From Pirellulales bacterium (GTDB lineage Bacteria > Planctomycetota > Planctomycetia > Pirellulales > JAEUIK01): a stretch of 64,000 nucleotides of DNA. The translations under genes and the position numbers were made by a program. Shown piece by piece: positions 1-64,000 of the stretch (position 1 is the stretch's first letter; each line of letters opens with the position of its first letter). The notes under the pieces were generated by a model. That model was not told the DNA's origin and did no database searches. It saw only the letters and a program-made list of their open reading frames with translations. The stretch is taken from the NCBI GenBank assembly GCA_019636335.1, contig JAHBXR010000005.1, forward strand, positions 160,197-224,196, written 5' to 3'.

Positions 1-699
1 CGAGTTCAAAACCCAGAGCATATTGTTGTACCAGCGTGGGGAGTGGGGCATGCACAGGCCCCGGCTGATGATCTCGCCACTCTCGACGTCGATCAGAATG
101 CCGCCTGCGGCCTTGTTGTCTCGCCAGCCGCCTGCCGTGTCGGTTTCTCCGAGCGCGGTTACCCAGGCGGGCTTGCCGTCGCGCAGCGCCAGGCCATTCA
201 GATGGCAGCGATCCTCGGGCACCAGATCGGAGACAAACTTCGGGCGCCACAACGGCACGAAGCTGAAATCCTTGCTCAGCCCGGCGAGGCACGAAAAGCG
301 CGTGTTGACCATCAGCAGGCCGTCGCGCGAGTAGGCCAGATCGTGGGCGTGCAGGTCGCCCGTAAAGTACGAGGCGCGCGGCAGGTAAAGTGCGTCGTAG
401 CGTCCCGGTTGATCTTCGAGATAGGCATGAGCCAGGAGGGGCGCATTGGCGAAGAACAACAGCTCGTGTCGCGTCACGAGCGCCATGCGCTCGCGGTCGA
501 TCGCCAGTCCCAGCGGTTTGTCGAAGTGCCGCATCATGAGCGACACCTGCCGACCATCCCAGCCGACGAAGGCGAGCTTGCCAGCCTGGTAGGTGGAAAT
601 CGCGACCGTGCCGCGCGCGCTGGCGAGCCAGGCGGCGAACGAATCGGTGGCGTTGCAGGCGATACGATCCGGGGTGACGTCAGACGGCGTGGGCTGCAT
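1..699 (-). CDS. TIGR03032-family conserved hypothetical protein (first 233 codons; the 3' end runs off the left edge of the window)
   Basis: Absent from the ORF track because it is truncated. My own minus-strand translation from ATG 699 gives MQPTPSDVTPDRIACNATDSFAAWLASARGTVAISTYQAGKLAFVGWDG...FVPLWRPKFVSDLVPEDRCHLNGLALRDGKPAWVTALGETDTAGGWRDNKAAGGILIDVESGEIISRGLCMPHSPRWYNNMLWVLNS, open to position 1. AGGAGG lies 9 nt upstream of the ATG. The EDRCHLNGLA and MPHSPRW blocks match my memory of TIGR03032. Confidence 0.7.
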   Translation of the reverse strand, partial: MQPTPSDVTPDRIACNATDSFAAWLASARGTVAISTYQAGKLAFVGWDGRQVSLMMRHFDKPLGLAIDRERMALVTRHELLFFANAPLLAHAYLEDQPGRYDALYLPRASYFTGDLHAHDLAYSRDGLLMVNTRFSCLAGLSKDFSFVPLWRPKFVSDLVPEDRCHLNGLALRDGKPAWVTALGETDTAGGWRDNKAAGGILIDVESGEIISRGLCMPHSPRWYNNMLWVLNS

Positions 700-1735
700 C
701 AAGATGCCCCTCCTAGGGTCGCGGGATACACACAAAAACAGGTGGTGGTCGTGGCCGGGCGATGGCGCAGCCGCGACGCTTGCGTGGCGGTGGGCGCGCA
801 CGCGCGAACGCGATGTTCCAGCGGTAGTGTGCCGCACCCCGTCGCAGCTCCCGACGTGGCTTCGACACTCGTTGATGTGAGCGCCGGCTCATCCCAGCGC
901 CTGTGGGCGATCTTGCCCGGCGATGATGCGCCGGGGGATCGCGAGCTCAAATCGATGTGATGAACGGTCGTGCCGTCATAACTCGCGCTGAATGTGCGCG
1001 CAGAAAGCCTTCTCATTGTTCCCAAACAACGGGACCGAGACTCATGCCGTCTTCCCCCTGGAAAAGGCGGGAGCCTCGACCCCACGGTTGAACTCCATCG
1101 GAATCCAACTCTCGCAGGTTGTCAAACGAAAATCTCGCCTGAACCGTGGATTTTACCCCGTCGATCCAGGCATTTCCGTCCGAACAACTCGCAAAAACAT
1201 CTGAATTTCATGATGTTTTGGAAGGGGGAATTCGTCAAGCAGCACGCTCCCGGATTCCACCACGGCGTGCCGGGGCACGGTGGCGCGTTGCCTGAGAGTG
1301 GCGGAAGTCACCTGGCAGCGTGCCCGATCGCACGCCTGGCCGAGTTCACTTCTGCCTGAGACATGCGCGAGAGAGGTGTGGCGGTGCCTGGCGCATTGCA
1401 CGACGACCAGCCGAGGTCGATACAACTCGCAAAGGGGGCGCCCGTCGATCGCATGTGGAAGATCGCGCGGACGAGGATACCAACCGCGCAAAAAAAGAGC
1501 CCCTGCAGGCGGGGCAGGGACCTGCAGAGGCGGTGGTTGCGACCAAAGTCGCGGCCACATGATTGAGTCTAACTGCTCGCGCGCGCTTGGCAAGGCACGC
1601 CGCACTTACTTTTTGGTAATGATATTTTGGAGCCGCGGCCGAGTTGGCTAGATGGAACGATTCGCATACTCCGAAGGTGGGGAATCGTGCCGGCAATGAC
1701 GCGGGGCGGTCTGTCACGCTTCGATTCAGCTCCGA

Positions 1736-2974
1736 CTAATTGGGAGAACCCAACGTCTCGAGCGGTCCGATTGTCACGGTTGTCGTCTTCGACAACGGAT
1801 ACGCCTTGAGCAAGGCATGCACGTCGTCGAGCGTGACAGCGGCCACGGCTTCGATGTCGTCGAGCACGGTTCGATGCTCGCGACGCTGCACCCAATTCGA
1901 GCCCACGGTGAAGAGCCGGCCCCGCGGACGTTCGCTGCCCAGCACGACGCGCGAGCTCGTCTTACGTTTGGCTTGCTCCAATTCGGCCACAGTGAACCCG
2001 TCGCGATCGATGCGGCGAAACAGCTCGGCCATCTGGCGTAGATTCACTTCGGCCCGCTCCGGATCGCAACTCATGTACGACAGAAACGCCCCCACGTCCT
2101 GGTAATCGTAGTGGCTCAGGCTGGCTTGTTCGGCGAGCCCCGGATCGACGAACTCCCAGAACAAGCGGCTGCCCGAGTCATCTCCCACCATCACCGCCAG
2201 CAGCTTGGCGGCAAAGCGTTGGGCGTCGATGGCCGCGGGGGCAGGGGACATCGAGAGCGTGTATTGCTGCGTCGAAGAGGGCTTGTGAAACACGTGAAAC
2301 GACGGCGAGGGGGAGACGCTCACGTTGGGTCGGTCGGCGCTGACGTCCTGCCAGCCGCCGCACAGGCGATCGGCCGTGGCGATAAATTCGTCGAAGTCGA
2401 TCCGCCCCGCTCCGACCAGGACGATATTGTGCGGGCTGTAGCGGCGCTCGAAATAAGCTCGCATCGACTCGACCGACAAGTCGGTAATGCTGCCGACCGT
2501 GCCCAACACGCTACGTCCCAAGGGGTGCTTGCCGAAGTAGACCGCCTTGCACTTGTCGTCGGCCCCGAAGGGGGGCTGATCGTCGTACATGCGTATTTCT
2601 TCGATGATCACCTGCTTCTCGGTGTCGAAGTCGTCCTTGCGCAGCGAGGGGCGCAGCATATCGGCCAGCAGCGAGACGGCGTCGGTCTGATGCTCGGGCA
2701 GCACGGCCGCGTAGTAGACCGTGGCCTCTTCGCTGGTGAAGGCGTTGTAGTGCGCCCCCATTTCGTCGAACTCGCGATTCACGTCGTCGGCCGAGCGCGT
2801 GGGCGTTCCCTTGAACATCATATGTTCGAGAAAGTGGCTCACGCCGGCCACGTCGTCGGACTCGTCGCGAGCGCCCGCGCGGACGAAAAAGCCGAGCGCC
2901 GTCGAGTAGGCGTCGCCACTGACCTCGGCCACGACTTCCAGCCCGTTGGCCAGCTTGTGCTTAAGAAACTCCAA
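1736..2974 (-). CDS. M16 (pitrilysin/insulinase) family zinc peptidase, catalytic subunit
   Basis: ORF 1736..2974 with a TTG start and GGAGG 6 nt upstream. Intact HxxEH zinc motif (GVSHFLEHMMFKGT). Overlaps the upstream M16 paralog by 14 bp. Confidence 0.9.
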   Translation of the reverse strand: MEFLKHKLANGLEVVAEVSGDAYSTALGFFVRAGARDESDDVAGVSHFLEHMMFKGTPTRSADDVNREFDEMGAHYNAFTSEEATVYYAAVLPEHQTDAVSLLADMLRPSLRKDDFDTEKQVIIEEIRMYDDQPPFGADDKCKAVYFGKHPLGRSVLGTVGSITDLSVESMRAYFERRYSPHNIVLVGAGRIDFDEFIATADRLCGGWQDVSADRPNVSVSPSPSFHVFHKPSSTQQYTLSMSPAPAAIDAQRFAAKLLAVMVGDDSGSRLFWEFVDPGLAEQASLSHYDYQDVGAFLSYMSCDPERAEVNLRQMAELFRRIDRDGFTVAELEQAKRKTSSRVVLGSERPRGRLFTVGSNWVQRREHRTVLDDIEAVAAVTLDDVHALLKAYPLSKTTTVTIGPLETLGSPN

Positions 2975-4205
2975 CGTTGACCTCCAGCGGCTGTGGCCCC
3001 AACGTCACCACGGTGAAGTTGCCCGGCGGGTGCTCGGCAAGATAGGCATTGATGGTTTCGCAGGTCAGCCCGTCGACCAGCTTCCCGACTTCCTCGATCG
3101 ATCGAGCGCGCTCGAGGTGGTACCAGTCGCGAGCTAGCGAGGCGGCCCGGGCCGAGCTCGATTCCTGCTGCATGATGAGCGAGCTCTTGATGCGTGCCTT
3201 GAGCCGCATCAACTCCGAGGGGAGGATTCCCTGCGACAACCTCACCAACTCGCCCAGCAGCACGTCGAGGGTTTCTTGCGCGCGTTCGGCACTGGTGCCG
3301 GCGTACGACAAGACGCTCCCCCAGTCGCGCAACGTGTGATACGAGGCGTAAATGCTGTAGCACAGGCCGCGTTTCTCGCGGACTTCCGTAAAGAGGCGGC
3401 TGCTCATCCCGCCGCTCAGGGCCCCGACGGCCGCCCAGGCACGGAAGTAGTCCGCATCGCGGTAGGGCACGCTGGGATAGGCCACGCCAATTTGCGTCTG
3501 GTTGGCCTCGTGCGGCAAATGCTCGATGACGCGCGATTCCTCCGCCGTGGTGATGATCGGCGTCTCCTGGCGTTTCCAATCGCCGAACAACCGTTCGACG
3601 TCGCGGCGCAGCGCATCCCAATCGAACCGGCCGGCCACCCCCAGAATGGCGCCGTTCGGGCGCAGCAGTTGTGAGAAATGCCGCTGCACGTCGGCGATGG
3701 TCGATACTTCCAGCCCGGCTCGATCCCCCAGGCTTGGTTTGCCCCAGGGATGCGGATAGCGCCGCCGGCGCAGCTCGAGCATCACCTTCTGCTGCGGCTC
3801 GTCCTCGATCGCGTCGAGTTCTTGCAAGACCACCTGCCGGGCGGCCTCGAACTGATCGGCCGCCAGGTGGGGTCGCCGGACGATGTCGGCATAGATCGAC
3901 AGCGTCTCGGGCAGGCTGCTCGCGAGGGTCGCGCCGCCGAAGCTGATATGAACGTCCGAGACCCCTTCGCTCCGCTCGACCCCCAGGTTGTCGAGCGCCT
4001 CGATCATCTGGCGACTATCGCGCGGCCCGGCGCCGCGCGTGAGCATCTCGCTGGTGAGGGTGGCCAGGCCGGCGTGGCCGGGTGCGTCGTGAACGCAGCC
4101 AGCCGGCACCATCAGTGCAAAGGCGGCCGATTCCAGCCAATTCATCGGCTCGGCGACGAGCACCAGGCCGTTCTCGAACGTGTGCGAACGAATAGACGGG
4201 CTCAC
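2961..4205 (-). CDS. M16 family peptidase-like protein, probably the non-catalytic partner
   Basis: ORF 2961..4205 with a GTG start. M16 fold (FENGLVLVAEP..., two-domain length), but the HxxEH position reads TLTSEM. Translationally coupled to the downstream M16 gene. Confidence 0.88.
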   Translation of the reverse strand: MSPSIRSHTFENGLVLVAEPMNWLESAAFALMVPAGCVHDAPGHAGLATLTSEMLTRGAGPRDSRQMIEALDNLGVERSEGVSDVHISFGGATLASSLPETLSIYADIVRRPHLAADQFEAARQVVLQELDAIEDEPQQKVMLELRRRRYPHPWGKPSLGDRAGLEVSTIADVQRHFSQLLRPNGAILGVAGRFDWDALRRDVERLFGDWKRQETPIITTAEESRVIEHLPHEANQTQIGVAYPSVPYRDADYFRAWAAVGALSGGMSSRLFTEVREKRGLCYSIYASYHTLRDWGSVLSYAGTSAERAQETLDVLLGELVRLSQGILPSELMRLKARIKSSLIMQQESSSARAASLARDWYHLERARSIEEVGKLVDGLTCETINAYLAEHPPGNFTVVTLGPQPLEVNVGVS

Positions 4206-4289
4206 GCGGCTCCTTGCAGAGTCGTAACAAGCGCCGATCCCCTGCGGGAGGCGGCTAGGAACAGGTCGGCTGCGACAGCGAACAAGGGC

Positions 4290-4856
4290 CTAACTGTAGG
4301 CCACTTCGACCGCCTTGTATACGGTGCGGACCTTGGTGAAGCCCAAGTGCTGGTAGAGCCGAATGGCCCCGGCATTCTGGGCGGTGACTTCCAAGAACAC
4401 CCGCGAAAGCCCTGCCTGGCGGAAGCCGTCGAGCGCCCGCAAAAGCAGGCATGTCCCCAAGTTCCGTCCACGATGCTCCGGCGTGACACCAAGGTTCTGA
4501 ATGGCGCCCAATCCGCTGCGATCGCAGATTCCCTGGATCGTGCCGCAGTACTCCGGGGGCTGACCGGCCCGCCAGTCGTAGGCGGCCAGCCAGGTCGTCT
4601 CCGGCAGGAACCCCGCCTTCGTGCCGATCTCGTTCATCAGTCGCAGGCAGCCGGGCAAATCGCCCAGGCAGGGGAAGACATTGGCGTCGATCTCGGCCCG
4701 AAAACTGAGGTACTTCGCCTCGGCATGGAACTCGAGAAGCGAGCGGTCCCACGGAAGAAGCCGGTAGCCCTCGGGCAACTCCACCTGAGGTAGGGAGCGC
4801 CGCCCAAGGTCGATCTCCATCCGGTAACGCTTAAAGTAGGTGAGACCCATCGACAT
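4290..4856 (-). CDS. GNAT family N-acetyltransferase
   Basis: ORF 4290..4895. I prefer ATG 4856 (MSMGLTYFKRYRMEIDL). Acetyl-CoA binding block GVTPEHRGRNLGTCLLLRALDGFRQAGLSRVFLEVTAQNAGAIRLYQHLGF. Confidence 0.8.
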   Translation of the reverse strand: MSMGLTYFKRYRMEIDLGRRSLPQVELPEGYRLLPWDRSLLEFHAEAKYLSFRAEIDANVFPCLGDLPGCLRLMNEIGTKAGFLPETTWLAAYDWRAGQPPEYCGTIQGICDRSGLGAIQNLGVTPEHRGRNLGTCLLLRALDGFRQAGLSRVFLEVTAQNAGAIRLYQHLGFTKVRTVYKAVEVAYS

Positions 4857-5133
4857 AGACCGTCCAGAAAGGCTGGGCTGCCGAAGGCGCGGCACTGCGG
4901 CGTTCGAATCAGGCAGGGAGACACACGTTTACAGCGAGGGCAGGGCCCTCGATGCAACCGCTAGGTCAATTTACCCCTCGCATCAGCAAGGGTCAACTTG
5001 CTGCAAAGTAATGCGATTAAAGGGTTTTTGACGCCAAGTAGCGACCCGAATCGACACCCCGAGCACCGATCTGCCAGGAGAATCGTAGCCGGACGCGGCA
5101 AATCGTCCAGCGCACGTCCCGGCAGCGGCCCGC

Positions 5134-6054
5134 TCAACTGGCGAAACAACGATCCATCCGCGCCGCAACGTCGCGTAGCCGCTCGGCATCTCCCCCCGGT
5201 ACTTCGGCCGTGCCCCAGCCCTCGTAGCCGATTTCGCGCAGGGCCGCCATTACCGCCGGCCAGTTGCAGTCCCCTTCCCCCAATTCAACGTCGAATCCTT
5301 TCCAGAGCCCCTCCGCGTCGCGTCGCTGGCGGCTGAACTCCTTGATATCGAGCTTGACGATGCGTTTGCCGAGGATGCGGACCCACTGCTCGGGCCAGCC
5401 GTAATTCACCACATTGCCCACGTCGAAGTAGGCCCCGACGTACGGGGAATGGAATTCGTCGATGTAGCGTGCGGTTTCCAGCGGGCTGAGCAGGAACTGA
5501 TTCCAGACGTTCTCGAAGCAGATCTTGATGTCGAGGTCCTCGGCCAGCGGCAGGGCCTTGCGAATCTCGGCCTGCGAGCGTTCGTACGCCTGGTCGTACG
5601 AGACTTCCGTATTCACCACGGCCGGCACGAGTAACACGGTCGAGCCACCATAGGCCTTTGAATCGCGAATGGCGGTCCGCAAGCCCTCCAGGCCGCGGGC
5701 GCGCACCTCCGGATCGGGGTGGGAGAGCGTATCGCGCCAATGGACCGAGTCGACCACGCCGTGGATCGGCAGATCGGCCTCGTCGCGTGCGCGCAGGATC
5801 TCGTCTCGCTGGAAGCCATTCGGGCTGTCGAGCTCGATCCCGTCGTAGCCCAGTGACTTGACGAGCTTGAATTTCTCGACGAGCGGTTGATTTCCGGCGA
5901 CCATGCCGATCTTGACCGCTTTTTTATAGCGTGTGCTCGACGGCTCCGCGGCGCGACCTGCTAGCGGCGCTAGCGCCCCGGCGCCCGCGGCCGCGAACGA
6001 AAGGCCGGCGACACGGAGCATGTCCCGTCGCGAAAGCGATGCTCGGCAATTCAT
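5134..6054 (-). CDS. Sugar phosphate isomerase/epimerase (xylose isomerase-like TIM barrel), Tat-exported
   Basis: ORF 5134..6150. I prefer ATG 6054 (MNCRASLSRRDMLRVAGLSFAAAGAGALA, a twin-arginine signal). TIM-barrel blocks: GYDGIELD, ICFENVWN, YFDVGN, DIKEF. Confidence 0.85.
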   Translation of the reverse strand: MNCRASLSRRDMLRVAGLSFAAAGAGALAPLAGRAAEPSSTRYKKAVKIGMVAGNQPLVEKFKLVKSLGYDGIELDSPNGFQRDEILRARDEADLPIHGVVDSVHWRDTLSHPDPEVRARGLEGLRTAIRDSKAYGGSTVLLVPAVVNTEVSYDQAYERSQAEIRKALPLAEDLDIKICFENVWNQFLLSPLETARYIDEFHSPYVGAYFDVGNVVNYGWPEQWVRILGKRIVKLDIKEFSRQRRDAEGLWKGFDVELGEGDCNWPAVMAALREIGYEGWGTAEVPGGDAERLRDVAARMDRCFAS

Positions 6055-6342
6055 TCGATTCGATCCCCTCGATCCATAGATTTGGGCCCTGTCTGGGCGA
6101 GATGTCGCGCCAGACGACACGCCGGCTGAATTTGGCTCCGTTGTAACCACGCGGAGGCGTGCTCGGCAAGCATTTTCGGGCCTCGCGGGGTGGTCTTAAG
6201 TCAAGACCAGATCACACCTTCACACCGTCGATCGAGCACTTTAAACCGGCCTGGACAGTGGTGTGCCTTTCGAGTAGTTTCCCGCCCTCTTCACGTCTGC
6301 CACCTAATCATTTGGCCGTTTCAGGCCCTTCCGGAGACACGG

Positions 6343-8451
6343 ATGCCTTCCGGGGCTGCGCCACCAGTACGTGCTCGTCTGCTTTCGATGCCCGCGCGGG
6401 AATTGATCCTGCCTGCGGGGATCATTGCCAGCGTGCTGGTCATTCTGGTGCCGATGCCGCCGTTGCTGATGGACTTCATGCTTTCGGTCAACATCAGCGT
6501 GGCCGTGCTCATGTTACTGACCACCATCTACGTGCGCACCCCGCTCGAGTTCAGCATTTTTCCGACCTTGTTGCTGGCCACCACGTTGGGGCGACTGGTG
6601 TTGAATGTCGCCTCGACGCGACTGATTCTCACGCGGGCCGAAACGCACGGCCTGGCAGCGGCGGGCGATGTCATTCGCAGCTTCGGCGAATTCGTCGCCG
6701 GCGACCGGATCGTGGTCGGGTTGATCATCTTTGCCATCATCGTGCTCATCCAGTTTGTGGTCATTACCAAAGGCGCCACGCGCATCAGCGAAGTGGCCGC
6801 CCGCTTCGCCTTGGATGGCATGCCGGGACGGCAGATGGCCATCGATGCCGATTTGAATGCCGGCACCATCGACGAACACGAGGCCCAACGACGCCGCAGC
6901 GAGATCACGCAGCAGGCAGACTTCTTCGGGGCCATGGACGGTGCCAGCAAGTTCGTGCGCGGCGATGCCATTGCCGGCATCGTGATTACGCTCATCAATA
7001 TCGTGGGTGGCCTGGTCATCGGCGTGCTGCAGATGGGCATGTCGGTAAGCGAGGCGTCCGAGATCTTCACGAAATTGACGATCGGCGACGGTCTGGTCAG
7101 CCAGATGCCCGCCTTCTTGATCTCGCTGGCCGCCGGTTTGCTCGTCACGCGCAGCACGAGCGACACGAACCTGCCGAGCGAGTTCCTCAAGCAGCTCGTG
7201 TCGCGCCCCGAGGCCCTGATCGTCACGGCGGCATTCCTCAGCGTGCTGGTCTTCACGGAACTGCCCAAGCTCCCACTGCTCTCGATCGGCGGCGTATGCC
7301 TGATCGCCGCCACGGCCATGTCGCGCACCAAGCGCACCGTCGAAGCCGCGGCCGTGGCCGAAGCCAAGGCTGCCGAGGCCAAAAAGAGACCCGAGGAGAA
7401 GGTCGAAGACTTTCTCACCATCGACCCGATGGAGCTCGAGATCGGCGTGGGGCTGATTCGGCTCGCCGATCCCAAGCGTGGCGGCGATCTGCTCGATCGC
7501 ATTCAGCGCGTGCGACAAAACGTGGCCGCGCAATTGGGCATCATCCTGCCCAAGGTCCGCATCCGCGACAACATGCGGCTCGACCAGACCATGTATCGAT
7601 TGAAGATTGCCGACGTGCCGGTGGCAACCGGCCACGTGATGCCCGGGCTGCTGCTGGCGATGGAGTCGGAGGCTACCACGGGGCGCGTGAACGGCACGCC
7701 CACGACCGATCCGGCCTTTGGCACGCCCGCGATGTGGATCGGACCAGGAGAGCGCGAGCATGCCGAGATGAACGGCTACACGGTGGTCGAGCCCGGGAGC
7801 GTCATCGCCACGCATCTGACCGAAATCGTGCGCAAGCACGCCGACGAGCTACTGACGCGCGACGACACGAAGCACCTGATCGATCAATTGAAGACGACCT
7901 CGCCCGCCGTGGTCGACGAGTTGATTCCGAGCCAGATGAAGCTGGCCGAAGTGCAGCAGATCCTGCAGATGCTGCTGCGCGAGGGGGTGCCGATTCGGCA
8001 ACTCGCGCCGATCCTCGAGACGCTGGGCGATTACGCCGGGCGCACGAAAGATCCCGTGCTGCTCACCGAATACGTGCGCCATCGCCTGTCGCGGGTGATA
8101 TCGAACCGCTACCGCGATGCCAGTGGCGTGCTGCACGTCGTGACGCTCGATCCGGCGTTGGAAGATCGCATTCGTGCCGGGATCGAGCACAACGAGCGTG
8201 GCCTGTTCATTCGCATGTCGCCGCAGGCGGTCGAAAAGACCTGCGCCCTCCTGGGGCGTGAAGTCGAGAAGTTGACAAATCGACGATTGCCGCCGGTCGT
8301 GCTCGCCAGCCCGCAGATCCGCGCGGGGTTGAAGCAGTTGACCGCCACGCACCTGCCGGCGCTGGTCGTGCTGTCCTACAACGAAGTCACCCGTGATACG
8401 CAGATCGAATCGGTAGGGTTGGTTGCCGACGAGGGAGCGCCCGCACGTTGA
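6343..8451 (+). CDS. flhA: Flagellar type III export apparatus protein FlhA
   Basis: ORF 6190..8451 with the start moved to ATG 6343. Polytopic N-terminus, FHIPEP core (VITKGATRISEVAARFALDGMPGRQMAIDADLNAG) and a cytoplasmic C-domain. Followed by flhF, flhG and fliA. Confidence 0.95.
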   Translation: MPSGAAPPVRARLLSMPARELILPAGIIASVLVILVPMPPLLMDFMLSVNISVAVLMLLTTIYVRTPLEFSIFPTLLLATTLGRLVLNVASTRLILTRAETHGLAAAGDVIRSFGEFVAGDRIVVGLIIFAIIVLIQFVVITKGATRISEVAARFALDGMPGRQMAIDADLNAGTIDEHEAQRRRSEITQQADFFGAMDGASKFVRGDAIAGIVITLINIVGGLVIGVLQMGMSVSEASEIFTKLTIGDGLVSQMPAFLISLAAGLLVTRSTSDTNLPSEFLKQLVSRPEALIVTAAFLSVLVFTELPKLPLLSIGGVCLIAATAMSRTKRTVEAAAVAEAKAAEAKKRPEEKVEDFLTIDPMELEIGVGLIRLADPKRGGDLLDRIQRVRQNVAAQLGIILPKVRIRDNMRLDQTMYRLKIADVPVATGHVMPGLLLAMESEATTGRVNGTPTTDPAFGTPAMWIGPGEREHAEMNGYTVVEPGSVIATHLTEIVRKHADELLTRDDTKHLIDQLKTTSPAVVDELIPSQMKLAEVQQILQMLLREGVPIRQLAPILETLGDYAGRTKDPVLLTEYVRHRLSRVISNRYRDASGVLHVVTLDPALEDRIRAGIEHNERGLFIRMSPQAVEKTCALLGREVEKLTNRRLPPVVLASPQIRAGLKQLTATHLPALVVLSYNEVTRDTQIESVGLVADEGAPAR

Positions 8452-8531
8452 CGCAGCGAACCTGACGCGTCGAGTTCGAGCCAAACAAGCGATATGACCG
8501 AGATTGTCGCCACCATTTAGCGAGAGCAAGA

Positions 8532-9659
8532 ATGGAGCTGAAGACCTTCCGCGCCGCAAACATGCAAGAGGCCCTGGCCCTGGTCCGCCGGGAACTTGGA
8601 CCGCAGGCCGCCGTGCTGCACACGCGCGAGGTGCGCGCCTCGGGCCTGCGCCGGCTCGTGCCGGGAGCACGCCAGATCGAGGTCACCGCGTCGAACTCCG
8701 TCAACGTGCCGAGCCGGCTGCCGGCGCGTCAGGCCGTTGCTGCGGCGCCCATGGCCGTTGCCGCTGCCCCCCCCGATCATCTGCAGAGTCAACTGGCCGA
8801 CTTACAGGCCATGGTCGAAGACCTGTGCCGTCGCACGCAGAATTCCTCGACGCACGAGTTGCCCGAGCGGCTGTTTCATATCTTCACCGATCTGATCGAG
8901 GCGGACGTGCCCGAGGAGTTGGCGCGCGAACTGGTCGACCGCGTGCGCCGCGAGGCCCCGCGCGATGAATTAGGAGACGATCGCCTCGTCCGCGGACGTC
9001 TCTGCCGCATGATCGAAGGCGATATCCGCACCAGCGGCCCCCTTCGCGTTACGCCGGGTCAATGCCGCGTAGTGGCCCTGGTGGGTCCCACCGGAGTCGG
9101 CAAGACGACCACGGTCGCCAAGCTGGCCGCCCAATATCGCCTGCGCGAAAAACGTGCCGTCGGCCTGATCACGGTCGACACCTATCGCATCGCCGCGGTC
9201 GAGCAGTTGCGGACCTATGCCGACATCATCGACCTGCCCATGCACGTCGTGTCGACTCCGCGCGAGATGCGGAAATCGATCGAACAGATGCAGCACCTCG
9301 AGCTCATTCTGATGGACACCGCCGGGCGCAGCCCGCGCGACGAAGTGAAGATCCAAGAACTCAAGGTCTTCTTGCAAGAAGCGCGGGCCGACGAGGTACA
9401 CCTCGTCCTCAGCAGCGTGGCCGGCGCGGCGAGCCTGGCGCGCACGGCCGAACGCTTCGCCACGGCGGGCACGACGTCGCTGCTCTTCACCAAGCTCGAC
9501 GAGGCCACGGGGCTGGGCAACCTGTTGCCCGTAATCCGCGAGGCCGGACTCCCGTTGAGTTACGTGACGAACGGACAGAACGTGCCCGACGACATCGAGG
9601 CCGCCGATGCTCGCGAGCTCGCCAGCATCGTGCTCGGCGACGTGGATCTCGACGACTAA
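8532..9659 (+). CDS. flhF: Flagellar biosynthesis SRP-type GTPase FlhF
   Basis: G1 motif GPTGVGKTTT, G3 motif DTAGR, G4 motif TKLDE. Sits between flhA and flhG. Confidence 0.9.
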   Translation: MELKTFRAANMQEALALVRRELGPQAAVLHTREVRASGLRRLVPGARQIEVTASNSVNVPSRLPARQAVAAAPMAVAAAPPDHLQSQLADLQAMVEDLCRRTQNSSTHELPERLFHIFTDLIEADVPEELARELVDRVRREAPRDELGDDRLVRGRLCRMIEGDIRTSGPLRVTPGQCRVVALVGPTGVGKTTTVAKLAAQYRLREKRAVGLITVDTYRIAAVEQLRTYADIIDLPMHVVSTPREMRKSIEQMQHLELILMDTAGRSPRDEVKIQELKVFLQEARADEVHLVLSSVAGAASLARTAERFATAGTTSLLFTKLDEATGLGNLLPVIREAGLPLSYVTNGQNVPDDIEAADARELASIVLGDVDLDD

Positions 9660-9721
9660 GCGCACCGCACAGACCTTGGCAGGCGGCCCACCAGAAACCT
9701 TTGTCAGCATCGGCCGGCAAC

Positions 9722-10627
9722 ATGCACGATCAGGCAGATGAACTTCGAGAACTCGTACGCCGCACCAGCGCCGCGACGTCGAATCTTGCGCCGACTTCGC
9801 CGCGCCTCATCACCGTGGCCGGTGGCAAGGGGGGAGTGGGCACCACGACGATCGCCACCAATCTCGGGGTGGCCCTGGCCCTGTCGGGTCGGCGCGTCGT
9901 GCTGGTCGATGCCGACCTCGATGGCGCCGATTGCGCCGCGCTCTGCCAGGTCGAATCGCGTCTCTCGATCGCCGATATCCTGGCCGGCCGCCATAACGTA
10001 CACGAGGTGCTCACCCGTGGACCGGCCGGACTGCTCGTGTTGCCGGGGCCGTGGTCGCCCGAGGAAGCCATCACTTGTTCGCCCGGGGCGCAGGATCGAC
10101 TGTTGCACGAACTGCGTGGATTGGGCGCGCATGCCGATTTCGTCTTGATCGACGCCGGCTCGGGCATGAATCGCACGGTGGCCAGGTTCTGTCAGGCGGC
10201 CGAGCAACTGCTGATCGTCACGACCCCCGACCCGATCGCGATTCTCGATTCGTATGCCTCGATCAAGGTGCTGCACGCGGGCAAACCGGAACTGCCGATC
10301 TACTCGGTCGTGAATCTGGCCGACGAGCAGACTGCCCTGGCCGTGCAGGCACGACTCGATCAAGTCTGTCAACGATTTCTAGGCAGGTCGATCGCCGCCG
10401 TGGGGCACGTGCCTACGGATCCTCGCGTGGCCGAATGCCGCACTTACGGCGGCTCACTCGCGCTGCAGGCCCCCAACGCCGCGGCGACGCTGCAGATCGA
10501 ACGCCTGGCCGAGCTGCTCTTGCGCCCGGCCAGCGATCGCGGGAAGCAACCGAACGCACCGCACCTGCTGCTGGGGTCGACCGAAGAGGACCTGCGGCAG
10601 TTGTCCGATTCGTTTTCGTTGCGCTGA
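9722..10627 (+). CDS. flhG: MinD/ParA-type flagellar number regulator FlhG (FleN/YlxH)
   Basis: In-frame ATG 9722 inside track ORF 9062..10627; the 5' part of that ORF is an out-of-frame shadow of flhF. Motifs: ITVAGGKGGVGTTTIATNLG (deviant Walker A), VLVDADLDGAD, DFVLIDAGSG. Confidence 0.85.
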   Translation: MHDQADELRELVRRTSAATSNLAPTSPRLITVAGGKGGVGTTTIATNLGVALALSGRRVVLVDADLDGADCAALCQVESRLSIADILAGRHNVHEVLTRGPAGLLVLPGPWSPEEAITCSPGAQDRLLHELRGLGAHADFVLIDAGSGMNRTVARFCQAAEQLLIVTTPDPIAILDSYASIKVLHAGKPELPIYSVVNLADEQTALAVQARLDQVCQRFLGRSIAAVGHVPTDPRVAECRTYGGSLALQAPNAAATLQIERLAELLLRPASDRGKQPNAPHLLLGSTEEDLRQLSDSFSLR

Positions 10628-10735
10628 GTGCCGTTCGCAAAAGTGAACCAAGTTCGACTCAACCAGACGACTCTTCCGACCGATAACCTATGAACACTGT
10701 CAGTATGCCTCATCGCGTCAAAATGTGCGGGTTAG

Positions 10736-11017
10736 GTGAACTTGCACGCCGCTCGGGAGAGCTCGCCCGTGGGTCGCAATTACGCGGGAGTACTCGGGCT
10801 GCTTGCGTTCTTTACCGTGCTGGCGCGCGGGCTGACGCATGGAGCCAGCGCCGAGGGAATGGTGCAGTCAGCGGCCACGGCGCTGGTGATTTTTGCGGCC
10901 GCGGGCTACGTCATCGGCAGCCTGGCGGCCTGGAACGTCGAACAATCGATCCGCGCTCAACTGGCGGATGAAGTGGCTCGCCTGGCGGCGAGCCCGACGG
11001 GAACGACCAAGAGTTAG
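10736..11017 (+). CDS. Small hypothetical membrane protein (two predicted TM helices)
   Basis: ORF 10736..11017 with a GTG start. An alternative GTG at 10769 has GGGAGAG 7 nt upstream. Hydrophobic stretches YAGVLGLLAFFTVLA and ATALVIFAAAGYVIGSLAAW. Lies between flhG and fliA on the same strand. Confidence 0.5.
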   Translation: MNLHAARESSPVGRNYAGVLGLLAFFTVLARGLTHGASAEGMVQSAATALVIFAAAGYVIGSLAAWNVEQSIRAQLADEVARLAASPTGTTKS

Positions 11018-11115
11018 CGCGGAAACACGATCGCAGCAGGGCATGATGCCCCGCCCAGGGCTTCGCGGCAGGCGAGCGCCACCGGGCACGAGCGAACAAC
11101 ATCACGGAGGATGGC

Positions 11116-11916
11116 ATGACGATGACGGCCGTTACGACTCGCGCTGCGCAGGACGATGACGTTTCGCACCTGTGGAATGCTTATCGGAGCGATCCGCAGA
11201 ACCAGGACCTGCGCAATCGCTTGATCGAGCGTTATTTGCCCCTCGTGAAGTACAACGGCGAACGCATCTGGGCCCGCCTGCCCGAGGGCGTCGAGCTCGA
11301 CGATCTCATCTCGGCCGGCGTCTTCGGCCTGATGGATGCGATCGATGCCTTCGATCTCGGCCGTGGCGTGAAGTTCGAGACGTACTGCGTGCCGCGTATC
11401 CGCGGGGCCATGCTGGACGAGCTGCGCACGATGGACTGGGTGCCGCGTCTCGTGCGTTCCAAGGCCAGCAAGCTGAACGAAGCCACCAAAACGCTCGAGG
11501 CCCGGCTCGGCCGCACGCCGACCGAGGCGGAGCTTTCGCAGCACATGAGCATCAGCGTCCCCGAGCTCGAGAAGATGATGCTCGACGCGAACGCGGTGAA
11601 CTTGATCAGCCTGAACAAGAAGTGGTACGAGACCGACAGCTACAAGGACGTTCGCGAGATCGATATTCTCGAGGACAAGAAGGGGGAGGACCCCACCCGT
11701 CGCATTCAGAAGAATGACCTGATGCGGCTGGTGACGAAGGGTCTCAACCGCAACGAGCGGCTGATCATCATCCTGTACTACTACGAAGAGCTGACGATGA
11801 AGGAGATCGGCGCCACGCTCGATCTGTCGGAAAGCCGCGTCAGCCAGATGCACAGTTCGATCGTGCAGCGGCTCCAGTCGCAACTCGTGCGCCGCCGGCC
11901 GGAATTCGGTACCTGA
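11116..11916 (+). CDS. fliA: Flagellar sigma factor FliA (sigma-28 / WhiG family)
   Basis: GGAGG 5 nt upstream of the ATG. Sigma-70 regions 2-4: [80 protein letters not shown]. Confidence 0.9.
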
Positions 11917-12146
11917 ACCGCGGTACTGGCCTGCTAAAGCGTGCCCCTGGCGAGACAACTTGGATAAAATCGGCCCAGGCCGGCAGCCTGAGCCACTTCC
12001 AAGATCTTGTGCCAATCAAGAGTTCATGCCGGCCGGTTTGCGACCGCGCCGGCGCATGGTACCATGACCGCCTTGCGAGCCGCGTAGCCACTTCGTTCGT
12101 GGCGCGCCGGCTCTTTGTCTTGGCGCATACAGGGAGGTACCAGCCG

Positions 12147-13091
12147 GTGGCACGAAGCTGGGATCAAGTAGTCACGACCGACTGTCTGGCCGGGTTCAAA
12201 AATCTGGCCGAGGGCTCGATCGATCTCGTTTTTGCCGATCCGCCCTTCAACATCGGCTACGACTACGACGTCTATCACGACAAGCTCGAGAGCGATCGTT
12301 ACATCCACTGGTGCCGCGACTGGATGGCCGAGATCCATCGCGTGCTCAAGGCCGACGGCAGCTTCTGGCTGGCGATTGGTGACGAGTATGCCGCGGAACT
12401 CAAGGTCGAGGCCACGCGGCAACTCGGCTTCACCTGCCGCAGTTGGGTCGTCTGGTATTACACGTTCGGCGTGAACTGTAAGACGAAGTTCAGCCGCTCG
12501 CACGCGCACTTGTTCTACTTCGTCAAAGACGCCGAGAAGTTCACCTTCAACGATCAGGAGGTGCGCGTCCCCTCGGCGCGGCAGTTGGTGTATGGCGATC
12601 GCCGCGCGGCCGCCAAGGGACGCTTGCCGGACGATACCTGGATCTTGCGTCCGCAGGATCTGCCCGAGGGCTTTCAGGCGGACGAAGACACGTGGTACTT
12701 CCCCCGTGTCTGTGGCACGTTCAAGGAACGCGCCGGCTGGCATGGCTGCCAGATGCCCGAGCAACTGTTGGGACGCATCCTTCGCGCGTGCAGCCAGCCG
12801 GGCGAAGTCGTGCTCGATCCTTTCTCGGGCAGCGGCACCACCTTGGCCGTGGCGAAGAAGCTCGATCGGCGTTACTTTGGCTTCGAGCTTTCGCCCGACT
12901 ACGCCGAAAACGTCCGCACGCGGCTCGCCGCGATCAAGGTCGGCGATCCGCTGGTCGGAGCCGCCGAACCAACCGTGAGTGCGCCGAGCACGGCCAACGG
13001 TCGACGGCTGGCCGACGTCACCCAGCCCTACGCCCCAAAGAAGTCTCGCGCCAAGGCCGCCCCACGCCAGCAAAAACTCCCCGGCGTGTGA
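12147..13091 (+). CDS. Beta-class (N6-adenine/N4-cytosine) DNA methyltransferase, DPPF type, with no adjacent endonuclease
   Basis: ORF 12009..13091. I prefer GTG 12147, which has GGGAGG 9 nt upstream. Motif IV is [10 protein letters not shown] (12237-12248) and it precedes motif I ([18 protein letters not shown]), which is the beta-class order. Basic C-terminal tail. Confidence 0.85.
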
Positions 13092-13121
13092 GCCGAACCA
13101 ACGCGTCGCGAGCGTACGTGT

Positions 13122-13949
13122 ATGAAATTCGCCATCTGCAACGAGACGTTCCTCGACTGGCCCTTCGAGCGGGCCTTTGCCTTTGCGCGCGAGTGCGGCT
13201 ACTCGGGCATCGAGATCGCCCCCTTCACGATCGATACCGACGCACGCCGCATCTCGGCGGCCAAGCGCGACGAGGTTCGCCGCCAGGCCGCGGCCGCCGA
13301 TCTCACGGTCGTCGGCTTGCACTGGCTGCTGGCCAAGACCGAAGGATTTTACCTGACCAGCGCCGATCGTGCCGTACGTCAGCGAACGGCGGACTATCTC
13401 AGTGAACTGGCGCGTCTCTGTCGCGATTTGGGGGGCTCGATCCTGGTGCTCGGTTCGCCGCAACAACGCAACGTCGTGCCGGGCATGACCATGGACGAGG
13501 CCTTCGCGCACGCCACCGATGTCCTTACCGCGGCGTTACCGGCGTTCGAAGCACAGGAAGTCGTCCTGGCAGTTGAACCGTTAGGGCCGGCCGAAGGCAA
13601 CTTTCTGAACACCGCCGCCGAAGGAGTGAGGCTGATCGAAATGGTCGGCTCGCCCCACTGTCGCCTGCACCTCGACTGCAAGGCGATGTCGAGCGAATCG
13701 ATTCCGATTCCCGAGCTGATCCGCGAGCATTCCGCGCGGATGGTTCATTTCCACGCCAACGATCCCAACAAGCTGGGGCCCGGGTTTGGCGAGCTCGATT
13801 TTCTGCCGATCTTCGAGGCCCTGGGGCAGGTCGATTACCAGGGCTGGGTTTCGGTCGAGGTGTTCGACTACTCGCCCGGCATCGAGCGGCTGGCGCAAGA
13901 GAGCATCGACTATATGCGCGCTTGTCTCGAGCAGCTTGCCGAGCGTTGA
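13122..13949 (+). CDS. Sugar phosphate isomerase/epimerase (xylose isomerase-like TIM barrel)
   Basis: MKFAICNETF..., GYSGIEIAPFT, LAVEPL, HLDCKAM, HFHANDPN, GWVSVEVFD. Confidence 0.85.
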   Translation: MKFAICNETFLDWPFERAFAFARECGYSGIEIAPFTIDTDARRISAAKRDEVRRQAAAADLTVVGLHWLLAKTEGFYLTSADRAVRQRTADYLSELARLCRDLGGSILVLGSPQQRNVVPGMTMDEAFAHATDVLTAALPAFEAQEVVLAVEPLGPAEGNFLNTAAEGVRLIEMVGSPHCRLHLDCKAMSSESIPIPELIREHSARMVHFHANDPNKLGPGFGELDFLPIFEALGQVDYQGWVSVEVFDYSPGIERLAQESIDYMRACLEQLAER

Positions 13950-13976
13950 ATTCGCCCTCGCTCAGGGCTGCGGGGC

Positions 13977-16460
13977 TCAATGCCCCGTGTCATCCGGCGA
14001 TACGGCCAGCAATCGCTTCGCCTCTTCCAGCAGGAACTTCGCGTCCTGGAAGGGCTCGTAGCCGATGTCCTGCCAGCGGACGCGACCATCGCCGTCGATC
14101 AAGAACGTGCCGTGCAAGGGCAACTGCTCGAAGTCGTCGTACGCGCGGTATTGCTTGAACGTGCTCAACGCCGCATCAGAGAGCAAGAGAAAGGGGAACT
14201 TTCCCTCTTCGTTCGACTTGGCGAATCGTTCGTGCGACTGGCGCAAAAGTTCTGGTCCGTCGGTACTGATGCCGATGAGTTCGATCCCAGCCGTGGCGTA
14301 CTCGGGGGCCAACGGCGCGAAGGCTTCGAGTTGCTCGACGCAGTGTAGGCAGCCGATACCCAGGTAGAAGATCACCACGACCGGCTTGCCCCGATAATCG
14401 GCCAGCGATATCTCTCGGCCTGCGGCATCGGCCAGTTTCCAGGCCGACGCGAGTTGCGGCTGCCACGTGAAGGGCCCCAGCGTGTCGAAATCGGGACGCG
14501 GTCCGACATCCGCCGGCGGTTCGTACGCCGGGCGCCAATCGGAGCCGAAGCCGAGCGACTCGGCAATCGGCTGCAAACGTCGCATGGGCGGGGTCGTCAA
14601 CTCGACCTGGGCGCCGATCGCCCGCAAACGTTCGAACGCCTCCTTCGCTTCGGCCGAACAACCGGCGCCGTGCAGGACCTCGACCAGGGTCGCCAGCGCG
14701 AGAACGTCTCCCTGGTTGCCCTCGACCGCGGCACGAGCTGTTTCGATGGCCTGGTCGTTTTTGCCCGCCGACAAGTACGCGCGAGCCAATCGTTCCTTCG
14801 ACAGACCCTCGATCTTTTCCAGCTCTGGCAGCGCTTCTTCCGCGCGGCCTTCGGCCAGCGCGAGCCAGGCTTTAATCTCCTGCGCATAACGCTCGACGGT
14901 TTCGCGGAGTTGCTTTTCTTCGCGTTCGCGTCGTTCGCGTTCGCGTTTCTCTTCTTCCTGGCGTTTCTTTTCCTCTTCTTCTTGCTGCTTGGCTTCTTCG
15001 GGCGAATCGGCGGGCTTTGCCTCGCTCGTCGCAGGGGGCGCCGCATCGGGCGACGACGGGGCAGGGGGCTCCGCCGGCTGGGCTTCAGTCGGATTCGCCG
15101 TTTCAGGGGGCGTGGCAGCCGGCGGAGCGATCGCCTCGAGGCTGGCTAGCGTCTCGCGCGACGCTGGCAAGTCGCCCGTGCCGAGTTGTGCCAGCGCGAT
15201 CAGGTGCCAGCGTCTGGCCTGGTCGGACTTGTCTTCCGTGGGTTCGAGGTAGGAAGTCGTCGTCAAGGCGAGCGCGTCGTTCCATAATTCGTAGCGTGCG
15301 AGCAACTCGAGAAGCCGAGCACGGCCGAAGCCCGCCGCGCTGCGGCCATCGCTCACACGGTTGTGCTTCGGGTGTCGCGGCAACTCGATCAGGTTGCGTG
15401 CCAACTGCCGCGCGTCGCTCGCTCGACCGATGTGGCTCAAGCTGCGGACGCACCACTCCTGATTGTGCGCGTAGTTGTGAATCTGGTAGGGCATGACGCG
15501 GTCGCGCTGTAGGTAGGCGTGATCGACGCGGGCCGAAGCCTCTTGCTGCCAGGCGGCATCGGAATAGCGCTTTAGCTTGTCGTAGGTATGGCCGGCCATA
15601 TGCCACATGTGGGCGATGCCGGGGGCCGCCGGGCCGATGCCCGCCGCCGCCCACAGGGCACGCTCCGGCTTTTCTTCATCCCAGAGATGCACCGTGTAAT
15701 GGTGGACCCCGGCGTGGTCCGGCTGGCGCGCGATCACCTGCTGCAGCAGCGCGTCGGTGGCCTCGTGACTGTTGATGGGGACTCCTTCGCGGGCACCTTG
15801 CCAGATGGCCCAGGCGAGAAACGCCTGCGGCTCGACCGCCTGCGGATCGGCATGCACGATCTTTTCGAGATCGCGAATGAACGTGCGCCACGTCTCGTGC
15901 TTGGGCTGCTTGTCGGGGGGATTCAGCAGGTGGTCGAGCGCGTCGATCCACAACGCTTCGTTGGCCGAAACTTGCGACTTGCGCTGCACGGCCTCGCGCA
16001 GGAACGCCTGGGCTCGGTCCGCGTTCTCGCGATTGGCCAGCGCCAGCCCCCAATAGGCCATTGCGCAGTCGGGGTCATACGCCAGCGCCTGGCGAAAGGC
16101 CCGTTCGGCCTCGAAGTACCAGAAGCCATGCAACTGGCCGATCCCCTGCACGAAGAACTGTTGCGCGCGGGGATCGTTCGTCGTGATGGGAAAATCGATG
16201 CGTCCCGTCCCGGCCATTTCGTAAGCGGCCTGACGCGGCCCTGCATTGAACGAATCGCCATGCAGCGAGTGCCCGGCGGGAGGCTGCGTGACGTCGGGGC
16301 TACCTTCGGCGGACGGCGCTTCGCCCGGGGTGGCGGAAACCTCGGCCGCGGCGGGCGGGGCAGGGGGGACCGCATCGGGCGTTTCCGCCGCGCACAGCGT
16401 GGTAACGCTGCCACACACACAATAGAGCCAGGCGCGCCAATTGATCGAGTTCATGGACAT
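13977..16460 (-). CDS. Secreted TPR-like / charged coiled-coil / thioredoxin-fold (peroxiredoxin-redoxin type) fusion protein
   Basis: ORF 13977..16544. I prefer ATG 16460 (MSMNSINWRAWLYCVCGSVTTLCAAE signal), which removes the overlap with the neighbouring gene. The C-terminus reads GKPVVVIFYLGIGCLHCVEQLEAF...GISTDGPE...GTFLIDGDGRVRW (AhpC/TSA-like, CxxC). EK/R-rich segment EEEEKKRQEEEKRERERREREEKQ. Confidence 0.8.
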   Translation of the reverse strand: MSMNSINWRAWLYCVCGSVTTLCAAETPDAVPPAPPAAAEVSATPGEAPSAEGSPDVTQPPAGHSLHGDSFNAGPRQAAYEMAGTGRIDFPITTNDPRAQQFFVQGIGQLHGFWYFEAERAFRQALAYDPDCAMAYWGLALANRENADRAQAFLREAVQRKSQVSANEALWIDALDHLLNPPDKQPKHETWRTFIRDLEKIVHADPQAVEPQAFLAWAIWQGAREGVPINSHEATDALLQQVIARQPDHAGVHHYTVHLWDEEKPERALWAAAGIGPAAPGIAHMWHMAGHTYDKLKRYSDAAWQQEASARVDHAYLQRDRVMPYQIHNYAHNQEWCVRSLSHIGRASDARQLARNLIELPRHPKHNRVSDGRSAAGFGRARLLELLARYELWNDALALTTTSYLEPTEDKSDQARRWHLIALAQLGTGDLPASRETLASLEAIAPPAATPPETANPTEAQPAEPPAPSSPDAAPPATSEAKPADSPEEAKQQEEEEKKRQEEEKRERERREREEKQLRETVERYAQEIKAWLALAEGRAEEALPELEKIEGLSKERLARAYLSAGKNDQAIETARAAVEGNQGDVLALATLVEVLHGAGCSAEAKEAFERLRAIGAQVELTTPPMRRLQPIAESLGFGSDWRPAYEPPADVGPRPDFDTLGPFTWQPQLASAWKLADAAGREISLADYRGKPVVVIFYLGIGCLHCVEQLEAFAPLAPEYATAGIELIGISTDGPELLRQSHERFAKSNEEGKFPFLLLSDAALSTFKQYRAYDDFEQLPLHGTFLIDGDGRVRWQDIGYEPFQDAKFLLEEAKRLLAVSPDDTGH

Positions 16461-16476
16461 CAGAGCTCGTGCGGAA

Positions 16477-18711
16477 TCAGGGTTGGTTTTCGAGATAGTC
16501 GCGGAATTGGCGCACGCGATCCAGGTCGAGTTCGGCATCGCCATGCTCGAGCAGCCAATCGATGTCGGCGATGGCGCCGGCGCGATCGCCCGACTGGAAT
16601 CGCAGCACGGCGCGAACGGAGCGGGCCTCTAGCTCGTGCTCGTCGACGATGAGGATCGCGTCGAGATACCCTCGCGCGCGGTCCAACTCGCCCGCCTGCT
16701 GGCTGAGCCCCAATAGATTGCGCAGCAGACGCACGAGAATGGCACGATGCGAGGCGGCTTCGAAATACGCCTCGCGCGCCGCGGCGCCGGTGGCCAACTC
16801 GACACGATCTTCCGCCTCTTCGCGTGAGATTCGTACTCCGCGTTCGAAGACGTCGATCAACTGCGGCTCGCCCGAACTGGGCACGTAGCGGACGATAAAG
16901 TGCCCTGGCAGCGGCACCCCCTCGATCTTCAAATCGAGCCGCCGGCCCAATTCCATGTACAGCACCGCCAGCGTGAGGGGCAGACCTTCGCGGTCGTCGA
17001 GCACTTCGTTGAGATAGCTGTTGGCCCGATTGTCGTACTCGGTGCGACTTCCGTGAAAGCCATTTTCCTCGAACAGGTAGCGGTCGAGCGCGGCCAGCCG
17101 GGCGGACTCATCGCTCTCGGCCACCAGCGAGGACTTGATCTCGGCCGCCATATCGGCCACTGCTTGCTCGTACGCGGCCACGTCGATTTCATCGTTGTCG
17201 AGCCGGGCAATGAGCAACGCCGTTTTGACGAGGTCGATCTCGGCATCGGCATGGTTGGTCGCCCGTTCGAGTACCTGCAAGGCCTCGGCCCGGCGAACGG
17301 CGTCGGCCAACTCCTCCAGATGCCTGGCTGATTCGGCCAGTTCGCGCGCACGTCGTCGCAGCAGCATGGCCCCGGCGTTGGCATCGGGAAGGAGTCGCGT
17401 AATCAAATCTTCACCAGCTTCTTGACTGGCGGCCTCTTCGATCAGCGGCAACAAACGCGTCAGCACGTCTTCCGTCGGCGCGAGTCGGGGCAACTCGCGT
17501 TCGAGGGCAAAGCCTTTGAACTCCGCCGCCGTGTCGCGGAACTTGGCCAAACCGGCCTTGCCGGGGGGGAGCGCAGCCTCGCGCGATTCGATGACGAGTT
17601 GATCGTTCACGTAGCACAGCAGCCGATCGCTCTCGCGCCGCACCTTGAGCAGGTTCCAATCGCCGGGCCGGTAGTGGTCCGATTCCTCCTCGGCGAGAAT
17701 CGTCCAGCTATTCACATCGGGTCCGTTGAATCGCGTCAACCGCAAGCGCCCCGCGGTTGGGTAGAACCCGTAATGGATATCGCCTCCATCCGCATCGAAT
17801 GCCAGGCCCGCCGCGCCTGACTCGTCGGCCAGCTTCACCGAAACGGTCAGTTCGTACGGGGCCTCGGGCACGTCGCGCACGGCGAGGCATAACGAACGCC
17901 CGCCAAATCCTTCTCCCAAGCCATCGACCACCAGGCGCCCGGCCCGCTGCCGCCAACGAGCGCCGAAGACCGGCTGCCATTGATCCGCGCGGAGTTGGCC
18001 GATGGTCAGCCAGCGAGCCATGGGAATCGGGTTGGGCTTCTCGATCAACGGGCGCAATTGTTTCACCGCCACGGCAAACCCAAGATTCGCGGTGACGATC
18101 GACTTGATCGTCACGATGCCCAAGACGCGTCCTTCGAGATCGACCACCGGCCCGCCGCTGTTGCCCGACTCGATGGGCATGGCGAGTTGAATCATGGGAC
18201 GACCATCGATCTCGCGCGTGGCCGAGGCCACTCCCGCGACGACGCTACGTTCGAGGCCGATCGGGTTGCCCAGTGCCATGACCGGCTGCCCGGCGCGGAC
18301 GGCATCGGAATCGCCCAGTTCGAGTGGCTGCAACCCGGTGGCGTCGACACGGATGATCGCTAGATCGGCCTTGCGATCGAAGGCCTGCACGGCGACGGCC
18401 TCGAGCTTGCGGCCATCGGCCAACTCGACGCGAATGGGCCGCGCATCGCCAATCACATGATAGTTCGTGGCGATCAAGCCTTCGGCCGAGAGGATAAAGC
18501 CGCTACCGACTCCCAAGGGCCTGCCATCGCGGCCGGTGGTGGTGATGACCACGATGGAATCGCGCACCCGCGCAGCCAGTTCGGCCACGTCGGTGGGAAC
18601 GGTCGCCGCGTCGCTTGTAGAAGGTGCTTGATCGGGCTCGGCGGCAAACAGCGGTGCGAGCAGGCTCAGCCAGGCTAAAGCCCCCATCCAAACGAAAAAG
18701 GGACGCAGCAT
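16477..18711 (-). CDS. Secreted S1C (HtrA-like) serine protease fused to a DUF1080/LamG-like domain and a SirB1-type transglutaminase-like/TPR domain
   Basis: ORF 16477..18813. I prefer ATG 18711 (MLRPFFVWMGALAWLSLLAPLFAAEP signal). The triad is in context: NYHVIGDA, DLAIIRVD, GNSGGPVVD. C-terminal block LFEENGFHGSRTEYDNRANSYLNEVLDDREGLPLTLAVLYMELGRRLDLKIEGVPLPGHFIVRY. Confidence 0.8.
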   Translation of the reverse strand: MLRPFFVWMGALAWLSLLAPLFAAEPDQAPSTSDAATVPTDVAELAARVRDSIVVITTTGRDGRPLGVGSGFILSAEGLIATNYHVIGDARPIRVELADGRKLEAVAVQAFDRKADLAIIRVDATGLQPLELGDSDAVRAGQPVMALGNPIGLERSVVAGVASATREIDGRPMIQLAMPIESGNSGGPVVDLEGRVLGIVTIKSIVTANLGFAVAVKQLRPLIEKPNPIPMARWLTIGQLRADQWQPVFGARWRQRAGRLVVDGLGEGFGGRSLCLAVRDVPEAPYELTVSVKLADESGAAGLAFDADGGDIHYGFYPTAGRLRLTRFNGPDVNSWTILAEEESDHYRPGDWNLLKVRRESDRLLCYVNDQLVIESREAALPPGKAGLAKFRDTAAEFKGFALERELPRLAPTEDVLTRLLPLIEEAASQEAGEDLITRLLPDANAGAMLLRRRARELAESARHLEELADAVRRAEALQVLERATNHADAEIDLVKTALLIARLDNDEIDVAAYEQAVADMAAEIKSSLVAESDESARLAALDRYLFEENGFHGSRTEYDNRANSYLNEVLDDREGLPLTLAVLYMELGRRLDLKIEGVPLPGHFIVRYVPSSGEPQLIDVFERGVRISREEAEDRVELATGAAAREAYFEAASHRAILVRLLRNLLGLSQQAGELDRARGYLDAILIVDEHELEARSVRAVLRFQSGDRAGAIADIDWLLEHGDAELDLDRVRQFRDYLENQP

Positions 18712-18949
18712 GGCGAGGCGTGCTCCCGGCACGGGTGAAGGGTCCGCACGAACCGGTGCGGACGGTCCCGCCATGATAGGCTTCGGCCGGCGCGGGGAAA
18801 AGCTGCGCGGCACGCTTGCGCAAACAGCTCTCCCTGCCCCGCGTCTCGCCCTGCCGAGCGCCGCGGACTAACAGCCTGGGGAAGCATGCCCTCGTGACAT
18901 TCTTCCCCCTCGCCAAGTTCGCAGGCCGAGGAATACTTCCCTCAGTCTG

Positions 18950-21900
18950 CTAACCCGGCGACGGCGTGAAGTCGAGCTTCTGAGCGCAAGTCTTGCTGAG
19001 TGCCTGGCCGAGCAGTGCTTCGGCCGTCAAGGTCTTGTACTCGGTCTTGTTGAAGTTGGCGATCAACCAGAAGATGACGTCGAAGGTAGCGCCGTCCTGC
19101 TGCACGCGTCCTTGCTCGCCCTCGGCGACCTCGAAACCGGTGATGTGATCAATGCCGCGCGAGACGTAGGTGTCGAAGCCCGTGCCTGGGTCGAGGTAAT
19201 CGCCGCTGTCGATGGTTTCGACGCCCTGGGCATTGAAATCGGCGAAGAGATAGTCATCGCCCGGCCCACCTATTAGCCGGTCCTTGCCCGCCCCGCCGAA
19301 GATCAAGTCGGCCAGGTTGCCGCCGGTGAGGGTGTCGTCTCCCAGCCCGCCATCCATGAAGGAATTGGTCTGGGCCAAGTGGCGAATGTGGTCGTTGCCA
19401 TCGAAGCCATAGTATTGCACGCACTCGATCGCGGTATCGACCGTCAGCCGAGCGCCGGACGATTCATTGTCGACTTCCATCTGCGTACCACGTCCCAGGA
19501 CGTCGCGGACGACGAACTTGTCGGCATCGCCGGCGCCACCGCGAATGCGCAAGTCGGGGAAGACCGCGTTGATCGCCACCGACATGTTCTGCGGCGGATC
19601 GTTCGGGTTCGCCTTCGGCGGGATCGCGAGCGATGCGTCGGCCGGCAGATTGGCCACGATAAAGTCGTTGCCGTTGCCGCCGTCGACGAGCACCGTGTTG
19701 CCGGGCCCGATGTTCCGCATGTTGATCGTGACCGAGTCGTCCTCATCCTCGGTGAAGAGGTGTACGCTCTTGGGCAGCGGCGGCGTCCCCGTCGAGGAAA
19801 CGGTAATGGTGTCCTTGCCACCGGCCGTCGACATTTTCAGGTAGTCGATGCCGGCGTACTTGATCAGCTTGACGTCCTCGGCCGAATGAACCGGACCGAG
19901 CAGTGTCTCGATGCGTTCGTTGTTGATGTTGACCACGTCGGCATGGCCACTGCCGGTCGAGACGACGAGACGATCGTCGGCGCCGGTACCGGCCTTGATG
20001 TCGAACAGCGTGGCGTTCGTCGGCAGGCCCATGCGAATCGAGATGCTGTCGTTCCCGGCTTGCGTCTCGAGCGTGATGAACGAGGGGAACGTGCCGACGG
20101 CGGGTTGGATGACGCTGACCGAGTCGTCGCCCCCCTTGGTGTCGATGTTGACGCGGTTCAGCCCGGCATAGCTGACCGTCTTGAGCACATTGGTAATCGC
20201 GCTTTCGGTCATGACGACCTGATCCGCGCTGTCGTTGTGCGTGAAGAGCCGGAGTTCGTTGACGCCGGCGCCACCCACGACATTGAAGCTGGTCGGGCTG
20301 GCGTGACGGCCCAGGTTGAGCGTGACGGTATCGTTGCCGTTCTGCCCGTACACGCCGACCACGCGGGGGAACGACGCGGGGTCCGACGTGTGGGCCGGCG
20401 CGAGGCTCTCGTTGATCGTGAAATGGTCGTGCCCGCCATTGGACACGACGTTCAAGCCGCTGACATTGGCGTAGTTGATCGTCTTCGTGCCGGGCACGAG
20501 CGCCACGACCTGGGCATGGTCGATCGTGATCGTGCTGTTGGCGGCACTGCGCGTGTAGACCGTGAAGGTGTCCCAGTCGGCGTCGACACCGCCGTCGAAC
20601 GACATCGTGGTCGCGATGCCGGCGCGACCGAGGAAGATCTCGACATTGTCCTGCCCCGTTTCGCCGAAGATATCGACCGTCGGAAATGCGCCCGCGGCCG
20701 GCTCGATGACCTTCAACTGATCGTTGCCCGAACCGGCAAACAGGTCCAGGTCGGTGATCGGAATAGCACCCAGATCGCCACGCACATTGATCGTGTCATC
20801 ACCATCCAGCGTGCTGACCGTCATCGTGCCGATCGAAGCATAGCCGATCCGCTGTTGAGCCACGCCGTTACGGGTATGGGCAATGTGCGTGCCCGTCAAC
20901 TCGACGAGGTCCGCCGCGAGGACATTGGCAGGCAACGAACTCGGTCGATAGAGGAGGGAGGTGACGGGCTTCGCGAGGAGACCACCCACGTCGTTGGGCG
21001 CGTTGGCGGCGTCGTTATCCGCCATCGAGAGATCTTCAAGAATGAGGCTCAAGATGGCGGGCGAGGCGGAGTCGATCTTGAAGCCCACGCCACCATTGCC
21101 ATTGCCGACGACGCCGGCGGTGACATCGTTCAACTCGACCGTGGTGCCGGGCGCCAGGAACAGATCGATACCGTTCAGCGAGTTTCCGTTGTATTGTCCC
21201 CCCTCGAACTTGACGGCGCCGAGGATGATCGTGGACAGGAAGCCGTGACCGCCGTTGTCGCTGGCGGTGACCGAGGTGACGGTCAGATCGAGGATGTTCT
21301 CGAAGTGGGCGCCGTCGCCGCCGTTGTTGGAGAGATTTGCATCGGAGACCGTGACCAGGTTCGTATCAACGCCCTTGATCCTCACACCGTACTGGACGTT
21401 CGAAGTGGCGACCGTGTTGTCTAGCCCCGAGTTTCCGATCGAGACGTCGCTGGCGATATCCTCGACGAAGAGGCCCGACTGCTGACGTACGGTCAGCGAC
21501 GCATTCGTATCGCGGAATTTCGCCCCCAGTACGTTCAGCGCACCGCCGATGGCGTAGGCATTGAAGTTCTTTGTGGCCCGCACGCCGTCGCCGGTGCCGT
21601 TGCCGTCGAAGTCGTTGTTGTCGGCCACGGTGCGTGTCAGCGTGACGTTGCCGGCGATATCCTCCAAGAGGATGCCGCCGTCGTCGTTGTTGAGGTAGTT
21701 GCCGTCGGTGTCGGAGAAGGACGCGGCGCCGATGACGACCATGCCGCGTTTGTTGCCCGAGACGAGGGTGAAGTTGTCGACCCTGACGTTGCCGTTGGCG
21801 TCAATCTCGGCGCCATCTCCAAAATTGTTGACGAACGAACCGCCGTCGATCGACACATCGCCCCCGGCGGTGAGCTTCGCACCGTCGCCCCCTAGGTTGT

Positions 21901-24604
21901 TGCTGTAGGAACCGGCGGTGATTGTGGCGTTGCCTGAGACCGTGGCCTGCAAGCCGTACCCGGCCGTATTGTCGTCAACCGTCACACTGTCGATGTCGAG
22001 GGACGCCGACGAAGCGATCACGATACCATTGACGTTCCCGGAGTAGCTGCCGCCGGAGATCGTGATGTTGCTGGTGGGTGAGCTGCTGATATTGAGGCCA
22101 TCGCCCAGTGCATCGGCATCGACGTTGTTGTTGTCGGCGGTGGTGTTCGTGAGCTCGATCGTGCCGGCGATCGCGATCAAGACGATGCCGCCGTCGTTGT
22201 TGTTCGAGTAGTTGCCGTCTGTGTCGGAGAAGGACCCCGCCCCGTTGACCAACAGGCCCGGGTCGTTGCCCTGGGCGGTGACGGAGTTCAACGTCACGGC
22301 GCCGGTAATCGAGAGCAGGTGCAGGCCATCGCCGGTGCCGTTGTCGTCGTCGTCGTTATCGTTGGCCGTGATGTTCGTGCCGGTAAACGATCGGGCACTG
22401 TTCACCAGAATGCCGTGGTCGTTGTTGTCGCTCGCCGTAACGCTGGTGATGGTCACATCGCCGGTGGCGGCACTGGCGGTGAGCTGGATGCCGTGATCGC
22501 CGTTGTCGTTGGCGGTCGTTCCGCCCGTGATCGAGACATCGCCGCTTGAGACATCCAGACGAAGACCGGAGAAGCCGTTACTGTCGTAAGAGCCGGCGGT
22601 AATCGTCGCGTTCCCGGTGACCGTTGCCATGAGGCCATAGCCGTCGCTGTTATTGTCGACCGTCACGCTATCGCTGGTGAGCGACGCAGACGAAGCGATC
22701 AAGATACCGTTGCGGTTGTTCGAGTAGCTACCATCGGTGATCGTGATATCGCTGGTGGCGGAACCGTTGACGGTCAGGCCATCGCCCACGAAATCGGCGT
22801 CGAAGTTGTTGGCGTCGGCGGTGGTGTTGGTGAGCTCGATCGTGCCGGCGATCGCGATCAAGACGATGCCGCCGTCGTCGTTATTCGAGTAGTTGCCATT
22901 CGTGTCGGAGAAGGAACCAGCGCCGTCGACGGTCAAGCCGGTGGCGTTCTCCAGAGCGGTGACGTCATCCAACGTCACAGCGCCGTCGATGGAAAGCAGG
23001 CGCAGGCCGTTGCCGGTGCCGTTGTTGTCGTCGTCGTTGTCGTTGGCGGTGATGCTCGTGCCGCTGAAGAGGGCGGCGGAATTGACGAGGATCCCGTGGT
23101 CGTCGTTGCCGCTGGCCGTGACGCTGGTGATGGTCACGTCGCCGGTAGCGGCGCTAGCCGTGACCTGGATGCCGTGATCGCCATTGGAACTGGCGGTCGC
23201 GCCGCCATTGATCAAGACGTCGCCGGTCGTGACGTTCAGTCGGATACCGTCCGTGCCATTGCCGTTGTAGGAGCCGGCAGTGATCGTGGCATTGCCCGTG
23301 ACCGCCGCGGACAGACCGATGCCGTCACTGTTATTATCTGCGGTCACGCTGGAGCTGCTGAGCGAGGCCGAGGCGCTGATGACGATGCCGTTGCGATTGG
23401 CCGAGTAGCTACCGCCCGAAATCGTGACGTTGCTCGTGGCAGAGGTATTGATGACGAGGCCGTCGCCCACACCATCGGCATCCGTATTGTTATTGTCCGC
23501 CGACGTGTTTGTCAGTTCGATGGCGCCGCCGATCGTGGAGAGCTGGATGCCACCGTCGCGGTTATTCGAATAGGTGCCGTCGGTGTCGGTGAAAGAGGCG
23601 GCCGATGAGATCACGAGCCCCTGCAGGCTTGCGTTCGACGTCACGTTGGTCGCCGTGACATCCCCCACCGTCCCGAGGCTGATGCCGACCTGAAGGCCAT
23701 GACTCGACGCGTTGACATCGCTCAGGTCCACGGCGCCGGTGGCGGAAGTCGTCAGCGACAGACCGCCGCCGCCATTCACACCGGCATTAAAGTTCGACAC
23801 GCCGACCGAATCCGCTCCCGAGACGAGCAGCCCCCAGTCGACGTTCGAGATAGCCTCGGAACTGTCGATCGTGAGCGTGCCGGTCATGGCCGTCAGCGAG
23901 AAGCCGTCGCCAAAATTATTGTTCGACTTGACGCCGTTGATGGTCAGGTTGGCCACCGACGCGGCACTGATGCCATCCTTGGCATTCGTGACGCTCAGGT
24001 CGATGAGTGTCGCATCGTCCGCGGCGACCACCACGCCATCGGCGGTGCCATCGAAAGTGAACTGGAATCCGTCGAGGGTCACGTTCGCATCGCCGATGGT
24101 GACGGCGGCGCCGGCACCTTGCGGCACATAGATCGTGGGGTTGTTCACGGTGTCGCGGGTCGCGAAGCCGGAACCCGCTACGTAGCCCCCCTCGAGCTTG
24201 AGATTGTCGAGTTCATCGCTCGCGTTCATGTCGATGGCAAGATCGTACACCGCCGAGTCGTAGGTTCCCTCTTCGACCTTGATGTGATCGTCGCCGTCGT
24301 CGGTCGTGGCGGCCGCAACCAACGCTGCCTGGATCGAGCGGAAAGGATTCGCCGCGCTGCCGTCGTTCGTGTCAAATCCCGTTGCTTCCGAGACGTGAAA
24401 CACCGCCAGCAGGGCCCGTTCTTCGAGCGGTTCGATCGACATCCTCGCTCGCGCCGTCAACGATGTGGAGAGAAGCTTGCCGAAGGGCGTGCGACGTGGG
24501 CTGCGGTTCGATCGATTGCGACGCGGGAACCAAGGAGCCATGAGTAGACCTTTTCGCGGAGGTTCGTCGTGATGCTGGTCTGGTTGAGCGTGACCCGAAC
24601 GCAC
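18950..24604 (-). CDS. Giant secreted repeat protein: parallel beta-helix repeats, ~227-aa tandem modules, D-rich modules and C-terminal RTX-type Ca-binding nonapeptides
   Basis: 1884-codon ORF with a GTG start at 24604; an alternative ATG at 24541 gives MAPWFPRRNRS. N-terminal basic segment plus IEPLEERALLAV. Many (N/D)-G-rich ~22-aa repeats. GGLGDDTLTGGNLADLIFGGAGKDRLIGGPGDDYLFAD near the C-terminus (~19245-19355). Confidence 0.85.
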   Translation of the reverse strand: MRSGHAQPDQHHDEPPRKGLLMAPWFPRRNRSNRSPRRTPFGKLLSTSLTARARMSIEPLEERALLAVFHVSEATGFDTNDGSAANPFRSIQAALVAAATTDDGDDHIKVEEGTYDSAVYDLAIDMNASDELDNLKLEGGYVAGSGFATRDTVNNPTIYVPQGAGAAVTIGDANVTLDGFQFTFDGTADGVVVAADDATLIDLSVTNAKDGISAASVANLTINGVKSNNNFGDGFSLTAMTGTLTIDSSEAISNVDWGLLVSGADSVGVSNFNAGVNGGGGLSLTTSATGAVDLSDVNASSHGLQVGISLGTVGDVTATNVTSNASLQGLVISSAASFTDTDGTYSNNRDGGIQLSTIGGAIELTNTSADNNNTDADGVGDGLVINTSATSNVTISGGSYSANRNGIVISASASLSSSSVTADNNSDGIGLSAAVTGNATITAGSYNGNGTDGIRLNVTTGDVLINGGATASSNGDHGIQVTASAATGDVTITSVTASGNDDHGILVNSAALFSGTSITANDNDDDNNGTGNGLRLLSIDGAVTLDDVTALENATGLTVDGAGSFSDTNGNYSNNDDGGIVLIAIAGTIELTNTTADANNFDADFVGDGLTVNGSATSDITITDGSYSNNRNGILIASSASLTSDSVTVDNNSDGYGLMATVTGNATITAGSYDSNGFSGLRLDVSSGDVSITGGTTANDNGDHGIQLTASAATGDVTITSVTASDNNDHGILVNSARSFTGTNITANDNDDDDNGTGDGLHLLSITGAVTLNSVTAQGNDPGLLVNGAGSFSDTDGNYSNNNDGGIVLIAIAGTIELTNTTADNNNVDADALGDGLNISSSPTSNITISGGSYSGNVNGIVIASSASLDIDSVTVDDNTAGYGLQATVSGNATITAGSYSNNLGGDGAKLTAGGDVSIDGGSFVNNFGDGAEIDANGNVRVDNFTLVSGNKRGMVVIGAASFSDTDGNYLNNDDGGILLEDIAGNVTLTRTVADNNDFDGNGTGDGVRATKNFNAYAIGGALNVLGAKFRDTNASLTVRQQSGLFVEDIASDVSIGNSGLDNTVATSNVQYGVRIKGVDTNLVTVSDANLSNNGGDGAHFENILDLTVTSVTASDNGGHGFLSTIILGAVKFEGGQYNGNSLNGIDLFLAPGTTVELNDVTAGVVGNGNGGVGFKIDSASPAILSLILEDLSMADNDAANAPNDVGGLLAKPVTSLLYRPSSLPANVLAADLVELTGTHIAHTRNGVAQQRIGYASIGTMTVSTLDGDDTINVRGDLGAIPITDLDLFAGSGNDQLKVIEPAAGAFPTVDIFGETGQDNVEIFLGRAGIATTMSFDGGVDADWDTFTVYTRSAANSTITIDHAQVVALVPGTKTINYANVSGLNVVSNGGHDHFTINESLAPAHTSDPASFPRVVGVYGQNGNDTVTLNLGRHASPTSFNVVGGAGVNELRLFTHNDSADQVVMTESAITNVLKTVSYAGLNRVNIDTKGGDDSVSVIQPAVGTFPSFITLETQAGNDSISIRMGLPTNATLFDIKAGTGADDRLVVSTGSGHADVVNINNERIETLLGPVHSAEDVKLIKYAGIDYLKMSTAGGKDTITVSSTGTPPLPKSVHLFTEDEDDSVTINMRNIGPGNTVLVDGGNGNDFIVANLPADASLAIPPKANPNDPPQNMSVAINAVFPDLRIRGGAGDADKFVVRDVLGRGTQMEVDNESSGARLTVDTAIECVQYYGFDGNDHIRHLAQTNSFMDGGLGDDTLTGGNLADLIFGGAGKDRLIGGPGDDYLFADFNAQGVETIDSGDYLDPGTGFDTYVSRGIDHITGFEVAEGEQGRVQQDGATFDVIFWLIANFNKTEYKTLTAEALLGQALSKTCAQKLDFTPSPG
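21540..23605 (-). repeat. In-frame tandem repeat, about 3.3 copies with periods of ~684, ~681 and ~514 bp, inside the giant beta-helix gene
   Basis: Copies start at SF(S/T)DTDG(N/T)Y, at ~23600, ~22916, ~22235 and ~21721. The antisense track ORFs at 22212 and 22893 are near-identical peptides 681 bp apart. The copies are clearly diverged at the DNA level, not identical. Confidence 0.85.
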
Positions 24605-24884
24605 TCAGGGTCGCTCAATGCGAGAACTGCCCGATCCGGCGTCGCAGCATCCAGGGTGCGCACGATTCGCCGTGATATGGCAGCGGAGACTTGCACGGCG
24701 TTCCATCCCGTGCAACCAACCTGTCAGGGGGGCGGCCTGCCCGAACCGCCATAGTAGTTTGGGCAGATTCAAAGCGTCAACAAATCGGCGCAAAAAAAGC
24801 CGTACAAAACGATTGTGACGACTGAAGCGACTAAGTGTTGGCCGACAAATGCCTTGAACCTGGGTCGTGGAGCAGCCCTTTTGG

Positions 24885-27800
24885 TCAGTCCGGGATCACC
24901 ACACGGAAGGGCTCGGGGGGCGTAATGGCCCCTTCTTTCAGCCGCTCAGCGCTCGTGAATTCGATCGAGTACGTGCGTGCCAGCTTGTCGAGCAACTGGG
25001 CACGAGGCACCCCTTCGAAGCGGAAGCGGTGACGCACCGACCGGTTCGAGTCGAAATACTGGTGCTGCACGGCCACAGGGGGGGGATTCATGGTGACCTT
25101 GACTGGGTCGCGCCCCGTCCCCGACTGCTTGACCGTGACCACCACCTCCGAAACCTCGTCGACTGGATCGCCCACCGCTCCGACTTTGACGTCGAAAGTC
25201 ACCTCGGGCAGCCCGGGGATCGAGCGTTTGTCGAGCGACAGCCCCGGCTGGTTGGCAACATCGGCCACGTAGACTTCGTGGTCGGGCAGGGTGCGCGTGT
25301 ACTTGCACCAGAGGGTGACCTCGGCCTCGGCCGCCTCGGACGGCCAGCGGGGGACTTCGAAGCCAAGTACCGGGACGGGGCGCTGCGGTTCGAAGTACGC
25401 GTCGAAGAACGTGTAGGTCGGCGCGGGCTGCGTCGACGACTTGAACACGGGCGTAATCTCGGCCCACACTTCGGCCGGCCTTGGACTGAACTTCGTTTCG
25501 TCCTGGTTCTGTACCGAAATGAGGAAACGCCGCTCCTCGCCTACTCGAGCAGGCGGCTGATGCGAGCCCAAGAAGATCTCGCGAGGACCTGCCTGGTCGG
25601 GGTTCAGCAGGTTCTCGACGGTTTGTCGAATCTCGTGCCGGTAGCGCTTGTGCTCGAGCTTGCCCACGTCGGTGAGCGTCAACTCGATGGCCTCGCCCCC
25701 CTCGAGCTCTACGCCGGTCTCGCTCGTACTCTTGTTCACGCGGACCGTGTAGGGAGTTTTCTTGCGCGGCGGGGGATCGATGGGGAGGGGCTTGCCGAAG
25801 TCGCCGGGGCCGATTTCCTTGCCGCTGCCGGGAACGACCACGTAGTTGCTCAAGCCGAGCGACTGTTCGAGGCTGTTGAGCAGTTCTTGCGGATTGCTGG
25901 CGCGGTGAAACTCACCCCCCGTTTCGCGGGCGATGCCGCGCAGCACGGGCGCCTCTTCGACATGGAAACCGACGATATCGAGCTTCACCTCCTGCCCGGG
26001 ATGCTGCTGGCGATATTCCTTGAAACGAGCGCTGAGCGTCGCCGCGTCCATACGATCGGCCGGCGGCAGGTCCCGATCTTGATTCTGCTGATCGTTGCCG
26101 TCGGTCAAGACGACGATGCGGCGTTCGGCCGCGGCGCCCCCACCCAGGAAATCTTGTTCGAGCGCCTGCGCGATCGAATAGTACAGGGGCGTGATGCCCC
26201 ACGGTTTGAAGGAGGCATTGAAGAAGAGCTTGCGGATTTCATTCAGCTCGGTCTGCGTGAAATTGCCGATCGGCAGCAGGCGGTCGACGTCGTTGCCGGG
26301 ACGAATGCGTGCCAGTTTCTGCCGATACAAATCGTGGTTCACATCCTGTGGATGAAGTTCCAGGATGGCCGGATTGCGGCGCACCTGCGGGGGCCGGGTA
26401 TCGTTGGGATCTTGGGGCACCCACCCGACTCGGTGACCGTAGATTCGCAGCCCCACGCGATAGAGCCCCGTGCCGGCCAGGCGATCGAGCACGCCTCCCT
26501 TCTCGTCAACGCCCAGGAGAACCTTACGGGCGATATCGAAACGTTGACCATCGGCCGTGGGCTCCGACATGCTCCCCGAGCAATCGAAGACGAACATCAA
26601 TTCGCCCGTCTTGAAGCGCGACCGATTGACGAGCACCGTGGGGGGCACGTACGGGGGTGGTCGAAACTCGACCAGCAGGGGATCGGACAACAGCGGCTCT
26701 TCGCTGAGATGTCCGCGCAGGTAGGCGACGGCCCGCACTCGAGCGCCGCGCAACGAATTCTTGCCAGGCTCGGGCTGGCGAATGGAGTAGTTGAGTTCGT
26801 AGCTGCCATCGGAAGTTGCCGGATTGGCCGCCGTGGGGACCGCCGGTCGGTAATCGGTCGAGTCAAATCCGTTGGCTTCGGGACGAATGAGTTGAAGTCG
26901 GGACGTCTCGACCCCCTCACGTTCCAGATAGACCGCCATCTCGCCCGCCGGAAGCCCGGGTTGCGGCACGACGAGCAACTGGTGCTCGATATCGCCATCG
27001 CCTGGGGCGAGCTCCTCGGCCTGCGGAAACCGCGCGATCTCGCCCGCCGCCACGCGCCGCTCTTCGAGCAGGGCGAGCTCGCCCAAATTCGGCGCATCGC
27101 TCCCGCAGAAGACTTTCATCGCCTGCGCGGCGGCGGCGAGATACTTCGTCGATGCGCGCAGGAAGTAGTCTTCTTCTGGCGCGGGGGAGCCGTAGAAGTC
27201 ATCCATGGCGCGGCGCGCCTGCCAGCGGAACAGGAAGCAACGATCGAACGCCTGCAACGGCAGGTGTGGATCCTTGCGTTGCGCGTCGAGGGCCGGCCCC
27301 AAGGCCGCCACCGTGCGCAGCATGTGGTCGGCCTGGCCGAACCCGGCACGGGCCGTCGAGTTCTTTTGCAACTCGGCATTCTGGCGGAATTTCGCTATGC
27401 CATCGGCCTGCGCCGCCGCGGCGAAGTTGCTCACTCCCTGCAACCCCAGGCCCAACCGCTGACGCAGCAAGGCCCCTTGCCGGGCCAGGTCGGACAGCCG
27501 ATCCGAACCTGCCGTCTCCCAGACGGCGTCTTTATCCGCCGGCAGGGCAGCACGCAACACGGCGATCGCCGGATGGCTTACGTCATCCCATTTCTTGAGG
27601 CGCGTGAGCTGGAGATCTTCGCGCTTCGTTCCCTCGGGCCGCGGCGCCGTGGCGGACTTGTCCTTCTCTTTCCAGGCATGGTTGCGTGTCTCGGAGATCA
27701 GCTTGTAGTTGGCGCGCAGGCTGGCCCGATCTTGGGCATCGACGAGCGGCACCGATAACACCGCGGCAATGCGCCGCAGCTTGTCGGTATCGTTCTTGCC

Positions 27801-29975
27801 GCTGTCGCCGGCGAGCACCTTGAGCTCCTGGCACTCGCTGTTGAAGGCGTCTTGCAGCTTGTTGAAGTGCGCGCGAATCGTGGCGATCTCGTCGCTGAGC
27901 AACTGCGTGCGCCGGTCGAGTGCCGTCACATCGGCCAGATCTTCGTCCGGCCGCTCGAGCCCCTCGAGGGAAAAGGATCGATAGCGTTCGAGGAGCGGAA
28001 AGAAATCGCTCTTGAGCAGATCGTCGAGCTTCTGGGTATAGGTTTCCAGCTTCGCCTCTTCGAGGGCGGCGGGCATACGGCGGCTAAGCCAGGCGGCGAG
28101 ATAGGGGCCTTTGGCAGCGATGTCGTCGCGCAACTTGTAGGCCGCCGTCATCACGTTGCCGAGCTTCTGTGCGCGCTTGTACAAATCGTCGGCGCGGAGT
28201 ACGTCGTTTTGCGGCCCCTTGTCTTGCCCCTTGGCGCCGATGAAGAGCTTGTCCTCGGCCAGCCGCCGCTTGTCGTCGGCCGCGGAGACCGCCGGCGCGA
28301 TCCACGGCGACACGCGAAGATCGGCCGGCGCCGCCACCTGCTCGGCCAGATCACGCAAACGCACGACATTGGTGACCAGGTCCGGCGTACTCCAGTCGTC
28401 TGCTGGAAGGTAACTCGACAATAGCCTCAGAAACTGGACTTCAGCGAAGTCGTGGGCGGCGGGCGAGTCTTGTTCGAGCTGGTCGAGGGTCGCGAGGAGG
28501 GCGTTTCGCTCGACGCCCGACTGCTGCTTCTTCCAAGCATTGCGCGCGGGGGCGAGCCCCGCGGACGGTCCGCCCAATAACTCGGCCAGCGGAATCGTGG
28601 AGGCGGGATACTCCACTTCGGCCGGCCGCAATTGGGCGATCAGCCGCTTCAATTCGGCGAGGTTGCTATTACGAGCATTGCCGTAGTCGCCATCCTGCCC
28701 CGCCTCGGCCAGTTGATCTCCCCAGATCAAGCGACGTTCGAAGAGTTCCCAGCCGATCGGGTCGCGGCTCACCGCACTGGCTTCTTCAAGATCGCGGTGC
28801 TCCTGCCAGAGGTCGGCCAATTCATCGCTCGCCGCGTCGGGTAGCGTCGTGGCTTCGGCCGTTGGAGCCGCTGACGTGCTTGCTCCGAACCAGTTCGCGA
28901 GCCAGGCGAGTAGTCCCCGACTGGGCGTCTGGGCGACGATCCATTGCCGTGCCTCGGCCGGATTGCCGGCCAACAGCAGGGGCGTTTGACGGTCGACGCG
29001 GTTTTCGCTCGCCCAGGCATCGCTCTGGGTGCGGACGAAATCCTCCAGTTCGGCCAGCGTGATGTCGCTATCGGCCGAGCCACCCGGTCCGAAGCCATCG
29101 GCCTGACCGTGCAACCCCAGACTGACGAAATGGCCGAAGTTCGAACGGGCCATCTCGGGCGAAGCCCAGGCCACTTGTCCCGGCGCCGCCGCAGTCAGCA
29201 CGACCAGGTTAGGCACCTGCGCCGCTTGGAAAGCATCTTCGAGCGCCGCACCGAAACCGTTGTAAAGCTGTCCCAGCGACCAGTCCGACTCGAGACGATG
29301 CGCGTCGAGGATGAGCAGCTTCTTGCGACGGGCGAATTCCTCTTTCTTCAAGAGGGCAAACAGATCGGCCACCGGCAGCCACTCTTTATTGCTGCCGCCG
29401 CTCGGTGGTAGCAGGCAGGCACGCGGTTGGTTGCGCTCGTCGAGATCGACGACGCCGTGCATGCTCAGGTAAATCACCAGCGTCTGCTGCCGGGCCAGTC
29501 CCACCGTCTTGCCGAGCAACTTGCTCAGGCGATTGATGCCATCGGGCACATTCCGCCAGCTTTGATTCCAGTCCGTCTCTTCGATGCCGGTTCCATCGAC
29601 GACGACCAGCGATTCGTCGTGCAGATCCTTGAACTGTTCGACGTCTTCCCGCGCGAACGAGTTCGGCGGGATCGGAAAGTCGTACTTCGTGACGGCGATC
29701 GGTACAAAGGGAGACTTGCGCGCCGGATAGAACAGGTAGTAGGCGAAGGCCAGCGTCAGCCCCAGGAACAGGCCGCACAGTAAAAGAACCTTGAGGCGAT
29801 GCCGCAGATTGCGGCGTTGCACCTCGATGTCCTGTTCTTTGGTCCAGTCGCGCTGCCAGCGATGGCGTGCAATCGTCTGACTGCTCGCCGTATTGCCGCG
29901 CCAGCTCTTACGTTCTGGGGGGGACGCATCGCCGGGCGAACCTCGGTCATTCGCTCGCGGGTCACGTGGCGGCAT
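24885..29975 (-). CDS. Giant single-pass membrane protein: caspase-like (C14-fold) module lacking the catalytic Cys, long helical region, vWA domain, beta-rich C-terminus
   Basis: 1696-codon ORF with ATG at 29975. TM helix VLLLCGLFLGLTLAFAYYLFY. Caspase-like pattern TLVIYLSMHGV...KKLLILDAHRLES. vWA MIDAS motif LMFVFDCSGSMSE (~26581-26607) with RRIVVLTDGNDQQN (~26085-26125). Confidence 0.85.
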   Translation of the reverse strand: MPPRDPRANDRGSPGDASPPERKSWRGNTASSQTIARHRWQRDWTKEQDIEVQRRNLRHRLKVLLLCGLFLGLTLAFAYYLFYPARKSPFVPIAVTKYDFPIPPNSFAREDVEQFKDLHDESLVVVDGTGIEETDWNQSWRNVPDGINRLSKLLGKTVGLARQQTLVIYLSMHGVVDLDERNQPRACLLPPSGGSNKEWLPVADLFALLKKEEFARRKKLLILDAHRLESDWSLGQLYNGFGAALEDAFQAAQVPNLVVLTAAAPGQVAWASPEMARSNFGHFVSLGLHGQADGFGPGGSADSDITLAELEDFVRTQSDAWASENRVDRQTPLLLAGNPAEARQWIVAQTPSRGLLAWLANWFGASTSAAPTAEATTLPDAASDELADLWQEHRDLEEASAVSRDPIGWELFERRLIWGDQLAEAGQDGDYGNARNSNLAELKRLIAQLRPAEVEYPASTIPLAELLGGPSAGLAPARNAWKKQQSGVERNALLATLDQLEQDSPAAHDFAEVQFLRLLSSYLPADDWSTPDLVTNVVRLRDLAEQVAAPADLRVSPWIAPAVSAADDKRRLAEDKLFIGAKGQDKGPQNDVLRADDLYKRAQKLGNVMTAAYKLRDDIAAKGPYLAAWLSRRMPAALEEAKLETYTQKLDDLLKSDFFPLLERYRSFSLEGLERPDEDLADVTALDRRTQLLSDEIATIRAHFNKLQDAFNSECQELKVLAGDSGKNDTDKLRRIAAVLSVPLVDAQDRASLRANYKLISETRNHAWKEKDKSATAPRPEGTKREDLQLTRLKKWDDVSHPAIAVLRAALPADKDAVWETAGSDRLSDLARQGALLRQRLGLGLQGVSNFAAAAQADGIAKFRQNAELQKNSTARAGFGQADHMLRTVAALGPALDAQRKDPHLPLQAFDRCFLFRWQARRAMDDFYGSPAPEEDYFLRASTKYLAAAAQAMKVFCGSDAPNLGELALLEERRVAAGEIARFPQAEELAPGDGDIEHQLLVVPQPGLPAGEMAVYLEREGVETSRLQLIRPEANGFDSTDYRPAVPTAANPATSDGSYELNYSIRQPEPGKNSLRGARVRAVAYLRGHLSEEPLLSDPLLVEFRPPPYVPPTVLVNRSRFKTGELMFVFDCSGSMSEPTADGQRFDIARKVLLGVDEKGGVLDRLAGTGLYRVGLRIYGHRVGWVPQDPNDTRPPQVRRNPAILELHPQDVNHDLYRQKLARIRPGNDVDRLLPIGNFTQTELNEIRKLFFNASFKPWGITPLYYSIAQALEQDFLGGGAAAERRIVVLTDGNDQQNQDRDLPPADRMDAATLSARFKEYRQQHPGQEVKLDIVGFHVEEAPVLRGIARETGGEFHRASNPQELLNSLEQSLGLSNYVVVPGSGKEIGPGDFGKPLPIDPPPRKKTPYTVRVNKSTSETGVELEGGEAIELTLTDVGKLEHKRYRHEIRQTVENLLNPDQAGPREIFLGSHQPPARVGEERRFLISVQNQDETKFSPRPAEVWAEITPVFKSSTQPAPTYTFFDAYFEPQRPVPVLGFEVPRWPSEAAEAEVTLWCKYTRTLPDHEVYVADVANQPGLSLDKRSIPGLPEVTFDVKVGAVGDPVDEVSEVVVTVKQSGTGRDPVKVTMNPPPVAVQHQYFDSNRSVRHRFRFEGVPRAQLLDKLARTYSIEFTSAERLKEGAITPPEPFRVVIPD

Positions 29976-30142
29976 ATAGACTCCCCATTCGCGGAGTTCG
30001 GCTCAGGGGGGTAAAAGAAGTTGCCCTACGACGCGGGGTAGGCAAACCACCCATCCGGCACCATCTAATCAGATGCGTCCGGAACGATCAAGCAACGTGG
30101 CCTGATCCGCCACCCGCGTCCACACGTCGACGTAGGAGTGGC

Positions 30143-30451
30143 TTAAGCGGGTTCGAGCACCTGCAATTGCGTGCTGGTGACCATCGCTTTCACGCGGCCC
30201 CGATAGGCCAGCATGTGCGGCGCCATGAGATGCGCCTCCAAGGCGGCCAGATCGCGCCATTTCTCGACGACGATCACCGCGTTCTCGCGCACCGGCCCCT
30301 GGGCGGGCAGCAACGTGGGAATATCGATCGCGGCGCCATATTCCACGCAGCCCTCTTCGGCCTGCACCAGCGGCACCAGCGCCGCAAATTCCTGGAGGAA
30401 CGCCGAACGGCTTCCCGGCGTCAGTTCGATGGTCGCGATCACGTGAATCAT
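30143..30451 (-). CDS. ABM-domain (antibiotic biosynthesis monooxygenase / YgiN-like) protein
   Basis: ORF 30143..30496. I prefer ATG 30451 (MIHVIATIELTPGSRSAFLQEF...VIVVEKWRDLAALEAHLMAPHM). About 100 aa, ferredoxin-like ABM pattern. Confidence 0.8.
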   Translation of the reverse strand: MIHVIATIELTPGSRSAFLQEFAALVPLVQAEEGCVEYGAAIDIPTLLPAQGPVRENAVIVVEKWRDLAALEAHLMAPHMLAYRGRVKAMVTSTQLQVLEPA

Positions 30452-30529
30452 GGGGGAGCGTCCTGGGCGCGAAGGTGTCATCCCTGACCGGAGCACTCGC
30501 GTCCGGCAGCACCAGTGTATCGCGGGCGA

Positions 30530-31909
30530 TTAATTCCACCACCAGCGATTGGCCGCGGCGGGGGCTTCTTGCGCCGTGCGAACGGCGTCGAGCGAGTCGT
30601 TCGTTTCGCTGCGCTCGGTGATCGCCCAGGGATTGATGTCGACTCCGCCCGAGACGCTGATCACGTAGTTGCGCCCCTTCTTCACGAAGCTGGCGACACT
30701 GTCCACCTGGCGCGGCGCGGGATACTTGGCCGCGGCGAGATCCGAGGGATCGAGCAGCAGCGGCATGCTATAGCCGGCCTTGGTCGTCAGGTCCTCGCGC
30801 GCGACGAGGGCCGCCACGACGGCCAGATCCATCACGTTCCGCAACTCGGCGAAGATCGGCTCGGCCAGGGCGAGCTCGTCGTACTTCTCGGTCATCGTGT
30901 CGGCCCAGCGCTGGGCCACGGGACTTGCATGGCCCGTGGTCTGACGCACGCCCTGCTCGTTGAAGAACGCATCTTCCGTCATGGCCTTGACCGAAGCGCC
31001 GCGCAGCTCCCAGGCCAACCCGTCGGCGTCGCGCAGCATCGGCTCGTAGTTGGGGGCCATCCACCAGCGTGGCATCATGTTGCCCCCCGGCTTGGCCATC
31101 TGCAGAAAGCTCGGCATCCCGGGCACCGGCGAGGGATCGAAGCCCATGCCCAAACGTTTCATTCGGTAGTCGGCAGCCACCAGCACGCGGGCGAAGTGAC
31201 TGTCGGCCGGCACGCCCCCGACGGAAATCTGTTGCGGGCCGAGTTGCTCTTCGAGCGCCGCCATCGTGACCTGGGGGTTTGCGCCGATCTCGCGCAGCCC
31301 CTTCACGAACGTTTGCAATCGTGCCATGCCGTCGGCGGTCGGGTCGATCGAGCAGGTAATGGCCGACGGCGACTGGCGATTCACCGAGCGCAGGGCGACC
31401 ACGAGATCGTCGAGTTGCATCACGGGCAAACCCGACGTGGCGCCAACGACCGCCCCATGCGGCTCGACGCGCCAGCCTTCGGCCGGACCGGCGAGCACGA
31501 TGTCTTGCTGTTCGGGATAGACGAACACGTAGCGAATGCGCTGCAAGCCGGCGAGGTACTGCATCTCTTGCGGCAGGGGCTTACCCGTCTTCAGGTGCTC
31601 GGCCAGCGCCGCTTCCAGCCGACGCAACGACACCTTACGCAGCTCCGCCGGTTCGTTCAGATCGCCGGGGATTTGCTCGAGGGTCGACTTGCGCAGTTGC
31701 TGCAACTTGCCGAGGGCGTCGGTCTCGGCATTGCCGACGACGCCATTGGCATCGACGAAGACACCACCCACGGGCTGCGTTACGAACCCGACGCCGGTCG
31801 TCTGCGCCAGGGTCGAGGCCTCGAAACAAGCGCCTGTGAGAAGGGCCGCAAGCGAAGTGGCGGCGAGCCAGAATTTACGGCGCGCACGAGGTGCCGGCGC
31901 GAATGCCAT
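30530..31909 (-). CDS. Secreted hypothetical protein, resembles the planctomycete DUF1598 family (family name from memory)
   Basis: ORF 30530..32092. I prefer ATG 31909 (MAFAPAPRARRKFWLAATSLAALLTGACFEA signal). Conserved-looking core: LRKVSLRRLEAALAEHLKTGKPLPQEMQYLAGLQRIRYVFVYPEQQDIVLAGPAEGW. Confidence 0.7.
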   Translation of the reverse strand: MAFAPAPRARRKFWLAATSLAALLTGACFEASTLAQTTGVGFVTQPVGGVFVDANGVVGNAETDALGKLQQLRKSTLEQIPGDLNEPAELRKVSLRRLEAALAEHLKTGKPLPQEMQYLAGLQRIRYVFVYPEQQDIVLAGPAEGWRVEPHGAVVGATSGLPVMQLDDLVVALRSVNRQSPSAITCSIDPTADGMARLQTFVKGLREIGANPQVTMAALEEQLGPQQISVGGVPADSHFARVLVAADYRMKRLGMGFDPSPVPGMPSFLQMAKPGGNMMPRWWMAPNYEPMLRDADGLAWELRGASVKAMTEDAFFNEQGVRQTTGHASPVAQRWADTMTEKYDELALAEPIFAELRNVMDLAVVAALVAREDLTTKAGYSMPLLLDPSDLAAAKYPAPRQVDSVASFVKKGRNYVISVSGGVDINPWAITERSETNDSLDAVRTAQEAPAAANRWWWN

Positions 31910-32280
31910 GGGTTCGGTCCCTGTTCGATTAGATGGGCGCGCGGTCGTGGGCGCTCTGTTCCGGATAAAACGACCAACTTCAAGGGTAATCACGTCCCCC
32001 GGGAGACGCAAGAAAACAGCGTTCCCCAATCGAACCCCCTGTCGCTCGCTAGTCGCCGGCGCCAGCGAGGGATGCGGCCACCGCGGCCACATCCCGTGGG
32101 CCGGTATACTTGGGGAGGCGATAAGGCTAAGGTGGATAGTTGGTGGCGTACTTCCGATTTTGATCCACGTTCGGCCGGCCGTAGGAACGTTCGTTCCCGG
32201 AACCGGCTCGGCCGGCGAAGCAGAGCCCCGTGGCGCCAGGGCTTACTACTTGTAAGCACGGCGGCCGCATGTCCTGATGC

Positions 32281-34386
32281 ATGTCTATGCTCGCCTATTT
32301 GGTGATTCGCGAAGGCACGAAATGGACCGACGTCTACCGGTTGCTCCCCGGTCAGACGGCGACGATCGGCCGCGCGCCGACGAACCAGATCGTCCTCAAG
32401 GACGAGCGTTGCAGTCGCCATCACGCCGAAGTGTTTCTCTCCGAGGGGCGCTGGACCCTCCGCGATCTCGACAGCCGCAACGGCACGGCCATCGGCGAGC
32501 TGGCCGTGCGCGGCGACCACCCCCTCTCGCCGGGCGAGGTCATTCGGATCGGCAAGTCGCAACTGGCGTTCGTCCACGATCTGTCGAAGGCCTTTGCCGA
32601 TTCGAGCACCGTGCTCGACTCTCCGCTGAAGGCCTCGCACGTGCTGCCCGCCGCGAAGGCCACGACCCCGCTGCGCCGCACCGTCGACGATGCCAGCGTG
32701 TTGTCGCCGCACGAACCGACGACGATCACGCATCGCCGCGGCGAGACACGTTTTCTCGCCGCCGAGGCGCCGTCGTCCGACGATAGCGGCATCTCGCGCG
32801 CCGGCCAGGCCGCGGCGCGACTCTGCCGTCTCGGCTTCGAGCTGGCCAAATCCCCCGACGTCGCGTCGATCGCCAATCTGGCGCTCGACGGTTTATTCGA
32901 AGCCACCCAAGTCGACACGGGCGCCTTGCTGCTCTTTCCACGCTCGGACGTCGAGGGGCCGACCGGCGAATCGCTCGAGGTCATCTCGGCGCGCACGACG
33001 ACGAACGAGCCCTACTACCGCGTGTCGAACTTTCTGGCCGACACCGTGCTGCGCGAGGGAGAAGCGGTACTGGCCCGCAACGTGATGGGAGACAGCACGC
33101 TCACCCGTCGCGACAGCAAGGGAGAGATCCACGCCACGAGCGTGATCTGTGCCCCGGTGCGCCGCGGCGAGAAGCTATTCGGCCTGCTGCATCTCTACTC
33201 GTCCGACGCCGCGCGCGTGCTCGATCCCGAGGATCTCGAATTCACGCTGGCCGTGGCCGAGAGCGTGGCCGTGGCGCTGCACAACCTGGGACGCCGCCAG
33301 GAACTGGCCGAGAACCTGAGCGTCGTGCGGGACGAAAACGCGCAGCTTCGCGAACGCCTGGGGGTCGAGAGCGAGATCGTCGGCCACAGCGAAGCCATCA
33401 TGCGCGTGAACGAGGAGATCGCCCGCGCGGCGCCCAGCCGCGCTACGGTCCTCATCCGAGGCGAAAGTGGCTGCGGCAAGGAGCTCGTTGCCCGGGCCAT
33501 GCACTACGCCAGTCCGCGGCGCAAGGGGGTCTTCGTTTGCTTGAACTGCGCCGCGCTGACCGAAAGCCTGCTCGAAAGCGAGCTGTTCGGGCACGAACGG
33601 GGCGCGTTCACCGGCGCCACCGAGCGCAAGATCGGCAAGTTCGAGGCGGCCCATCGCGGCACGCTCATGCTCGACGAGATCGGCGAGATGAGTCCCACGA
33701 TCCAGGCCAAGTTCCTGCGCGTGCTCGAGGGGCATCCCTTCGAGCGCGTCGGCGGCAGCGAGCAGGTGAAGGTCGACGTGCGCGTCATCGCCGCCACGAA
33801 TCGCGATCTCGAGAAGGATGTCGCGCGGGGAACCTTCCGCCGCGACCTCTATTTCCGGCTGGCCGTGCTCGAGATCATCGTGCCGGCCCTGCGCAAGCGG
33901 CCCGACGATATCCCCGATCTCGCGCACCACTTCCTGCACAAGTACACCTCGGAGACGGGGCGGCGCATTCGGGGCTTCACTCAAGCGGCGATGGACCTGT
34001 TGATCCGCTACCGCTGGCCGGGCAATGTCCGCGAGTTGAAGAACGTCATCGAGCGGGCGGTCGTGCTGGCGCGCAGCGACGTGATCGATCAAGAAGATCT
34101 GCTCCTCTCGAAACTCCCCACGGCGGGCGATACCGTCGACAACCCGCCGCAGGTCGAGTCGACCGCCTATGTGCCCCTCTCGCTTGAAGAGGTCGAGCGG
34201 CGGCATATCCTGGCCACGCTGCGCTCGACCGGCTGGAACAAGAGCCAGACGGCCACGATCCTGGGCATCGAACGTTCGACGCTCGATCGCAAGATCCGCC
34301 GCTACGAGCTCGCCCGCTCGGGCAGCATGCCCGGTGGCCGGCTGCGCGCCGACGAATGGTCGCAGCCCTCGACTGATACGATCTAA
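32281..34386 (+). CDS. Sigma-54-dependent transcriptional activator with N-terminal FHA and GAF domains (FHA-GAF-AAA+-Fis HTH)
   Basis: FHA: TIGRAPTNQIVLKDERCSRHHAEVFLSEGRWTLRDLDSRNGT. AAA+: GESGCGKELVARAMH, ELFGHERGAFTGA (GAFTGA loop), LMLDEIGEM. C-terminal HTH: WNKSQTATILGIERSTLDRKIRRY. Confidence 0.92.
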   Translation: MSMLAYLVIREGTKWTDVYRLLPGQTATIGRAPTNQIVLKDERCSRHHAEVFLSEGRWTLRDLDSRNGTAIGELAVRGDHPLSPGEVIRIGKSQLAFVHDLSKAFADSSTVLDSPLKASHVLPAAKATTPLRRTVDDASVLSPHEPTTITHRRGETRFLAAEAPSSDDSGISRAGQAAARLCRLGFELAKSPDVASIANLALDGLFEATQVDTGALLLFPRSDVEGPTGESLEVISARTTTNEPYYRVSNFLADTVLREGEAVLARNVMGDSTLTRRDSKGEIHATSVICAPVRRGEKLFGLLHLYSSDAARVLDPEDLEFTLAVAESVAVALHNLGRRQELAENLSVVRDENAQLRERLGVESEIVGHSEAIMRVNEEIARAAPSRATVLIRGESGCGKELVARAMHYASPRRKGVFVCLNCAALTESLLESELFGHERGAFTGATERKIGKFEAAHRGTLMLDEIGEMSPTIQAKFLRVLEGHPFERVGGSEQVKVDVRVIAATNRDLEKDVARGTFRRDLYFRLAVLEIIVPALRKRPDDIPDLAHHFLHKYTSETGRRIRGFTQAAMDLLIRYRWPGNVRELKNVIERAVVLARSDVIDQEDLLLSKLPTAGDTVDNPPQVESTAYVPLSLEEVERRHILATLRSTGWNKSQTATILGIERSTLDRKIRRYELARSGSMPGGRLRADEWSQPSTDTI

Positions 34387-34498
34387 AAGCCTTTCTCCTG
34401 CGTACCGCGCGCATCCCGGTTCATGCTCGCGTCTCCTGGCGGGCGTCGTTACACTCATCGTCGTGACGTGAAGCAGCATCGACGTGAGGGGACGAGCC

Positions 34499-35611
34499 AT
34501 GCGCAAGAAATATCGCGCCGCGGTCATCGGGCGCACCGGTCGCGGTGATTTTGGGCACGGGATCGACGTCGTCTGGAAGGACGTGCCCGAGGTGGAGCTC
34601 GTGGCCGTAGCCGACGACGACAAGGCCGGGCTGCGCAAGGCGGCCGAGCGACTCGGCGTTGAGCAGACGTTCACCGACTACCGCGAGATGCTCGACAAGG
34701 TGAAGCCCGACGTCGTGTCGATCTGCCAGCGGTGGGTCGACAAGCATCGCGAGATGGTGGTCGAGACGGCCCAGCGCGGGATTCACATCTACCTCGAGAA
34801 GCCGCTTTGCCCGACCTTGTCCGACGCCGACGAGATGGTGGCCGCCTGCGAACGCTCGCACGTCAAACTGGCGCTGGCGCATCAGACGCGCTACAGTCCC
34901 AAGATCCCGGTGATCAAAGAGTTGCTCGAGTCGGGCAAGCTGGGGCGGATCGTCGAATTGCGCGGGCGCGGGAAAGAAGATGCCCAGCGCGGTGGTGGTG
35001 AAGATACCTGGGTGCTTGGCTCGCACATCATGGATTTGATCCGCACGTTCGGTGGCGAACCCGAGTGGTGTTTGGCCTCGGTAACGCAAGAGGGGCGGGC
35101 AATCCAAGCGAGCGATGTCATCGAGGGCAACGAAGGGCTCGGCCCCTTGGCCGGCGATGCCGTCCGCGCCATGTACGGCCTGCCCGGCGGTGTCACCGCT
35201 CATTTCAGCAGCTATCGCGGGGCAGGGGGGAACCCCTCGCGGTTCGGGCTCGAAATCTGTGGCACCGCGGGAGTGATTCGCCTGGCGACCGGCTACTTGC
35301 CCCAGGCGCGCTGGCTCGAGGATGCCAGTTGGGCCAGCGCCGCGGAGGGTACTCCCTGGAAAGACATCACCTCGGCCGGCGTCGACGTCGACGAGCCGCT
35401 GCGCGACGGGGGCGCCCAGGCCGGCAATCTGCTCGCCGTCAAAGATCTGCTGGCCGCCATCGAGGAAGAGCGCCAGCCGCTCAATAGCGTGTATGACGGG
35501 CGCGCCGACGTCGAGATGATCGTCGCCACGTTCGAAGCACAACGCCGTGGCGGGCTGGTGAGATTTCCGCTCGAGAACCGCGTGAATCCCCTGACGCGAC
35601 TCACGGGCTAG
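34499..35611 (+). CDS. Gfo/Idh/MocA family oxidoreductase
   Basis: ORF 34484..35611. I prefer ATG 34499 (MRKKYRAAVIGRTGRGDFGHG, Rossmann N-terminus). Confidence 0.85.
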   Translation: MRKKYRAAVIGRTGRGDFGHGIDVVWKDVPEVELVAVADDDKAGLRKAAERLGVEQTFTDYREMLDKVKPDVVSICQRWVDKHREMVVETAQRGIHIYLEKPLCPTLSDADEMVAACERSHVKLALAHQTRYSPKIPVIKELLESGKLGRIVELRGRGKEDAQRGGGEDTWVLGSHIMDLIRTFGGEPEWCLASVTQEGRAIQASDVIEGNEGLGPLAGDAVRAMYGLPGGVTAHFSSYRGAGGNPSRFGLEICGTAGVIRLATGYLPQARWLEDASWASAAEGTPWKDITSAGVDVDEPLRDGGAQAGNLLAVKDLLAAIEEERQPLNSVYDGRADVEMIVATFEAQRRGGLVRFPLENRVNPLTRLTG

Positions 35612-35759
35612 GCCATCGATCAATAGGGGATTCACTGGGCCACGGGGCGGTTGACACACTGCGCCCCGCCGGTCACTCTGGTCGAATTCCCACCTGCCGC
35701 GAGGGCACGCCGCGGCCCACTTGCCAAACCAGACACTCTCCGGGGCTCGGAGCATCACC

Positions 35760-37184
35760 ATGACCGTTCGGAACATTTCTCTGCTCGCACTACTGATTGG
35801 CGCGAGCCTGATTGCCTTGGTCTCCTCGGCGCGGGGGGTCGACGTGGGCTTCGCCTCGGGCGATATCACACCCGACGTCCAAGGCAAGAAACCGGTCTGG
35901 ATTGCCGGCTACGGTCAGAATCGCCGCGCCACGGGGGTACACGATCCGCTCTTTACCCGGGCGATCGTCCTGCGCGACGGCCAGGACAAGATCGCGCTGG
36001 TGGCGAACGACGTGGTGGGCTTGCAGTATCCAACGGTCAAGCAGATCCGCGAGAGCTTGAAAGACTTCACCTACGTGCTGGTCGCCAGCACGCACAATCA
36101 CGAAGGTCCCGACACGATCGGCATGTGGGGGCCTTCGCCCATCGCGAGCGGCGTGGACAAGGATTGGATCGATACGATGGTCGCCCAGACGGTCGAGACG
36201 GTGCGGGCCGCCGAAGCCGCCGCCGTGCCCGCCAAGGCCAGCTATGGCACCGCCCAGGACGACACGCTGCTCCGCGATTCGCGCATTCCCAAGGTATACG
36301 ACGGCGTCTTGCGCGCCCTGCGTTTCAATGCCGTCGACGACGGTCGACTGCTGGGACTGCTCGTGCAGTGGAATTGCCATCCCGAGTGCATGGGCAGCCA
36401 GAACACGCAGATCACGGCCGACTTTCCCTGGGCGACGATCAAGACGCTCGAGGAAAAATACAACGACTGCCCGATCGTCTATTTCAGTGGCGCCGTGGGT
36501 GGTCTGATGGCCCCGCCGCGCGAAGGACGCATCAAGGACGCCGACGGAAAGACGCTGGGCGAAGGAGACTTCGAGTTCTGCCGTCTGTATGGCGAAGAGG
36601 TCGGCCAGCTAGCCGCCCAGGCGATCGAATCGTCGACGCCGCTCGAGCTGGCGCCGTTCACCTTCGCGGCCAAGCCGATCAGCGTGCCGATGCAGAATCC
36701 CGTCTACCAGATGGGGCGCATGCTGGGCATCCTCAAGCGTGACGGCTTCGTCTGGACCGGCAACTCCGACGAGATCGGTCCGGTGATGAAGCGGGGCAAG
36801 TCGAAGGAATTGCCCGCCGCGGAAACCGAAGTCTCCTACGTGCGCTTGGGCGACCTGCACATCGCGGGGATCCCCGGCGAGGTCTATCCCGAATCGGTGT
36901 ACGGCCAGTACCAGGAACCGGTCGAGCCGAACGCCGACTTCGCCGACGCGCCGCTCGAACCGTCGATCGAAAGCCTGATGCCGGGCGACAAGTGGCTGCT
37001 GATCGGCCTGGCCAACGACGAGTTGGGCTACATCGTGCCGAAGCGTCAGTGGGACAACGAAGCCCCGTTTGCCTACGGCCGCAGCGAGCGGCAATATGGC
37101 GAAGAGAATAGCATCGGCCCCGAGACCGCGCCGCTGTTGATCCGTGCCCTCGAAATGCGAGTGAAAGAGGCCAACGCCAAATGA
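35760..37184 (+). CDS. Secreted neutral/alkaline ceramidase N-terminal-domain-like hydrolase
   Basis: ORF 35721..37184. I prefer ATG 35760 (MTVRNISLLALLIGASLIALVSSARG signal). Motifs GFASGDITPD, WIAGYGQNRRATGVHDPLFTRAIVL, ASTHNHEGPDT. Confidence 0.65.
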   Translation: MTVRNISLLALLIGASLIALVSSARGVDVGFASGDITPDVQGKKPVWIAGYGQNRRATGVHDPLFTRAIVLRDGQDKIALVANDVVGLQYPTVKQIRESLKDFTYVLVASTHNHEGPDTIGMWGPSPIASGVDKDWIDTMVAQTVETVRAAEAAAVPAKASYGTAQDDTLLRDSRIPKVYDGVLRALRFNAVDDGRLLGLLVQWNCHPECMGSQNTQITADFPWATIKTLEEKYNDCPIVYFSGAVGGLMAPPREGRIKDADGKTLGEGDFEFCRLYGEEVGQLAAQAIESSTPLELAPFTFAAKPISVPMQNPVYQMGRMLGILKRDGFVWTGNSDEIGPVMKRGKSKELPAAETEVSYVRLGDLHIAGIPGEVYPESVYGQYQEPVEPNADFADAPLEPSIESLMPGDKWLLIGLANDELGYIVPKRQWDNEAPFAYGRSERQYGEENSIGPETAPLLIRALEMRVKEANAK

Positions 37185-39166
37185 CGACGGAACATCTTGC
37201 AGGAAGCACCCGTTCGTTCCGCACGGTCCCCCAGCTTTGCTGGATCCTCGGCATCGCTGTTGTGCTCGCGATGAATCTCGATTCGCGCGCCGACGAGCCG
37301 GTCGATCCGCATCGGCCCGCGGCCATCGCGACGACCGGCGTGCCGGTGGTGCCCGAGGCGCTCTTCGACCGGCTGAACCAGTATCAGAACGTGCGCGCGG
37401 CGGGATTCTCTGGTTGGGCCCCGACCAAGGATGGCCTGCTGATTCAGACGCGGTTCGGCAATTCGATTCAATTGCACCGCGTCTATGAACCGGCGGGGCG
37501 CCGCGAGCAGATCACGTTCTTCGACGAGCCCGTCGGCGGCACGTTCATTCCCGAGGCGCGCGACGGCGCGATCGTGCTCTCGATGTCGTCCGGCGGGGAC
37601 GAGAATAATCAGCTCTATCTGCTCGATCGCACGAACGGCCGCGCAACGCTCTTGACCGACGGCAAGTCGCGGAACCTGCGGGGGCCGATTCTGGACGATG
37701 GCCGGCAGATGATCGTTGCCAGCAACCGGCGCAACGGCCGCGATACGGATCTCTACACGGCCGATCCGCGACGGCCCGACTCGATGAAGATGCTCTTCGA
37801 GGTCGATGGCCAGTTCTGGAGCGCGACCGATTGGAGCCGCGACGGATCGCTCGTCGGCATGCTGCGTTTCGTCTCGGGAACCGAATCGTATCCCGGCTAC
37901 CTGCGCGTGGGGGACAAGAAGCTGACGATGTTCGATATCCCCGGCGGCGATACGGCCAGCTCGGGGGGCGTCGTCTTCACGCCCGACGCGGGCTCCGCCT
38001 ATCTCACGTCCGATGCGCGCGGCGAATTCCACGAGCTCGCGCGAGTAAAGCTCGACACGCAGAAGCTCGACTGGCTCACCGGCGACATTCCCTGGAACGT
38101 GACCGATGTCGAGGTTGATCCGCAAACAGGGCAGGTGGCGTTCGTCGTGAACGATGACGGGGCGAGCCGCCTCTATCTGCTCGAGGGCAACAAGTACGCG
38201 CCGGTCGAGTTGCCACTGGGCATCATCGCCGGACTCGAGTTCTCGCCCGACTCGACGCGTCTCGGTTTCACGTTGGCGCGGCCCGAGGCGCCGGCCGACG
38301 TCTATTCGCTCTCGCTTGGCGACAAGCAACTGACGCGCTGGACCTATAGCGAGATCGGCGGGCTGAACCCACAGGGTTTTGTCGTGCCGACGCGGATTCG
38401 CTATCCGTCGTTCGACGGTCGCGAGATTCCGGCCTACTACTTCCGACCGCCGACGGCCTCGAAAGAAAAGCGTGCCCCGGTCTTGATCAATATTCACGGT
38501 GGACCCGAGTCGCAGTATCGCCCCATCTTCTCCGGCATGACGCAGTATCACGTGGGCGAGATGGGCATCGCCGTCATCGCGCCCAACGTGCGCGGGTCGG
38601 ACGGTTACGGCAAGACCTACCTCAAGCTCGATAACGCGGAGCTGCGAGAAGACAGCGTCAAGGACATCGGCGCCTTGCTGGATTGGATCGCCCAACAGCC
38701 GGAGCTCGATCCCGAGCGCGTGGCGGTCGCCGGCGGATCGTACGGCGGCTACATGGTGCTGGCGTCGCTGGTGAACTTTCCCGAGCGCATTCGCGCGGGG
38801 ATCGATCGCGTGGGCATCGCCAACTTCATCACGTTCCTCGAACGAACGAGTGCCTATCGCCAGGACCTGCGTCGCGCGGAATACGGCGACGAGCGCGATC
38901 CGAAGATGCGGGCCTTCTTCGAGAAGATCAGCCCAGCCAACCGCGTCGACCAGATTCAATCGGCCCTGCTCGTGGCGCACGGCATCAACGACCCGCGTGT
39001 CCCGTTTGCCGAGGCGCAGCAGATCGCCGAAAAAGTCCGCGCGGCCGGCCGCCCCGTGTGGACCGTGTATGCCGACAATGAAGGTCACGGCTTCGCCAAG
39101 AAAGACAACGCCGACTACCTGAACGCGGTCGAGGTGCTGTTCTTGGAAGAAAACCTGGTGAAGTAG
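37181..39166 (+). CDS. S9 family serine peptidase (beta-propeller plus alpha/beta hydrolase domain)
   Basis: ATGA overlap with the upstream gene. Nucleophile elbow GGSYGGYM, with HGINDPRVP and DNEGHGF as the Asp and His contexts. N-terminal propeller-like repeats. Confidence 0.9.
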   Translation: MTTEHLAGSTRSFRTVPQLCWILGIAVVLAMNLDSRADEPVDPHRPAAIATTGVPVVPEALFDRLNQYQNVRAAGFSGWAPTKDGLLIQTRFGNSIQLHRVYEPAGRREQITFFDEPVGGTFIPEARDGAIVLSMSSGGDENNQLYLLDRTNGRATLLTDGKSRNLRGPILDDGRQMIVASNRRNGRDTDLYTADPRRPDSMKMLFEVDGQFWSATDWSRDGSLVGMLRFVSGTESYPGYLRVGDKKLTMFDIPGGDTASSGGVVFTPDAGSAYLTSDARGEFHELARVKLDTQKLDWLTGDIPWNVTDVEVDPQTGQVAFVVNDDGASRLYLLEGNKYAPVELPLGIIAGLEFSPDSTRLGFTLARPEAPADVYSLSLGDKQLTRWTYSEIGGLNPQGFVVPTRIRYPSFDGREIPAYYFRPPTASKEKRAPVLINIHGGPESQYRPIFSGMTQYHVGEMGIAVIAPNVRGSDGYGKTYLKLDNAELREDSVKDIGALLDWIAQQPELDPERVAVAGGSYGGYMVLASLVNFPERIRAGIDRVGIANFITFLERTSAYRQDLRRAEYGDERDPKMRAFFEKISPANRVDQIQSALLVAHGINDPRVPFAEAQQIAEKVRAAGRPVWTVYADNEGHGFAKKDNADYLNAVEVLFLEENLVK

Positions 39167-39249
39167 GCGCGGTGAAGCCTGGTCGATTGCGGTTCGGAAT
39201 TGAAGTGGGGAACCACCGGGTGGTTGAGCCTCGAGCATCAGCTACAACA

Positions 39250-39681
39250 TCACGCGGTTGGTTTACCAGGTTCAACCGCGCGCAGCTCGTTGAGCAATTC
39301 GATGTCCGATAGGATACGGATGCCATTCGCCTGGCAGATGGCAAGCACCTGCGGGTGCAACAGGTGCCGGTCACGGGTACAGAGCACGTCGACTCGTCCG
39401 ACGATGGAAGTTTGCACCAAGGCCGCGTCCTTCGGGTCGTCGGGGACATATGGCGGAATTGTGGCCGGAAGCTGGATCTCTTCCGCCGCCTCTCGCACGG
39501 CGACGACGAATTCCACTACCTCGTCATTGTCGAGTTGCAAAGACCTTTGCACTCGAGGCCGTCTTAGGACATCCTCAATATAGAGCCGCTGGTTGTCTTC
39601 AAGCTGGTGTCCGAGCAATGCCTCCACCAGGCGGCGTTGCGATTCGTCGAGAGTCGTCACGTCGCGGATGATCGATTCCAT
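39250..39681 (-). CDS. Hypothetical protein with a PIN_3-like C-terminal half (degenerate PIN)
   Basis: ORF 39250..39720, with an alternative ATG at 39681 (MESIIRDV). The C-terminal block PDDPKDAALVQTSIVGRVDVLCTRDRHLL...GIRILSDIELLNEL resembles the DpxDDxfL...AdylVTgDkdLL block of PIN-family toxins. The N-terminal DTNV-type strand is not recognisable. Confidence 0.45.
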   Translation of the reverse strand: MESIIRDVTTLDESQRRLVEALLGHQLEDNQRLYIEDVLRRPRVQRSLQLDNDEVVEFVVAVREAAEEIQLPATIPPYVPDDPKDAALVQTSIVGRVDVLCTRDRHLLHPQVLAICQANGIRILSDIELLNELRAVEPGKPTA

Positions 39682-39716
39682 AGCAGACTTATACCACCTG
39701 TCCGCTCGATGGGCGC

Positions 39717-40046
39717 TCACACCTCGCCGAGCGATCCCAGGCTGGAGAGGAACTCGGCCATTTCGCCGGCGGCGTGATCGTTGCCCTGCACGCGGGCCTG
39801 CTCGATGCCGATCCGCAGGACGTCGCGGGCCTCGGCGATGCGGCTGAGCCGGGCGAGTTGCTGGGCCGACATGAAGAAGGCCGGCACGTAGGGGGGCTCG
39901 TCGGTCATCAACCCGGCGAACTCGGCCAGGCTGCGGTCGTGTTCGCCCGCCTTGTCCAGTTCCATCGCCAGGCTATAGCGCAGGAAGGCGTCTCGGGGAT
40001 CCTCGGCCAGCATGGCCTCGATCTTTTCGCGTCGCGAGGTGCTCAT
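39717..40046 (-). CDS. Small TPR-like repeat protein
   Basis: 109 aa, helical repeat pattern (DPRDAFLRYSLAMELDKAGEHDRSLAEFAGLM...PAFFMSAQQLARLSRIAEARDVL). Confidence 0.65.
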   Translation of the reverse strand: MSTSRREKIEAMLAEDPRDAFLRYSLAMELDKAGEHDRSLAEFAGLMTDEPPYVPAFFMSAQQLARLSRIAEARDVLRIGIEQARVQGNDHAAGEMAEFLSSLGSLGEV

Positions 40047-40090
40047 GCGGCGTATCGTCGCATAACCACCGCGGCTGGTCGAGCCCCGAT

Positions 40091-41737
40091 CTACGGCACG
40101 AATTCGGGGGTGGGCAGGGGAGCATCGGCCGCTGCGGGGACTTCTGCCGCGTTGGCGATCGGCGTTTCGTCGAGCGTGGCGGCCGCGACTTCCAGGGCGG
40201 GCAGTTCGACCGTGGCCCCACGGAGCTGGCCGTTCCGTTCGACGACCAGATCGAGCGAACCCTCGAGTGACGAGGCCAGCGCGGCGAAATCCTTGCTTGT
40301 GAGGAAAGTACGTCCGCCGAATTCGTGGATGCGATCGTTCACTTGCAGTCCCGCCAGATCGGCCGGCGAGCCCGGCACGACGCGGCTGAGGATCACGCAG
40401 CCCGGCTCGGCGTCGTCGACACGCCAGGTCACGCCCAGTCGCAGCGGCGAGCCGGCCAACTCGACGGGCAGCTCGAGGGGCTTTTCTTCTCCCTCGCGTT
40501 CGATGACCGCCTGGGTCGGGCTTTTCGAGGCGATCACCAAGGAACGCAAATCAACCCCTTCGACCAACGGTTTGCCGTCGAAACCGACGATGCGATCTCC
40601 CACCTTGATGCCGGCCTTGGCGGCGGGCGAACCGGGCACGACGCGCGTCACGCGCACGCCGCTGGCCGACTTGTCGTCCGGATCCCACACGACGCCGAAG
40701 CGGCCCACGAGGGGCGGCAACGGTCGATCGAGATTACGCTGCAACGAAACCGTCTCTTGCCGCGACTGCGCGCGGAACGGCGGCAAGGCGTCGGCATCGG
40801 CCATGGCGCCCAGCGTGCCGACCATGAGCTTGGAGATTTGTTGAACTCCCTCGGCGTTGATCTTTTCGGCATCGTCGCTGGGGCGGTGATAGTCGTCGTG
40901 CAGGCCGGTGTGAAGCATCAAGTAGGGAATGTTGCGCTTGAAGAACGAGTGGTGGTCGCTGTTGTCGGCGTTCTCCCAATTGAAGTCGACCTTCACGCCG
41001 GCGCCGGCATTGCCGCGACTGATGAATTGGCGATAGCCCGCTCCGGTGCGGATGCCGGAGACCTCGAGCCCCTTGGCTCGCAGTCGACCGATCATGTCCA
41101 TGTTGATGGCCGCCTTCACGCGAGCGAGCGCGATCGTCGGATTACCGGCCCAATGCTCGGAGCCGAGCAGCCCCTTTTCCTCTCCGTCCCAAAAGGCAAA
41201 CAGGATCGAGCGCCGAGGTCGCGGTTCTAACTTGCCAAAGGCATCGATCACCTCGAGCAACCCCGAGGTGCCGCTGGCGTTGTCATCGGCGCCGTTGTGG
41301 ATGAAGCCCGTCGGGCCGTAGCTGTTCGAAGGAGTGCCATAGCCGACGTGGTCGTAGTGCGCCCCGACCACGATCACTTCATGTTTCAACTCGGGATCGC
41401 TCCCTTCGAGCAGGCCGAGCACGTTGCGATAGCCATTGCCGAAGACCTGAAAGTAGCCTCCCTTGGCGGCTCCCCCGGCGATGCCGGCCTTCTCGAACCG
41501 CTCGCGCAGATAATTGCCGGCGGCATGTCCGCCACGGCTGCCCGCCTCGCGTCCCTCGAAGGTGTCGTCGGCCAGGCGATCGATGTGCGTGCGAACTTCA
41601 TCGACGGTGACCGAATCGAGCGCCGCGGCGTAGGCTTTGGCTCGCGCGGCGGTCGTTTCGGCCGACTCGGCGGCCAACGACCAGGACGCGATGCCCGAGA
41701 CAACAATCGCCAGCGACAGTGACAAGAGGTGACGCAT
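40091..41737 (-). CDS. Secreted M28 family aminopeptidase with two C-terminal PDZ domains
   Basis: ORF 40091..42100. I prefer ATG 41737 (MRHLLSLSLAIVVSGIASWSLAAE signal). M28 motifs: VGAHYDHVGYG, NGADDNASGTSGLLEV. PDZ motifs: VVPGSPAAKAGIKVGDRIV and VVPGSPADLAGLQVNDRI. Confidence 0.85.
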   Translation of the reverse strand: MRHLLSLSLAIVVSGIASWSLAAESAETTAARAKAYAAALDSVTVDEVRTHIDRLADDTFEGREAGSRGGHAAGNYLRERFEKAGIAGGAAKGGYFQVFGNGYRNVLGLLEGSDPELKHEVIVVGAHYDHVGYGTPSNSYGPTGFIHNGADDNASGTSGLLEVIDAFGKLEPRPRRSILFAFWDGEEKGLLGSEHWAGNPTIALARVKAAINMDMIGRLRAKGLEVSGIRTGAGYRQFISRGNAGAGVKVDFNWENADNSDHHSFFKRNIPYLMLHTGLHDDYHRPSDDAEKINAEGVQQISKLMVGTLGAMADADALPPFRAQSRQETVSLQRNLDRPLPPLVGRFGVVWDPDDKSASGVRVTRVVPGSPAAKAGIKVGDRIVGFDGKPLVEGVDLRSLVIASKSPTQAVIEREGEEKPLELPVELAGSPLRLGVTWRVDDAEPGCVILSRVVPGSPADLAGLQVNDRIHEFGGRTFLTSKDFAALASSLEGSLDLVVERNGQLRGATVELPALEVAAATLDETPIANAAEVPAAADAPLPTPEFVP

Positions 41738-41929
41738 GATGGATCGCGGGGCAGGGGGTGCGGGGGCTGGCTCGAGTGCGTCGTTCCAGGCCGGGAAATC
41801 GTTACGCGCGGACCTTGAGCTTCCAAGTATACGCCAGAAACCGAGCCTGACCGCGCCCCCTTTCCTACGCGGTAAATCCGGTATCCTGGGCAGACTTCTC
41901 CGGCACCTTCCCCCCTGATCGCTCCCCGC

Positions 41930-42364
41930 ATGTCCACGCACCACCGCGACCATTCTGCATCGGACGCACGGCGCCCGCTGCTGGCGATCGACATTGGTGG
42001 CGAAGGCCGTCACGCGCACGCCTGGAACGTGAATACCGCCGGCACGAAGACGATCGGCCGCGAGCGTGGCGAGCCCATTCCGCGGCTCATCGTAGCGCAC
42101 GCCTCGCGTCTACCCTTCGCCAAGGCAAGCGTCGACGAGGTGTTCCTGGAACGAACGCCCCTCACGCGCGCGGCGCTGTTGGAGATCGCGCGGGTGGTAC
42201 GAGTCGGCGGACGTGTCGTCCTGCGACACGTACCGTACGACGACCGCGATCGTCATGCGTTGGCGATCCGCCTCATCCCTGGCGCCGTCACGCGCGGCGC
42301 GGCCACCCTCGGCAGCCAGACCGTGCTCGAAACGATCATATGTGTGGCCGAGCTCCTCACGTAA
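41930..42364 (+). CDS. Small hypothetical protein, distantly class-I methyltransferase-like
   Basis: ATG at 41930. The pattern LAIDIGGEG...ASRLPFAKASVDEVFLERTP...EIARVVRVGGRVVL resembles a Methyltransf_11 core, but the GxGxG motif is degenerate. Confidence 0.4.
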   Translation: MSTHHRDHSASDARRPLLAIDIGGEGRHAHAWNVNTAGTKTIGRERGEPIPRLIVAHASRLPFAKASVDEVFLERTPLTRAALLEIARVVRVGGRVVLRHVPYDDRDRHALAIRLIPGAVTRGAATLGSQTVLETIICVAELLT

Positions 42365-42516
42365 CACGGGCTTATTCCATTCGTTCGAGCGTCACCGCCA
42401 TCTCGGCGATACCTCGAATCACGGGCGACCACGAAACGACCCGCTGACGAACTTCGGCCAATGCGATATAAGTGGCAACTTGCCTGCCTCAACCGCCATC
42501 CCCCCCGTCGCACGCC

Positions 42517-43515
42517 ATGAATTCCTCGACACGCATCGTGCTCTGCTACCCGATCGAACGACGTCACTTCGACGCCATCCAACGTGCGGCCGGCGAGGCC
42601 GAAGTGGTGGATGCCGGCCAGGAGGGGATCGCCACCGAGATTCACGCGGCCGATATCTTTTGTGGACATGCCAAGGTACCGGTTGATTGGGAGGCGGTCG
42701 TGCGGCAGGGGCGATTGAAGTGGATCCAGTCGTCGGCCGCGGGGCTCGATCACTGCCTGGTGCCGGCGGTGGTGAGCTCCGACATCATCGTCACGAGCGC
42801 CTCGGGCGTGCTGGCCGATCAGGTTACCGAACACACGTTGGGCTTGATCCTAGCGTGGCTCCGCAGCCTGCCGGTTTTTCACCGCGCGCAGGCCAAACGC
42901 GAGTTCATCCGCCGACCGACGCGCGATCTGCACCGCAAGACCATCGGCATCGTGGGGTTCGGCGGCGTCGGTCGCCGCCTTGCCCAGGTGCTGAGCTCGT
43001 TCAAAGTGCGACTGCTGGCGACAGATGTCTTTCCGGTCGATAAGCCCGACTACGTCGAATCGCTGTGGCCGGCCGATCGACTCGACGATCTCTTGCCGCA
43101 GGTCGACATCTTGATTCTTTGCGCGCCCCTGACCTCGACGACGCGGGGCATGATCGGCGCCGCGCGACTGGCAAAGCTGCCACCGCATGCGTTGCTGGTG
43201 AACGTGGCGCGCGGACCGCTGGTCGTCGAGGCCGATCTCGTCGCCGCGCTCGAAGCGGGCAAGTTGGCCGGGGCAGTGGTCGACGTGACCGAAATCGAGC
43301 CGCTACCCGAGTCGAGCAAGCTGTGGGATCTACCCAACGTGATCATCACGCCTCACGTCGGCGGCCAGAGCGCCCGGCGGGCAGACGACATGACCGAGTT
43401 CTTTGTCGAGAATCTTCGCCGCTGGCGGGGGGGGGAGCCGCTGAACAATCTGGTCGACAAGCAGCTTGGGTTTCCCGTGAGATATGCCGCGGCGACCCAA
43501 CGGCAGCGTCGCTAA
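42517..43515 (+). CDS. D-isomer-specific 2-hydroxyacid dehydrogenase family protein
   Basis: ORF 42472..43515. I prefer ATG 42517. NAD-binding GIVGFGGVGRRLA, then LVNVARG and ITPHVGG. Confidence 0.9.
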   Translation: MNSSTRIVLCYPIERRHFDAIQRAAGEAEVVDAGQEGIATEIHAADIFCGHAKVPVDWEAVVRQGRLKWIQSSAAGLDHCLVPAVVSSDIIVTSASGVLADQVTEHTLGLILAWLRSLPVFHRAQAKREFIRRPTRDLHRKTIGIVGFGGVGRRLAQVLSSFKVRLLATDVFPVDKPDYVESLWPADRLDDLLPQVDILILCAPLTSTTRGMIGAARLAKLPPHALLVNVARGPLVVEADLVAALEAGKLAGAVVDVTEIEPLPESSKLWDLPNVIITPHVGGQSARRADDMTEFFVENLRRWRGGEPLNNLVDKQLGFPVRYAAATQRQRR

Positions 43516-43744
43516 TCTTCGTCGCATCGTCGCGCGAGCAGGGGCGCCGGCACTCCGGCGTGCTACGTCGATCTCCTTTGAATCGAGTGCCACCCACCAC
43601 CCTTGACCAAAACCTCAAGGGTTAACGGGGCAGTTTGGAACGGGGTGGCCGAACGTCGATCTGGACTCCGTTCGCCAAAACGGTGTAAATTGCCAGCGTC
43701 TTCCTGGCAGGGAATTGCCGGTTCGCAACAAGGCGGATTGCAAC

Positions 43745-44848
43745 ATGGTTTCGACGACGTTTCATCAGGAACATCCCACGCTCACGCTCGAGGGACAGCC
43801 GGCCGAACGCTGTCCCGATGAGCTGCTCGAGAGCTACTCGGCCATTGTCGACGAACAACGGCTGAGCTGGACGGTTCACCACCGTCTGATTCGTCGCTTG
43901 GGGGCCGGCGGACAGGGGGTGGTCTATCTCAGCGAGCGGCGCGGAACGGATCAGTTCACGCTGCCCGTGGCGCTGAAGATCTTTTCACCCCAGCGTTACC
44001 CGGACGCGCGCACCTACGAAGAAGCGATGGCCCGCATCGCCGACGTCGCCGCGCGCGTGGCGCTGGTGCAGCAGGATCACCTGCTTGACGTCCACAACTT
44101 CGTCGACCGCAATCGCATCCGCATGATGGAGATGGAGTGGGTCGACGGCTACGACCTGAGCCGCCTGCTGACGCCGACGATGCTCGAGCACGTGCGTCAC
44201 CGCGTGAGCAACCGGCGCTGGGAATACCTGAACAACGTCATCGTGACGGCGGGGCCGGTACAGCCGAGATTGAAGCCCGGCATCGCCATCGCCGTGATTC
44301 GCGATTGCCTGGCGGCGCTGGCGGCCCTGCATCGCGAGGGGATCGCGCACGGCGATCTGAAGACGTCGAACATCATGCTCAAGCGCACCGGCAGTGCGAA
44401 GATCATCGACATCGGTTCGGCGTTCGACATGGACAACGCGCCGCAGCGACGCACCTGCACGCCGAACTACACGGCGCCGGAGATTCTCGAAGGGGGCGAT
44501 TACTCGCCCCGCGCCGATCTGGCCAGCCTGGGCTACGTGCTGGTCGAGATGCTGGCCGGCGCGCCGCTGTTCACGCATTGCACGAATTTTCGCGAGCTGC
44601 TCGAGGCGAAGCGCCTGCTCGTGCAACGCTTGCCCGAGATTCTGCCGTACGAGGTCGTCTGCAACGAGTTGCTGATGAACTTCTGCCGTTGCCTGATCGC
44701 TCCCGATCCGATGCGCCGCTTTCCCAATGCCGAAGCGGCCGACCTGGTGAAGGAAGGCGCGGCGAGCTTCCACCGCCAACTGGTGAAGGGGGATCTCGCC
44801 AGCGAATACGACAACGAAATCCGACTCTGGCTCGAAGAGTTGGAGTAA
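43745..44848 (+). CDS. Ser/Thr protein kinase (Hanks type, non-RD)
   Basis: The track ORF starts at TTG 43715; I prefer ATG 43745. Motifs: G-loop LGAGGQGVVY, VALKIF, catalytic loop IAHGDLKTSNIML, DIGSAF, TAPE. Confidence 0.85.
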   Translation: MVSTTFHQEHPTLTLEGQPAERCPDELLESYSAIVDEQRLSWTVHHRLIRRLGAGGQGVVYLSERRGTDQFTLPVALKIFSPQRYPDARTYEEAMARIADVAARVALVQQDHLLDVHNFVDRNRIRMMEMEWVDGYDLSRLLTPTMLEHVRHRVSNRRWEYLNNVIVTAGPVQPRLKPGIAIAVIRDCLAALAALHREGIAHGDLKTSNIMLKRTGSAKIIDIGSAFDMDNAPQRRTCTPNYTAPEILEGGDYSPRADLASLGYVLVEMLAGAPLFTHCTNFRELLEAKRLLVQRLPEILPYEVVCNELLMNFCRCLIAPDPMRRFPNAEAADLVKEGAASFHRQLVKGDLASEYDNEIRLWLEELE

Positions 44849-44916
44849 GCACGCCTGGAACGATGCCGAACGGATGCGGCCCGCCTGCAAGGTCACCCCC
44901 CTCAGGGAATGCTGCC

Positions 44917-46041
44917 ATGTTGTCGCGTCGCTCGATGGGGTTGTTGGTCTGGTCGTTGCTCGCCCTCGCAGAAGGTCTACTTGCGAGTACGGTGTTCGCG
45001 GCCGAACCGACATCGCCGCCGTTCTATCCCGACAAGACCCGTCTGCTGGTTTGGCGCGACGCGCAGGGGAAAGAACATCCGATCTCGTCCGTGGCGGACT
45101 GGCAGATTCGCCGCGCGCACATCCGCGCGAACATGGAGCTCGTGATGGGGACGCTGCCCGACGCGTCCCGAGCGGTCCCCCTCGACGTGCGTGTCGTCGA
45201 AACGATCGATAAGCCGGGCTATCGCCTGCGGAAGATCACCTTCGCGCCCGAAGCGGACGATCGTGTTCCCGCCTGGCTGCTCCTGCCGAACGATGACGCG
45301 TGGGAGCCGGGAGACAAGCCCGCCCGCAAGCCGGCGATTTTGTGCCTGCACCAAACAACTCGCCAAGGCAAGGATGAACCAGCAGGGCAGGGGGGGCTCT
45401 CGAACCTGCACTACGCGCAAGAATTGGCCGAACGAGGCTACGTCACGCTGGCCGTCGACTACCCGAACTTCGGCGAATATACGTTCGATCCCTACGCACG
45501 CGGTTACGCCAGCGCCACGATGAAAGGGATCTGGAATCATCGCCGCGCGATTGACTTGCTGCAGTCGCTCGACGAAGTCGATCCCGAGCGCCTCGGCGTG
45601 ATCGGGCATTCGCTCGGGGGCCACAACAGCATGTTCGTGGCCGCGTTCGACGAACGGATCAAGTGCATCGTCTCTTGCTGCGGCTTCTGCAGCTTCCGCC
45701 GTTACTACGATGGTGACCTCGCCGGCTGGAGCCACCAGGGGTACATGCCGCGCATCCGCGAGGTGTACCACACCGACCCGGCGCGCATGCCGTTCGACTT
45801 CACGGAAATCGTCGGGCTGTTGGCGCCGCGCGCGTTCCTGGCGGTCGCACCGGTGGAGGATGGCAACTTCGCGGTGGCAGGAGTCCGCGAGTGCATCGCG
45901 GCGGCCCAACCGGTCTACAAGCTGTATGAGGCCGAGGAGCGGCTCGCCGCCGACTATCCGCCAGGGGGGCACGACTTTCCGCCCGCCGCGCGCGAACGCG
46001 CTTACCGGTGGTTCGACAAACACCTGCAAGCGCCGCAATAA
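44917..46041 (+). CDS. Secreted alpha/beta hydrolase (dienelactone hydrolase / esterase-like)
   Basis: In-frame ATG 44917 inside track ORF 44137..46041; the upstream part of that ORF is a shadow of the kinase gene. Signal MLSRRSMGLLVWSLLALAEGLLAS. Nucleophile elbow GHSLGGHN. Confidence 0.8.
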   Translation: MLSRRSMGLLVWSLLALAEGLLASTVFAAEPTSPPFYPDKTRLLVWRDAQGKEHPISSVADWQIRRAHIRANMELVMGTLPDASRAVPLDVRVVETIDKPGYRLRKITFAPEADDRVPAWLLLPNDDAWEPGDKPARKPAILCLHQTTRQGKDEPAGQGGLSNLHYAQELAERGYVTLAVDYPNFGEYTFDPYARGYASATMKGIWNHRRAIDLLQSLDEVDPERLGVIGHSLGGHNSMFVAAFDERIKCIVSCCGFCSFRRYYDGDLAGWSHQGYMPRIREVYHTDPARMPFDFTEIVGLLAPRAFLAVAPVEDGNFAVAGVRECIAAAQPVYKLYEAEERLAADYPPGGHDFPPAARERAYRWFDKHLQAPQ

Positions 46042-46046
46042 CAGCA

Positions 46047-46368
46047 CGTAGGTCAGGTACGCCGTACCTGACAACGTTCGACGTAGCCAACTCGAACAAT
46101 TGTCAGGTACGGGGTAGCTGACAATGCCGGGTGCCACTGGCTCTGCCGAGTCGAGCAGCCGTATTCCAAGTCTGCAACGGCAGCCGCGCGCCAGGCTCGA
46201 CTCGAACGATCGAAGAACCTCCTCGCTTCAATTCACCAGACACTGGCAGAGCCCGTGGCACCCAGTGCCGAGCTCCGCTCGTCCGAAGAAATGTCAGGTA
46301 CGCCGTACCTGACAATGCTCGACGTCGCTAACTCGAATGATTGTCAGGTACGGCGTACCTGACCTACG
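46047..46368. repeat. Composite nested-palindrome element: four copies of a ~24-bp palindrome in two 74-78 bp modules, flanking a 167-bp core with its own long inverted repeat
   Basis: TGTCAGGTACGCCGTACCTGACAA-type palindromes at 46052-46072, 46101-46124 (1 arm mismatch), 46292-46315 and 46342-46364. 46047-46074 is the exact reverse complement of 46341-46368 (28 bp). Core arms 46129-46147 and 46245-46263 pair at 18 of 19 positions. Confidence 0.9.
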
Positions 46369-46372
46369 GAAG

Positions 46373-47017
46373 CTACATTTCGCCCTGCACGTAGGTTCGA
46401 TCGAAGCGTTCGATGAACGTCTGTCGATAGGCGTTGCCGGGATCGTGGAGCGCGCGGAAGAAGCGTTTCACCCCCGAGCGGAAATCGATATCGAGCGCCC
46501 AGGGATCGACCATCAACATGCCCTCGCGTTCGAGGAAGAGCCGATTGCCGAGCTTCTCGAACCCGCCATTCTTGACGTAGATGCCGTGGGCCAATCCGTT
46601 GCGGAACGAATCCCAGACCCACTTGGCGTACGATTCGGCGCCGGGGGGGGGCTTCAAAGCGCGCCCGCGCCAGGCGGGATCCATGAACGCGTTGACGAAG
46701 GTCAGAAACGCGTGCGCGTTCGTCGAGGACTCCGGCGTGAGGAAATGCCCCAGCGCCTCGGTGGTGCAAAGAAGGGCATTGCCCCAGATCAATAAGACCG
46801 AGGCCTCGCGCCGACCGCCATGCCGCGGCGCGTCGAGCTCGTCCATCAACACGGCCAACGGTTCCAGCACGACGAAAGCCAGGCGGCGCTCGAGATACTC
46901 GAGCCGGCCGTCGGACGAGAGCATGGCCAGGCGCGGCCGATCATAATCGACGAACAGACTCAACGGCTGCCCTTCGATCACGGCGCGAATGCCATGGTCT
47001 TCTGGTTGGTTCGACAT
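46373..47017 (-). CDS. Hypothetical protein with a HEPN-like Rx4H motif
   Basis: ORF 46373..47047 has a TTG start; I prefer ATG 47017 (MSNQPEDHG). No family recognised overall. Motif WDSFRNGLAHGIYV (RNGLAH at 46586-46603). Confidence 0.6.
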   Translation of the reverse strand: MSNQPEDHGIRAVIEGQPLSLFVDYDRPRLAMLSSDGRLEYLERRLAFVVLEPLAVLMDELDAPRHGGRREASVLLIWGNALLCTTEALGHFLTPESSTNAHAFLTFVNAFMDPAWRGRALKPPPGAESYAKWVWDSFRNGLAHGIYVKNGGFEKLGNRLFLEREGMLMVDPWALDIDFRSGVKRFFRALHDPGNAYRQTFIERFDRTYVQGEM

Positions 47018-47089
47018 GAGTGCCGGCCCGCTTCTCGACTGCCGCAAGGTTCTACCGACGATCTTGTTAACACGCCGGACTCGACAGGG

Positions 47090-47902
47090 CTAGCGCCAAG
47101 GATCGTAATCGGTCTCGTGGCGATCGAGTTGACGGATCAACGCCGCCCACTGGAAGGGATAGCGACCGGGTTGCGTCAGCACGCTGCGCGACTGGCGCGC
47201 CACCTCGGGCGGAACGAGCTTGAGCGGCGCTCCGGCGGCCATGGCCCGCAGGTTCACGTGGCACGTGCGCTCCATGTCGATCATGTCGATCAGGGCTTGC
47301 TCGACGGTGCCGGCGCAGGTGAGCAGTCCGTGGTTGATAAGGACGAGCGCTCGTTTGTCTCCGAGCGCCTGGGCGATGTCGCTCGCCTGGCCGGGGTCGA
47401 CCACGACACCGGTGTATTCGTCGTAGAGGGCGTGGTCTTCGAAGAAGGAGCAGCCGGTCTGATCGAGCGGGTCGAGCAGCCGGGCCAGCGAGCTGTAGGC
47501 GCTGCCTCCCGGCGGATGCGTGTGTACGGCGCAGTTCACATCGGGGCGGGCATGGTGGATGGCCGAGTGGATGCAGAAGCCGGCAAAGTTGATCATCGCC
47601 CCGCCGTCGATGATCTCGCCGGCGCTGTTGACCAGGACCAGGTTGTCGGCCCTGACCTCTTGGAAGTAAAGGCCAAATGGATTGACCCAAAAGTAGTCGG
47701 GGGCCCCTGGCACGCGCAGGCTGATATGGCCGGCCAGCCCATCGTCGAGCCCCAGCCGCGCCAGGATGCGATAAGCGGCCGCGAGCTTGACGCGTTCGGA
47801 GCGTGCCTGCGGCGTGTTGGCAAGTTCGATCACCCGTTCGCGTTCGGTCGAGGCCGAGGCTTGCTTGTTGTGCAGGATGACGGTGGGGTCGATGGTGGCC
47901 AT
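47090..47902 (-). CDS. Class II aldolase/adducin family protein
   Basis: In-frame ATG 47902 (MATIDPTV) within track ORF 47090..48265. Motifs: LAGHISLRVPG, FCIHSAIHHARPDVNCAVHTHPP, LINHGLLT. Confidence 0.9.
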   Translation of the reverse strand: MATIDPTVILHNKQASASTERERVIELANTPQARSERVKLAAAYRILARLGLDDGLAGHISLRVPGAPDYFWVNPFGLYFQEVRADNLVLVNSAGEIIDGGAMINFAGFCIHSAIHHARPDVNCAVHTHPPGGSAYSSLARLLDPLDQTGCSFFEDHALYDEYTGVVVDPGQASDIAQALGDKRALVLINHGLLTCAGTVEQALIDMIDMERTCHVNLRAMAAGAPLKLVPPEVARQSRSVLTQPGRYPFQWAALIRQLDRHETDYDPWR

Positions 47903-48119
47903 CGGCGAAGCTCCAAGGAGAAGGTGCGTACAGGTATCGCAAATCATGCGAGAGTGGCGGATCGATTCTCTTGCCGCCCCCCCCCACGCCTGCATGGTAA
48001 GGCTCCGCGTTGGCGGCGGCCAGTAGGGGCATCGAAGTTGCCCGATGGGGAGCGATTCGGTGGTGAAATTCGCGAGCCGGGGACTGCCTGACGGAGGGGT
48101 GCGGAAAGTCAGAAAATGC

Positions 48120-48147
48120 TTGACACAGTAACACGTTGCGGTAAACT
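48120..48147 (+). promoter_or_regulatory. Candidate sigma-70-type promoter (TTGACA-16 nt-TAAACT) with a ~340-nt leader before the DUF1559 gene
   Basis: TTGACA at 48120-48125 and TAAACT at 48142-48147, in a lower-GC 586-bp intergenic region. Sequence match only; planctomycete promoter consensus is uncertain. Confidence 0.3.
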
Positions 48148-48488
48148 GCGGGGGAGGTTGGAGCAGAGTCTCGTCGCACCATTGGCAGCCCGAACGACTG
48201 GCACCTAGAGGAGAGTTCTTCTTCTCGATAGAGGCGGGTGCAAGCGGTTTGCCGTTCCCGAGCAATGTGCGTGGTATTTCGCCAAACGCATTGGCCGTTG
48301 GTGTTGGCGGTCGCTGTTTCCGCGAAACGCACGATGGCCGTTGCGGTTTCGGCGTGGGAATCTGATCTCATCGGCTGAATAGCTTCCGGATTTGGAACAG
48401 TCCCGGAACTCAATCCAATTCGAGTATTCTATGGGCCATCCGCCCAGCTCTTTTTCTTTTCATCTTTTCCGTTAACGAGGACGGTCCT

Positions 48489-49778
48489 ATGGCACACCGA
48501 TCGAAGAGGCGCGGCTTTACGCTGGTAGAGCTGCTCGTCGTGATCGCGATCATTGGCATTTTGATCGCGCTCCTGTTGCCCGCCGTCCAGGCGGCACGTC
48601 AGGCAGCCTGGAAGGCGCAGTGTACGAACAACATGAAACAGTTGGGCGTGGCGCTGCACAATTACCACTCGCAGTTGAACTCGTTCCCGTCCGGTCTGTC
48701 GATCGGCCTGGCCCCGTTGCGCACCATCGCGACTGGTGGTGACGCCAACGCGACGATCAACTTCAATGCCTACGCGAGCCTGCTGCCGTTCATCGAGGCG
48801 GGCACAATCACGACGACCTACGACAAGAACCGCAACTGGTGGGATCAGCCGCCGTTGCAGACCAGCCCGACGGTCATTCCGAACCCGACCTACGGAGCGG
48901 TCATTCCGTCGATCATCTGCCCGGCGAACGGTAACAAAGACAATCCCGCCTCCGATCCGTTTATCGACCAGGGTTTGAATTCCCTGGGGACGACCTTTGG
49001 CGTCACCCTGGCGAACTACCTCGGCCCGCAGCCGTGGCGTTTTGGCGTGGCTGACTACCTGTTTTGCAAGGGTGCTGGCGACGGTTGGTGTGCCACGCCG
49101 GGACGTATCGAAGCGGGCAATAGCAACGCTGTTTCTCCACTCTCGCGGGGCATGTTCGACATCTCGCTCCCCCGCAACTTTGGTGTGGCGGGAACCGACT
49201 TTGCCTGCAAGATCTCGATGATCACCGACGGTACGAGCAACACGATCGCCATGGGCGAAGGGGCCCAGGGGCCCAACTGGCAGATCTGCCAGAACTCCAG
49301 CTCGTGGTTGCGTCCTTGTCCCTCGGGGGGCACCTTCCCGGTGGCCGAGCCCGATCCGTTCGATCCCACGCGCTCGATGCCCATCTACCAGGCCTGGCAC
49401 ATGCCGCCGAGCTTCACGGCCGTGGCAGCCGAAGGCATCTACTTGGGTAGCATCTTCGGCTGCACGCTCGAGAGACTGAACAAGAACCCCGTCACGCAGA
49501 CGTTGGTCGAACTCGATATTGAGAACCTGAGCCTTGAGACCGTTGAGACGGTGCTGGACTGCTCGGACTCGATCGATCTCGCCGCCGGATTGAGCGACGA
49601 CGTGACCCCCGAGAGCGGAGACCGCGTCAGCAATTTCCGCAGCGACCACAAGGCGGGAGCGAACTTCCTCTTTGCCGACGGCGCTGTTCACTTCATCAAC
49701 GATTCGATCGACCGCGAGGTGTACCGCGCGATGTCGACCATTCAGGGGGGCGAAACCTTCAACGCCCCGTTTGAATAG
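48489..49778 (+). CDS. DUF1559 protein with a prepilin-type N-terminal cleavage/methylation domain and an H-X9-DG C-terminal motif
   Basis: [55 protein letters not shown], and C-terminal [18 protein letters not shown]. Confidence 0.92.
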
Positions 49779-49808
49779 TCGGCCCGGCGGTTCTTGCCTG
49801 ACAGTAAC

Positions 49809-49849
49809 AACGGCCCGGAGAAACCTCGCTTCTCCGGGCCGTTGCTTTT
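49809..49849 (+). terminator. Rho-independent terminator after the DUF1559 gene
   Basis: Perfect 14-bp stem AACGGCCCGGAGAA (49809-49822) / TTCTCCGGGCCGTT (49830-49843), a 7-nt loop, then GCTTTTG. Confidence 0.8.
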
Positions 49850-50048
49850 GGACGGGCGTTAGTGCTCGCGAGGCGTCAAAAGAAGCCAAAAACCATAGAC
49901 GGCAGTGCTTTCCAGTCGCCCGTGCGTCGGTTATTTTAGGCGGTTTCAGCCTCGCTCGAGGATGCCCGTTCGCGACCTTTCTCAGGCCCCAGTGACTTCG
50001 AACCGTGCCCACGCTCGCAGACCGTGGCACTCGATCAAGGATTCCAAC

Positions 50049-50387
50049 ATGAAGAGACGATTGGCTCCGCGTTTGCGATTCGTTGCCGTTGCTTTGGCTG
50101 GCCTGATGCTGATCGTGGGCTGCGGCCAATCGAAGGCCCCTCTAAACACAACCTTGCCCGTGGCCCAGGACGTGCCGAAGCTGATGCAGATGCTCGAAAG
50201 CAAGAAGCGGACCGATCGTGCCGCAGCAGCGAGCTACCTGGCTGCCTTGGCCGAGAAGGGCCAACTGGGGGATCAATCGCAGGCTGCGCTGACGAAGCTG
50301 CAGGAGCTGGCGCAGAAAGACAAAGAAGAAACGGTCAAAAGGGCGGCTGCCGACGCGATCGCCAAGTTTCAAGGCTCGGGCGGTTGA
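50049..50387 (+). CDS. Small lipoprotein, helical (HEAT-like)
   Basis: In-frame ATG 50049 within track ORF 49905..50387. Signal plus lipobox LMLIVGCGQ. The rest is Ala/Lys/Glu-rich and helical. Confidence 0.6.
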   Translation: MKRRLAPRLRFVAVALAGLMLIVGCGQSKAPLNTTLPVAQDVPKLMQMLESKKRTDRAAAASYLAALAEKGQLGDQSQAALTKLQELAQKDKEETVKRAAADAIAKFQGSGG

Positions 50388-50486
50388 TCCCGCCGCTGGC
50401 GAGCGGTCTTCGCCTGTCAATTGCCAGGGGAGTGCGAACGGGGCGACAACATCCCGTGCCCCTTATCTTGCGCGCCAGGAATTTCT

Positions 50487-50516
50487 TTGACACCGCTAGC
50501 ACTCTGGCATTAACAT
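50487..50516 (+). promoter_or_regulatory. Candidate sigma-70-type promoter (TTGACA-18 nt-TAACAT) upstream of the PPC-domain gene
   Basis: TTGACA at 50487-50492 and TAACAT at 50511-50516. Sequence match only. Confidence 0.25.
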
Positions 50517-50736
50517 CTACCGATGTGAGTGCAGGTCGTTCCGGTGTGCCGACTTAAGTGTGTCCGACGCCGCCCGAATGACCGCGTGGCGCGCGCCTGC
50601 TGCGTTCATCCCACCGACATCAGAACTGCCCTCCCCCCTAGCTAGCGCTCGTTCATCGGTCTGCCAGCGGAACGGCCCTTTGCGCTCCGACCAGGCGATT
50701 GTTGAGACGGCCGCGGCCTCTGAGGACTTCGGCTTT

Positions 50737-53037
50737 ATGAAGCAGGTCGCCTCGTACTTCACCCTCTTCGCAATGTTGGCGGTGGCCCTGCCCGTCTTCG
50801 GGCAAGCTCCTCCCACGCTGGGTTCCGCTTCGCCCACTGCGATGGCGCCTGGCCAGGGGACGAACGTCACGCTCTCTGGCGGCAACCTGACGGGCGCGAC
50901 CAAAATTTGGCTCAGCTTTCCCGCGACTGCCGAGCTGGCTGCCGACGTGGCGAACAACGGCCAGGATGCCGGGCAGACCACGTGGCGAATCACGCCGGCC
51001 GCCGGCCTAGGGCCGGGGATTGGCGCCGTGCGCGTCGCCGGTCCGGGAGGAATCTCTCCGCCGATGCTCGTCGCTGTCGATGATCTCGCGACCGTCACCG
51101 ACAACGGCCAGAATAAGACTGTCGAGACCGCGCAAGAGATCACCCTACCGACGGCCATCGACGGCGTCTGCGAGGCCGAGAGCTTCGACTTCTATCGTTT
51201 CGAGGGGCATGCAGGTCAGCGTGTCTCGGTCGAGGTTCTCGCGCGACGTCTCGGCACGCCGCTCGACCCGGTCGTTCGCTTGCTCGACGCGAGTGGCCGC
51301 GAGCTGGCCTACAGCGACGATGAACCGGGGCTCGGCTCCGATTGCCGCTTTGCCTACGAGCTGACGGCCGACGGAACTTACTACCTCGAGATTCGTGACA
51401 TTCGCTATCAAGGTGGGGGCGCCCACCGCTACCGCCTGCGCGTGGGCAACTTCCCTCTTACGACAGGCACGTTTCCCGTGGCGGCTCAGAAGGGGACCAC
51501 CCCGCGCATCGAGTGGGTGGGTCCGGCCGTGGAGGGACTGGCGTCCGCGAGCGTGAACGTGCCGCGCGACACGGCGTCTCCCACCGTTTGGACGGCCGCT
51601 GCCTATCCTTCCGGACAGGGATCGGGATGGGCGAGCTTGTCGGTCTCGAGCGGCGTCGAAGCCATCGAGTTCGAACCGAACGATACGGCGGAACAGGCCT
51701 CGCCCGTCGAACTGCCGGCGGGCATCAATGGCCGCTTCGCCGCGCCGCGCGATCGCGACTTCTATCAGTTCGCCGCCAAGGGGGGCACTCGCTATACGTT
51801 CCGAGGCGAAACGCGCGAGCACGGATCGCCGACCGACCTGTACCTGCGTCTCTACAAGGCCGATGGCAGCGTGCTGGCCGAGGCGGAAGATTCGGCCGGC
51901 AACGAAGAAGGGGTGCTCGACGTCACCTTTCCGGAAGATGGCACCTATCGCCTGGAGGTGGAAGATCTCCTGCGCCGTGGCGGATCCGATCACGTCTACC
52001 GCATCGACGCACAACCCTATCAGCCCGGCTTCACGCTGGCGATCGAAGCGACCACGCTGAATGCACCGCAGTCGGGGGTCTTCGTGGCCAAGGTGACGAG
52101 CGCTCGGCGCGACTACAACGGTCCGATCACGCTGTCGATCGAAGGGGCCGGGGAAGGAATCGCGCTGGCCGACCACGTGATTCCCGAAGGGAAGAACGAA
52201 ACCACCTTCCGCGCCACGCTGCCGGCTTCGCTCGCCGCGGGGACGCTCGCAAATGCACGCATCGTGGGGCGCGCCAAAGTGGGAGAGGCCGACGTCTCGG
52301 CCGTGGCGCATACGCTCCCTACGCTGCGCGGACAATTCAACGGCTTGCCTTATCCGCCCGCCGAACTCGATGGCGTGGTGGGGATCGGTGTCGGACCGGC
52401 ATTCGCCGATTTCTTCAAGCTGGCCGTCGATGGCGACCTGGTCACTTTTCCGCAATTGATCGGCACGACCTCGTTCGAGGTGAAAACCGAACGTCTGAAT
52501 GGCTTCGATGAGGCCGTGGCGTTGGCCATCGAGGGGCTGCCCGCGGGCTTCTCGGCCGAGGTCAAGCCGATCGAAAAAGGTCAGGCATCAGCGGCCATCG
52601 CGGTGAAGGGGCCGGCGACGATCGCCGAGGGGGATTATCCGCTCGTCATCCGCGGCTCGGGTAATTTCCAGAATCAACCTCGCACGGTGACGCTAGAGAG
52701 CGTGACCTTGCGCGTCGGCAAGCCGCTGGGGATTACCGCCGCGGCGGCAGGCCCGCTGGTCACCGGCACGACCCAAAAGCTCAAGCTGACGGCCCACCGC
52801 TTCGGCGAGGAAAAAGGGGCCATTCAACTGGCGCTACAGGGCCTCCCCTTGGGGGTCTCGGCGCCGACGGAGATCACCATCGCCGAGGGACAAAACGAAG
52901 TCGAGATCGATCTTACGGCGGCGGCTGATGCGATGCTGGGTCAGGCTCAGATCACCGCCATCGGCAGCACCACCGTGCAAGGCCGTGCGATCTCGGTCAC
53001 TAGCTCTCCCGCGCCGCTCGAGGTGAAGATGCCTTGA
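50737..53037 (+). CDS. Secreted protein with IPT/TIG-like and two pre-peptidase C-terminal (PPC)-like domains
   Basis: In-frame ATG 50737 (MKQVASYFTLFAMLAVALPVFGQ signal) within track ORF 50560..53037. PPC-like blocks DFYRFEGHAGQRVSVEV...DPVVRLLDASGRELAYSDD...GTYYLEIRD and DFYQFAAKGGTRYTF...DLYLRLYKADGSVLAEAED...GTYRLEVED. Confidence 0.8.
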   Translation: MKQVASYFTLFAMLAVALPVFGQAPPTLGSASPTAMAPGQGTNVTLSGGNLTGATKIWLSFPATAELAADVANNGQDAGQTTWRITPAAGLGPGIGAVRVAGPGGISPPMLVAVDDLATVTDNGQNKTVETAQEITLPTAIDGVCEAESFDFYRFEGHAGQRVSVEVLARRLGTPLDPVVRLLDASGRELAYSDDEPGLGSDCRFAYELTADGTYYLEIRDIRYQGGGAHRYRLRVGNFPLTTGTFPVAAQKGTTPRIEWVGPAVEGLASASVNVPRDTASPTVWTAAAYPSGQGSGWASLSVSSGVEAIEFEPNDTAEQASPVELPAGINGRFAAPRDRDFYQFAAKGGTRYTFRGETREHGSPTDLYLRLYKADGSVLAEAEDSAGNEEGVLDVTFPEDGTYRLEVEDLLRRGGSDHVYRIDAQPYQPGFTLAIEATTLNAPQSGVFVAKVTSARRDYNGPITLSIEGAGEGIALADHVIPEGKNETTFRATLPASLAAGTLANARIVGRAKVGEADVSAVAHTLPTLRGQFNGLPYPPAELDGVVGIGVGPAFADFFKLAVDGDLVTFPQLIGTTSFEVKTERLNGFDEAVALAIEGLPAGFSAEVKPIEKGQASAAIAVKGPATIAEGDYPLVIRGSGNFQNQPRTVTLESVTLRVGKPLGITAAAAGPLVTGTTQKLKLTAHRFGEEKGAIQLALQGLPLGVSAPTEITIAEGQNEVEIDLTAAADAMLGQAQITAIGSTTVQGRAISVTSSPAPLEVKMP

Positions 53038-53126
53038 TCGGCGCCCCGCCGAGGTTCCCGCCCAGAACAGTCGACCTTCCGACGAGGACGAACGACGCGT
53101 CCTTAGCCAAGCCACGCGAGGAAGTC

Positions 53127-55667
53127 ATGGAATCGGACAAGCTTTCTGCTCCCGCCCGCACGAACCGCCATCCGTTCTCGATCGGGCAACACGGGGTCAT
53201 CGCTTTGACCTGTGCAGGTTTGTTGTTCGTGCTCGGCATGCGGGGACTGGCCGCCGAAGAGATGCCCCCCGCGGGGGACGAAACCGCGCTCGAGGCGATC
53301 GTCGTCGGAACGCCCGAGCGGATCGAAGTCTTTCCGTCGAGCTTCAAGCTCGATACCGTTCGTCGCCGACTGCACCCGGTCGTCACAGGTTATTACGCCG
53401 ACGGCAACGTCCAAGACCTGACTCGTGCGGCGGAGTTCGTGGCCGAGGACCCGACGTTTCTCCGCCTCGAAAACGGCGTGGTGGCGCCGCTCGCCGACGG
53501 CTCGACGAACCTGATCGTGCGTGTGGGCGGGCACGAAGCGCGCGTGCCGGTCGAGGTCTCGCATCAGCAAGAGGCCGATCCCGTTTCGTTCGAGTATGGC
53601 GCACTGGTCGCGCTCTCGAAGCAGGACTGCAACTCGGGGGCCTGCCACGGTTCTCCGAGCGGCAAAGGAGGCTTCCGCCTGTCGCTGAGGGCCTACGATC
53701 CCGTGCTCGACACGTTGACCCTGGTGCGCGAATCGGCCAATCGGCGCACGAATGTGGAAGAGCCCGAGGCGAGCCTGCTGCTGCGCAAGCCGTTGATGGA
53801 AGTGGCCCACGGCGGCGGGCGGCGGATGACCAAGGATTCGCCCGCCTATGAACTGCTGCGTGATTGGATCAGCGAAGGCTTGCGTCCCGACGCGCCGGAG
53901 GCCCCCCGTTGCGAGCGTATTGAAGTCTATCCCCAGCAGCGCATTCTGCATCGGCCGGCGCACACGCAACAATTGTGCGTCTTGGCGCATTTCTCCGACG
54001 GCACGGTGCGCGACATTACGGAGATCGCCAGCTTTTCGAGCTCGGACGAGGCGGTGGCCAAGGTCGATGCCCAGGGCTTCGTCGTCGGCGTCGATCGAGG
54101 CGAAGCGGCGATCCTGGTGCGTTATCTCGAGTTCATTGAGACGTCGTCGATCACCTTTCTCAAGCAGATCGAAGGGTTCGAGTGGTCCAGCCCCTCCAGC
54201 GCGAACGAGATCGATCGGCTCGTGTTCGACAAGCTGCAGCAGATGCAGATCGCTCCCTCGGAGCTGTGTACGGATGAAGAGTTCGTGCGCCGCGTGCATC
54301 TCGACGTATTGGGCCGGTTGCCGACGATCGCCGAGTCGAGCGAGTTCCTGGCCGATGCCTCGCCCACGAAGCGCGACGAGTTGATCGAGCGCCTGTTCGA
54401 CGCCCCCGAGTACGCCGAGTTCTGGGCGCTGAAGTGGGGGGACTTGCTGCGTTTGAACAACAAGAAGGTGACCGCGGCCGGCGTGCCGAAGTTCCATCGC
54501 TGGCTCGTCGCCGCGGTGCGCGACAACATGCCGTACGATCAATTCGTGCGGGCCTTGCTGACCTCGACGGGGAGCACGTTCGACAACCCGCCGGCGAACT
54601 ATTTCCGTTCGGCGGCCGATACGAACGATTGCACCGAGACCACGGCGCAATTGTTTCTGGGCATTCGCATCCAATGCGCGAAGTGCCACAACCATCCGTT
54701 CGAGCGTTGGACGCAGGACAACTACTACGGGATTGGCGCGTTCTTCAATCGGGTGCAACGCAAGCCCGGCACGCAGGCCGAAGAGCAGGTCGTGTTTGTC
54801 GCCCGCAAGGGCGAAGTGACTCAGCCGCGCACGGGCAAGCAGATGGCGCCCTGGCTGCCGCTCCGCGGCGCGGCCGAAGTGCCGGCCGAGGAAGATCGCC
54901 GCGCGAGCCTGATGGCCTGGCTGGTCGAGCCGGACAATCCTTTCTTCCCCCAGGCCGAAGTGAATCGCATCTGGGGGCACCTGCTGGGACGCGGCATCGT
55001 CGAGCCGGTGGATGATTTCCGGGCGTCGAATCCGCCCTCGAACAAGCCGCTGCTGGAGTGGCTGGCCAAGGACTTCGTCGAGCACGGCTTCGATCGCGAG
55101 CACGTGCTGAAGACGATTCTCAAGAGCCATACCTATCAGCTCAGCTCGCGCAAGAACGACTTCAACAAGGACGACGCGAAGTATTTCTCGCATGCCAAGA
55201 CGCGGCTGCTCTCGGCCGAGCAATTGCTCGACGCGATTTGCCAGGTGACCGGCGTGCAAGAGAAGTACGCGGGGTTGCCCTCGGGCACGCGTGCGGCCTC
55301 GCTCCCCACGCCCGACGTGGCGAACGACTTCCTCAAGGTCTTCGGCCAACCGGCGCGCGAGATGGCCTGCCAGTGCGAGCGTTCGAACGAATCGAACCTG
55401 TCGCAGGCGCTGCAGATGATCAATGGCCCGCTCGTTCACGGCAAGCTCACCGCCGAGAACAATCGCCTGCGGCAGCTCGCCGCGGCAGGGCGCACGAACG
55501 AGGAGATCGTCGACGAGCTCTACATGTCGGCCCTGGCGCGCAAGCCCAGCGAGCCGGAGATGGCGGCCGCGATCAAGCACATTTCGGCGCAGCCTGACCG
55601 TAACGCGGCGCTCGAGGATGTCTGCTGGGCGCTGCTGAACGCCAAGGAGTTCTTGTTCCAGCACTAA
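53127..55667 (+). CDS. Big_2-like / DUF1549 (PSCyt2) / DUF1553 (PSD1) protein
   Basis: In-frame ATG 53127 within track ORF 53034..55667. DUF1549 block: FVRRVHLDVLGRLPTIAESSEFL...FWALKWGDLLR. DUF1553 block: IQCAKCHNHPFERWTQDNYYGIGAFF. C-terminal EVCWALLNAKEFLFQH. Confidence 0.88.
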   Translation: MESDKLSAPARTNRHPFSIGQHGVIALTCAGLLFVLGMRGLAAEEMPPAGDETALEAIVVGTPERIEVFPSSFKLDTVRRRLHPVVTGYYADGNVQDLTRAAEFVAEDPTFLRLENGVVAPLADGSTNLIVRVGGHEARVPVEVSHQQEADPVSFEYGALVALSKQDCNSGACHGSPSGKGGFRLSLRAYDPVLDTLTLVRESANRRTNVEEPEASLLLRKPLMEVAHGGGRRMTKDSPAYELLRDWISEGLRPDAPEAPRCERIEVYPQQRILHRPAHTQQLCVLAHFSDGTVRDITEIASFSSSDEAVAKVDAQGFVVGVDRGEAAILVRYLEFIETSSITFLKQIEGFEWSSPSSANEIDRLVFDKLQQMQIAPSELCTDEEFVRRVHLDVLGRLPTIAESSEFLADASPTKRDELIERLFDAPEYAEFWALKWGDLLRLNNKKVTAAGVPKFHRWLVAAVRDNMPYDQFVRALLTSTGSTFDNPPANYFRSAADTNDCTETTAQLFLGIRIQCAKCHNHPFERWTQDNYYGIGAFFNRVQRKPGTQAEEQVVFVARKGEVTQPRTGKQMAPWLPLRGAAEVPAEEDRRASLMAWLVEPDNPFFPQAEVNRIWGHLLGRGIVEPVDDFRASNPPSNKPLLEWLAKDFVEHGFDREHVLKTILKSHTYQLSSRKNDFNKDDAKYFSHAKTRLLSAEQLLDAICQVTGVQEKYAGLPSGTRAASLPTPDVANDFLKVFGQPAREMACQCERSNESNLSQALQMINGPLVHGKLTAENNRLRQLAAAGRTNEEIVDELYMSALARKPSEPEMAAAIKHISAQPDRNAALEDVCWALLNAKEFLFQH

Positions 55668-55758
55668 CAGCCTGGGAACGTGCTTCCGTTGCTCGGCAGC
55701 CCCGGCGCGGGGCCTCCCGAGCTCTGATCCAGGCGTTGGCAGCCTGCGCGTGGCGGCG

Positions 55759-56556
55759 CTACGGAGCAGCCGGCTCCGTGCCGAAGTCGATCAGTTCGAG
55801 CGTGCTGCGTCGCACGAGATGTCCCTCGGCATCGAGTTCCTTGGACCAGCGGGCCACCACGCCACCGGGAATCTCGCCGCTGCGCAGCGTGAGCGATCGC
55901 TCGATGGCCCCCTTCGACTTGCGTGCCGTCTCTTGCCAGACCGCCACGTGGCGCGTTTCTCCGGCCAGGGTGCGATAGGGCATGTCGAGCGCGATGACTT
56001 CGCCGGTCGACTGGCTGGTGGTTTCGCCCCGGTCATCGGTCGTGGTGACTTCGGTACGCAGCACGTGGGGATACTGCGTGGCCGAGTAGTAGATCTTGGC
56101 CTGCGTGCGTCCGGCCTTTTCGACGATTTCGGCCTGTTCGATCTGGCAAGGAATCTGCTTGCCTTCGATCGTGACATGGCCGTCACCGAGAGCTTGCAAC
56201 TTGACCTCGGCGGTCGCCTTCACGCTTTGGCCGCCGAAGAGCTGACGCACCGTTTGCGAGGGGGCGTCGAACGTCTTGCCGGCCACGTCGACCTTGGCAT
56301 CGACCTTCAATTCCACGCTGCTGTCGCCGATGCTCACGAGCGTCGTCGTCTGCAACGAGGTGCTCATGTCGGAGACGGCGCCATCGGGAGCGATCGTCTC
56401 GATGACGATTTTCAGGCGGCTCCACGCCCCGGGCTCGAAGCGTCCCCAGGCCGTGCTCGACGGCGCGAGGACGCTCGACGGCGACTGGGCGCGCGCGTGC
56501 GGCGCGAGGGCCAGGCTCAGGCACGCCAGCAGCAAACCAACTAGCTTCCGCACCAC
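55759..56556 (-). CDS. Secreted hypothetical protein (beta-rich)
   Basis: ORF 55759..56667. I prefer GTG 56556 or 56553, with GGGAGA just upstream, giving the signal VVRKLVGLLLACLSLALAPHARAQ. No family recognised. Confidence 0.55.
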   Translation of the reverse strand: MVRKLVGLLLACLSLALAPHARAQSPSSVLAPSSTAWGRFEPGAWSRLKIVIETIAPDGAVSDMSTSLQTTTLVSIGDSSVELKVDAKVDVAGKTFDAPSQTVRQLFGGQSVKATAEVKLQALGDGHVTIEGKQIPCQIEQAEIVEKAGRTQAKIYYSATQYPHVLRTEVTTTDDRGETTSQSTGEVIALDMPYRTLAGETRHVAVWQETARKSKGAIERSLTLRSGEIPGGVVARWSKELDAEGHLVRRSTLELIDFGTEPAAP

Positions 56557-56766
56557 ATTCTCCCACTGCCGTCGCGAAGACAGCGCGGCTCCGCCGTGTT
56601 GACCGGTCCGAACACCGGTCGCGTCGCGCCGGACTCCCGTCCGCACGCCCGCGGCCGGATGAATCACTCTAGCTCACGGGTCCTGCGCCGGTCTCCCCGT
56701 GGGCCCCGAGACCGTGACGGTTGTGAGCTCTGTAACAGTTTTGCCCATTTCGGCCGCACGATGACG

Positions 56767-57081
56767 CTAGCCATACCAATCGAGCACGTGTACCCCATCC
56801 AGCCCGCCGTCGAGGTGGGGACGGTACTTCTCGAGGATCGCGACATGATCCGGATGAGGCAGGTACACGTCGCGCGTGGCGGCATCGGCAAACGTCATCA
56901 CGAAGCCATGCGTGTAGCCTTGCGACAGACCGTCGAGGCTGCAATCAGCTCCCCCGGTGAATCCGCTGATGCCGGGCAGCTTGTCGACCAAGGCGCGCAG
57001 ATCGGCGAAGAATTCGTCGATCGTGCGCTGCGGCGTGCCGACGGCGAACTTGACGAGTACGCAGTGCTGGATACAAGGCAT
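56767..57081 (-). CDS. Dabb (stress-responsive alpha/beta barrel) family protein
   Basis: 104 aa: IQHCVLVKF...ISGFTGGADCS...GYTHGFVMTFADAATRDVYLPHPDHV. Confidence 0.85.
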   Translation of the reverse strand: MPCIQHCVLVKFAVGTPQRTIDEFFADLRALVDKLPGISGFTGGADCSLDGLSQGYTHGFVMTFADAATRDVYLPHPDHVAILEKYRPHLDGGLDGVHVLDWYG

Positions 57082-57109
57082 GGAAAGTCTCGAGACGGAA
57101 TGGCCCGCG

Positions 57110-58216
57110 TTAGACGCGCGGAATCTTGATCCGCACGCCCCCCTTCATGGCCGATTGATGCGCGCAGATGCCGGTCATCGTCCAGTTGGCGCTGGTGCGC
57201 GCGTCGGGACGAGGGGGACGCTTCTCGACGATCGCGCGAATGAACTCGTGCGCCATGTGCGGATGCGAACCGCCATGCCCCGAACCCTGCGTGAACGACA
57301 AATGCTGCGACTCTTCCGAGTCGTAGACCCCTTTCGTCGTGAAGCGGCGAATCGCCTCGGGCAGGCGATAGGCGAAGTCGGGCACGTCGACGCGCTCGGG
57401 CGACTCGCCCCGATGCATCACCGGCTGCTCGTGCTCGATCCGCGACCACTCGAAGCTCACCTTGTCGCAATAAACGTCGAAGCTTTCGATGTACTGCCGG
57501 GCCGTCTCGAAGAGGCTGCGCGTCACCTCGGCGCACAGATTCGAGTCGGCCAGCTTGATCGTGGCGGTTTCCACGGCGAAGGGAGAACCGTACTTGGCCG
57601 TGAGCTCCTCGCTGATCTGACCCGATCCGTGGCAGACGACCGATTCGGCCAGCTTGTCGGGCAGCGCCAGGCAGGGGCTCACGCAGTGCGTGGCGTAGTG
57701 CATGGGGGGCAGGCCTTCCCAGTAGCCGGGCCAGCCCGCCATCTCCTGCTGGTGCGAGCCGCGGAGAAACTGAATGCGGCCCAGTTCGCCTTCGTCGTAA
57801 AGCTGCTTGATCAGGAGGAACTCGCGACTGTAGACGACCGTCTCCATCATCATGTAATGGCGACGCGCACGGCGTTGGGCTTTGACGATCTCCTTGCATT
57901 CTTCGATCGTGGTGGCCATCGGCACCGTGCAGGCCACATGTTTCTTGGCCTCGAGCCCCTTGATGCTCATCCAGGCATGATCGGGAATCGGCGAGTTGAT
58001 ATGCACCGCGTCGACCGCCGGATCTTCTAGCACGTCTTCGTAGCGGGTATAGCGCTTTTCGACCCCGAAGGCATCGCCGATCTGATTCAACTTCTCGGCA
58101 CTGCGCTGGCAGATGGCATAGATCTCGGCTTCGGGATGGTTTTGATAGATCGGGATGAACTCGGCGCCGAAGCCCAGCCCGATGATCGCTACCCGTACCT
58201 TTTTCCTGCGTGACAT
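57110..58216 (-). CDS. Gfo/Idh/MocA family oxidoreductase
   Basis: ORF 57110..58291. I prefer ATG 58216 (MSRRKKVRVAIIGLGFGAEF). Only 28 nt upstream of the Dabb gene. Confidence 0.9.
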   Translation of the reverse strand: MSRRKKVRVAIIGLGFGAEFIPIYQNHPEAEIYAICQRSAEKLNQIGDAFGVEKRYTRYEDVLEDPAVDAVHINSPIPDHAWMSIKGLEAKKHVACTVPMATTIEECKEIVKAQRRARRHYMMMETVVYSREFLLIKQLYDEGELGRIQFLRGSHQQEMAGWPGYWEGLPPMHYATHCVSPCLALPDKLAESVVCHGSGQISEELTAKYGSPFAVETATIKLADSNLCAEVTRSLFETARQYIESFDVYCDKVSFEWSRIEHEQPVMHRGESPERVDVPDFAYRLPEAIRRFTTKGVYDSEESQHLSFTQGSGHGGSHPHMAHEFIRAIVEKRPPRPDARTSANWTMTGICAHQSAMKGGVRIKIPRV

Positions 58217-58366
58217 AGTCGCGGTGCTCCCTCGCGATGGTGAACGGTCGCAGACGTGCCTCACGGCCAGCGCACGAAGCCAGCCAGGCACGACTGGAAC
58301 GAATCAGGTCTCCCCGAAAGAGCCGTATGGTACCGGCACGGAGGGGACGGGGCAAGAAACGCGCTT

Positions 58367-59410
58367 CTACGGCCCCACGACCGCCGGCAGCGTCTCGCGC
58401 AGCCAGGCGAGAATCGCCTCGGCGGCCAGGGCGTGCGCTCGCTCATTCGGATGCGCATCGAAGGCATTCACGATCAGGCCTTCTTCCACATGGGGATAGA
58501 GCGCCGTCCGCAGATCGAGATACGGAATATCTTCGGCCCGACAGAAGGCCTCGAGCTTCGCATAGGCTCGATCGTAGGGCCCCATCTCGCGCGGATCGAT
58601 AAAGGGAAACATGACGATCGCCAAGGGTGTTTCGCGCTCGCGGCAGACTGCGACCAACTCGCGCAGGCGCGCTTGCTGGCGGTCCCACAACTCACCTTCG
58701 TAGGCAGCGGCCAGATCCTGGTAGTGATTCGTCGAATCGGGATCGGTGGCCACGATCCAGCGGCAGTGCCAGATGTCGATCGCGTAGCTGTTTCGCAGCG
58801 CGCCGATGCTCGCGGCCCGGGCACTCAACCGCTCGACCTGCCCCGGCAATTGGGGCAGCAGGTCGATGAGATCGTTCGCGCAGTAGATGAGGACGACCGC
58901 GTCCGTCCGATAACCGCCGTCGAAGCCGCGGCGGAGCATGTCGATTTGAGGTCCCGTGTCGAGCCCGTTGCGTGCCAGGCAGTGGACCTCGCAATGCGGG
59001 GCCAGCTTGCGCCGCAGGATATTGGCAAAGCGGTCTTCGACCCGGCGCATGCCGTGGCCGGCGGTGAACGAGTCGCCGACAAAGCTCAGGCGACGCACCC
59101 CGGGAGGCTTTTCCGAATGGTACTCGACATTGTCGCGCAGCCCGGCCTCGTTCATCCGGTAGTAACGATCGAACCAGCGTTGCGATGAAAGGCTCAACGA
59201 CGATGCGTCCGATTCATCGTAGAAGTAGCGGTAGTAGGTTTCGGCCGCCAGAAAAATCACACCGAGCGAGGCGAGCAACACCGCCAGATTGCCCAATACC
59301 AGCCAGAACCAGTGCCGGCGCACGCGATAGCGCAACATCGCCATGCGCAGCACCAACAGACACACGGCCGCGATCGTAAGAGGGATCAGGTAAACGACGA
59401 AGGTGGACAC
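58367..59410 (-). CDS. Membrane-anchored SGNH/GDSL hydrolase
   Basis: ORF 58367..59734. Start uncertain: GTG 59410 or ATG 59344. Two N-terminal TM helices. Block I is SFVGDSFTAGHG and block V is FDAHPNERAH. Confidence 0.75.
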   Translation of the reverse strand: MSTFVVYLIPLTIAAVCLLVLRMAMLRYRVRRHWFWLVLGNLAVLLASLGVIFLAAETYYRYFYDESDASSLSLSSQRWFDRYYRMNEAGLRDNVEYHSEKPPGVRRLSFVGDSFTAGHGMRRVEDRFANILRRKLAPHCEVHCLARNGLDTGPQIDMLRRGFDGGYRTDAVVLIYCANDLIDLLPQLPGQVERLSARAASIGALRNSYAIDIWHCRWIVATDPDSTNHYQDLAAAYEGELWDRQQARLRELVAVCRERETPLAIVMFPFIDPREMGPYDRAYAKLEAFCRAEDIPYLDLRTALYPHVEEGLIVNAFDAHPNERAHALAAEAILAWLRETLPAVVGP

Positions 59411-59514
59411 CCTCTCAGTATAATCGAAGCGAGAGGAGATGCTTCGAGCGAGGGACGAGGGACGAGGGAGAAATCCTCGTCGAGCGACGGGCGGACGACG
59501 GCCACCGTCTGACC

Positions 59515-61023
59515 TCAGGCCATGATCTCGCGAATCACGCGGCCGTGTACATCGGTCAGACGTTCGTCGCGCCCCTGGTGGAAGTAGTTCAGCCGTTCGT
59601 GATCGAGCCCCATCAGCGCGAGCAGCGTGGCGTGAATATCGTGCAAATGCACGGGATTCTCTTCGGCCGCGAAGCCAAATTCGTCGGTGGCGCCGTACGA
59701 TGTTCCCCCGCGGACGCCACCCCCGGCCACCCACATCGTAAAGCCATAGGGATTGTGATTGCGTCCGGGGGCGCCTTCACCTTCGGCGAAGGGCATGCGG
59801 CCGAACTCTCCGCCCCAGAGAATCAGCGTGCTCTCGAGCAAGCCGCGCTCGGCCAGGTCAGTGAGCAGCGCCGCGATCGGCTGATCGGTTTCGCCGGCGT
59901 GGCGGCTGTGATTCTTTTCGACACTTTCGTGGGCGTCCCAGGTCTCTTCCAGATGCCCGCCACCGCTGTACAGTTGCACGAAGCGCACGCCGCGCTCGAC
60001 GAGTCGCCGCGCGATGAGGCAATTGCGGCCGAATTCGTCGGTGGGCGCCTGGCCGACACCGTAGGCGTCGAGCGTGGCCTGGCTCTCGCTGGCCAGGTCG
60101 ACCGCCTCGGGGGCTTCGGCCTGCATGCGAAAGGCCAACTCGTAACTTTGGATCCGCGCGGCGAGTTCGTCACCTCCGCTGCGCGTGGCAAGGTGCTCGT
60201 CGTTCAGTCGCGCGAGCAGGTCGAGCTGAGCGCGCTGCGCATCGCGATCGACATGGGCCGGTCCGCGCAGGTCGAGCACCGGATCGCCCGTCGGTCGAAA
60301 GAGAGTGCCCTGGTAGCCGGCGGGCATGTAGCCTGCCGACCAGTTCGGCTGACCGCTGATCGGACCGCCCCGTTTATCGAGGATCACTACATAGCCGGGC
60401 AGGTTTTGATTCTCCGTGCCCAGGCCATAAAGGGCCCAACTGCCGAGCGACGGCTTGCCGATGAACGTGCTGCCGGTATTCATCGCCACGAGGGCGGACC
60501 CGTGCGCGTGACTATCGGTATGACACGAGCGGATGAGCGCGAGCTTATCGGCGTGCTCGCGGATGCGGGGAAAGTAGTCGGAGATCATCAGGCCGCTCTG
60601 ACCGCCGGGGCGAAACTCGCGCCAGGCCGGGGTGAGAAAGCCCATCTTCCGTCCGCCGGAATTCGTAAACGACTTGTCCGCCGGCAACGACTGACCCGCG
60701 TACTTGGCGAGCGACGGCTTGTAGTCGAAGGTATCGATGTGACTCGGCCCGCCATTCATCATCAAGAAGATGACGCTGCGCACCGGCGACTTGAAATGCG
60801 ACTTTCGCGGCGCGAGAGGACCTTCCGATGACAACTCGGCGGCCAGACCGTGCCGCGCGAAGAAACCATCGCCGGCCAGCAAGGTCGAGAGGGCCAGTCC
60901 GGCGAAACCGGCTCCCATTTCCCAGACGAACTCGCGGCGTGTCTGGCCGCAGGGAAACAGTCCCTTAGGGCGCGCGGCCGAGCTTCGCGGGGCGGAACTC
61001 GAAGGGAATGATCGCTGCGACAT
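59515..61023 (-). CDS. DUF1501 (sulfatase-like) protein with a Tat signal
   Basis: RREFVWEMGAGFAGLALSTLLAG, NGGPSHIDTFDYKP, WDAHE, GGEFGR. Lies 14 nt downstream of the DUF1549/DUF1553 gene. Confidence 0.92.
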   Translation of the reverse strand: MSQRSFPSSSAPRSSAARPKGLFPCGQTRREFVWEMGAGFAGLALSTLLAGDGFFARHGLAAELSSEGPLAPRKSHFKSPVRSVIFLMMNGGPSHIDTFDYKPSLAKYAGQSLPADKSFTNSGGRKMGFLTPAWREFRPGGQSGLMISDYFPRIREHADKLALIRSCHTDSHAHGSALVAMNTGSTFIGKPSLGSWALYGLGTENQNLPGYVVILDKRGGPISGQPNWSAGYMPAGYQGTLFRPTGDPVLDLRGPAHVDRDAQRAQLDLLARLNDEHLATRSGGDELAARIQSYELAFRMQAEAPEAVDLASESQATLDAYGVGQAPTDEFGRNCLIARRLVERGVRFVQLYSGGGHLEETWDAHESVEKNHSRHAGETDQPIAALLTDLAERGLLESTLILWGGEFGRMPFAEGEGAPGRNHNPYGFTMWVAGGGVRGGTSYGATDEFGFAAEENPVHLHDIHATLLALMGLDHERLNYFHQGRDERLTDVHGRVIREIMA

Positions 61024-61037
61024 CGCGTGTGGCTCAC

Positions 61038-62966
<1,929 letters not shown>

Positions 62967-63128
62967 CGAGCATGCCTCGCACCGCAACTACCTGGCCGTG
63001 ACGACGGCGAAATGGACCGCACTCTCACGCAGATCAGGGCTTCATCGTAGCCCTGGCCGAATCTGGCGGCAAATTTATTTGGCGTCCGGCCGGAAGCAAA
63101 AAGAAGGTCGCGGCGGTACGCCAACGAC

Positions 63129-63923
63129 TCAGGCCGAAGCGGGCCAAAGCTGCCAGACGACGACGGCGATTCCGACCGGGATGCACCAGTAGGCGAACTG
63201 GTAGAAACGCCCCTTTTGCAACCAACTGCGGAGCCAAGAGAGGGCGACCACGCCGGTGACGAACGAGATGAATGCTCCCACGCCCAAGTGGAACCAGGGG
63301 ATCGTGCTAATCTCGTTTTGCGTTGCGTCGTGCAGCACGAGCACGCACGCTCCCGCGACCGCCGGCAGGGCGAGCAGAAAGGAAAACGTGGCGGCCGCCT
63401 CCGGCGCCACCCCCAGGAACAACGCCGTGGCGATCGTCGAACCGCTGCGCGAGGCGCCCGGCAGGATTGCGAACGCCTGCGCCGCGCCAATCAGCACCGC
63501 CTGGCGATAGGTGAGATTGACGTAATCCGTGTTGCCGGGTGTCGTGCGTCCGCTGGTCCAGAGCAGGATGCCCGTCACGGGCAGCATCAACCCGGCCAGC
63601 AGCGTGCTCTCGAGGACCGGCTCGCAGTACCACTTTAAGGGGAGCCCGACGACGACCGCCGGAATGGTGCCAGCCACGACGAGGCCGATCACGCGCCGAT
63701 CCGAACCCAGCAGTCGCCAGATACGATTCCAGTACACGACCAGAATCGACAAGAGGGTGCCTCCGTGCAGGGCCACGTTGAGCGTGAGGGGATCTTCCAG
63801 ATGAATGCCGCTGAACTTCTCGAGCAGGGCCTCGGCGATCAGCAAGTGGCCGTCCGAGCTGATCGGCAGAAACTCCGTGATTCCCTGCACCACGCCGACG
63901 ATGATGACGGTCAACCAATCCAT
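63129..63923 (-). CDS. uppP: Undecaprenyl-diphosphate phosphatase
   Basis: MDWLTVIIVGVVQGITEFLPISSDGHLLI plus PGASRSGSTI; polytopic, 264 aa. Confidence 0.95.
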   Translation of the reverse strand: MDWLTVIIVGVVQGITEFLPISSDGHLLIAEALLEKFSGIHLEDPLTLNVALHGGTLLSILVVYWNRIWRLLGSDRRVIGLVVAGTIPAVVVGLPLKWYCEPVLESTLLAGLMLPVTGILLWTSGRTTPGNTDYVNLTYRQAVLIGAAQAFAILPGASRSGSTIATALFLGVAPEAAATFSFLLALPAVAGACVLVLHDATQNEISTIPWFHLGVGAFISFVTGVVALSWLRSWLQKGRFYQFAYWCIPVGIAVVVWQLWPASA

Positions 63924-64000
63924 GCCGGCGGCTCAGTCAGAGAACAGGGACAAGAGAGCAATGCTAGCAGTCGAACGGATCGTATCGAACGACGCTGCCC

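Follow-up and report, generated by a model that had tools for sequence, protein, structure and literature searches.

REPs (repetitive extragenic palindromes) are short palindromic repeats that a dedicated enzyme, the REP-associated tyrosine transposase (RAYT), spreads within genomes, and their biology is known almost entirely from Proteobacteria. The BIMEs of E. coli consist of defined Y and Z REP types and named linker motifs, some of which bind IHF or gyrase, and protection of 3' ends has been described for some REPs in enterobacteria. Enzymes of the IS200/IS605 type insert without target-site duplication.

REPs of the kind considered here are familiar elements, and earlier work described GTAG REPs from a planctomycete, Rhodopirellula baltica. 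The survey of Di Nocera, De Gregorio and Rocco (2013) described GTAG REPs in Planctomycetes, with HH dimers predominant, as well as 'REPtrons' and clusters in which dimers, along with flanking DNA, are tandemly repeated (PMC3733652). REPIN clusters form via tandem repetition or insertion beside existing REPINs (Bertels and Rainey 2011, PMC3116915). Doublets tandemly repeated with unrelated flanking DNA are the commonest higher-order arrangement of both GTAG REPs and REPINs, and the insertion of a REPIN beside or into another one is reported as well (PMC3733652, PMC3116915). RAYTs are described as typically single-copy and their REPs as multiplying without the gene (PMC5581495).

Here we analyse a 322-bp palindromic element in a 64-kb stretch of DNA (the window, that is, the whole stretch analysed). 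Very probably this element is a cluster of GTAG-tagged REPs, or REPINs; it would be non-autonomous, have been spread by a RAYT and have been locally amplified into two doublets. GTAG-20 and GTAG-21 of R. baltica appear to be different sequences, because their intragenic copies encode different peptides. Neither the REP GTAG-GTCAGGTAC-CCC-GTACCTGAC nor its clade of 183-aa RAYTs was found in the searchable literature.

Layout of the element and its gene gap

The element (positions 46047-46368) fills the gap between two convergent genes almost completely. It begins 5 nt after the stop codon TAA (46039-46041) of an alpha/beta-fold hydrolase gene and ends 4 nt before the stop codon (46373-46375) of the converging gene, both distances being those given in an initial annotation of the sequence; the gap measures 331 bp from stop to stop. 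The hydrolase gene (44917-46041, plus strand; Pfam GCE_fung, Peptidase_S9, Abhydrolase_1) encodes 374 aa as annotated. Over the 299 aa queried, its product is identical to P0151 (374 aa; NCBI 'MAG: alpha/beta fold hydrolase [Pirellulales bacterium]'). The start at 44917 is inferred from the length of this protein, and the 634-aa ORF starting at 44137 is probably over-extended. The converging gene (46373-47017, minus strand) encodes a conserved 214-aa protein with 30 homologues, unassigned function and no Pfam family.

Four palindromes GTCAGGTAC-NNN-GTACCTGAC are present in the window, where shuffles give 0.01 expected matches. They start at 46052, 46102, 46293 and 46343 and form the two modules recognised in the initial annotation. 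Three of them are exact, with no mismatches (46052-46072, 46293-46313, 46343-46363), and the one at 46102-46122 has a single stem change (GTAGCTGAC), counted as one or two differences depending on the listing. The 9-mer GTCAGGTAC occurs seven times, always inside the element, against 0.14 occurrences expected. As first noticed, it is absent from the rest of the 64 kb, and the cluster is the sole REP site within the window.

The first palindrome belongs to a forward REP (46047-46074, plus strand) formed by the head C-GTAG (GTAG at 46048-46051), a 9-bp stem, a GCC loop and an AA tail. Its head and stem match the family consensus GTAG-GTCAGGTAC-CCC-GTACCTGAC, found in 83 forward copies elsewhere. 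The last palindrome belongs to a reverse REP (46341-46368, minus strand) formed by a TT tail, a 9-bp stem, a GGC loop and the head CTAC-G (CTAC at 46364-46367). These two REPs are the left and right arms of a terminal repeat of 28 nt, which is 100% reverse-complementary, in agreement with the initial annotation. The latter had the palindrome bordered by T/A at both outer ends. This has to be corrected: G, the end of GTAG, stands before the first palindrome, and C, the beginning of CTAC, stands after the last one. These outer borders are the key to the identity of the element as a REP.

Both inner palindromes are bordered on either side by A/T-rich 'tails' and carry neither GTAG nor CTAC. The second palindrome (46102-46122, minus strand), reverse by its GGG loop, has one stem mismatch and AATG in place of the CTAC head. 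The third palindrome (46293-46313, plus strand), forward by its GCC loop, has AAAT in place of the GTAG head and is followed on the minus strand by TTTCTTCGGA. The order of the palindromes, as read from their loops, is forward, reverse, core, forward, reverse, which amounts to two head-out doublets in tandem.

Each doublet consists of a palindrome, a 29-nt spacer and a second palindrome, with a spacing of about 50 bp between the palindromes. The two doublets form a 71-nt direct repeat (46052-46122 and 46293-46363, 89% identical) that begins and ends precisely at the stem edges; the tags lie outside it. The spacers (46073-46101 and 46314-46342), counted from GAC to GTC, are identical at 23 of 29 positions in the direct register and at 12 of 29 in the inverted register (ungapped, read from the sequence). 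The direct similarity of the spacers thus stands as originally described, and its original count of 20/26 is replaced by 23/29 with these borders. The left spacer is partly palindromic and contains the previously noted GTTCGA (46076) and TCGAAC (46092).

The doublets are separated by a core of 170 bp (46123-46292). It is unique sequence except for the arms of an inverted repeat (46129-46147 and 46245-46263) that match, as initially reported, at 18 of 19 positions. A BLAST search of the core against the 126 other loci and the window found nothing but the core itself. The core was also considered as a decayed third doublet or spacer, but its alignment score of 17 against 15.2 +/- 2.2 for shuffles leaves this candidate unsupported.

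The arms of the core inverted repeat are copies of a second planctomycete hairpin repeat, which is unrelated to the REP and has the approximate consensus GT-GCCACTGGC-TCT-GCCAGTGC. The copy at 46129-46147 (plus strand) reads GGGT-GCCACTGGC-TCT-GCC... and has a degenerate 3' arm. Its inverted partner at 46241-46263 (minus strand) is a near-intact GGGT-GCCACGGGC-TCT-GCCAGTG. The second hairpin repeat was found in at least seven other planctomycete loci (L005, with two copies, L107, L071, L078, L104, L033, L051). It forms a similar inverted pair once, in L104, and lies directly beside REP doublets in L033 and L078. It is also present in two IMG/VR contigs, and no Rfam family matched it. The region combines REP copies with copies of the second hairpin repeat, and so it is a mosaic of two repeat families.

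The 331 nt of the gap, folded as a single strand, are predicted to form one long hairpin on either strand (-190 kcal/mol, z = -14 on the plus strand; -200 kcal/mol, z = -16 on the minus strand). This large 'mirror' fold results from the fact that each doublet is itself nearly palindromic.

The element ends, flanked by CAGCA and GAAG, show no target-site duplication, as already stated in the initial annotation. A nearby direct repeat of 10 nt, GCACGTAGGT (46044 and 46387), was examined as a candidate for such a duplication but discarded, since it is not adjacent to the right end of the element and since, in relatives lacking the element, its second copy belongs to conserved coding sequence.

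Two further readings go back to the initial annotation. The element could be a structured small RNA, or an array of four operators for a dimeric regulator that binds double-stranded DNA and acts on the adjacent genes. The four near-identical palindromes, their regular spacing (about 50 bp in each doublet) and the strong predicted fold would suit such functions. However, no Rfam 15 family was matched at the gathering level in the whole window, and no promoter-like site was found. The best Rfam score belonged to mir-8 (38 bits against 47, on both strands) and is a sub-threshold artefact of the perfect hairpin. A local search at permissive E-values gave sub-threshold matches to eukaryotic miRNA hairpins on both strands and nothing else, and these were set aside as artefacts of the same kind. 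The distribution of the palindrome in other genomes and the state of the orthologous site, described below, bear on the same question.

The repeat family and the associated transposase in Planctomycetota

An exact-pattern scan of GTDB representatives, one genome per species, yielded at least 120 loci. Planctomycetota account for 115 of the 120 loci listed (Pirellulales, 'Planctomycetaceae', Thermoguttaceae, Anatilimnocola sp. NA78), with at least 44 loci in the MAG GFS_7658 and at least 18 in the MAG Zod_Metabat.393. The initial annotation had named many dispersed copies at gene ends as the mark of an ordinary REP/BIME family, and this is what is observed in related genomes. The five non-planctomycete matches (L069, L076, L093, L106, L110) were set aside as chance or unrelated, because the GTAG tag is absent in all of them and about 17 chance matches are expected, by our own estimate, for an 18-base pattern in 596 Gb.

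From 5' to 3', the REP unit has the head GTAG, the 9-bp stem GTCAGGTAC, a loop of 3 nt, the stem arm GTACCTGAC and a tail rich in A. Among the loci listed, there are 199 copies with at most two mismatches. Exactly one GTAG or CTAC head is present in 170 of these 199 copies (85%), and headless copies are rare. Tag side and loop polarity go together: a left tag is found with CCC or TCC and a right tag with GGG or GGA. The commonest arrangement is the forward-reverse, head-out doublet GTAG-hairpin ... hairpin-CTAC, observed in 48 clusters with spacers of 12-97 nt. There are no reverse-forward doublets among the family clusters. This anatomy corresponds to the HH dimers of Di Nocera et al. and to REPINs, REP doublets that form a hairpin and act as the replicating unit.

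The inner stem triplets differ from TAC/GTA in 45 copies, and in 28 of them the change is complementary on both sides. These compensatory variants are CAC/GTG (16 copies), TAT/ATA (9), CAT/ATG (2) and CAG/CTG (1); the proportions are biased because the loci were gathered with the TAC/GTA pattern. Heterodimers mixing stem variants occur as well.

The palindrome of the window belongs to this family. Unlike the planctomycete consensus, the window copies have the loop GCC instead of CCC, and unlike the usual GTAG REPs, the inner palindromes of the window are tagless. The window-type REP with the GCC loop and the AA tail, GTCAGGTACGCCGTACCTGACAA, gave no matches in JGI metagenome contigs. The same is true for the doublet spacer CTGACAANGNTCGACGTNGCNAACTCGAANNATTGTCAG, which is also absent from the related loci; its only known copies are those of the two adjacent doublets. 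No tagged REP was matched in viral contigs.

The family as a whole shares the following features with GTAG REPs, HH dimers and REPINs. Firstly, it has a short stem-loop with an unpaired 5' GTAG, combined into head-out doublets with spacers in the range given above. Secondly, the copies are extragenic and lie past stop codons, have compensatory stem variants, form heterodimers and flank a single RAYT gene. Finally, clusters of doublets are repeated in tandem with flanking DNA. Compared with the REPs and BIMEs of E. coli, the GTAG tag is the same, the transposase aligns with the structure of TnpA-REP (RayT/YafM), and there are similar mosaic clusters of REPs of alternating orientation at gene ends. 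The E. coli REPs are bulged, imperfect palindromes, whereas the stems described here are perfect 9-bp duplexes with 3-nt loops.

The genomic context of the family was assessed with crude longest-ORF gene calls, and the following statistics depend on them. Extragenic positions were found for 81 of the 88 assessable clusters. Clusters are under-represented in divergent, promoter-side gaps, with 7 of 81 compared to a background of 81 of 429 (p = 0.025). Singletons located between co-directional ORFs are found at a median distance of 22 nt past the upstream stop codon, and 16 of 20 singletons carry the tag on the coding strand (p = 0.012). Both are typical of REPs, and Di Nocera et al. describe the same bias in placement (PMC3733652). 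The same palindrome occurs at more than 100 unrelated loci, downstream of unrelated genes, and the site in the window lies at gene 3' ends, not at promoters. Both points argue against a small RNA and an operator array.

As suggested in the initial annotation, RAYT genes were sought. An ORF in a Thermoguttaceae MAG (L020, 2487-3038, minus strand) matches the NCBIfam family NF047646, 'REP-associated tyrosine transposase', with 179 bits (cut-off 80, E 4e-53). Its alignment with E. coli TnpA-REP (PDB 4ER8, E 1e-35) covers the full length, and its match to Pfam Y1_Tnp is sub-threshold (18.5 bits, cut-off 23). The REP described here is present on both sides of this gene. The protein has 4218 homologues at E <= 1e-40, and nearly all of those with the highest scores have a length of 182-183 aa.

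Four of these homologues were examined (L129-L132). Their proteins are 75-80% identical to that of L020, and two of the genes sit on megabase contigs that had already yielded REP matches. All four genes are flanked by REPs on both sides, one with the identical stem and three with the compensatory variant GTCAGGCAC/GTGCCTGAC. Together with L020, this gives the REP or its stem variant on both sides of the RAYT gene in five out of five loci examined. The repeat therefore belongs to a REP/RAYT system, or 'REPtron'. Within the 64-kb window, phmmer with every ORF of 80 aa or more, followed by tblastn, gave no significant match to a RAYT gene or remnant.

In MAGs labelled as Pirellulales, Planctomycetaceae and Thermoguttaceae, the pair formed by the GTAG-GTCAGG[T/C]AC hairpin and the 183-aa RAYT is widespread and strikingly uniform. 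An identical 21-nt REP recurs in MAGs labelled as different families. Outside Proteobacteria, the pair may be used to test whether REPIN-RAYT systems persist by vertical descent in the long term.

The orthologous junction in relatives

The 30 homologues of the 214-aa protein allow the junction to be compared between genomes; the full-length ones are 58-89% identical. The order of aldolase_II, the 214-aa gene and the convergent hydrolase is kept wherever a contig shows the neighbours. The conserved block consists of 2-hydroxyacid dehydrogenase, kinase, hydrolase, the 214-aa gene and aldolase. The gap, whose comparison was also proposed in the initial annotation, was measured in the relatives whose contigs span the junction of the hydrolase and the 214-aa gene.

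In the closest relative (L127, 89% identity in the 214-aa protein) the gap is 18 bp long. It measures 31 bp in L133-L135 (82% identity in the hydrolase), 35 bp in L136 (79%, hydrolase) and 46 bp in L121 (73%, 214-aa protein). In five more distant relatives (L122-L126, 69-70%, 214-aa protein) it ranges from 88 to 235 bp, compared with 331 bp in the window. None of these gaps contains the REP of the window. Thus, occupied and empty orthologous sites are observed, with 331 bp in the window and 18-35 bp in L127 and L133-L136. The REP-bearing gap of the window, set against the REP-free gaps of the relatives, is therefore a lineage-specific insertion.

A different occupant was found in another close relative (L128, a short contig, 91% identity over the C-terminus). 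There, a variant REP, GGTAGGTCAGGCAGCCTCTGCCTGACAA, lies 33 nt past the same stop codon, and the contig ends in this REP. A site that is differently occupied or empty in close relatives is consistent with the behaviour of a mobile repeat, unlike that of a conserved RNA or operator. The same gap of the more distant L122-L125 contains quite different palindromic inserts. Such convergent gaps evidently admit palindromic elements or attract them.

Among the initial readings, a REP/BIME-like mobile element was rightly suspected: the repeat is dispersed in many Planctomycetota genomes and flanks RAYT genes, and the closest relatives lack it at the same junction. A structured small RNA is disfavoured by the absence of an Rfam family at threshold and by the lack of conservation of the element in relatives. 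The element is missing at the same junction in relatives retaining both genes, and nothing was found in support of an operator array. We regard a small RNA or an operator array as extremely improbable.

Another possibility is that the cluster is kept for a putative role at the RNA level. It would form a two-way barrier that ends or insulates the converging transcripts and shields their 3' ends from exonucleases. An effect of this kind, be it 3'-end protection or a block of read-through, is plausible because the cluster abuts both stop codons, filling the convergent gap to within 5 nt of each. The predicted hairpins are very stable on both strands, and other members of the family also lie just past stop codons with a bias in orientation. 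The unrelated palindromes in the same gap of other lineages (L122-L125) are consistent with such a role as well.

There is also a single terminator-like match in the region 45500-47000, a minus-strand hairpin followed by a T-run (46314-46292, then TTTCTTCGGA). However, shuffles give 1.3 +/- 1.2 such matches, and the observed count is not above this level. In head-out doublets of the usual kind, the A/T tails point towards each other, so that no U run follows the hairpins. Furthermore, the closest relatives have a gap of 18-35 bp without such a hairpin, and the orientation bias would be predicted equally well by strand-specific insertion. Retention for an RNA-level role is thus rather doubtful. 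Moreover, this role would be a secondary effect compatible with the REP explanation and not an alternative origin. An effect on the host, if any, such as protecting or ending the two converging transcripts, would be a by-product.

Proposed origin of the cluster

We infer that the repeats were spread by a RAYT of the source genome. According to this model, a RAYT encoded elsewhere in the genome, of the HUH/Y1, IS200/IS605 type, would recognise the hairpin and the GTAG tag on single-stranded DNA. It would move non-autonomous REPs without target-site duplication, and the lack of such a duplication at the ends of the element fits this class of enzymes. The cluster would have entered a convergent gap, which in the closest relatives spans no more than 18-35 bp.

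The ends of IS200/IS605 elements of the IS608 type similarly have sub-terminal hairpins, which serve a Y1 HUH transposase on single-stranded DNA, and lack a duplication. Unlike members of that family, the element of the window has no transposase between its ends. With MITEs it shares small size, absence of coding sequence, terminal inverted repeats, presence/absence polymorphism and a transposase acting in trans. Unlike MITEs, it has no target-site duplication, the whole unit is not multi-copy, and the presumed cognate enzyme is a single-strand HUH/Y1 transposase and not a DDE enzyme. The initial suggestion of a MITE, in the classical sense of one 322-bp unit with terminal repeats and many copies, is not supported, no second copy of the core or the spacer having been found in the window, the related loci or the metagenome collection.

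Local duplication could have produced the two doublets; alternatively, one doublet could have been inserted, together with flanking DNA, into or next to another. The similarity of the spacers in the direct register, 23/29 against 12/29 in the inverted one, points to duplication.

The headless inner palindromes may be explained in several ways. Firstly, slippage or recombination between near-identical palindromes could produce a middle copy with flanks of the spacer type. Secondly, a headless doublet with its flank might have been joined at the tag/stem junction, which is the expected cut site of the RAYT. Finally, the heads might have been lost by decay.

In a specific version of the second possibility, the cluster would be a record of RAYT chemistry: a headless doublet and 170 bp of foreign DNA (241 bp together) would have been joined at the tag/stem junction of a resident REPIN. 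Such joining would explain both the direct repeat running from stem edge to stem edge and the restriction of GTAG to the outermost copies. We consider this version very unlikely; if true, it would mean that REPIN/RAYT systems pick up neighbouring DNA and move it as cargo, here a doublet of the second hairpin repeat. The planctomycete REP family would then be a good system for studying the pick-up of cargo.

The layout of the element can also be read in terms of one composite mobile unit comprising the whole 322 bp. It would have 28-bp REP termini and 266 bp of cargo, with the two headless palindromes and the second hairpin doublet among its contents, and would be moved by a RAYT as a single hairpin. 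The GTAG tags are found only at the two extreme ends and not on the inner palindromes, the terminal 28 nt are perfectly complementary and the entire region folds as one hairpin, all of which would agree with such a unit. The gap is empty in close relatives, so arrival in a single piece is possible. However, there is no second copy of the core or the spacer in the window, the 126 related loci or the metagenome collection. The two halves are direct repeats (23/29) and not true mirror images (12/29). Besides, the spacers of head-out doublets elsewhere are 12-97 nt long and not 266. Hence a composite unit seems improbable, and we prefer a REP/REPIN cluster amplified locally into two doublets. Accordingly, REP/REPIN cluster is the proper annotation of the locus, in preference to gene, small RNA or regulatory array.

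Repeats of this family break metagenome assemblies, and the motif described here helps to judge contig ends and the fragmentation of MAGs in Planctomycetota. Several contigs end in these repeats, for example L128, L001 and L013.

A second hairpin repeat, and sub-threshold Rfam matches of the REP doublets

A second conserved hairpin repeat, with the approximate consensus GT-GCCACTGGC-TCT-GCCAGTGC, occurs in the window at 46129-46147 on the plus strand and at 46241-46263 on the minus strand. It is shared by several Planctomycetota MAGs. Its arrangements include singletons, an inverted pair in L104 (1078-1151) and a 61-nt tandem unit in L005 (401-484); the repeat is also found in L107 (3101-3125), L071 (2199-2225), L078 (2407-2430) and L033 (253-277), all of these being planctomycete loci from the REP pattern scan. 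Two exact matches were observed in IMG/VR contigs. In some cases the REP doublets directly adjoin this repeat. The GTAG tag is absent from it, and it has no match in Rfam. Possibly it constitutes a REP-like family in its own right, moved by some mobilising enzyme.

Both REP doublets (46055-46119 and 46296-46360) produce, on both strands, sub-threshold Rfam matches to mir-8, an animal microRNA family, with scores of 27-38 bits, below that family's gathering score of 47. A permissive scan can thus mistake a perfect bacterial hairpin for a miRNA precursor.

The convergent gap and its flanking genes

In more distant relatives with the same gene junction, the convergent gap between the hydrolase gene and the 214-aa gene contains palindromic inserts quite unlike the REP cluster of the window. 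Inverted repeats made of CCAATAG repeats occupy it in L122 (4646-4747), L123 (4646-4733) and L124 (3871-3965). An inverted repeat of about 120 bp (GATCGAACGAAGAAT...ATTCTTCGTTCGATC) is present in the gap of L125 (4646-4880) and missing from the gap of L126 (2275-2389), which otherwise aligns. Hairpin-forming elements seem to have landed at this site repeatedly.

The 10-nt sequence GCACGTAGGT is directly repeated at 46044-46053, overlapping the head of the left REP, and at 46387-46396, within the 214-aa gene and 19 nt past the right end of the cluster. It was rejected as a target duplication, because relatives without the cluster conserve the right copy as coding sequence. The repeat may be due to chance or may hint at a preference for GTAGGT-like sequence.

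The mechanical hydrolase ORF (44137-46041) encodes 634 aa. However, the NCBI protein P0151, identical over the 299 aa queried, is annotated as 374 aa, and homologues have 290-400 aa; therefore the N-terminal 260 codons are probably not translated.

REPs at contig ends and degenerate copies

Several contigs, e.g. those of the scan loci L001 and L013, terminate at or within REPs, and thus REPs appear to fragment planctomycete metagenome assemblies. The end of a short contig from a close relative (L128 1-559; ENA ERZ27241312 k141_560785) also falls within a variant REP. At the start of this contig, some 250 nt resemble an inverted copy of the 250 nt or so that come next, a pattern probably produced by the assembly.

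Four degenerate REP copies, CGTAGG-TCCAGGTACTCCGTACCTGAC-C, were found at about 6.5287 Mb of the Anatilimnocola sp. NA78 chromosome (L036 697-1080). They are spaced by 278, 42 and 42 nt, are surrounded by C/T-rich sequence, and may represent either a decaying, tandemly amplified REP array or an intragenic repeat.
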